Assembly: GCA_041736305.1 (NCBI GenBank)
Contig: JBGSTX010000387.1
Span: 1-32,438, forward strand
Reading direction: 5' to 3'
Origin: Oligoflexus sp.
GTDB taxonomy: Bacteria > Bdellovibrionota_B > Oligoflexia > Oligoflexales > Oligoflexaceae
Length of the DNA: 32,438 nucleotides
Under the pieces are notes generated by a model. It saw only the letters and a program-made list of their open reading frames with translations. It was not told the origin of the DNA and searched no databases. Positions 1 to 32,438 of this stretch are shown here, in pieces (positions within the stretch are counted from its first letter, which is position 1; each line of letters begins with the position of its first letter). A program made the position numbers and the translations under genes.

Positions 1-28
1 AGCACTGCCGCGCCAGAGTTTGTGAGTG

Positions 29-57
29 TTGACACGGCAAGAGGCTCCCAGTAAAAG
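29..57 (+). promoter_or_regulatory. Putative sigma70 promoter for purD-tsaC-maf
   Basis: TTGACA (29-34), 17-bp spacer, TAAAAG (52-57), 36 nt upstream of the purD ATG. The -35 is perfect; the -10 matches 4/6. Confidence 0.5.
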
Positions 58-93
58 AGGTCGCAGCAGCAAACCCTTTTCAAGGGATTCTTA

Positions 94-1392
94 ATGGAAT
101 TATTACTCATTGGTTCAGGGGCTCGGGAACATGCTCTGGCGTGGAAATTGCGCCAATCTGAGCTTACCGAAGCTCTTTGGTTTTGGCCGGGGGCAGCTGC
201 CATGGAGGGCTTAGGCAAGCGCCTCGATATAGGCTTGGATGCCAGCCTGAGCGATGTAGCTCGTTACGCGAAAAATCAAGGCATCGACATGGTCATCGTT
301 GGGCCTGAACAGCCTCTGGCTGATGGCTTTGCAGATGCATGCTTCGATCTCAAACTCCCTTGCTTTGGCCCTCTGAAGGCTGCCGCGCTCCTCGAGTCGT
401 CCAAAGCTTTTGCCAAAGAGATCATGGTTGAGGCGCATATCCCAACAGCTGCTCATATAAGCGTTCGCGGTGAAGAAGCTTGCTCTCGCGAAGCCCATGC
501 TTTTTTAAATAAACACGGAGGAGTCGTCATCAAAGCCAGCGGCTTAGCTTCTGGCAAAGGCGTCTTCGTCTGCAGGAGCCAGTCGGCTGTTGACGAAGCT
601 GTGGAAAGACTCTTTCGCAGCGGTATGGCGAAAGCCGCCGAGACAGTTGTCCTCGAAGAAATTCTGGAAGGTAGAGAATGCTCGTTTTTCGTCTTTCTCG
701 GCCAAGGTCAACCTACACCCATCGGTTTTGCCGTCGACCACAAACGACTCTTAGATAACGATCAAGGACCTAATACGGGCGGCATGGGCTGTTATACGCC
801 CGTTGCGTGGCTGCCATCGGATGCTGGCGAGCAGGTGATGGATAAGGTCGTCAATCCACTACTGAAAAGCTTAGAAAATCGTGGTTTGAGCTACACCGGG
901 TGCCTCTATGTAGGTCTCATGTGGGGTCCAGGAGGTCCCTCAGTCGTTGAATTCAATGTTCGACTTGGTGATCCTGAGGCTGAAGCCCTAGCTGTCTATG
1001 ATAAGCGGGACTGGACTCAATTGATTGCAAGCAAGCTCGGTCTGATTTCCGAGCCAGTCGATTTCGTGGCCGAAGCTAGCATGAATGAAGGTGCCGCTGT
1101 CGCTGTAGTCCTAGCTTCGCCTTGCTACCCTTTTGGTGACACTGAGACGAAACGTTTTGATATTCCGTCCTACGTTTTTGAAAACAACAGCGTTGATTTT
1201 TGCGTCTGTGGAGGAGCTGTCCGTCTTGAAAATGGTCGCTTTGTCAGCGGCAAGGGCCGACTTTTGACCCTCGTGGCACGTGGCCGCGATATTGCTGCAG
1301 CCCGCCAGCGCGTGTATACGGCCGTCAATGATTTGACGGCTCAGTGGAGCGGGGTCCAGTTTCGCAAAGATATTGGGCTGGCTGCGGAGTAA
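94..1392 (+). CDS. purD: Phosphoribosylamine--glycine ligase
   Basis: GSGAREHALAW N-terminus, VGPEQPL, LESSKAFAK, VVIKASGLASGKGV, DHKR..D.GPNTGGMG, EFNVRLGDPE, C-terminal FRKDIG; 432 aa. Confidence 0.97.
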   Translation: MELLLIGSGAREHALAWKLRQSELTEALWFWPGAAAMEGLGKRLDIGLDASLSDVARYAKNQGIDMVIVGPEQPLADGFADACFDLKLPCFGPLKAAALLESSKAFAKEIMVEAHIPTAAHISVRGEEACSREAHAFLNKHGGVVIKASGLASGKGVFVCRSQSAVDEAVERLFRSGMAKAAETVVLEEILEGRECSFFVFLGQGQPTPIGFAVDHKRLLDNDQGPNTGGMGCYTPVAWLPSDAGEQVMDKVVNPLLKSLENRGLSYTGCLYVGLMWGPGGPSVVEFNVRLGDPEAEALAVYDKRDWTQLIASKLGLISEPVDFVAEASMNEGAAVAVVLASPCYPFGDTETKRFDIPSYVFENNSVDFCVCGGAVRLENGRFVSGKGRLLTLVARGRDIAAARQRVYTAVNDLTAQWSGVQFRKDIGLAAE

Positions 1393-1434
1393 ACAGAATG
1401 TTCGAAGCTGATCAAAACAAGCGAGTTTTCTTCC

Positions 1435-2100
1435 ATGTTCAATAGCCCAGACATCGAAAAATTTGTCGAGGCTTGGGGCTCAGGGCAAATTTGTCTGCAT
1501 CTCAGTGATACCCTCCCTGGGCTAAGCTTTAATCCTTGGCGGCCTCAGGCAGCCCTTAGTTTAGCTCAACTCAAAGGGCGTCCCGAAAGCAAAACGCCGC
1601 TTGCCTTGATCAGCAACTGGAAGCTGGCTCTGCGCCTGTGGAAGCCTCTTCCAGAACCTTGGCCTCGACTCTTGCCTGAACTGTGGCCTGGACCCCTAAC
1701 GGTAATCTGGGAAGCATCACCTATATGTCCTCCGGGAATTCTCGCAGAAGACGAAACAGTAGGTTTGCGCTGCCCGCTTTTCCTGCCTGAGCTGGAGTGG
1801 ATGAAGCAGATTCTCGAGCTCGTCGATGAGCCTTTCCCAAGCACAAGCGTCAACGATAGCGGTACACCGCCGCTCCGTGAGTGGCGCGAAGCTGTAGCTT
1901 GGGCGTCGCAGAAGAACGCTCGAGGCTCTGTCTATGTCCCCGAGCTTAGTGAGATTCCCTCAAGTCAATCCTCGGCTATGCCCTCGACTTTGATCAAAAT
2001 AAATCAGAATGGTGGCTTCGCCTTGCTGAGACAAGGCGCCATGGATTCCAACTATATAATGTCGCGTCTGCGAGGAGTCGTACATGCCAGGAATTTTTGA
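1435..2100 (+). CDS. tsaC: L-threonylcarbamoyladenylate synthase (YrdC/TsaC-type, no Sua5 C-terminal domain)
   Basis: DTLPGL (divergent PTETVYGL), KGRPESK, LWPGPLT, TVGLRCP, STSVNDSG, PST...LLRQGA motifs. Confidence 0.85.
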   Translation: MFNSPDIEKFVEAWGSGQICLHLSDTLPGLSFNPWRPQAALSLAQLKGRPESKTPLALISNWKLALRLWKPLPEPWPRLLPELWPGPLTVIWEASPICPPGILAEDETVGLRCPLFLPELEWMKQILELVDEPFPSTSVNDSGTPPLREWREAVAWASQKNARGSVYVPELSEIPSSQSSAMPSTLIKINQNGGFALLRQGAMDSNYIMSRLRGVVHARNF

Positions 2101-2677
2101 AACCTTTCCCTACGAGCTGATCCTGGCCAGCTCCTCTCCACGCCGCCGCGAACTTTTGCAACATCTGGGACTGCCTTTTACGATCGAAGTTCCAGGCATC
2201 GATGAACAGCAGCGCAAAGGCGAACTGCCGGCCGACTATGTTCTCCGCAACTCCCTGGAAAAAGCCATAGCGATTGCCAAAAGCCCCAATCGTTTGGTGA
2301 TCGCAGCCGATACGATAGGAGTCCTCGATGGCGTTGTTCTCGAAAAACCTATTGATGCCGCCGATGCACAGCGCATGTTGATGAGCATGTCTGGCCGTAG
2401 CCACGAAGTCCTTACGGGTGTTACTGTAGCTCTGCATGGCTCAAAGGAAGCTCGCGTTCGCTCTAAAGTTGTCCGGACTGTAGTTCATTTCAAGGTCCTG
2501 AATCAGCGCGAGATAGCTCATTATGTCGGTAGTGGGGAGCCTCTGGATAAAGCCGGATCTTATGGCATCCAGGGCGGAGCTGGTTTCATGGTGGAGAAAA
2601 TCAGCGGATCATTCAGCAATGTGGTTGGCCTGCCGATGGCTGAACTGGTCAGCCTTCTCAGTGAATTCGCTAACTGA
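2084..2677 (+). CDS. maf: Maf family nucleoside triphosphate pyrophosphatase, YhdE type (dTTP/UTP)
   Basis: LILASSSPRRRELL, IAADT, DKAGSYGIQG, NVVGLP. The R/T/Q signature points to the YhdE subtype. Overlaps the end of tsaC by 17 nt. Confidence 0.93.
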   Translation: MPGIFETFPYELILASSSPRRRELLQHLGLPFTIEVPGIDEQQRKGELPADYVLRNSLEKAIAIAKSPNRLVIAADTIGVLDGVVLEKPIDAADAQRMLMSMSGRSHEVLTGVTVALHGSKEARVRSKVVRTVVHFKVLNQREIAHYVGSGEPLDKAGSYGIQGGAGFMVEKISGSFSNVVGLPMAELVSLLSEFAN

Positions 2678-2830
2678 AGACTGTCAAAAAAAATTGCATA
2701 ACTTGAGAATCTGTCCATAAGATGGCTAGTTTCCTACCTGCAACGCTCTGAAACAACATATAAAATAAATTCTTACGCTTTGGCTGAAAGATTGCTTAAT
2801 GCCGATTGGTAGCCTTAAGCGGAGTTGTGT

Positions 2831-3529
2831 ATGAGCAAGAAGTTGGATAAGAAGGCGAAAGAAAAAGATCAAAATAAGACGAACAAGGAGAAAAATTCTC
2901 TTCTCAATGAGACAATGCTGGGTCGATCCTTGCTGAACCGTTCTGGTTTGGTCGCTGACCGACAGACTCCTCAGGCGCGTGAGCATTCAAAGACAGTTTT
3001 GAGTCATACGCGCCAACAGCCAGGAGCAGATGGTGGGAGTAGGCATTCAGTTCTCTCAATGCTCTTCACGCGAAATGCGAGAAAGCCTATCGCTGCTGGC
3101 TCTTCGAGCAAGTGGCCATCTAAGCGTACGAACCGTCTCCTGCTCGGTATAGTCAGTTCCATTATAGTACTCGGCGTTGGCGTCGGTGGAATCGTGGCGA
3201 TAAATCCCGAAACTTTGGAGGGCATGAAGGGCTATTTTGGCGATAGCTTTCAAGCCGAAGACGACGATTCAGCCGATTCAATGCAAGTACCACCAGCCAG
3301 TATCCCTGCATCTGCGGTGAATGCGAGCAGGCGAGACGCAGGCAGCGAAGGCAAGACTATTTTCGATTCAATTCCCGTCAAGGAAAAGGTTTCGGCACCC
3401 ACTGCGGGTAAATCTAAGGTCAAAGTCGCCAAAGCCAAGTCACAGGATAGGAATAAAGCAAAAGGCAAGCCGAAGAAGAGCAAAAGCCAAGGGAAGAAAA
3501 AAGCCAAAGCAAACGCAAAAAAGAAATAA
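2831..3529 (+). CDS. Hypothetical single-pass membrane protein with Lys-rich termini
   Basis: ATG at 2831 with GGAG 6 nt upstream. One hydrophobic segment (LLLGIVSSIIVLGVGVGGIVAI), an acidic patch (EDDDSAD), and 18 Lys in the last 40 aa. Confidence 0.75.
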   Translation: MSKKLDKKAKEKDQNKTNKEKNSLLNETMLGRSLLNRSGLVADRQTPQAREHSKTVLSHTRQQPGADGGSRHSVLSMLFTRNARKPIAAGSSSKWPSKRTNRLLLGIVSSIIVLGVGVGGIVAINPETLEGMKGYFGDSFQAEDDDSADSMQVPPASIPASAVNASRRDAGSEGKTIFDSIPVKEKVSAPTAGKSKVKVAKAKSQDRNKAKGKPKKSKSQGKKKAKANAKKK

Positions 3530-3533
3530 GCGC

Positions 3534-4358
3534 TTAGATCCTCAGCCCTAGGCTCAGCCCTAGGAGCGGAAGCGTCTTGGAGTCGTATTTTCCAAGAAAG
3601 CTATTGGCCCTGTCGCGCATATGATCCGCCTGGAGCTGTTCAGCGTCGCTCAGGCTTATAGAACCAGCTTCAGAAGGGTCACTTGCCTGCGAGTTTCTGA
3701 CTTTTACGCTGGCTCTTGCCAGAGATTCCGCAAACAAAGGTTTACTGAATCCTAAATACCAGGCCAGGACTGCCTTATTGTTGAAAAAGGTCCAGCGATT
3801 ACCGATAGCCAATCGAAGCATGCGCTGCTCGGTGATTGACTCGACCTCGGCCTCGAAAACAGTATTCGAAAGAGTTTCGCCTGCAGAGTCCACAAAAAGT
3901 AGTTTGCTCGCCACCGCCCCTTTGATCGTCATACTTCGCCTTTGATATCCAGCACTCACAAAAAAAGACCCAGAGAAAGGCATGATGCTGAGGCCCGCCG
4001 CTCGGTGGGGCCCAAATTTAAGGTCGAACGGAACGATCATATCCGGACTTCTCAACGCAATTCCTTGCGAATCACGTAGCTTCTTTCCAGGAATTCTGTA
4101 GTTGACCCGCAAAGGCAGCGCAAAGGAGTAAGCCACCCAGGCTGCAGCCCATGGTAAGGGCTGAATCTGAATCTCGGCACCTAGAATTTCTGGAACTGAT
4201 GCTAAAAAACTTAGATCGACAAGGGGTCTGCTCTTGAACAGGCTGAGGCTTTGAGGTGGAGCGCCGATCGGCTTTGAGGGGGTGGCGTTTGGGACGGGAG
4301 CCGGTGCAGGGCTGGTCTGCTGCGCCCAAAGCCAATTGGGCAGCAGCAGACCCAGCAC
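3534..4358 (-). CDS. Putative secreted / outer-membrane beta-barrel protein (start uncertain)
   Basis: Signal-like LGLLLPNWLWA-QQ, a Pro-rich linker, alternating hydrophobic beta-strand patterns (FFVSAGYQR, LAWYLGFS) and C-terminal PLLGLSLGLRI. GTG at 4358 is the first in-frame start after the upstream gene's stop; the ORF-track start at 4556 would overlap that gene by 188 nt. Confidence 0.6.
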   Translation of the reverse strand: MLGLLLPNWLWAQQTSPAPAPVPNATPSKPIGAPPQSLSLFKSRPLVDLSFLASVPEILGAEIQIQPLPWAAAWVAYSFALPLRVNYRIPGKKLRDSQGIALRSPDMIVPFDLKFGPHRAAGLSIMPFSGSFFVSAGYQRRSMTIKGAVASKLLFVDSAGETLSNTVFEAEVESITEQRMLRLAIGNRWTFFNNKAVLAWYLGFSKPLFAESLARASVKVRNSQASDPSEAGSISLSDAEQLQADHMRDRANSFLGKYDSKTLPLLGLSLGLRI

Positions 4359-4368
4359 GAGGGCAAGT

Positions 4369-5481
4369 TCAGTCGTCCTTCTGCCCAGGATTGTCTTGTT
4401 TATTTTGACTAGGAATGTCAGTAGTCGGGGGATTTTGCGGATGCCCCGTGCCGGGTGGTAATTCGGGGCTTTCGCCGCCATGATCCCCATCGACACAAAT
4501 TTGTGAAGCACCAATTTTAATCGTATAGCTTTGAGTTGTTTCGTTGCCAAGGCCATACCTATTGATCTCAGTTAGATCTAGAATATCACCGTTGGCCAAC
4601 CTTTGCACAAGAGTTATGCGACGGCTCACACTCACGGAATGCCAGCTACCGTCATGGAGACGAAGGCCTTTCACCAATATGAGTGATTGTTGCTGACCCA
4701 GACTTGTGTAACTTAGAGCCATCGCCGGGAGTGGACCACTCTCTTTCTTTTCATAAACTTGAGGACCAGCGAGAGCCGAAAGCTCAAAACTCTGCTTGCC
4801 ATCGATCCGCTGTGAACGCGCAAAGCTGAAGCGAACTCCAACCATGTCACCAGCCTCTAGCGAGGAGAGATCGCTTTGCTCGTGGATAACTTTCCAATTA
4901 ACCTCTGAGCGTGTCGAGATCGAATTCTGACCAATTTGATAGCTTGAGACTCCATCCAGCCCTATTCCGAATTCGAAAAAAGCCAGGCGAGTAACTTCAT
5001 CTAGTTTTTCTGGAAGGCCTGCGTGAAAGCTAGGCGCGTCTTCGACTTTGAGACGAGCGAGGAAAGCAGTGCCCAACAATTCGCGTATGTCCCCGTAGCC
5101 CTCTAAGGCGAGGAGGTCTTGTTTTTCTAGATGCGCGCATGAACCCTGAGAAATTTTTGGAAAGAGTGACGACTGCCCATCATTATAAGTAGCTTCCCGC
5201 ACAACCGCATCGCGGAAATGGCGGAAACCTGTCCTGACTCGATTGCGGCCATCGTTATGATAAAGTTTGATAAGCGCATCAGCGCCTTCGGACTTAAGCT
5301 GATCAAGATAGCCAAGATTGTCTTCCATGGAGTTCCACGTCAGATACATTTTACTAGAATCTTGGCTGGCAGACGCTGAAGTCTGATCGGATTTCGATTT
5401 TTTGCCAACATTCACTTCAAGCTTGCTGCATCCGAGTGCGCTCAGGCCTGAAATAAAGATCAAAGTTATACGACTACCCAT
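4369..5481 (-). CDS. Hypothetical lipoprotein
   Basis: From ATG 5481 (AAGGG upstream): MGSRITLIFISGLSALG-C lipobox, Ser-rich tether, beta-rich body and a Pro/Gln/Asp-rich C-terminal tail. Confidence 0.75.
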   Translation of the reverse strand: MGSRITLIFISGLSALGCSKLEVNVGKKSKSDQTSASASQDSSKMYLTWNSMEDNLGYLDQLKSEGADALIKLYHNDGRNRVRTGFRHFRDAVVREATYNDGQSSLFPKISQGSCAHLEKQDLLALEGYGDIRELLGTAFLARLKVEDAPSFHAGLPEKLDEVTRLAFFEFGIGLDGVSSYQIGQNSISTRSEVNWKVIHEQSDLSSLEAGDMVGVRFSFARSQRIDGKQSFELSALAGPQVYEKKESGPLPAMALSYTSLGQQQSLILVKGLRLHDGSWHSVSVSRRITLVQRLANGDILDLTEINRYGLGNETTQSYTIKIGASQICVDGDHGGESPELPPGTGHPQNPPTTDIPSQNKQDNPGQKDD

Positions 5482-5541
5482 GAGGGACCCCTTCAGTGAA
5501 TTGCTCATAACGCTTTGTTTAGACAATCTTGCTTTTACTTA

Positions 5542-5557
5542 TGCAAATATTCGACCA
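5542..5557 (-). promoter_or_regulatory. Putative sigma54 (-24/-12) promoter
   Basis: Minus strand reads TGGTCGAATATTTGCA: GG-N10-GC with canonical TTGCA, about 60 nt upstream of the lipoprotein ATG. Confidence 0.55.
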
Positions 5558-5959
5558 AATTTTTTGGATAATTGAAGCGCGCTAGAGGCCCAGACAGCAA
5601 AGGAAAAATCTGCTTTCGCCAAGGAGAAGATGAATTGCTAGATGTCTAAAGATCGCTCTCCTCACAAACTGAGGTCGAACCGATAATAATTTCAATTATA
5701 TCAATATGATATGAATATTTTTGCGAACTTTTTACGAAAACTTTATGGGCAGGATTCGAAATCCATTATCGATCTCAGTTGTACTCAGACTAGTCAGTAA
5801 TCGTCATTCGCATGTCACTCATGCTGAAGGCGGAAGCGTCGTCTATTCTTAGCTTTGCAAAAAAAATCGAAGTCGTTATGATCAATCAACTTAAGCAGAT
5901 CAATGCCCTCACTTTTTTCCTTCAGAGCCGCAAGCTTCTGAGCACGACCCGGAGGAACC

Positions 5960-6847
5960 ATGGACAAACTGCAGTTGAGCGCCGAAGAACTCGCTTTTAT
6001 CGAGGATGCCGCCTCTTTTCTTGAAGGAGGCAACACCTTCGTTAAGTTCGCACAAAAGCTCGGCAAACCCATTGACCGCCTGCAAGAAAAGCTCCCTGTA
6101 CCTGCGCGGCGAATCCTCCATCAGGCGATAGAAAGATCGATGAAAAAAGCCCTCGAGCTGTCAATTGAAACCATAGCCTCACCATCTGTTTCAGACCTTC
6201 ATTCATCGTGGGAAAATGCGAACTCACGGACAAGGCGCCATGCTTGGATGCATACGGCTGCAGTTACCACGACCGGGGCTATCAGCGGCGCTATGGGAAT
6301 CAGCGCGCTGCTTATCGAACTACCGATTTCGACTTCGATCATTCTGCGAGCGATTTCAAGTGTGGCTCAGGAATGGGGGCAGGATATCAGAAAGCCTGAG
6401 ACTCAGCTGCAGTGTCTGTACATTTTCTCTCTCGGCTCCCACAACAGCAGCAAAGACGATGAAATGGATACTAGCTACCTCGCCTCGCGCATCGCCTACC
6501 AGCGCTTAATCGGCGAAGTTGCCGCTTTCATGGGGCAGCACGCAGCTAAGGATCTCCTCTTAGCTTTGGAGAGGGGAGGCGCGCCGGCCTTCGTGCGTTT
6601 GCTCGGCCTCCTGACGCCTGCCTTTGAGCGAACCGTCTTGAAAAAAGTGATGAGTCGGGCAATTCCGATCGTAGGAGCGCTTGGAGGAGCCGCTATCAAT
6701 GCCGCTTTCTGCAGCTACTTCACGGCAGCAGCCCGCTATCATTTCGGTTTGCTCTACCTCGAGCAAAAATACGGTCCCGATCTGGTCCGCTATGGCTATC
6801 GGCGCATTGCCGAAGCGCAGCTGGAAGCGAGAAGGAAAACTTCGTAA
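5960..6847 (+). CDS. EcsC family protein
   Basis: GGAGGA SD. TGAISGAMG...LIELP...ILRAISSVAQEWG and C-terminal IPIVGALGGAAIN...ARYHF..LE patterns are typical of EcsC. Confidence 0.8.
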   Translation: MDKLQLSAEELAFIEDAASFLEGGNTFVKFAQKLGKPIDRLQEKLPVPARRILHQAIERSMKKALELSIETIASPSVSDLHSSWENANSRTRRHAWMHTAAVTTTGAISGAMGISALLIELPISTSIILRAISSVAQEWGQDIRKPETQLQCLYIFSLGSHNSSKDDEMDTSYLASRIAYQRLIGEVAAFMGQHAAKDLLLALERGGAPAFVRLLGLLTPAFERTVLKKVMSRAIPIVGALGGAAINAAFCSYFTAAARYHFGLLYLEQKYGPDLVRYGYRRIAEAQLEARRKTS

Positions 6848-6855
6848 AAATTATT

Positions 6856-7494
6856 TTAATCGACAAGTCGCAAGGGAGAGAGATGAGGTGTAGGAGAGAG
6901 CGTTTTTTTGAACGTCCCTTCTTCAGTCTGAATTGAACTTGAGCGACCTGGCGCCGCAAACCAGGGGAGCGCCGAGGGTGGCGGTTCCAACACTTTACCT
7001 ATGCGCGTCAGCGGCGGCACATCTTTACTAATAAGAGCACCTGCGCCGATAGCACTGCCCCAGCCGATCGTCACTCCCGGCATGATCATCACTCGCTCGC
7101 CGATCATCACATCATCCATAATGACTATCGGTTTAGGGAGAGCTAGGTGGCTACTTGGGGATCCAGCTTGCACCTTCCGGTCGAACATCAGGACGTCTTT
7201 GCCAATGCGGCAGCGGCGGCCGATCTGAATAAGAGCTGAAGCATGGAGAACAACGCCAGCAGCGATGTGAACGTCTTCGCCGATGAGAAGCCTTGCCCCG
7301 GGTTCAGCTGTGAGGGCTATACCCCGACGTCCGCCGTCGATGATAGCGCGTGCCCCCAAAACAATATCGCCCCAGGGATTGAGAAAGACCCGTCCGCCTA
7401 TGCGAACGTCAGGTCCCCTCGATGTTTTATTAAGTACGCAAGATGTCCAGAGGTCGGGGTGAAGAAGTGAGCCTGGCTGGAAGCGTTCGGGCAT
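6856..7494 (-). CDS. Hexapeptide-repeat (left-handed beta-helix) acyltransferase-like protein
   Basis: Repeats LLIGEDVHI, IQIGRRCRIG, PIVIMDDVMIGERVMIMPGVTIGWGSAIGAGALISKDVP. Starts 15 nt after the tolB stop. Confidence 0.8.
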   Translation of the reverse strand: MPERFQPGSLLHPDLWTSCVLNKTSRGPDVRIGGRVFLNPWGDIVLGARAIIDGGRRGIALTAEPGARLLIGEDVHIAAGVVLHASALIQIGRRCRIGKDVLMFDRKVQAGSPSSHLALPKPIVIMDDVMIGERVMIMPGVTIGWGSAIGAGALISKDVPPLTRIGKVLEPPPSALPWFAAPGRSSSIQTEEGTFKKTLSPTPHLSPLRLVD

Positions 7495-7509
7495 TGTTTC
7501 GAAAGTTCC

Positions 7510-8958
7510 TCAGTTGTTGGAACGATTGATCGACCACTGCGGCGTCTGCGCATCGTAGATGCCGTTCAGATTGAGGCGCTGCTGGTTGCTGCCATCGCGG
7601 TTCATAATCCATAGAGTCGATAGGCCCTTACCATTTCCTTCGCCAATGCGGTTCGACTGATACACCAAAAGTTGCCCGTTAGGGGCGAAACTTGGGCTCT
7701 CGTTATCCCCATTTTTAAGCGTCAGACGTTCGAGCTGTGAGCCATCTGGATTCATCATGAATATGTCCCAGCGATCAATATCACGGTCATAACCGCCAAA
7801 AGCTATTTTATCAGATTCCGGTGACCAAGCGGGAGTCGCGTTGTACCAACCAGCATAAGTGAGGCGCTTGTCGCTGGTAAGCTTTGGTGTCTCGCCGTTC
7901 CACTGCAGAGCGCCGACAAAAATATGTGGATTACCAAAACGTCCTGAGACGAAAGCTATCCACTTCTTATCGGGTGAAAACTTCGGGTCGACATCGAGAC
8001 CTGAACCTTCAATGAGAAGCTTTCTATCACTTCCCTGCTTGTTCATCATGAAAATGTCAGTGTCATCACCGCGGGAGCTGGTATAGGCAATAATAGAGCC
8101 CTGGGGTGAGAAGTTGGCTCCGCTGTCCAGCCCAGGAGCCTGGGTGAGGCGCTTGCGGGTTCGAGTTACCGTGTCGTAGATATAGATTTCGGGGTTCCCA
8201 GCTTCATAGGACGTGTAAGCCAGAGAACGCCCATCGGGACTCCAGCTAGGGGAGAGATGAGGTACGTTTCCGTCAGTCACCTGCACGAGTCCCGAACCAT
8301 CGAAATCGGCAATGAAAACTTGCTTCGAAGCCGTCTTGCTGCGACGGCCCACGAATGCGACCCGCGAATTAAATATTCCCGATTTGCCCGTATAGGCCTG
8401 AAGCATATAGTCAGCATACTGGCGGATCGTGGCTTTGTAATCCGAGATCTTGGTGAACTGCTTGGCCAGTATCTCTTTGCCGCGACCGACGTCGTAGGTC
8501 TTAAGAGTCAGGGTCAAACCCGTCTTGGGGTCGTCGATCAAGGCACCCATAGTCAGCGAATCCCCACCGAGGGCTCGCCACTGGACGAGTTCATCGCCGC
8601 TCATGGTATCCGGGTCGGTGATCCAGCTGCTCGATTCGGTAGTTTTCCGCTTCTTGGCGTAGGCATCCCAGACCCCTGTATAAGCACCATCGGCAAGGGT
8701 CGCAAAAAAGCCAGAGAAGGTCAGGAGATTTTTTAACTCTTCCGCACCGTCTTCCAGTAATTTCTTACCCTGAGCGTCGGTAATAGAGCCTGCAGCCTGT
8801 ATTTTGGGAACGGCGACAACCACTTTGCGGAAGGCAGGGTTATCGATGCTGATAAGCAAGGGTCCGCCTTCGGCAGCGAGCAGGGCTCTACTAGAAATTC
8901 CCAAACTCAGGGCTGAAAGCAAGAACGCGACAAGGGGGGTCTTTCGATTCAGGGCCAC
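7510..8958 (-). CDS. tolB: Tol-Pal system beta-propeller protein TolB
   Basis: GTG start with GAGGAGGA SD, signal peptide, TG..GIFNSRVAFV and six PD40 repeats (PSWSPDG, NFSPQG, PKFSPD, PAWSP, PSFAPNG, PQWS). Follows tolQRA. Confidence 0.93.
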   Translation of the reverse strand: MALNRKTPLVAFLLSALSLGISSRALLAAEGGPLLISIDNPAFRKVVVAVPKIQAAGSITDAQGKKLLEDGAEELKNLLTFSGFFATLADGAYTGVWDAYAKKRKTTESSSWITDPDTMSGDELVQWRALGGDSLTMGALIDDPKTGLTLTLKTYDVGRGKEILAKQFTKISDYKATIRQYADYMLQAYTGKSGIFNSRVAFVGRRSKTASKQVFIADFDGSGLVQVTDGNVPHLSPSWSPDGRSLAYTSYEAGNPEIYIYDTVTRTRKRLTQAPGLDSGANFSPQGSIIAYTSSRGDDTDIFMMNKQGSDRKLLIEGSGLDVDPKFSPDKKWIAFVSGRFGNPHIFVGALQWNGETPKLTSDKRLTYAGWYNATPAWSPESDKIAFGGYDRDIDRWDIFMMNPDGSQLERLTLKNGDNESPSFAPNGQLLVYQSNRIGEGNGKGLSTLWIMNRDGSNQQRLNLNGIYDAQTPQWSINRSNN

Positions 8959-8971
8959 AAAATCCTCCTCT

Positions 8972-9838
8972 CTACGGCTTGCATTCGATCAGAATCACCT
9001 CTCCCGCGAGTTCTTTAGGCGGAGCATTGAAGGGCGATGACTTCTGCACAGTCGCTATGCAGTACTCATCGAAGATCGAATCGCCGGAGCTATTTTCGAT
9101 GTCGACTTTCATCAGTTCCCCGCGCACGCTGATCGTGATCGCGAGACGAGCATTGATATTTGCATTCTGTAGCTGATAAGTCTTGGGCAAAGCGTAATTC
9201 CGACGAATCGTTGAGGTCAGGTAAGCTTTATAGCGATTCTGATCGGCAAGACCCGCCAGCCCTCCGCTATTCTGCGTCAGACCCGCGTCTTTGAGGCTGT
9301 CGCGAATCTGCGCGATTTCGCTGTTGTCCTGAGCTTTCAAATCGCGGGTATTTTCTTTTTGCTTATCTTTGAGCTTTTCTCGAATTAAGCGTTCGAGAGC
9401 CTCTGACTTTTTCAAAGCTACGGAAGCATCCGGTTTGACCTGCGTCTGACCGTCTTTTTCGGTGTCGCGAGTCAGGGCTTTACCGACTTCGACTTTATCA
9501 TCTTTCTTTGGCTCCGCCAGACCTTCCTCTTCCTTCTCTTTCTCTTTGATCGTGTAGGATTTGGGTAGCTGCGGCAGTTGGTTGATGGGAACGCTGACCT
9601 CTTCGGAAACTTGAGCTTTGGGTATGATCGTCTTCGTGGAAGCTCCCACATTGAAGTCGCTTACAAGTTCGGTGTCGATGGCCCATTCTTCCATAACAGG
9701 CTTCGGCGGCTGCAGTAAATTGAAAAAACTAAGAATGAATGCACAAAGATGTACACCGAACGAGATGGCGATAAATTTGCGAAGGGAAGACCCTTCGCTA
9801 GGACTGCTTTCGGAGGCGGTCTGCGAGCTGGAGGCCAA
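8972..9838 (-). CDS. tolA: TolA/TonB-like energy transducer
   Basis: TM helix with SxxxH (ISFGVHL), a charged linker and a TonB/TolA C-terminal domain (ISVRGEL...SSGDSIFD...SPFNAPP). Lies between tolR and tolB. Confidence 0.82.
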   Translation of the reverse strand: MASSSQTASESSPSEGSSLRKFIAISFGVHLCAFILSFFNLLQPPKPVMEEWAIDTELVSDFNVGASTKTIIPKAQVSEEVSVPINQLPQLPKSYTIKEKEKEEEGLAEPKKDDKVEVGKALTRDTEKDGQTQVKPDASVALKKSEALERLIREKLKDKQKENTRDLKAQDNSEIAQIRDSLKDAGLTQNSGGLAGLADQNRYKAYLTSTIRRNYALPKTYQLQNANINARLAITISVRGELMKVDIENSSGDSIFDEYCIATVQKSSPFNAPPKELAGEVILIECKP

Positions 9839-9849
9839 GATGAGTCCCT

Positions 9850-10293
9850 CTATCCTTTGTCCACATGAGACGGCGCTTGGGTAAGCATGCTGATTTTCGT
9901 TACACCGGCGATCTTGGCCGCGCTCATAGCATCGACCACTTTGCCGTAAATCACGCCTTTATCAGCTCGAATATAAAGTTCTTTCTTCTCTCGATTCTGA
10001 TAGATCTCTTGCAGTCTCTGGTCCAGGCTGACTGCTGGAACCTCCATCTTTTCGATGTAGTATTCGCCCCGTGCATTGATGGAAAGCACGACGCGATCTT
10101 CGGCCATCCCGCTGCTGCGGGCCTTGCTGCTCGGCAAATTAACGTTGATGCCACCGATCGAAAGCGGGGCAGTTACCATGAAAATGATGAGCAGAACGAG
10201 CATCACATCAACGAGCGGCACGATATTGATATCGGCCATCTGCCCGCTGTCTTCATCTTCATCCTGCGAGTTAGATCCAGACTTGAATTCCAT
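9850..10293 (-). CDS. tolR: TolR (ExbD family)
   Basis: INIVPLVDVMLVLLIIFMVTAP with the conserved TM Asp; IRADKGVIYGKVV...AGV. Confidence 0.93.
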   Translation of the reverse strand: MEFKSGSNSQDEDEDSGQMADINIVPLVDVMLVLLIIFMVTAPLSIGGINVNLPSSKARSSGMAEDRVVLSINARGEYYIEKMEVPAVSLDQRLQEIYQNREKKELYIRADKGVIYGKVVDAMSAAKIAGVTKISMLTQAPSHVDKG

Positions 10294-10301
10294 GGTTCAC
10301 C

Positions 10302-11177
10302 TCAGAGCGGCGATGTCGTAGGGCCGGTAGAACTCTTGCGATCGCTCACCAGATAGCGTCCGACGATGTTCAGGAAATCTGAGCAGAAACCGTCCAGGGA
10401 TATGCTCAGGGTACGGATGCGAGCGTTGGCAGCGTTGAAACCGATTACAGCAGGTATCGCAGCAAGGAGGCCGAAGGCCGTCGCGATCAAGGCTTCCGAG
10501 ATCCCAGGCGCCACCGCAGCCAGACTTGCTGAGCCAGAGCGAGCAATGCCTTCGAAAGAACCCATGATACCCCAAACCGTTCCAAAGAGGCCGATGAACG
10601 GTGCGGAAGAAGCGATAATAGCTAGCAGGGGAAGGTAGGACTCTAATTTTTTTCGCTCGGCTTTTTTGGCTTTACCAAGGGCTCGATTGAGATTGTCGAT
10701 GGCGGCGTTCATCGCCATCTGTGGGGAACTGGTATGCTCCTTGAGCTGACTTCCTCTCACCAGCTCAGCATAGCCGGTACGAAAGACTTCCTTGGCCGGA
10801 CTATAGGGATAGTCGCCTAGACGGCTATTGAGTTCGTTCAGTGATCGACTCTCCCAAAAACTCTTGATGAAACTCTCCGAGGTCTTCCCGTGTTTTTGCA
10901 GGACGACGATTTTCCAGATGAAGATCGCCCAACTACTAATTGAGAAGCAAATCAAGATGACAAGGACGGCGAAGACTACAAATCCGGCCCGCCACGCCTG
11001 GGAGAGCATGGAGTGCGAACCCAGATCTACGACCTCCATCTCTGTCGCCTGAGCTGGCTTTGAGCTCGTATCCGCATCTTGGGCTTGGAGGGCTCTGTTC
11101 ATGCCCCCGAAACAGGTCATTAGGAATATAGCTAGTAAGCAGCGACGCAAGAACCGAGACGTGGCAAAGCTGAGCAT
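10302..11177 (-). CDS. tolQ: TolQ (MotA/TolQ/ExbB family) with an N-terminal signal-peptide-like extension
   Basis: SISSWAI, APFIGLFGTVWGIM, VAPGISEALIATAFGLLAAIPA motifs; GGGAG SD before ATG 11177. Confidence 0.93.
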   Translation of the reverse strand: MLSFATSRFLRRCLLAIFLMTCFGGMNRALQAQDADTSSKPAQATEMEVVDLGSHSMLSQAWRAGFVVFAVLVILICFSISSWAIFIWKIVVLQKHGKTSESFIKSFWESRSLNELNSRLGDYPYSPAKEVFRTGYAELVRGSQLKEHTSSPQMAMNAAIDNLNRALGKAKKAERKKLESYLPLLAIIASSAPFIGLFGTVWGIMGSFEGIARSGSASLAAVAPGISEALIATAFGLLAAIPAVIGFNAANARIRTLSISLDGFCSDFLNIVGRYLVSDRKSSTGPTTSPL

Positions 11178-11365
11178 GAGCCGCGAACTCCCTGTGAGTG
11201 CAAATTTTAACTATCAATATAGCGCAAAAGCGTGAAGATACCTATCTCCTTTTAAAGCAGCAATACCTATCGCGTCCGCTACTTTAGCCAATAACTCTCG
11301 CAAACCTTTACAATTTGTTCTATGAAACAGACTTGAGGGAAGACCTAAAACGACGAGGCACGAGC

Positions 11366-12427
11366 ATGTTGCATATTGAACAGTGGGCGCTTGGGAACGT
11401 ACGCCATGACTCATCTATAGACGAAATCAGTGCACTATATGAGCTTCCGCTGACGGTGCTCGTCCACCTCGCCCAAAGCGTGCACCAAAAATATCACGCG
11501 GCGGATATGATTCAGATGAGTACCCTCCTATCCATCAAGACAGGTGGCTGTAAGGAAAACTGCGCCTACTGTCCGCAGAGTGCTCACTATCAAACTAGCG
11601 TCAATGCTGAAGGACTTTTATCGCTAAACCAAATTGTCGAAGCGGCACAAGAGGCCAGGGACAATGGTTCTAGTCGCTTTTGCATGGGAGCGGCTTGGCG
11701 AAGTCCTCCAAAGAAAGGCAAACAGTTCGATCAGGTCCTAGAAGCCGTACGAGCTGTCCGTGGTCTGGGGCTCGAGGTTTGTACGACTCTCGGCATGCTC
11801 GATGAAGAGCAGGCTATGGCCCTGCGTGAAGCCGGGGTCTATGCCTATAATCATAATCTCGACACCTCTCCTGACTACTACGGCGACATCATCAGCACCC
11901 GTACCTACCAAGACCGACTAGACACTCTCAAGAATGTGCGCAAAGCAGGTATGACTGTTTGCTGTGGCGGTATCGTCGGCATGGGTGAAGACCGAGGGGA
12001 TCGCGTCGGTCTCTTGCAGGAACTGCATAAGCTCGATCCCCACCCTGAGTCAGTCCCCGTTAATCTCCTGGTTCGCGTCGCAGGAACTCCCCTCGCTGAT
12101 GAGGCCGACCTCGACGTTTTTGAGCTGGTGAGAACGATAGCGTGCGCGCGCATCCTCATGCCTCGCAGTCGGGTCAGACTCTCCGCCGGACGCACCCAGA
12201 TGAGCGATGAAGCGCAAGCCCTCTGTTTCCTAGCTGGCGCCAGCTCGATATTCACAGGCGAAAAACTTCTGACCACCCCCAACCCTGGTGAAGATCGAGA
12301 TCGCTCACTTCTCCGGCGTATGGGCCTAAAGCCTCTTCCATCGGCTGAAAGAGTTCCTAGTATCGCCAGAGAGCTACACGAAACTAGCTTCAATATCGAG
12401 ACCCAAGCGACCGAAACAAGCCTGTGA
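11366..12427 (+). CDS. bioB: Biotin synthase
   Basis: [17 protein letters not shown] (radical SAM CxxxCxxC), [49 protein letters not shown] 11366 with GAGG upstream is preferred over TTG 11315. Confidence 0.97.
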
Positions 12428-12456
12428 TTTGAACTGGAGGAGCAGGGGAGGAGCCT

Positions 12457-13638
12457 ATGCAGCAGCACTCAGGTTTGCAGCATTTGCGGGACAGAATCGA
12501 GCCGCGGGTGTTGGCGATACGTTCGTCGCATCGCTGGAGAAGCCTGCGCCCCCTGGTAGCAGGTTCGATAGACCTAACCAGCAACGACTATTTAGCTCTA
12601 CGCAGCGATCCAGAATTTCAGAGTGCCGCTCTCGAAGCTGCGCGCCATGTGCCCCTGGGGGCGGGAGCGAGCCGTCTTCTGGGGGGCGAGCACAGTATCT
12701 ATGCTGAGCTCGAAGAGCAGTTTGCCGCTTGGAAAGGTACTGAATCGGCTCTCTACTTCACCTCGGGTTATGCTGCTAACGAAGCCCTTATGCTCGCCCT
12801 CAAGCAAGAAGGTTCGATTTTTTTCTCCGATTCTCTCAATCATGCAAGTCTGGTCGATGGTATGCGGCTGGGGCGTTTGGCTTCCGAACAAAAGCATATT
12901 TTTCGGCATAACGATCCAGGCGACCTTGAACGCTGTCTGCAGCAATCGCTCACCCGGAACCGAAGCTCAGGGCAGCTCCGCCTTATCGTGAGCGAGGGCC
13001 TCTTCAGTATGGACGGCGACTTCTGTCCTCTCGCCGAGCTCATCGATCTAGCCCAACGCTACGAAGCCCTGCTCGTTCTGGATGAAGCGCATAGTCTGGG
13101 TGTTTATGGAGCAAGCGGTGCTGGCTGGCTCGAGGCGAAGGGCTTTTCGCATCAGAATTTTATTAGCGTAAACCCCTGCGGCAAGGCTATGGGTGCCGCC
13201 GGAGCTTTCATTGCAGGACCACACTGGCTCCGCGATTATCTTATCAATACAGCACGATCCTTCATCTACAGTACAGGCGCTTCGCCATGGATTGCGGCAG
13301 CACTGACGGTGGCGATTCCCTATGTGCAGGGTCTGAGAAAACGCCGCGAGTCCTTGCAGCAACTTGCGCAAGAAGTGCGCGAGACCTTGCAAGCTCTCGA
13401 CTTTGACATCGGTGGTAGCAACTCGCACATCATTCCGCTTATCACCGGTACCGAGGCTTCGGCGCTGCGAGCAGAAAACCTCTTTTATGAAAAAGGAATA
13501 CTGGCACGAGCGATCCGTCCACCAACGGTTCCAGAAGGAGGCAGCCGACTCCGGCTGTCTCTGCATGCCGGTCTTGATGAGTTCGCGGCTACACATCTCT
13601 TGAACGTCTTGAAGGAGCTTCGCGATGCGCTTTCCTAA
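12457..13638 (+). CDS. bioF: 8-amino-7-oxononanoate synthase
   Basis: SNDYL, GAGASRL, SGYAAN, DSLNHASL, EGLFSMDG, LDEAH, GKAMG (PLP lysine), IRPPTVP..SRLR; GGAGGAG SD. Confidence 0.95.
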   Translation: MQQHSGLQHLRDRIEPRVLAIRSSHRWRSLRPLVAGSIDLTSNDYLALRSDPEFQSAALEAARHVPLGAGASRLLGGEHSIYAELEEQFAAWKGTESALYFTSGYAANEALMLALKQEGSIFFSDSLNHASLVDGMRLGRLASEQKHIFRHNDPGDLERCLQQSLTRNRSSGQLRLIVSEGLFSMDGDFCPLAELIDLAQRYEALLVLDEAHSLGVYGASGAGWLEAKGFSHQNFISVNPCGKAMGAAGAFIAGPHWLRDYLINTARSFIYSTGASPWIAAALTVAIPYVQGLRKRRESLQQLAQEVRETLQALDFDIGGSNSHIIPLITGTEASALRAENLFYEKGILARAIRPPTVPEGGSRLRLSLHAGLDEFAATHLLNVLKELRDALS

Positions 13639-15673
13639 TGTCTTCGTAACAGCGACTGGCACTGACGTGGGCAAAACGATTATCAGCGCGGCTCTTTTAG
13701 ATGCCGCGCCGCGGCATGGACACAAGCTCGTCTACTGGAAACCAGTACAAACGGGTGGAGTCGATATTGACCGCCACAGCATTGAAGCCATGCTGGGTCG
13801 GCCGCTGCAATGCCCGCTTCCGACCTTTTCCTATCAAAAACCTCTATCTCCCGATCAGGCAGCTCTGGCTGACAAAAGCGACCCCCCCTATGTCGTAACT
13901 CTCATGGAGCGTCTTCGCCAGTATTCGGGTGGCCCCATTCTTGTGGAAGGTGCGGGCGGTATCGCGGTCCCCCTGAACCAGAGTAACGAAACGTGGCTCG
14001 AATTCATGCTAGCTTCACGCCTGCCGGTTCTTTTGGTAGCGAGCAGCGGCCTCGGCACGATTAATCACACTATTCTCAGTCTGCAGGCGCTCGACGCTGC
14101 GGATATAGAGGTCCTGGGCGTCATCCTCAATGGGCCTCATGATGAAGCGAACTTGCAAAGCCTCAAGCGCATGATGCCCCACCATCGCTTTAGCAGTTTT
14201 CCAGAAATTGCCTTCGAAGCCTCACCCTCTAAGTGGAACGAGGCCACCGACAAACTCTGGCAATTTCTTGAGCAGAGCCATGCATCGCAGCCCCTATCAG
14301 CCGATTGGATCGAGGCCGATAAGCAAGCTGTCTGGCACCCTTACACGCAACACAAGACAGCACCGGATCCGGTGCCTCTGGTTCGCGGAAAAGGTATCTA
14401 TCTTTACTCGGAACAGGGTGAAGAGCTCATCGATGCCTCTTCCTCCTGGTGGACCTGCTCTGTGGGACATGGGCATCCTCAGATCGGTGCCGCTATCCGT
14501 CGTCAGCAGTCTCGTCTCGATCACAGCATATTTGCGGGCGCTACCCACCGCGTAGGTGTAGAGCTAGCCGAGGCGCTGATAGGCAAGTCTCAGGGCCATA
14601 TGCAGAGGGTTTTCTACACGGATAATGGCTCTTGTGCAGTAGAGGTCGCTCTGAAGATGGCGGCGCAAAGCTGGAAGAACCGTGAGCAAAGCCAACGCCA
14701 GCTCTTTCTCCATTTCAAAGGAGCCTATCACGGCGACACTTTTGGAGCGATGTCGGTAGCCGATCGCGAAGGGCTGCATAAGGGATTCACTCCCTATCTT
14801 TTCCGCGGGGTGCTAGGCAGCCCAGTCACAGCCCATGCTTCCTCGATCTGTCCGGAAGGATCTCAGGCGCTTGATTCTGGACTCAAAGACTTGGAAGCGC
14901 TCTTTGCCACCCATGGCCAAGAGCTTGCAGGCGCGGTGATCGAACCCTGGCTCCAGGGTGCCTCAGGCATGAATGTGCAGGAACTCCTTTGGCTCCAGTA
15001 TCTAAGCCGCCTCTGTAAAACCTACAAAGTGCCTTTGATACTCGACGAAGTCTTTACAGGAATGGGGCGAACAGGTGACTATTTCGCCTTCCTACGCGCG
15101 GGGATCGAACCTGACATCGTCTGCATTGCTAAAGGCCTGACCGGCGGTAATCTACCCTTGGCGGCGACCCTCTGCCGCGAGGATATCTTCGAAGCTTTCG
15201 TCGATGACGATCGCTCCAAAGCCCTCATGCACGGCCATACCTTTAGCGGCAATCCTATTGCCTGCGCAGCGGCCCTGGCGACCCTCCAAATATTTGAAAA
15301 GCAGGCTTTGATCGCCAACGTCTTGCAAGTTGAAGAGCGCCTTAAACAGTGGACGGAAGCTCAGCACCTGCACATCCAGAATCCCCGGGTATTGGGTGCC
15401 GTAGCAGCCTGGGAGCTGGCGGGCACAGGAGGGGGAGACTACTTCCATAGCCTGGCCTACGATATCCCCCAGCGAGCTAGACGCCATGGGCTCCTTATGC
15501 GAACGCTAGGAAACACCATGTACTTCGTTCCGCCTCTCAGCATTCTACCGCAGGAACTCGACGACGCCCTCGGTCGCATTGAAGCCTGCATCGACGAGTT
15601 TCTCAACGAAGGTGTTGGGACTGGTGAGCGTCAGCTTCCTCTTGAAGGAGCTGAACTTCACTTTCCTCATTAA
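13625..15673 (+). CDS. bioDA: Fused dethiobiotin synthetase (BioD, about aa 1-215) and DAPA aminotransferase (BioA, about aa 226-682)
   Basis: BioD part: TATGTDVGKT, WKPVQTG, VEGAGG, GTINHT. BioA part: VWHPYTQ, SSWW..GHGHP, YHGDTFGAMS, DEVFTGMGRTG, AKGLTGG, HGHTFSGNP. One uninterrupted 682-aa ORF. Confidence 0.95.
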   Translation: MRFPNVFVTATGTDVGKTIISAALLDAAPRHGHKLVYWKPVQTGGVDIDRHSIEAMLGRPLQCPLPTFSYQKPLSPDQAALADKSDPPYVVTLMERLRQYSGGPILVEGAGGIAVPLNQSNETWLEFMLASRLPVLLVASSGLGTINHTILSLQALDAADIEVLGVILNGPHDEANLQSLKRMMPHHRFSSFPEIAFEASPSKWNEATDKLWQFLEQSHASQPLSADWIEADKQAVWHPYTQHKTAPDPVPLVRGKGIYLYSEQGEELIDASSSWWTCSVGHGHPQIGAAIRRQQSRLDHSIFAGATHRVGVELAEALIGKSQGHMQRVFYTDNGSCAVEVALKMAAQSWKNREQSQRQLFLHFKGAYHGDTFGAMSVADREGLHKGFTPYLFRGVLGSPVTAHASSICPEGSQALDSGLKDLEALFATHGQELAGAVIEPWLQGASGMNVQELLWLQYLSRLCKTYKVPLILDEVFTGMGRTGDYFAFLRAGIEPDIVCIAKGLTGGNLPLAATLCREDIFEAFVDDDRSKALMHGHTFSGNPIACAAALATLQIFEKQALIANVLQVEERLKQWTEAQHLHIQNPRVLGAVAAWELAGTGGGDYFHSLAYDIPQRARRHGLLMRTLGNTMYFVPPLSILPQELDDALGRIEACIDEFLNEGVGTGERQLPLEGAELHFPH

Positions 15674-15696
15674 AAAAGGCGAGCCTTTGCTCGCCT
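15672..15696 (-). terminator. Intrinsic terminator for the acidic-protein gene, possibly bidirectional
   Basis: 8-bp stem AGGCGAGC-cttt-GCTCGCCT (15677-15696) next to an A6 run (U tract on the minus strand), between the convergent bioDA and 15737-16042 genes. Confidence 0.8.
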
Positions 15697-15736
15697 AGCA
15701 TTTGTAGAGTGCGAGACTCAGGTCTCGGTTCCGGTC

Positions 15737-16042
15737 TTAGTCGTCGTCGTCATCATCTTCGTACATGGCGTCGAGTGACTCTTCATCCGACTCTTCGTCG
15801 TCGTAAAATGCTTCATCTTCTTCTACAACCTCCTCCTCTTCCTCTTCGAGAGGGGCGGCTTCCACTTCCTCTTCCTGCGCAGCCCGCCATTCGTCCTCTT
15901 CATCAGCGTCCATCTCTTCGACGATGTAATCATCGGCGAGGTCTTCGTGCCGTGCTTCGAACCATTCTTTGGCATCGTCCTCGGACTCGAAACCCGCCTT
16001 TAAGATCTTGCCTGACTCTATGTTATAGACTTTCCACAACAA
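15737..16042 (-). CDS. Small, extremely acidic hypothetical protein
   Basis: TTG start with GGAG SD, 101 aa of which 48 are D/E by my count. Ordered-looking N-terminus (WKVYNIESGKILKAGFES..AKEWF) and its own terminator. Confidence 0.8.
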   Translation of the reverse strand: MLWKVYNIESGKILKAGFESEDDAKEWFEARHEDLADDYIVEEMDADEEDEWRAAQEEEVEAAPLEEEEEEVVEEDEAFYDDEESDEESLDAMYEDDDDDD

Positions 16043-16152
16043 CGCTGATCTCCAATCAATGAATATAATTGGTCACTCGGCAGAGAGGCCAGTCGCTGAC
16101 AAAACTCCCCGAATGCAATTAGCATAAACTTTTCTGCTCACCTATGAAACAG

Positions 16153-16164
16153 TTCCGATCGGAA
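16153..16164. promoter_or_regulatory. Perfect 12-bp palindrome, possible operator
   Basis: TTCCGATCGGAA in the divergent intergenic region 16043-16323. Confidence 0.3.
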
Positions 16165-16323
16165 AAAGCTGCCGCCCTGCTGCGGCGCTTGAGTTCTTCG
16201 CAGCTCTCTACTCAGGTCCACAGCTCCGCCTCTACGCCATTTGAGCTGGTTTTTCGGCTTGCAGCTCGCAGAGATCTTTAGTAAACCAGCTTTCATCACG
16301 AATTCAAGCCACAGGAATCCCAG

Positions 16324-16998
16324 ATGGAATGGATGGCTTTATTAGCGGCACTTGCGGTCAAACCTGAACTGGGTCTACAGAAGCGTGTAGCCTGCGAACT
16401 CGCCCCCACAATCGGACAAGGAGCTAGCACAGAAGGAGCTGTCGATTCAATATCGACTCTAATGGCTTCATGCTCTTACCGACTCCTCGATGTGGGAGGT
16501 TTCAGTCTATGGCCCCGGCTGAGCGTTGCCGAGCAAGACTGGATCATTCAAAGGCAAGTCAATCAAAACAGCGAAATCTATAACTTTCAAGCCCGAAGTC
16601 TCGTTCTTGGTTTCCAGACGAGCTACCCGCTCGCCGATTGGGAACCATACTACGGTTATGCCTATGGCTTTGGTCGCGGCGAACTTAATCAGACTTTCAG
16701 TTCATCTACCAGCCGTCAAACCAACGTTTTCAAAGATATTTCTCATAAATACCAGCAGCATGAACTCGGTCTGAAATATCGCCTGAGCTCACAGCTCTCG
16801 TTGAGCGCCAGTCTGCTTCGCACCTTTGCCTCGCAAGCTTGGGATTCTGAGCAGGGGCGCTTTGAAGCCGAAACTGTCGACAGCGACAGTCGGCTCAGCC
16901 TCAGCAGCGGCTCGGCCCGCTTACTGGGGTCGCCTCGTTCCGACGCTAAGTTTGCCAGCAGTGAACTCAAGATCGGCCTGCAACTGTTTTTAGACTGA
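16324..16998 (+). CDS. Hypothetical protein, possible outer-membrane beta-barrel
   Basis: AGGA SD, aromatic-rich alternating strands (WEPYYGYAYGFG, ELGLKYRL, LSLSASL) and C-terminal ELKIGLQLFLD. Confidence 0.6.
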   Translation: MEWMALLAALAVKPELGLQKRVACELAPTIGQGASTEGAVDSISTLMASCSYRLLDVGGFSLWPRLSVAEQDWIIQRQVNQNSEIYNFQARSLVLGFQTSYPLADWEPYYGYAYGFGRGELNQTFSSSTSRQTNVFKDISHKYQQHELGLKYRLSSQLSLSASLLRTFASQAWDSEQGRFEAETVDSDSRLSLSSGSARLLGSPRSDAKFASSELKIGLQLFLD

Positions 16999-17002
16999 CG
17001 AT

Positions 17003-17491
17003 CTACAGTTTTTGCAATTTTCTAAGACCACAAATATAAAGCCACGCCTTTTCGCTTACTGGCTGAATCGAGAGCCGCTGACCTGGCCTTAGCAACGGCA
17101 AATCATTAAGAGCAGCCGCGCTGTCCTCACGCAATTGACTCAGGGTGATAGGTGCTTCAAATCGGCCAGTTGCCTGCACATCGACCATGACCCAGCGCGA
17201 CTCACCAAGAACCTTGGACTTGGGATCAAAGTAAGGCGAACGGCTATCGAGGGCAGTGGGGTCAGGATAGCCAGGCCCTAGCACCTTGGCAACGCCAACA
17301 ATAGCGGGTTCAGCGCTGCTGCTGTGGTAAATGAAAACCTCGTCATTTTGGGCAAATCCATCACGCATAAAGTTACGTGCCTGATAATTGCGAACCCCCT
17401 CCCAGCGATCAGTTCGCGAGGGGCGCGAGACAAGGTCATCGAAACTAAAGGTTTCTGCTTCGGTTTTCATCAGCCAGTACTTCTTCTGCAC
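17003..17491 (-). CDS. EVE domain protein
   Basis: YWLMKTE..FS, WEGVRNYQARNFMR, FIYHS, YPDPTA, SPYFDPKS, RWVMVDV, RLSIQPV. Confidence 0.93.
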   Translation of the reverse strand: MQKKYWLMKTEAETFSFDDLVSRPSRTDRWEGVRNYQARNFMRDGFAQNDEVFIYHSSSAEPAIVGVAKVLGPGYPDPTALDSRSPYFDPKSKVLGESRWVMVDVQATGRFEAPITLSQLREDSAAALNDLPLLRPGQRLSIQPVSEKAWLYICGLRKLQKL

Positions 17492-17587
17492 CCCTGCCTC
17501 ACTTCAATAAATGCCGCTAGCGACACCTAGGGAAAATCAGGTAAACCATGACACCGACGCGATGTCCCACGCACTGAGGAAATTTCT

Positions 17588-20314
17588 ATGTCCAAAAAGC
17601 GCCTTTTCATCATCGATGCAATGGCCATGGCGTTCCGCTCTTATCATGCGATTCGTCCCCTTACAAGTTCGCAAGGTGTGCCTGTTAATGCCGTTTACGG
17701 GAGCCTCCTCTTTCTCTGGAGCCTGATAGAACGCCAAAAGCCCGACTATCTTGCGTTTGCTACCGACAGCCAGGAAAAAACCTTCCGGCACACTCTATAC
17801 GGTGCGTACAAGGCTAATCGCAGTGAGATGCCGGCCGATCTCGCCGCACAGCTACCCTATCTTTTCAGACTCTTCGAAGCGCTCGAAGCCCCTATGCTTA
17901 AAGAAGGGGGACTCGAGGCTGACGACCTCATTGGATCGCTAGTCGTGCAAGAGGCTTCTCCCGATCTGCATTGTTACATAGTATCAGGTGACAAAGACTT
18001 CATGCAGCTCATCAATGAGAACGTGACGCTTTTCAGTCCCAAAAAGGGGGGTGAGGTCCTTGAAATCAACGAGCCAGAGGTCTTTACCAAATTCGGCTGT
18101 CACCCGAAGCAGGTCATCGATGTTCTGGCTCTAATTGGCGACAGCTCCGACAACGTTCCAGGGGTTCCGGGAATCGGCGACAAAGGAGCTGCAAAACTCA
18201 TTCAACAGTACGGCTCTCTCGACGCCATTTATGAGCACCTCGCCGAGATAGGCAATCAAAAGCAACGTCTCAGCCTCGAGAGCAATCGCGAACTCGCCTA
18301 CCTATCCCAGAAGCTGGTGACGATCCACACCACAGCTCAGCTCCACTTCCAGCTCGAGCAGCTCCGTTGCGATCCTAATACGGCTCTCGGCAATACGCGG
18401 CTTTTAAGCCTACTGGAGGAGCTGGAATTCAAGTCCTACGTTGAACGCGTTCGGGCTCGCATTAAATCGCTACCGAGTAGCAGTGTCAAAGCGCGATCGA
18501 CCACTTCGAACCAAAAACGCAGCTACCATACCGTACAGAGTGAAAAAGACGTTTCGGCCCTGGTGGAGCGGGCGAGGGCTGCTCCGCACTTCGCCTTCGA
18601 CACCGAAACTACAGGCCTCGATCGGATCAGCGATACACCTGTTGGAGTGAGCCTCTCCTTTGCAGCTGGTGAAGCCTACTATATGCCCCTGCACGAAAGC
18701 CATAGGCACCTGGAAATGCCTCGTCTGCTTCAAGCTATCGAGCAAATAGTAGCAAGTCCTGCTCTAAAAATAGGCCACAACATCAAGTTTGACCTGCAGA
18801 TGCTGCGAAACATAGACATTGACGTTGCCGGACCCTTTGCCGATACGATGATCATGTCCTATCTTCTCGACTCCGGTGAACGACTGCACAATCTGGACGA
18901 AGTCTGTCTGCGTTACCTTCATGAAGTCAAAATAAAGACCAGCGAGCTGCTCGATGCCAAAGGCTCAATTCTGGGGGCCCCCCTCGAAAAGCTGAGTGAG
19001 TATGCCTGCGAGGATGCCGACTACACCCTGCGCCTCTACGATCTTTTACAGCCTAAACTAGCCAAAGCTGAGCTTTTGCCGGTTTTCGAAGAAATTGAGA
19101 TGCCGCTCGTCCCTATTCTGGCCCGAATGGAACAGACAGGAATACATGTCGATTCAGATATTCTGCAGGAAATATCCGATCGTCTCTCAAAGCGAGCGCA
19201 GGAGCTTGAGCTGAGTATCTATCAGCTGGCAGGCGAGACTTTCAATATCAATTCAACGAAGCAGCTGGCGACGATTCTATTCGAAAAATTGAAGGTGCAC
19301 GAAGCCCTGGGAGTCAAGCGGATCAAGAAGACTAAAACAGGTTACTCGACTGATGTTTCAGTCCTTGAGCAGATGAGCGAGCATCCCTTGCCTTTTGCCC
19401 TGCTTGAATATCGCATGCTCAGCAAATTAAAAAACACCTACGTCGATACGCTACCACAGTTGATTCATCAGAAAACCCAAAGGATTCACACTAATTTTCA
19501 CCAGACGGGGACGGCGACCGGTCGTCTCAGCTCGTCAGACCCCAATCTGCAAAATATTCCGATTCGTTCGCCCATGGGCAAAGAGATTCGGAAAGCCTTC
19601 TGCAGCAACCTTCCAGGCTGGGTGACAATTTCCGCGGATTATTCGCAGATTGAATTGCGGGTTTTAGCCTCTCTCGCAAACGATGCGCAGCTGAAAGAAG
19701 CTTTCATCCAAGGACATGACATCCATACTAGCACGGCAGCCAAAATATTCGGGCTTGAGGAATCCCAGGTGTCTTCGGAACAGCGCTCCCAAGCCAAGGC
19801 CATTAACTTTGGCATAATTTATGGTATGGGTCCGCAGCGTCTCGCACGCGAGACGGGGGTCACAATGAAGGAGGCCAAGGACTTCATCGACCGCTACTTT
19901 GCCAGTTACCCGCGGATACGGACCTACATCGAGAATTCTATACAGTTCGCTCGGGACCACGAGTACACGCGTACTATTACGGGACGTCGCCGCCCTTTGA
20001 AGGAAATCAATGGGAGTCGGGATGGGGCTTCGCTCGCCAATGCCCAAAATGTAGCTGTCAACTCTCCTGTACAGGGCTCCGCTGCCGATCTTATAAAAAA
20101 GGCTATGGTTGAGGTTCAAAAGAAGCTGGATGAATCAGACTACCATGCTAAAATGCTTCTTCAGGTCCACGATGAGTTAGTATTCGAATGTCCCGCAGGC
20201 GAAGTCGAAGCTGTGATGCAGCTGATTCGCAGAGAAATGGAACATGCCTACGATCTCGGAGTGCCGCTTAAAGTAGACATCAGCTTTGGTAAAAACTGGC
20301 TAGAGGCTCATTAA
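17588..20314 (+). CDS. polA: DNA polymerase I with 5'-3' and intact 3'-5' exonuclease domains
   Basis: 5'-3' exonuclease motifs (YKANR, EADD, SGDKD, GDSSDN.PGV.GIG.K); ExoI-III (DTETTG, GHNIKFD, YACEDAD); polymerase motifs (TATGRLSS, ADYSQIELR, KAINFGIIYG, QVHDEL). Confidence 0.98.
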   Translation: MSKKRLFIIDAMAMAFRSYHAIRPLTSSQGVPVNAVYGSLLFLWSLIERQKPDYLAFATDSQEKTFRHTLYGAYKANRSEMPADLAAQLPYLFRLFEALEAPMLKEGGLEADDLIGSLVVQEASPDLHCYIVSGDKDFMQLINENVTLFSPKKGGEVLEINEPEVFTKFGCHPKQVIDVLALIGDSSDNVPGVPGIGDKGAAKLIQQYGSLDAIYEHLAEIGNQKQRLSLESNRELAYLSQKLVTIHTTAQLHFQLEQLRCDPNTALGNTRLLSLLEELEFKSYVERVRARIKSLPSSSVKARSTTSNQKRSYHTVQSEKDVSALVERARAAPHFAFDTETTGLDRISDTPVGVSLSFAAGEAYYMPLHESHRHLEMPRLLQAIEQIVASPALKIGHNIKFDLQMLRNIDIDVAGPFADTMIMSYLLDSGERLHNLDEVCLRYLHEVKIKTSELLDAKGSILGAPLEKLSEYACEDADYTLRLYDLLQPKLAKAELLPVFEEIEMPLVPILARMEQTGIHVDSDILQEISDRLSKRAQELELSIYQLAGETFNINSTKQLATILFEKLKVHEALGVKRIKKTKTGYSTDVSVLEQMSEHPLPFALLEYRMLSKLKNTYVDTLPQLIHQKTQRIHTNFHQTGTATGRLSSSDPNLQNIPIRSPMGKEIRKAFCSNLPGWVTISADYSQIELRVLASLANDAQLKEAFIQGHDIHTSTAAKIFGLEESQVSSEQRSQAKAINFGIIYGMGPQRLARETGVTMKEAKDFIDRYFASYPRIRTYIENSIQFARDHEYTRTITGRRRPLKEINGSRDGASLANAQNVAVNSPVQGSAADLIKKAMVEVQKKLDESDYHAKMLLQVHDELVFECPAGEVEAVMQLIRREMEHAYDLGVPLKVDISFGKNWLEAH

Positions 20315-20315
20315 A

Positions 20316-21098
20316 ATGGCAGAAAATGGACAGAGTCGAGAAGATCATCTCAAGGTAATGGGTTTGTTCGAGCACGTTGAGGAACTGCGCTCACGTCTGG
20401 TTAAATCGATTCTGACCATCGTCGTGTTCTTCTTTCTTTGCTATGCCTACGCCGACGTTATCCTCCAGTACCTACGTATGCCACTCGTTCAAGTACTCCC
20501 TAGCGGCGCTAACGCTCTGCACTTTACCGGTCCGATGGACGTCTTCATGGCCAACGTCAAGCTTGGTCTCTTCGCAGCCCTTTTGCTCTCCTGCCCAGTT
20601 TGGCTTTATCAGTTCTGGAAATTTGTCGAGCCAGCTCTTTATCCCCACGAAAAAAAGTATGTGATGCCCTTTATTTGCGCGTCGGTCTTTCTCTTTGCAG
20701 TGGGCGTGAGCTTTTGTTTCTTTTTCATCGTCCCCATCGCACTCGAATACCTGATCGGCTTAGGGGTATCCATGGGCACGACTCCTATTATCACCATTAG
20801 TGACTACCTCTCGCTCCTCATGCTGATGATGATAGGTTTTGGAATGATCTTCGAAACACCAGTTATCCTCATTCTCCTGGCAATGCTCAACCTCGTTTCG
20901 GCTCAGACTCTCTCCGAGAATCGGAAGTTTGTGATCGTGGCGATATTCATTATTTCGGCTGTACTGACCCCTACACCTGACCCCATCTCGCAAATCGCTA
21001 TGGCCGGGCCTACCTGGTTGATGTTCGAAAGTTCTATACTCATCATCCGCTTTATAAAGCGGAAAGAAATTAAGGCGGAAGGAAGCAATGCGACCTAG
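20316..21098 (+). CDS. tatC: Twin-arginine translocase subunit TatC
   Basis: EHVEELRSRL, YQFWKFVEPALYPHEK, GMIFETP, SAVLTPTPDPISQ, six hydrophobic segments. Starts 1 nt after the polA stop. Confidence 0.95.
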   Translation: MAENGQSREDHLKVMGLFEHVEELRSRLVKSILTIVVFFFLCYAYADVILQYLRMPLVQVLPSGANALHFTGPMDVFMANVKLGLFAALLLSCPVWLYQFWKFVEPALYPHEKKYVMPFICASVFLFAVGVSFCFFFIVPIALEYLIGLGVSMGTTPIITISDYLSLLMLMMIGFGMIFETPVILILLAMLNLVSAQTLSENRKFVIVAIFIISAVLTPTPDPISQIAMAGPTWLMFESSILIIRFIKRKEIKAEGSNAT

Positions 21099-21801
21099 CC
21101 CTCTCGCGCTTATCGTCTTCGTGTGGACGACGCGAGCCCTTGCTGAAACAGCAGCAGCTCCTGAAGCTAGCGTTAAGCTTCGACAGAACGTCTGGGGTGT
21201 CGGTTTACAAAGTCGCCTCCTGCATTGGGGCGAGGACGAAAACGACCGCCTCCACTTCATGAGTCAGACCCTGGACGTGAACCGCGTATGGGTTCACGAG
21301 CAATGGTGGGCGAGCATCGATCTCTCCCTCATCCTTGGCCCAGTCAGCAAACGACTGCCGACGAGTCCTCCTATTGACTACAATGGCAGCGGCGTTGGAG
21401 CTCGCTTCGCTTACTCGCTTTTTTCAGATGGTCTTCGTCAACCCGGGGGTGACTGGGGCATTTTTCTTGGCGCTGAATCAATGGAGATTACGGGCCACTC
21501 TTATCGTCGCCGGGTATTAGAGGGTGGAGGTGTATCCGAAGGTTGGTTTGTGCGGAGTCGATGGATAGCGGCTATTCCAGGCGTCTTCTACAGCCGCCTC
21601 AAGCCGGGCCGGCCCAAGGGCAACCGTCCCGAATGGCTCATGACCCGTATCGAAGGTTATACCGTGCAAGTGGGACTTGCTCTCCCGATAAAAGCCGAAC
21701 TGATGATCAGTCAAACTTTGAATGGCGTGCGGGAAAAACGACGCTCGAACGTCCACGGTTATGCAGCCCTTCTTTCGCTTTCCGTCTGGCTCGGTATTTG
21801 A
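21088..21801 (+). CDS. Hypothetical secreted protein, possible outer-membrane beta-barrel
   Basis: Sec-like signal ending ALA-E, alternating beta-strand patterns (GVGARFAYS, WGIFLG, YTVQVGLALP) and C-terminal LLSLSVWLGI. Overlaps tatC by 11 nt. Confidence 0.65.
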   Translation: MRPSPLALIVFVWTTRALAETAAAPEASVKLRQNVWGVGLQSRLLHWGEDENDRLHFMSQTLDVNRVWVHEQWWASIDLSLILGPVSKRLPTSPPIDYNGSGVGARFAYSLFSDGLRQPGGDWGIFLGAESMEITGHSYRRRVLEGGGVSEGWFVRSRWIAAIPGVFYSRLKPGRPKGNRPEWLMTRIEGYTVQVGLALPIKAELMISQTLNGVREKRRSNVHGYAALLSLSVWLGI

Positions 21802-21826
21802 TCCTCACCTCCCTTTGCGCTATAGT
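21798..21826 (+). promoter_or_regulatory. Putative sigma70 promoter for the M16 peptidase pair
   Basis: TTGATC-N17-TATAGT, 32 nt upstream of TTG 21859, which has an AAGGAG SD. Confidence 0.6.
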
Positions 21827-21858
21827 GGTTCCTTTCTTCCTCTGAAGGAGACCAGCTT

Positions 21859-23190
21859 TTGAAGTATCTTTATGGGCTGCTTCTCAGCCTCACCCTCACC
21901 CCATCGGCCTCTCTCTATGCACAGTTCAAAGCTGAAAGCGTCAAAACCTGGCAGCTTAAGAATGGAATGAAGCTCCTGGTACTGGAAGATCATTCCATTC
22001 CCAATGCGAACATGTATACTTTTTGGAAAGTGGGATCGAGAAATGAAGCCCCTGGTATAACGGGCCTTTCGCATTTTTTTGAACATATGATGTTCAATGG
22101 CTCGAAGAATTATGGACCGGGCTCCTTTGATAAGGTCATGGAAGCTGCAGGCGGCTCCAACAATGCTTATACGACTGAAAATGTAACGGTCTATACCAAT
22201 TGGTTTCCGACCTCAGCGTTTTCAACGATCGCTGATCTCGAAGCCGATCGCATCGCATCCCTGCAGTTCGATGACAAAATGATTGAAAGCGAGCGGGGAG
22301 TTGTCCTCTCCGAGCGTTCGACTGCGCTGGAAAACGACCCCTGGGAACTCCTCTACCAAACCGTCCGGAGCGTCGCCTTCACCGCACATCCCTATAACTG
22401 GCCTGTTATCGGTTGGGAATCGGATATCAAGGCATGGAACAAGGATGATCTTATCCGTTATTTCCAGACTTATTATAATCCTGCGAACGCTGTCATGGTT
22501 ATCGCCGGAGATGTGAAGCCTGAGGAGATTCGAAGCCTAATTCAGCAAAAATTTGAACCTATTTCACGTCCCCCTTCAATACCAGCAGTACGCACCGTAG
22601 AGCCTCCTCAACAAGGCGAGCGCCGAGCATTTGTAGTAAAAGAAAGTAGTTCAAGTCCGCAGATCATCGTAGCTTTTCATACCCCGCAAACCAATCATCC
22701 CGACTATTATGCTCTCTCCCTGCTGAGCGAAATTCTCACTAGCGGGCCCTCTTCGCGTCTGGTTAAAAGCCTGGTCGATGAGAAGAGAATTGCCGCTGAC
22801 GTCAGCACGTCCATAAATCTGAGCCTAGATCCTGATCTTTTCATGATCTTTGCTACCGGCCTCGAAGGCAAGGACGCCCGCCGCCTCGAAAAGGTGCTCC
22901 TCGATGAACTCGAAAAACTGCGTACGCAAGGGGTGAAAGCCGAGGAGTTGGAAAAGGCCAAAAATCGCAGCCTAGTCGACTTCTATCGACGCATGGAAAC
23001 GATCAATGGCAAAGCTCAGCTGCTGGGAGACTACGAAGTGTTTTTTGGTGGCTATCAAAAGCTCTTCCAAGCTTCTGATCTCTATAAGGCAGTGAGCCTG
23101 GCCGACATCAACCGCGTGGTCAAAACTTACTTCCAAAAGCAAAACCGCACCGTAGGTGTACTTGATAAACGCGAAGCCGGGGATTTATAG
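21859..23190 (+). CDS. M16B zinc peptidase, catalytic subunit
   Basis: Signal peptide, inverted zinc motif HFFEH, NAYT, ERGVVLSER, HPYNWPVIGW. Confidence 0.93.
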   Translation: MKYLYGLLLSLTLTPSASLYAQFKAESVKTWQLKNGMKLLVLEDHSIPNANMYTFWKVGSRNEAPGITGLSHFFEHMMFNGSKNYGPGSFDKVMEAAGGSNNAYTTENVTVYTNWFPTSAFSTIADLEADRIASLQFDDKMIESERGVVLSERSTALENDPWELLYQTVRSVAFTAHPYNWPVIGWESDIKAWNKDDLIRYFQTYYNPANAVMVIAGDVKPEEIRSLIQQKFEPISRPPSIPAVRTVEPPQQGERRAFVVKESSSSPQIIVAFHTPQTNHPDYYALSLLSEILTSGPSSRLVKSLVDEKRIAADVSTSINLSLDPDLFMIFATGLEGKDARRLEKVLLDELEKLRTQGVKAEELEKAKNRSLVDFYRRMETINGKAQLLGDYEVFFGGYQKLFQASDLYKAVSLADINRVVKTYFQKQNRTVGVLDKREAGDL

Positions 23191-23192
23191 CC

Positions 23193-24608
23193 ATGAAACT
23201 AAAAAACCTGCGACCTATCTTTGTCTTTGCTTTCGCCTTATTTTTTTCTGGAATCGCCGAGGCAGCAGATTTTAAGCTACCCACCTATCAAAAGGCTCGT
23301 CTTGAAAACGGTATACAAATCTTCTTGATGCCGCAGAAGGAAGTCCCTCTCGTCCATTTTACCGTGGGCATTCAGGGGGGGAGCTCTCTCGACCCTCAGC
23401 AGCTAGCAGGTCTGGCCTCATTTACCACGGAGGCCCTCAAGCTCGGCAGCAAGAATTTCAAGAAAAATCAGATAGAGGAGCGCCTAGATTTCCTTGGCGC
23501 AGAGCTGAGTGCCAATGCACGAGCGGACATTTCGACGATCGATCTGTCGATGGCGGCGAAGGATGCTCCTCAACTCCTCCCCCTCTTAGCCGATCTCATT
23601 ATGGCTCCCACGTTCCCCGAACAGGAGATTATCAAGCTCAAAGAAAGGACTATATCGGATCTCAAAAAGGCGAAGGAGAGCCCGAAGCAGCTGGCTGATC
23701 AATACTTCAACAAATTGGTCTTTGGCCAGCATCCCTACGGTCGTCCGGTGGATGGCTACACCCTCAGTATCAGCCGCATCAAGCGCCAGGATCTCTTAAA
23801 TTTCCACAGAGAGGCTTTTCGCCCACAGAGAATGAGCATCGGCATTGCCGGAAACATCGAAGTTAAAGAGATGGAAGCCCTTGTCCGCCGCATTTTCGGC
23901 AACTGGCGCCCCGCTGAAGACTCGCGGGAAGTCATTTCTCTAGCTATCCCAGATCCCAAAGCCCCTGCAGAGACCCGCGTCTTACTCGTGAACAAACGGG
24001 ATGCAAGTGAAACAACTTTCCGGATCGGGGGTCTCGGCGTAGCACGCAATCATCAGGATTGGGTAGGGCTACAGGTCATCAACACTATACTCGGTGGCCG
24101 CTTCACATCTCTTCTCAATGAGGCTCTCCGCATTAAAAGCGGCCTCACGTATGGCGCATGGGCCCGTTTCAACGGCTTCAAGACCAGTGGAAGCTTTGCT
24201 ATGGGCTCATTCACAGCCAATGAGAACAGCTTTAAGGCGATTGATCTCGCCCTTGAGGTCTATAAAAAATTTCTCGCTGAAGGTCTCGATCAAAAAACTC
24301 TCGACTCAGCTAAGACCTATCTCAAAGGCCAATTTCCCCCTCGCTATGAGACTCTCGAAAGCCTCAGTGGACTCTTAGTCGATATGTGGGCCTATCAGCT
24401 GCCTGAGCAGGTGGTTAATGACTTCGCAGAACAGGTCGACGGCCTGACTCTCGCCCGCAGCCAAGAACTTATAAAAACCTACTTCCCGGCGAAGAATCTC
24501 AACATCCTCATGATAGGGAAGTCCGCCGAACTTTTCACTGGAGCTCAGAAATACGGCAGCGTTGTCCAAAGTGATATGGACAGGATTGATGAAACGATTC
24601 TACCTTGA
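23193..24608 (+). CDS. M16B zinc peptidase, non-catalytic partner subunit
   Basis: Signal peptide and M16 fold motifs (LENG, HPYG, ILGG) but no HxxEH. Carries the R/Y pair (LRIKSGLTYG) typical of the complementary half of heterodimeric M16B enzymes. Confidence 0.88.
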   Translation: MKLKNLRPIFVFAFALFFSGIAEAADFKLPTYQKARLENGIQIFLMPQKEVPLVHFTVGIQGGSSLDPQQLAGLASFTTEALKLGSKNFKKNQIEERLDFLGAELSANARADISTIDLSMAAKDAPQLLPLLADLIMAPTFPEQEIIKLKERTISDLKKAKESPKQLADQYFNKLVFGQHPYGRPVDGYTLSISRIKRQDLLNFHREAFRPQRMSIGIAGNIEVKEMEALVRRIFGNWRPAEDSREVISLAIPDPKAPAETRVLLVNKRDASETTFRIGGLGVARNHQDWVGLQVINTILGGRFTSLLNEALRIKSGLTYGAWARFNGFKTSGSFAMGSFTANENSFKAIDLALEVYKKFLAEGLDQKTLDSAKTYLKGQFPPRYETLESLSGLLVDMWAYQLPEQVVNDFAEQVDGLTLARSQELIKTYFPAKNLNILMIGKSAELFTGAQKYGSVVQSDMDRIDETILP

Positions 24609-24658
24609 GTCGTAAGCATCCTTAATTTTAGTATTTTATTCTGACTTTTACTTTTTGC

Positions 24659-24685
24659 TCAAGCCCTCTCTCAAGCTACCGAAAA
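24659..24685 (+). promoter_or_regulatory. Putative sigma28 (FliA) promoter for the zinc-finger gene
   Basis: TCAA-N15-ACCGAAAA versus consensus TAAA-N15-GCCGATAA; ends 21 nt before the ATG. Confidence 0.45.
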
Positions 24686-24706
24686 CGAGAGGGGGGGTCA
24701 CAAGCG

Positions 24707-25423
24707 ATGCAGGGCAAACTGATACTACAACAGTGGTCAAAGCCAATAATCCGTAAATTGATACGGCAGGGCAGTGTTTTCACCTGTAGCCTTTGCAAAG
24801 GCAATTATAGTAGTCGAGGAGAGGCTTACGCCTGCCTTTCCACCTGTTGGGACGAACTCGCAGCGATCCACCCTATTCACATCGCGCATCGGATGGGCCA
24901 AAAGAGTCTCTTCCGCTGTAATTACTGCAGTCGTGATTACGACGAAGATTTCGAAGCTCTAAGCTGTGCAGAGCAATGCCGTCAAAGCCGCGATAGGCGG
25001 CATGAGCGAGAGCAGCGCATCGCCGGTATTACTCCCGTAGCTCGCCCCAAGCTTGCCCTGCGAACGAGTCGAGTGGGCCAGCCTATGCGAGCAGGAAAAC
25101 CCTCCCTTCTGCGAAGCCAAGGAGCAAAGCCGAAGACAGATATAGAAGCAAAGCCATCGAGCTCAGCGACAAGCCTGCCTCATGCCGAAAGCCCTGTGGT
25201 AACTGAGAATCCAAGCAGCGAATCCCCACCCCCAGGAGGAAAAGCCACTCCAGGAAAAGGTCGGAGCAGGATGTCATTTGCCAAACCCTACGTCAGGCAC
25301 AATGCTAAATATAAGTGTGCTTGCTGCAATACACTCTATTTCACTAAGTCCGAAACCGAGACCTGCTTTATGGGGCACTTTGATGCAGAAGGATTTGAGA
25401 TCGTAAAATCCGAGACAGTCTAA
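24707..25423 (+). CDS. Hypothetical protein with three C2H2-spaced, Cys-substituted zinc fingers
   Basis: Three copies of [FY]xCx2Cx3Yx8Cx3[CH] at aa 25-47, 69-91 and 202-224, with a basic/Pro/Ser-rich linker. Confidence 0.8.
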   Translation: MQGKLILQQWSKPIIRKLIRQGSVFTCSLCKGNYSSRGEAYACLSTCWDELAAIHPIHIAHRMGQKSLFRCNYCSRDYDEDFEALSCAEQCRQSRDRRHEREQRIAGITPVARPKLALRTSRVGQPMRAGKPSLLRSQGAKPKTDIEAKPSSSATSLPHAESPVVTENPSSESPPPGGKATPGKGRSRMSFAKPYVRHNAKYKCACCNTLYFTKSETETCFMGHFDAEGFEIVKSETV

Positions 25424-25439
25424 ATGTTCCCCTCAATGG

Positions 25440-25459
25440 AAAAGGGGCCTTGCGGCCCC
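25440..25459 (-). terminator. Intrinsic terminator of hpf
   Basis: Minus strand reads GGGGCC-GCAA-GGCCCC-TTTT (GNRA tetraloop), 26 nt after the hpf stop. Confidence 0.75.
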
Positions 25460-25485
25460 CCGAAGATTTTAATTTTTAGGTCAGA

Positions 25486-25893
25486 TCATCCGCGGCGACG
25501 CATCACCGCTTGTTCATATTTTAATATTTCGCTCGCATCAATTTCATGGAGTTCATGAAGATCTGGAATTGCGATACCCGTATCGCGAGCTTTGATATGT
25601 TTGTGATCTTTGAGTTTTTCCTTCTTTCGCTGAAGCTGCGTTACGAGTTTATCGATCATATGATCGATAGAGCCGTACATGTCTTCGCAAGAGTGTTCTA
25701 CGTTGAGTTTGAAGCCATCGCCGCCGCTTAGGGTGCAAAGGACATGCTGCTCATACTTGTCGACGGAAAAAGTGACGTGGGCTTCGATGGGTTTAGTAAC
25801 AAATTTTCCCACTTCGATCTGAATTTTCTCTCTTGCGTACTTTTCTAATCCTGGCGAGGTTTCCATGTGCTTAAATGAAAATCGAAACTGCAT
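25486..25893 (-). CDS. hpf: Ribosome hibernation promoting factor (HPF/RaiA family)
   Basis: ATG 25893 with GGAG SD. FKHMETSPGLEKYAREKI, DMYGSID..IDKL..QL.R.KEK, plus a short C-terminal extension. Confidence 0.9.
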   Translation of the reverse strand: MQFRFSFKHMETSPGLEKYAREKIQIEVGKFVTKPIEAHVTFSVDKYEQHVLCTLSGGDGFKLNVEHSCEDMYGSIDHMIDKLVTQLQRKKEKLKDHKHIKARDTGIAIPDLHELHEIDASEILKYEQAVMRRRG

Positions 25894-25990
25894 AAGCAAC
25901 TCCAAAGAACGGTTAGCCGACTGAAATATAAGTTCTTTTCTGCGGGGACTGCTTGGCTCCTTTCAGTCCCAAAGCCTCCTTTCCTAATTA

Positions 25991-26018
25991 GTATCGGCTT
26001 AAAGTGTCGGTAAATGTA
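25991..26018 (-). promoter_or_regulatory. Putative sigma28 (FliA) promoter for hpf
   Basis: Minus strand reads (C)TACA-N16-GCCGATAC. The -10 matches 7/8; the -35 and spacer are imperfect. Confidence 0.45.
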
Positions 26019-26037
26019 GGACCAAGATTGCCAAATT

Positions 26038-26058
26038 TGCTTACTTCTCAAGTAAGCA
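26038..26058. promoter_or_regulatory. Perfect 9-3-9 inverted repeat, candidate operator
   Basis: TGCTTACTT-ctc-AAGTAAGCA between the divergent hpf and recD2 genes. Confidence 0.55.
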
Positions 26059-26144
26059 TTCGGCCCAGGCCTTGAGTCTTTTGGGTTTTTTTTTAATAAT
26101 CCCCTGGCAGGGCAGCGAATACTACGAAAAGGAATGCAGGGCGT

Positions 26145-28397
26145 ATGCAACTGATGGAATCCTCTGAGCTTGAAGTCCTGCAGGGAGAGCTTCAAAAAAT
26201 ATCCTATCAAAACGCGGATAACGGTTGGACCGTCGCGCGCATGCGCTGTGACGAGAAAGAATTGCCAATAACCGTCGTCGGCCACTTCGGACCTATATCT
26301 ATCGGTGAATATTATGAAATGCATGGCGCATGGGTCCAAAATCAGAAATATGGCCGTCAATTCAAAGCACACCATTGGTCACAGGTCTATCCCCATAGCC
26401 TGGCGGGCATCCTCCGCTACCTCAAATCGGGCCTCATCAAGGGAATTGGTGAGAAAACGGCAACTCGAATCATCAATCATTTCGGGCTAAAAACGCTCGA
26501 AATCCTCGATCAGGAGCCAGCTCGACTTTTAGAGATCCCTAAAATCGGCAAGAAGAAAAAGCAGGAAATCGTCCAGGCCTGGAACGAAAGAAAGCGCTTT
26601 CGTGATACCGAAATTTTTCTGAGCGGCCTTGGGGTCTCGCCACCTTTTATCTCAAAAATTATCAAAATATACGGAGAGCGAGCCTCGGCGCTTATTCAGG
26701 AAGACCCCTTTCGCTTAGCGCGCGATATCGCCGGCATTGGTTTTCTAACTGCAGATCGCATCGCCCAAGAGCTTGGAATTGCTGCTGATTCCCCGCTTCG
26801 TCTCCGGGCAGCTCTCAGCTTCCAGCTCGAGCTCGCGGAGGAGCAGGGTCATTGCTACCAGACCCGCGATCAGCTGCGAGATGCACTCGTCCAGCTTCTC
26901 CGAGTGCCCTTGGAAGGTTTGGAGCCTCTGCTCGAAGAGGCCCTCATTGATCTGACGGATCGGGCCCAGATAGTCTTCGACGAAGCGCGAGGAGAAGCGG
27001 GGCAGGTTTTAGAAATTTACTATGCAGCACGAACCTTTGCCGCCGAAGATGCCGTAGCTGACCGCGTAGGGGCTTTGCTTCGGGCCCCCTTCCAGGCCGA
27101 GCCGGAAGAGAGGATTATTCGCTATTTGCAGCACTATGCGGCGATCTCGGGACAGCCTTTTTCCAAAGCCCAGCTCGATGCAGTGCAGAAAGCAGTAAGC
27201 CATCGCATTTTCGTCCTTACCGGAGGCCCAGGAGTCGGTAAGACAACCACTGCAAATGCTATTATTCGACTGCTTCTTAAGATGCAGAAATCGGTAGCCC
27301 TAGCTGCCCCGACAGGACGGGCTGCCCAGCGCCTTTCAGAAGTTGCCGCGATTGGAGCGAAGACTATCCACCGCCTTTTGGAATGGTCCGCGACTGAACA
27401 TAGTTTCATGCGCGACGAGCAGACCCCACTCGATGCACAGGTTATTATTATCGACGAGGCCTCGATGCTCGATGTGCATCTGGCGGCTGCCCTCTTTCGA
27501 GCCCTGCCCTCCGAGGCCCAGTTGATTCTTATTGGCGACGTAGACCAGCTGCCATCGGTAGGTCCTGGCAATGTTCTGCGCGATCTCATTGAATCCGGAG
27601 TGGTTCCCTATACCAAGCTCAATCAAATCTTTCGTCAAAGTTCGGGCTCTTCCATCGTCCAGATCGCACACGAGATTAATCGCGGCGAAGTTCCCTCTTT
27701 TGCTGAGGCAGGTCTCACCGACTGCCAATTCATAACGATCGAGGATCCCGGCTCGATTAAAGAAGTTATCAAGGAGTTGGTTCATAAGACCTTGCCTGAA
27801 AGAGGTTCTTACGACGCGCTGCGCGATATTCAAGTCCTGACCCCGATGAATAAGGGCCCGCTCGGAACCCATACACTCAATCAGGAACTGCAAGCCCTTC
27901 TAAACCCTGACGTGAAGGCCGAGGCTGGCGAACGCCTGGCCAGCGATACCATCACTTTGCGAGCTGGCGACAAGGTTATTCAAACCGTCAATAATTATGA
28001 ACTCAACGTCTTCAACGGAGACATCGGCTTTGTCGAACTTGCCGGCTTCGATGGAGGTCAGGTTCTGGTAAATTTTGGCGATCGCAAGGTCAGCTATCCT
28101 AAAGAGGAGGCCTACGATCTCAAGCTAGCCTACGCTATCACGATCCATAAGGCCCAGGGCAGCGAGTTTCCTGTGGTCATTATCCCTATCTCAATGCAGC
28201 ACTTCATCATGCTTCAGCGCAATCTTCTCTATACCGCACTCACGCGGGCGAAGCGGCTGGCGATTCTGGTGGGCACTCAGTCGGCCATGGCTCAAGCCAT
28301 CAAAACGCAAACCAGCCTCAAGCGTCAAACTCATCTCATCTACCGGCTTAAGCCCTCTGGGCGGTCGGACCAAGCAGCCTATTCAAGGAGCCATTGA
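26145..28397 (+). CDS. recD2: ATP-dependent RecD2-like SF1B DNA helicase
   Basis: N-terminal ...KYGRQF and HhH motifs (IKGIGEKTA, IAGIGFLTAD), GGPGVGKTT, APTGRAA, IIDEASM, GDVDQLPSVGPG, LAYAITIHKAQGSEF, RNLLYTALTRAK; 750 aa. Confidence 0.95.
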   Translation: MQLMESSELEVLQGELQKISYQNADNGWTVARMRCDEKELPITVVGHFGPISIGEYYEMHGAWVQNQKYGRQFKAHHWSQVYPHSLAGILRYLKSGLIKGIGEKTATRIINHFGLKTLEILDQEPARLLEIPKIGKKKKQEIVQAWNERKRFRDTEIFLSGLGVSPPFISKIIKIYGERASALIQEDPFRLARDIAGIGFLTADRIAQELGIAADSPLRLRAALSFQLELAEEQGHCYQTRDQLRDALVQLLRVPLEGLEPLLEEALIDLTDRAQIVFDEARGEAGQVLEIYYAARTFAAEDAVADRVGALLRAPFQAEPEERIIRYLQHYAAISGQPFSKAQLDAVQKAVSHRIFVLTGGPGVGKTTTANAIIRLLLKMQKSVALAAPTGRAAQRLSEVAAIGAKTIHRLLEWSATEHSFMRDEQTPLDAQVIIIDEASMLDVHLAAALFRALPSEAQLILIGDVDQLPSVGPGNVLRDLIESGVVPYTKLNQIFRQSSGSSIVQIAHEINRGEVPSFAEAGLTDCQFITIEDPGSIKEVIKELVHKTLPERGSYDALRDIQVLTPMNKGPLGTHTLNQELQALLNPDVKAEAGERLASDTITLRAGDKVIQTVNNYELNVFNGDIGFVELAGFDGGQVLVNFGDRKVSYPKEEAYDLKLAYAITIHKAQGSEFPVVIIPISMQHFIMLQRNLLYTALTRAKRLAILVGTQSAMAQAIKTQTSLKRQTHLIYRLKPSGRSDQAAYSRSH

Positions 28398-28400
28398 ATC

Positions 28401-30047
28401 GTGGAAGACCGTTCTCGCCCTTACTTTCGGTGGATTCTAGCGTTTTTCATCAGTCTCACTCTAGCTCGCCTTATAAGCGCTAGTCTAATGCCACCACTTC
28501 AGGACGAGGCCTATTACTTCCGTTGGGCGTCTTTCCTAGACTTCGGTTATTTTGATCACCCGCCTTTGGTCGCTTGGCTAGCTGCACCCCTCCAGCTATG
28601 GCCGAGTAACCCCTTGGCAGCTCGCGCTGGGACGCTGTTTTTGAGTCTCTTGGGCTTGCCACTTCTCGCTCTTCTCTTTCGTGAGCTCGGCATCAAGGGG
28701 CCGAGGATGCTCTTGATTGCTCTCGTGTTAGCAAGTGCGAATTTAGGCGGTATTTTACTTGGCTATGTAACCACACCAGATATTCCTTTGCTCTTCTGCT
28801 GGATAGCGGCTCTGCACGAGGCCGCTGTGGCGCTCAAACGAGATCCTCGGCGTTGGCTCAGCGCTGGCTTCGCAACGGGCTTAGGAATTATGGGCAAGTA
28901 TACGATGCTCTTGATGGGGCCGGTTTTTCTTCTTGCGCTGCTCGCCGAGCCGCGGCGCTTACGTGAGAAATGGCCTTATCTGGGTGGCCTCGTCTGTCTG
29001 CTGACCCTCTTGCCTCACCTCTACTGGCTTTCTCAGAACGATTGGATCACGCTACGCTTTCAATTCGGTCGTGGCTTGAAGAGCGAGTATGGCGTCCATA
29101 TGCAGCTCGGCACAGACCTGCCGCGGGCGATTGCTCCGAAGCTCGAGGGTCCCGAAGCCGCCATGGCCTCCTATTTTGTTATCCCGGATAAAGAAATTAA
29201 AAAACCGAAGCCAAAGCCTACCCGCCTACAAAGGTACTGGAAAAATACCCACAGTTACATCAGCGGGCAGATTGGTCTCTGGGGGTTTTTAACTGTACCC
29301 TTAATTTATGCTGCCTGGATCCTCCGCAAGCGCCGTGGATCTAGTGTGGACCTTGATGAGATTCCCACACCTTGGCCCAACCCGAGTGTTAGAATGCTGA
29401 GCTGGGCTGCGGCGCTCGTGCCTCTGCTTCTGTTTGCTGTGCTCAGTCCTGTACAGATGGTCGAAGTCAATTGGCCGGCTATGTACTTGATCGGAGCTGC
29501 AGCCCTTTTTGCTAAATCATTGCCGATCTCTCTGGCCGGACTCATGCTAGCTGCAGCTGCAAACATTGTACTCAGCCTTTTACTTACTCTTCATATGAAT
29601 GAGCCCTTGAGTACGAAGAAACCTACTGATGACCGCTTCTTGCGAGAAACATATGGCTATAAAGAGCTTTCGGCTTATCTGGCGACGCTGCCCGAACCCC
29701 TTTTCACCGATACTTATCAGAACCTCTCACAGATACAATTCTACCAACCGCAGCTCTTGCTGCAGCAGTGGCCCGGCATTGCCCGCTCATCAGAGCTCAT
29801 TCGGCGCCCCGCTATGAATCCTTTGAACTGGGATGCATTGAAGTCGAACTCGGGAGGTTTTTTCCTCTTAACTGATAATTTTATCCCTCCAGCGATGCCT
29901 TCAGCTCGGCTTGATGGCATCAGTGAGGTGCTCGACTGTCTCGGCTCCGGCCTCATCATCACGCCCTACGATAAAGATCGCCCTTATGAACGGCGCTGTG
30001 AAAAGCGCGTCCATCGCTGGAGTTTGGCTCACTATACTTTTCTTTAG
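28401..30047 (+). CDS. GT-C membrane glycosyltransferase (ArnT/PMT_2-like)
   Basis: DEAYY..W...LDFGYFDHPPLVAW loop, TPDIP, GKY, many TM helices and a C-terminal soluble domain. GTG start 3 nt after the recD2 stop. Confidence 0.88.
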   Translation: MEDRSRPYFRWILAFFISLTLARLISASLMPPLQDEAYYFRWASFLDFGYFDHPPLVAWLAAPLQLWPSNPLAARAGTLFLSLLGLPLLALLFRELGIKGPRMLLIALVLASANLGGILLGYVTTPDIPLLFCWIAALHEAAVALKRDPRRWLSAGFATGLGIMGKYTMLLMGPVFLLALLAEPRRLREKWPYLGGLVCLLTLLPHLYWLSQNDWITLRFQFGRGLKSEYGVHMQLGTDLPRAIAPKLEGPEAAMASYFVIPDKEIKKPKPKPTRLQRYWKNTHSYISGQIGLWGFLTVPLIYAAWILRKRRGSSVDLDEIPTPWPNPSVRMLSWAAALVPLLLFAVLSPVQMVEVNWPAMYLIGAAALFAKSLPISLAGLMLAAAANIVLSLLLTLHMNEPLSTKKPTDDRFLRETYGYKELSAYLATLPEPLFTDTYQNLSQIQFYQPQLLLQQWPGIARSSELIRRPAMNPLNWDALKSNSGGFFLLTDNFIPPAMPSARLDGISEVLDCLGSGLIITPYDKDRPYERRCEKRVHRWSLAHYTFL

Positions 30048-30991
30048 CTTTTTTCGCTTTTGATGAAACCGGTGTAGATCGGTTGTTGGTAGTTTTCCGC
30101 CAAGGGGGCCGCGAGCTCACCATCGGCCAGGAACTGTCGAATAGAGTAGCGAGAATATCGAATACCGTAGAGCTTTAGAATCTCATAGATGTCGACTATC
30201 ATCGACTCAGCATTGGGATAGCGATTGCCTGGACGATACTTCAAAGCCGTCCGCAGGAAGTCGCGTAGCATAGATTGCATGCGCTTATCTGCAGAGCGCA
30301 CCAAGTTGAAGTCTATATCTTTCATTGACGTCATGATCTCTTCGCGCTTCTTGCTGGCTTTGACCGCCTTCTCACCGCTAATCATTTCGAACAGCAAGAG
30401 CCCGACGCAGTAGAGATCAGACTGGGGAGCGATAGCTGCCTCAACTACGTGCTCAGGTGAATAATAGCCGGGCGTACCCACCATATAGTTTTTGTAGTTC
30501 TCGAGTTCAACATCGCAGGCTAGACCGAAATCGGTGAGGAGCACTTTGCCCGCATTCGAAACCAGAACGTTGGGACTGGAAAGATCTGAGTGTATCGTAT
30601 CGTGCAAATGCAGATAGTCGATACCTTGCAGTATATCAATCGCGACGCAGAGCGATACCAGCGGCGGGAATCTACCAAAATGCCGCATCAACTTATAGAG
30701 AGACCAGCCGTCGATGAATTCGGTAACGATGTAGCAGTTCGGAGGATCAAAGTTCGCATCGATATATTCGACGATGTGCTTGTGTTTGAGACGGGCGACG
30801 ATCAAAAGCTCACGGTGAAATATCCCAAGGAATTTTCGGCTTTCCTGGTACTGGGCATGGAGAATTTTCACGGCTACAGAGCGACCGGTCCGAGGATCAG
30901 TCGAACGGAATACGCGTCCGAGACCCCCGGAACCGACTTCTCCCTCAATTATGTACGGCCCGATTTTGGTAATCGGCTCTGATGCGCCCAT
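30044..30991 (-). CDS. Hanks-type Ser/Thr protein kinase, soluble, non-RD
   Basis: GSGGLGRV, VAVK, alphaC Glu (FHRE), IHSDLSSPN, DFG, GTPGYYSPE, SDLYCVG. No TM segment or sensor domain. Confidence 0.92.
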   Translation of the reverse strand: MGASEPITKIGPYIIEGEVGSGGLGRVFRSTDPRTGRSVAVKILHAQYQESRKFLGIFHRELLIVARLKHKHIVEYIDANFDPPNCYIVTEFIDGWSLYKLMRHFGRFPPLVSLCVAIDILQGIDYLHLHDTIHSDLSSPNVLVSNAGKVLLTDFGLACDVELENYKNYMVGTPGYYSPEHVVEAAIAPQSDLYCVGLLLFEMISGEKAVKASKKREEIMTSMKDIDFNLVRSADKRMQSMLRDFLRTALKYRPGNRYPNAESMIVDIYEILKLYGIRYSRYSIRQFLADGELAAPLAENYQQPIYTGFIKSEKS

Positions 30992-31021
30992 GATAAACTC
31001 CCTTCGGCTTACCCCTGGAAG

Positions 31022-31048
31022 CTATCGGCATTTGCGCGGAAATGTTGA
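31022..31048 (-). promoter_or_regulatory. Putative sigma28 (FliA) promoter for the kinase
   Basis: Minus strand reads TCAA-N15-GCCGATAG, with exact spacing, 30 nt upstream of the ATG. Confidence 0.65.
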
Positions 31049-31084
31049 GGTTTTCTCTCTAAGTAAGGGCTGGAAAACGCTAAA

Positions 31085-31528
31085 TCAGGTCAAAAGACCC
31101 AGACTTTCTGAGTATCTAAAGCCGATCACATCGAGGTGGGAAAGGATGTCGTCATAAAAGAGATCGGCATAATATCCGATAAGTCCGATTACCACTGAGA
31201 AGCCTTCGTAGTTCAGACCAAGATTCAAGACGTCCAGGTTTAGTTCGATGAAGCCCTCTGCATTGACGCTGAGCTTGACGAGAGGGCTGCTATGATTCAG
31301 GTCTAGCAGCCAGCGCGATATCTCGGGCCAGCATTCCCAATCGATTTTAATAGCTATGAATGGCTGGACGCGAAACGAGATCCAAGTCTCATTGAGGCTG
31401 ATGAGCAGAGGAAAGCTACACTCTTCTCCTTCAAAGCCAGACTGCCATTCCTGAGGTCCAGAGGCACGATAGGCCCAACCGTAAGTGGTGAGGTATGCTT
31501 CTAGCATTTGCCCGTTGCATCGCTCCAT
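31085..31528 (-). CDS. YbjN-like protein (type III chaperone-like fold)
   Basis: Small acidic 147-aa protein with LLDLN....VKLSV...G.I.L pattern followed by a C-terminal amphipathic helix; AAGGA SD. Confidence 0.65.
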   Translation of the reverse strand: MERCNGQMLEAYLTTYGWAYRASGPQEWQSGFEGEECSFPLLISLNETWISFRVQPFIAIKIDWECWPEISRWLLDLNHSSPLVKLSVNAEGFIELNLDVLNLGLNYEGFSVVIGLIGYYADLFYDDILSHLDVIGFRYSESLGLLT

Positions 31529-31560
31529 AGCCTAGCTATCCTTTAAAAGATATATTAAGC

Positions 31561-31589
31561 AGGCTAGCGGGGAAAGAACAGCTCGTCAA
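31561..31589 (-). promoter_or_regulatory. Putative sigma70 promoter for the YbjN-like gene
   Basis: Minus strand reads TTGACG-N17-TAGCCT, 32 nt upstream of ATG 31528. Confidence 0.5.
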
Positions 31590-31695
31590 CACAAGCTCGA
31601 ATTAGCCTGCAAAATGGCTAAAATACTCGAACGATAGGAGCTATTTAGCCGGCATCCCCCAGAGGAATTATCTGAATCGAGGAGTATGCCACCCT

Positions 31696-32438
31696 ATGTT
31701 TGGATTATGGGAGAACTCTCATGGCCACTGGTTTTCCAAACTGGAAAGCTGGGGTGTACGCTGTGAGCGTTCGACCCTTAGCATCAACGAAGAACGACTG
31801 GCTTATGCCTATTTCGAAGGGCCACGCGCCAAGGCCTGCATCCTCCTTCTGCATGGAACGGGCAACGATGCGCTCTTCGGGTGGGACCTGTGGATTGAGG
31901 GCTTCCTGCAAGGGGGTTTTGCAGTCCTCGCTATCGACCTCGAGGGTCATGGCGAACACAGCTCGACACAGCTAGATCCCGAGACTTTTACATACAGCTC
32001 CGGGCCTGTGCTTTCGGAACTCTCAGCTCGCGGATGGAATCACGATCGTCTCGTCGTATGTGGATATAGCCTAGGAGCACTCTTTGCTTTGCAAGCTCTA
32101 GCCACCGGGAGTATCCGCGCGAGCCGGCTCATTCTGGTAGCGATGCCTCTTGAGGTTCGGATTTCATGGGCCTTTGTTTGGCGAGAGCTAGCCACAGTCA
32201 GCCGCCCGATTTTTTGGCGCCATCTTCTTACACAGGGCTGGCGTATGACTCTCCCAGCACTCGGCTGCTGGCGACGCCAAACCTTTCCGCTGCGGCTCAG
32301 CAATTTCAATGAGAAAACCTATCCCAAACGCGTTGCGGCCTTGTTTCAGAGGGCATCCCCGATGTCTCTGCTTTCGAGGCTGAGCCTCCCATGCCTCCTC
32401 GTGCACGGCAGCTGGGATGCGCTCGCACCTCCGCTGCC
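31696..32438 (+). CDS. Alpha/beta hydrolase, truncated by the window end (absent from the ORF track)
   Basis: Translated by hand from ATG 31696 (GAGGAG upstream), open to the end: LLLHGTGND, FAVLAIDLEGHG, nucleophile GYSLG, PCLLVHGSWD. Confidence 0.88.
   Translation, partial: MFGLWENSHGHWFSKLESWGVRCERSTLSINEERLAYAYFEGPRAKACILLLHGTGNDALFGWDLWIEGFLQGGFAVLAIDLEGHGEHSSTQLDPETFTYSSGPVLSELSARGWNHDRLVVCGYSLGALFALQALATGSIRASRLILVAMPLEVRISWAFVWRELATVSRPIFWRHLLTQGWRMTLPALGCWRRQTFPLRLSNFNEKTYPKRVAALFQRASPMSLLSRLSLPCLLVHGSWDALAPPL

Follow-up and report, generated by a model that had tools for sequence, protein, structure and literature searches.

The window analysed here, a stretch of 32,438 nucleotides from Oligoflexus sp., contains a small gene that raises two questions: whether a bacterium encodes a multi-finger protein of the classical zinc-finger type, and what such a protein would do. 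No DNA-reading module is commoner in animals than the classical beta-beta-alpha zinc finger; in bacteria such fingers are held to be rare, with the atypical Ros/MucR domain as their representative. What is new here is the size of the family to which this gene belongs, its modularity and its regulation.

The zinc-finger ORF lies on the plus strand at 24707..25423 (ATG start, 238 aa, stop codon included). Finger 1 (24779..24847; residues 25–47, F25–C47) has the ligand set C27, C30, C43 and C47; finger 2 (24911..24979; residues 69–91, F69–C91) has C71, C74, C87 and C91; and finger 3 (25310–25378; residues 202–224, Y202–H224) has C204, C207, C220 and H224, so that the three are of the CCCC, CCCC and CCCH types, respectively. 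The translation agrees with the sequence-only reading of this DNA, which described three repeats of exactly [FY]-x-C-x2-C-x3-Y-x8-C-x3-[C/H], i.e. C-x2-C-x12-C-x3-[C/H], with Glu at the same position in each (E39, E83 and E216, nine residues past the second Cys) and a gap of about 110 aa between the end of finger 2 at residue 91 and the start of finger 3 at residue 202.

Among the 10,381 frames of the whole genome (stop-to-stop, at least 100 aa), only six contain any C-x2-C-x12-[CH]-x3-[CH] unit and only this ORF contains three, and the full pattern with both aromatics is found in this ORF alone. The finger pattern is therefore far beyond chance. Orthologues keep an ATG 24–32 codons ahead of the first Cys, which supports the annotated start. 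The gene is native to the genome: its GC content of 0.517 matches the genome's 0.513, and the gene order PolA-TatC-orf237-ZnF/hpf-RecD2 is conserved across the taxonomic family. Horizontal transfer from eukaryotes was rejected because the GC content matches that of the genome and the synteny spans the whole taxonomic family. The best explanation places the protein in the cytoplasm.

The Cys and His positions are conserved. A set of 46 homologues with 20–52% identity to the query shows no variation at C27, C30, C43, C71, C74, C87, C91, C204, C207, C220 or H224, and at least 90% of them retain C47. The non-ligand surface residues R197, Y202 and T213 are also strictly conserved in this set. Ligand changes elsewhere in the family are swaps to other metal ligands. 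Since the ligands are invariant and are exchanged only ligand for ligand, we infer that the fingers bind zinc, probably one ion per finger. Profile alignments in hhalign show that the three units are mutually homologous, as all pairs align in register: fingers 1 and 2 with a probability of 96.5% (E 8.9e-10, 38 columns), fingers 1 and 3 with 95.1% (E 3.3e-8), and fingers 2 and 3 with 90.7% (E 1.2e-6).

The identity of the ligands differs from that of the classical fingers, which have two His, whereas the fingers of the window protein end in C/C, C/C and C/H. No CCHH or CCHC finger occurs among the 150 best family representatives; in one genus finger 3 is literally of the classical type, C-x2-C-x12-H-x3-H, in 7/7 genomes, and the sister genera keep CCCH (3/3). 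The family may thus be considered a natural experiment in how ligands are chosen within the classical fold, with Cys-only, CCCH and, in this one genus, CCHH fingers.

Such an abundance of Cys brings in the reading of the protein as a thiol redox or zinc-status switch, in which all-Cys sites would lose zinc on oxidation or zinc limitation, altering the activity or buffering zinc. Other Cys4 zinc proteins do release zinc under these circumstances, Cys accounts for 11 ligands of the 238-aa window protein and stands where the classical fold tolerates His, with ligand 3 of finger 3 being Cys or His according to lineage. Because that ligand varies by lineage, the Cys-rich state appears to be a matter of lineage, and the fold does not seem to demand it. 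But the conserved neighbourhood contains no redox genes, and a binding function is indicated both by the modular, repeated use of the CCCH unit and by R197, Y202 and T213 being strictly conserved. We consider this switch improbable as the main role, although redox switching could be superimposed on the best explanation given below.

The spacing and the aromatic core of the fingers are classical, as had been proposed: all three units are C-x2-C-x12-X-x3-X and their core positions match the consensus. This was extended to the fingers with that spacing pooled from the 150 representatives (192 CCCH and 281 CCCC). In the CCCH fingers, the position Cys2+4 is Y in 59%, F in 26% and H in 10% (Y/F/H 95%), and helix position +4 is V in 78% and A in 17% (V/A 95%); in the CCCC fingers, Cys2+4 is Y in 63%, H in 25% and F in 11%, and helix +4 is A in 93%. 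The spacing, the aromatic at Cys2+4 and the aliphatic residue at helix +4 are thus shared with the classical eukaryotic C2H2 fingers of the TFIIIA/Krueppel/Zif268 type.

Structure prediction points in the same direction. In the full AlphaFold2 model, pLDDT exceeds 90 at residues 20–100 and 190–230, and the linker at residues 110–185 has values of 50–65 and no secondary structure, in agreement with the disorder anticipated for it. In the model of the N-terminal module (pLDDT mostly above 90), strands are predicted at 18–21, 24–27, 57–60 and 68–71 and helices at 37–53 and 81–105. The stand-alone model of the C-finger (pLDDT 85.7) has strands at 10–13 and 16–19 and a helix at 29–38, with three short strands in all. 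The predicted fold is therefore beta-beta-alpha, the fold put forward from the sequence, with one extra N-terminal strand. In all three modelled units the second ligand pair sits in a helix. A zinc ribbon was also considered and rejected, as its second ligand pair would sit on a beta-hairpin knuckle; Pfam zinc-ribbon matches to 46 family members are weak (E >= 0.013 only).

Whole C2H2 fingers superpose on the C-finger model at 1.3–2.2 A over 28–36 residues, with Z of only 2.2–3.2. Among them are SUPERMAN 2l1o_A (Z 3.2, 2.2 A, 36 of 37 residues), ZFY 1klr (1.3 A, 29 of 30 residues), ZFAT 2rv3 (1.5 A, 30 of 36 residues) and ZNF692 (1.8 A, 29 of 30 residues). The best Z of this model against VIA is 3.4. 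In Foldseek, C2H2 fingers fill at least 24 of the 50 best-ranked rows for the C-finger model, and neither the whole model nor the C-finger model has a match at E <= 0.001. Taken singly, the structural matches are insignificant, which is to be expected of domains of about 30 residues. A comparison of the C-finger profile with all PDB sequences gave 47 chains at E <= 10, of which 44 are eukaryotic C2H2-type by molecule name, the best being 1mey_C (E 0.0013). The predicted hairpin and helix and a PDB profile search returning almost only this class are further features shared with the classical fingers. Taken as a whole, the zinc-finger family is very probably real and of the classical fold type.

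There are also differences from classical C2H2 proteins. An extra lead-in strand precedes each finger, TGEKP linkers are absent, fingers 1 and 2 are united in a single fixed module with long helices, and the family is bacterial, restricted to a lineage and placed under a sigma28-type promoter. The claim that fingers 1 and 2 lie close together holds, but they are not beads on a string: with a spacing of 43–44 residues they are predicted to build a compact two-zinc module.

Membership in Ros/MucR was rejected, since the spacer, the modelled domain fold and the sequence match all fail. Ros is described with a 9-residue spacer, C-x2-C-x3-F-x2-L-x2-H-x3-H-H, and a single finger in a globular 58-residue domain of the beta-beta-beta-alpha-alpha type, and an H-NS-like model is proposed for MucR (PMC9779718). 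The window protein has a 12-residue spacer in all three units, no His pair, and belongs to a family with three or more fingers, unlike Ros, and the C-finger model lacks the second helix of the Ros domain. No Ros/MucR match was found in the Pfam scan (E <= 10, with C1_2 as the only hit) or in NCBIfam. What is shared is a bacterial protein with a Cys2 knuckle and helix ligands and, with the MucR model, a structured N-terminal part followed by a flexible region and a small C-terminal finger (PMC9779718).

Another classical-type motif of the prokaryotic world with a replaced His ligand is AFV1p06, an archaeal-virus protein with one such finger, in which one His is changed to Glu, and with an extension and disordered tails, described as binding DNA (PMC3541406). 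Unlike the present family it is viral/archaeal and has a single CCH+E finger (PMC3541406), and no homology between the two was detected here.

The window protein turned out not to be an isolated oddity. A word-indexed homologue search returned the query alone, and an exhaustive search revealed a family of 212 clusters. The family occurs in 95/131 genomes of the host's phylum, and orthologues are present in 21/21 genomes of the host's taxonomic family. Oligoflexus tunisiensis, which is cultivable, has an orthologue and offers an entry point to the role of a multi-finger protein in bacteria. The description of the protein as uncharacterised stands, with no characterised family matched. Its members are named nothing but "hypothetical protein"; the window protein has a single Pfam match at E <= 10 (C1_2, E 0.13), no match in NCBIfam and no family match among PDB sequences. 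When 46 members were compared with Pfam, zf-H2C2_2 appeared in six (best E 0.0018) and zf-C2H2_4 in six (best E 0.0053), and no Pfam C2H2 model reached its gathering score for these members or for the window protein. A protein atlas search gave only low-score, low-recognition matches, all to unnamed viral clusters, and a search by title and abstract start of the literature on Oligoflexus, Oligoflexia or Bdellovibrionota zinc fingers found nothing on this family.

The family plan is a two-finger CCCC head, a disordered linker and then one to five CCCH fingers. The CCCC-CCCC-CCCH arrangement of the window protein is found in 104 of the 150 best representatives, and 26 have four to seven fingers. 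In 115 of them the spacing between fingers 1 and 2 is 43 or 44 residues. The linker has a median length of 80 aa, with a median charge of +6 in its first half and -3 in its second half, and the third unit is tethered by some 75–110 disordered residues. The CCCH finger is also free-standing in relatives, as proteins of 35–56 aa, so that versions with one, three and up to seven fingers exist, and the CCCH unit is the portable part of the family. Then, the window gene belongs to a sizeable, modular and previously undescribed family in Oligoflexia. The free-standing proteins resemble the single-domain zinc-finger micro-proteins of less than 70 aa, of the C(P)XCG type, reported for Haloferax volcanii (PMC6562870). 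Unlike those archaeal and non-homologous proteins, the micro-proteins of this family are excised copies of a unit that multi-finger proteins contain as well.

In the window protein, the N-terminal two-zinc module covers 24740..25033 (residues 12–109) and is predicted to contain fingers 1 and 2 with their long helices; the disordered linker covers 25034..25261 (residues 110–185), with a basic first half and a Ser/Pro/acidic second half; and the C-terminal finger module covers 25262..25420 (residues 186–238), in which finger 3 is preceded by the basic lead-in strand with YVRH and followed by the acidic tail HFDAEGFE. All three are on the plus strand. Charge and variability are unevenly distributed among these parts. 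The median pI of the family is 8.9, with charges of +4 for the N-module, +3 for the C-finger and +6 for the linker's first half; K and R are frequent in the finger hairpin. In the finger helix, variability is highest (3.6 and 3.1 bits) at +2 and +6, the positions that canonically read bases, and positions -1 (T 84%) and +3 (E/D 90%) are fixed. The basic protein, the K/R-rich hairpin and the variability at base-reading positions lean towards nucleic acid. Disordered inter-finger linkers of 25–110 residues, not of the TGEKP type, the conserved Glu at helix +3 and the acidic tail HFDxEGxE past the finger lean against classical DNA reading.

The sequence upstream of the gene carries a candidate sigma28/FliA-type promoter on the plus strand at 24659..24685, as first noticed in the sequence-only reading, with the -35 element TCAAG at 24659–24663, a 15-nt spacer and the -10 element ACCGAAAA at 24678–24685. 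The E. coli sigma28 consensus has a TAAAG-like -35 and a GCCGATAA-like -10 at a spacing of about 15 nt. The combination TCAAG-N15-ACCGAAAA fits 4 of 5 positions of the -35 and 6 of 8 of the -10 consensus GCCGATAA. Genome-wide, T[AC]AAG-Nx-CCGA[AT] occurs 8–90 nt upstream of ORF starts 52 times with N15 and 40 times with N16, against only 3–13 times at each of N11–14 and N17–20. The relaxed motif is kept within 100 nt of the start in 20/26 orthologue loci, where 1000 shuffles gave a mean of 0.40 and a maximum of 3. In addition, CCGAT[AG] lies upstream of 8/11 paralogue or microprotein genes. The genome encodes FliA (TIGR02479, 288.8 bits, above the cut-off), and the promoter is presumably FliA-dependent, the sigma factor being assigned by consensus. 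FliA is present in 124/131 genomes of the phylum and the zinc-finger family in 95/131, and this co-occurrence is uninformative because FliA is nearly universal there. The base composition upstream of all 884 GCCGATA[AGT] sites of the genome has no -35 signal, because most of these sites are inside coding DNA.

The strict motif is found upstream of 0/8 flagellin genes (with one near match) and 1/7 MCP genes, and is absent before flgM. Such a lack of classic flagellar targets speaks against the sigma28 assignment, as does the fit of the gene's own -10 at only 6 of 8 positions. None of the 20 best motif sites in the genome precedes a flagellar gene, and 13/20 of the genes are without Pfam. This resembles Bdellovibrio, for which a large, mostly non-flagellar FliA (sigma28) regulon with many unknown proteins is described (PMC3627812). 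The attack-phase consensus given there for Bdellovibrio bacteriovorus, TTAAG-N16-CCGATA in 92/140 promoters, is almost identical to T[AC]AAG-N15/16-CCGA[AT] (PMC3627812), although Bdellovibrio belongs to a different class of bacteria. The zinc-finger family may serve as a new marker of a broad FliA programme common to the Oligoflexia group and Bdellovibrio.

The promoter overlaps an inverted repeat at 24664..24695 of the plus strand, with arms CCCTCTCTC (24664–24672) and GAGAGGGGG (24687–24695) and a predicted fold of -15.3 kcal/mol (z = -2.16). Its loop holds the -10 element and its right arm overlaps the Shine-Dalgarno sequence. Similar hairpins with other arm sequences have z < -2 in 11/20 orthologue loci having the promoter motif.

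The explanation that we favour, at a probability of about 50%, is that the protein, made from three homologous finger units, binds nucleic acid and acts as an architectural regulator within the FliA programme. Each unit would be an extended classical-type finger, in which a lead-in strand is followed by a Cys-x2-Cys hairpin and by a helix with the last two ligands; the compact N-terminal two-zinc module would consist of the two CCCC units, held at a fixed spacing, and the linker would tether the CCCH unit to it. Transcription would start at the FliA (sigma28)-type promoter, and the hairpin would terminate or translationally mask read-through transcripts from upstream genes. These transcripts would thus be silenced, as the hairpin spans the -10 in its loop and its downstream arm lies over the ribosome-binding site, which would leave the mRNA started by sigma28 as the only one translated. 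Bdellovibrio, a related predator, is motile and not growing during its FliA-driven programme. During the corresponding programme here, the CCCH finger and the basic linker would bind nucleic acid, most likely DNA, and the N-module would presumably anchor the protein by self-association or by docking a partner. A single zinc finger binds DNA only weakly, which also counts against classical DNA reading. The logic would be that of MucR/H-NS-type architectural regulators, with a structured head, a flexible linker and a small zinc-finger DNA binder. For nucleic-acid binding as the activity itself, the chances appear even or slightly lower.

When the whole model was compared VIA-wide, all rows were helical hairpins (Z <= 4.8, residues 12–109), and the modelled N-module has no nameable known fold among the VIA rows, which is not proof of a new fold. 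No DNA-binding structural neighbour of it was found among those rows, a result that favours a protein-protein adaptor or scaffold. In that case the fingers would be protein-recognition modules, like those of the CCHC FOG and UBZ types, and would tether copies of a partner to the docking target of the N-module, with the free single-finger proteins as competitors. The acidic helix face, with 90% E/D at position +3, and the acidic tail past the last ligand are conserved; the inter-finger linkers are long and disordered and the finger number is variable; UBZ fingers match the C-finger (NDP52 at 1.4 A over 28 residues, and TAX1BP1); and the FOG-1 finger 1srk_A is matched by its profile at E 0.14. 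On the other hand, the protein is basic overall with a K/R-rich finger hairpin, the variability is concentrated at +2 and +6, the canonical base-contact positions, and the paralogue and microprotein genes have no conserved partner gene beside them, their neighbourhoods being without conservation. An adaptor is possible but doubtful.

A broader version of the architectural regulator is distinctly less probable. In cells that are motile and not growing, the Oligoflexia family might silence or compact the nucleoid (or RNA) globally and in a zinc-dependent way, with reiterable nucleic-acid-reading fingers and wired by FliA together with hpf. If so, as many as five fingers would be arrayed on a shared two-zinc head, and the free single-finger micro-proteins could compete with these arrays. 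The family would then be a bacterial counterpart of the eukaryotic poly-zinc-finger proteins and a test of the ancientness of the classical finger in bacteria.

The neighbour on the minus strand is the gene of a ribosome hibernation-promoting factor, hpf, at 25486..25905 (Pfam Ribosomal_S30AE 1.2e-18; TIGR00741, 54.5 bits against a cut-off of 40.9), on which the zinc-finger gene converges, as had been reported. Its true start is probably the ATG at 25893. A putative sigma28-type -10 element read from the sequence, GCCGATAC, lies upstream of it on the minus strand at 25991..25998, and GCCGAT[AG] occurs 90–105 nt before the hpf start (35 nt in one locus) in 16/18 loci. The convergent arrangement is present in 17/20 loci of the same taxonomic family, and none of six zinc-finger loci from other taxonomic families has the linkage, two of the six being on short contigs.

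This neighbourhood suggests a ribosome or translation factor that would act with HPF, its fingers binding rRNA or ribosomal proteins in hibernation. The conserved convergence within the family and the sigma28-type -10 elements common to both genes agree with it, and the weak structural rows include small zinc-binding ribosomal proteins. But those rows are at noise level, the two genes converge and do not form an operon, the linkage was not seen in the six loci outside the taxonomic family, and no translation genes lie near the paralogue and microprotein genes. We regard such a factor as quite unlikely. Between the two convergent genes lies a GC hairpin, GGGGCC-TTGC-GGCCCC (25444..25459, strand not assigned), which was not flagged by the terminator scan. 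It is followed by TTTTCC on the minus strand and by a T-rich stretch 6 nt later on the plus strand, and is probably, if weakly, a terminator shared by both genes.

The ORF at 24707–25423 (+) starts with an ATG and encodes a protein of 238 aa, whose translation contains three repeats, at residues 25–47, 69–91, and 202–224. They are exactly those quoted in the sequence-only reading: all fit the pattern [FY]-x-C-x2-C-x3-Y-x8-C-x3-[C/H] and carry a Glu 9 residues beyond the second Cys. The entire assembly (5.0 Mb) has 10,381 stop-to-stop frames with a length of 100 aa or more, of which six contain any copy of C-x2-C-x12-[CH]-x3-[CH]; this frame is the only one with three copies and the only one with the full repeat pattern including both aromatics, a rarity that excludes chance as the source of the pattern. 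The ATG is conserved in the orthologues, 24–32 codons ahead of the first Cys, which supports the start codon, and the gene is considered native since its GC content (0.517) is close to that of the genome (0.513).

The Pfam scan of the protein returned only C1_2 (E 0.13), the NCBIfam scan gave no match, the PDB sequence search found nothing below E 0.35, and a word-indexed homologue search returned the query alone. An exhaustive HMMER search recovered 212 cluster representatives at E ≤ 0.001, 130 of them at E ≤ 1e-10. Ten representatives were looked up by source name: six were nameless and four were called "hypothetical protein", two of these with the taxon labels "Oligoflexales bacterium" and "Proteobacteria/Pseudomonadota bacterium". 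Orthologues in named genome records belong to Oligoflexus tunisiensis Shr3 and to an Oligoflexus sp. MAG. The gene is present in all 21 genomes of the taxonomic family of the window, and a family profile search detected the protein family in 95 of 131 genomes of the phylum (61 of the 83 of high quality). The titles and abstract openings searched in the literature contain no description of the family, nor of its two-zinc head, ligand sets or regulation. This is a new, sizeable and modular family in the Oligoflexia, with fingers of predicted classical fold, Cys-rich ligand sets and a FliA-type promoter that is conserved. The fold class as such is already known.

In an alignment of 46 homologues (20–52% identity to the query), C27, C30, C43, C71, C74, C87, C91, C204, C207, C220, and H224 are invariant, and C47 is retained in at least 90%. 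Naming each finger by the order of its ligands, the layout CCCC-CCCC-CCCH occurs in 104 of the best 150 representatives; 26 have four to seven fingers and the other 20 are partial. The extra fingers are CCCH in 25 of these 26 proteins, the exception being an "aaab" protein with a third CCCC finger. Fingers 1 and 2 are spaced 43 or 44 residues apart in 115 of these 150 representatives. Profile–profile comparisons, whose scores are perhaps inflated by short Cys-rich profiles, gave 96.5% (E 8.9e-10) for fingers 1 and 2, 95.1% (E 3.3e-8) for 1 and 3, and 90.7% (E 1.2e-6) for 2 and 3; at the level of sequence, this shows three units that are mutually homologous and in register, basic lead-in strand included. 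A sister taxonomic family includes a genus in which all seven genomes (L036, L061–L066) have a true classical set, C-x2-C-x12-H-x3-H, in finger 3; there, fingers 1 and 2 lack the fourth Cys, with a new Cys three residues upstream in finger 1 and an Asp at the fourth ligand position in finger 2. CCCC/CCCC/CCCH is retained by all three genomes that represent other genera of that taxonomic family. Such substitutions, restricted to ligands, would be the pattern expected of zinc sites. That these sites act as a redox or zinc switch is an improbable reading.

The full-length AlphaFold2 model, built on the 46-sequence alignment, has pLDDT above 90 at roughly residues 20–100 and 190–230, and 50–65 at residues 110–185. 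Each unit is modelled as strand-strand(-short strand)-helix, where the hairpin carries the first Cys pair and the helix supplies the second pair of ligands. The helices of units 1 and 2 are long (37–53 and 81–105), and in the model these two units behave as a single module. The C-terminal unit modelled alone from 25 sequences reached pLDDT 85.7. Structure searches with the whole model and with a single finger (Foldseek, VIA) gave no statistically clear match, as is usual for domains of 30 residues. When the single finger was searched with Foldseek, C2H2 fingers filled at least 24 of the 50 highest-ranking rows, and complete single C2H2 fingers (SUPERMAN, ZFY, ZFAT, Miz-1, ZNF692, and the NDP52 UBZ) superpose on the C-finger model at 1.3–2.2 Å over 28–36 residues. 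Independently of these searches, the finger sequence profile matched 47 PDB sequences at E ≤ 10 (best E 0.0013), 44 of them eukaryotic C2H2-type fingers by molecule name; the full-length profile matches the Zif268 group (E 0.002–0.008), and the core positions agree with the classical consensus. For the whole N-module no convincing structural neighbour was found, the best VIA Z (4.8) coming from helical hairpins. The earlier description of a multi-finger protein is therefore borne out: the ligands are conserved, the predicted fold is beta-beta-alpha, and no characterised family accounts for it.

Nucleic-acid binding is the function we favour for the family, at a probability of about 0.45–0.5. 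The evidence consists of a median pI of 8.9, with head, finger and first linker half all basic; a K/R-rich finger hairpin; variability concentrated at helix positions +2 and +6; and a head–linker–finger layout reminiscent of architectural proteins of the MucR/H-NS type (PMC9779718). A putative role as protein adaptor is less probable, though still to be considered, given the conserved Glu at helix +3, the acidic tail after the finger, the long linkers, and the UBZ and FOG-type fingers among the matches.

Four architectures occur among the relatives: (a) that of the window protein; (b) 418–498-aa paralogues, in which three or four CCCH fingers come after the common two-finger head, every finger being preceded by KF[FY]RDGAKYVC and set apart from the next by 25–110 disordered residues; (c) a form of 631 aa whose acidic linker is very long; and (d) free-standing proteins of 35–56 aa consisting of the CCCH unit alone. 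In the 92.7%-complete assembly of the window's genome, only type (a) was found. Single-finger genes of 35–52 codons lie at L037:3005–3109, L038:3041–3169 (−), L040:3006–3161, and L028:3056–3163, with the consensus K-[YF]-x-R-D-G-A-[KR]-Y-V-C-x2-C-x2-K-[YF]-F-[TS]-K-x-E-V-E-x-C-[FY]-D-[SA]-H. No conservation was found in the gene neighbourhoods of types (b) and (d). A prolyl oligopeptidase gene directly follows the multi-finger paralogue in two Oligoflexus genomes (L031:1930–4197 (−) and L033:4040–6109) and was not seen there in another genus.

A sigma28-type promoter motif, TCAAG-N15-ACCGAAAA, precedes the ORF at 24659–24685. The motif T[AC]AAG-Nx-CCGA[AT], counted 8–90 nt ahead of ORF starts in the window's genome, has 52 occurrences at N15 and 40 at N16, against only 3–13 at each of N11–14 and N17–20; because of this enrichment it represents a real promoter class with sigma28 geometry. 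It is almost identical to the Bdellovibrio attack-phase consensus TTAAG-N16-CCGATA, reported for 92 of 140 promoters (PMC3627812). A FliA gene was found in the genome, and the assignment of the class to FliA is putative, made by consensus. Of 26 orthologue loci, 20 have a relaxed version of the motif no more than 100 nt from the start, usually between −44 and −55 (1000 shuffles: mean 0.40, maximum 3). CCGAT[AG] is upstream of 8 of 11 paralogue or micro-protein genes, and TTAAG-N15-CCGAT of two of the four single-finger genes (L038, L040).

In the window's genome, the strict motif precedes none of eight flagellin genes (one near match) and one of seven MCP genes, which counts against a simple "flagellar" reading. 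The regions upstream of the eight flagellin genes look unlike this class. Genes after the 20 best sites encode 13 proteins without Pfam match, the others including a sigma54 activator, a PilB-like ATPase, hydrolases, a cytochrome c and a Ser/Thr kinase, in agreement with the broad, mostly non-flagellar FliA regulon described for Bdellovibrio (PMC3627812). Genome-wide, the class has 92 sites (e.g., contig positions C10:7151, C81:3977, and C82:1079), mostly ahead of proteins of unknown family; the sigma54 activator carries a PocR sensor.

At 24664–24695 there is an inverted repeat in which the −35/−10 spacer, CCCTCTCTC, forms a stem with GAGAGGGGG. This downstream arm spans the Shine-Dalgarno sequence, and the −10 element is left in the loop (ΔG −15.3 kcal/mol, z −2.16). 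Orthologues have hairpins at the same place whose arms are unrelated in sequence, with z < −2 in 11 of 20 motif-bearing loci, four of them followed by a T-run; the hairpin may double as terminator of the upstream gene. Since the upstream arm would be missing from a transcript begun about 7 nt past the −10 element, we infer that the hairpin could terminate or translationally mask read-through from upstream genes and so reserve expression for the sigma28 promoter.

The conserved gene order is PolA-TatC-orf237-zinc-finger gene, then convergent hpf (ribosome hibernation-promoting factor), then RecD2. The orf237 gene (21088–21801) encodes a protein of 237 aa that has a clear signal peptide and no Pfam or NCBIfam match; it is kept beside tatC across the order. 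Only the window's genus has two M16 peptidase genes (21859–24608) between it and the zinc-finger gene. Other genera in this taxonomic family have orf237 immediately ahead of the zinc-finger gene, and the peptidase pair is thus an insertion into the conserved order. Convergent hpf flanks the zinc-finger gene at 17 of the 20 loci from this taxonomic family and at none of the six from other taxonomic families. An HPF-linked ribosomal role of the protein appears unlikely. Unexpectedly, GCCGAT[AG] is upstream of hpf in 16 of 18 loci, 90–105 nt from the start in 15 and 35 nt in one. In the window, this sigma28-type −10 is GCCGATAC at 25991–25998 (−), and in most relatives GCCGATAAT; the −35 is a variant, CCT[TA]CAT. 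That hpf carries such a −10 too suggests that both genes are probably in one programme, and in this taxonomic family hpf looks like a member of the FliA programme. The automatically called start of hpf, TTG 25905, is probably wrong, with an alternative start (region 25891–25905, −) at ATG 25893. A GGAG lies 8 nt upstream of this ATG, and the Pfam match starts just past it.
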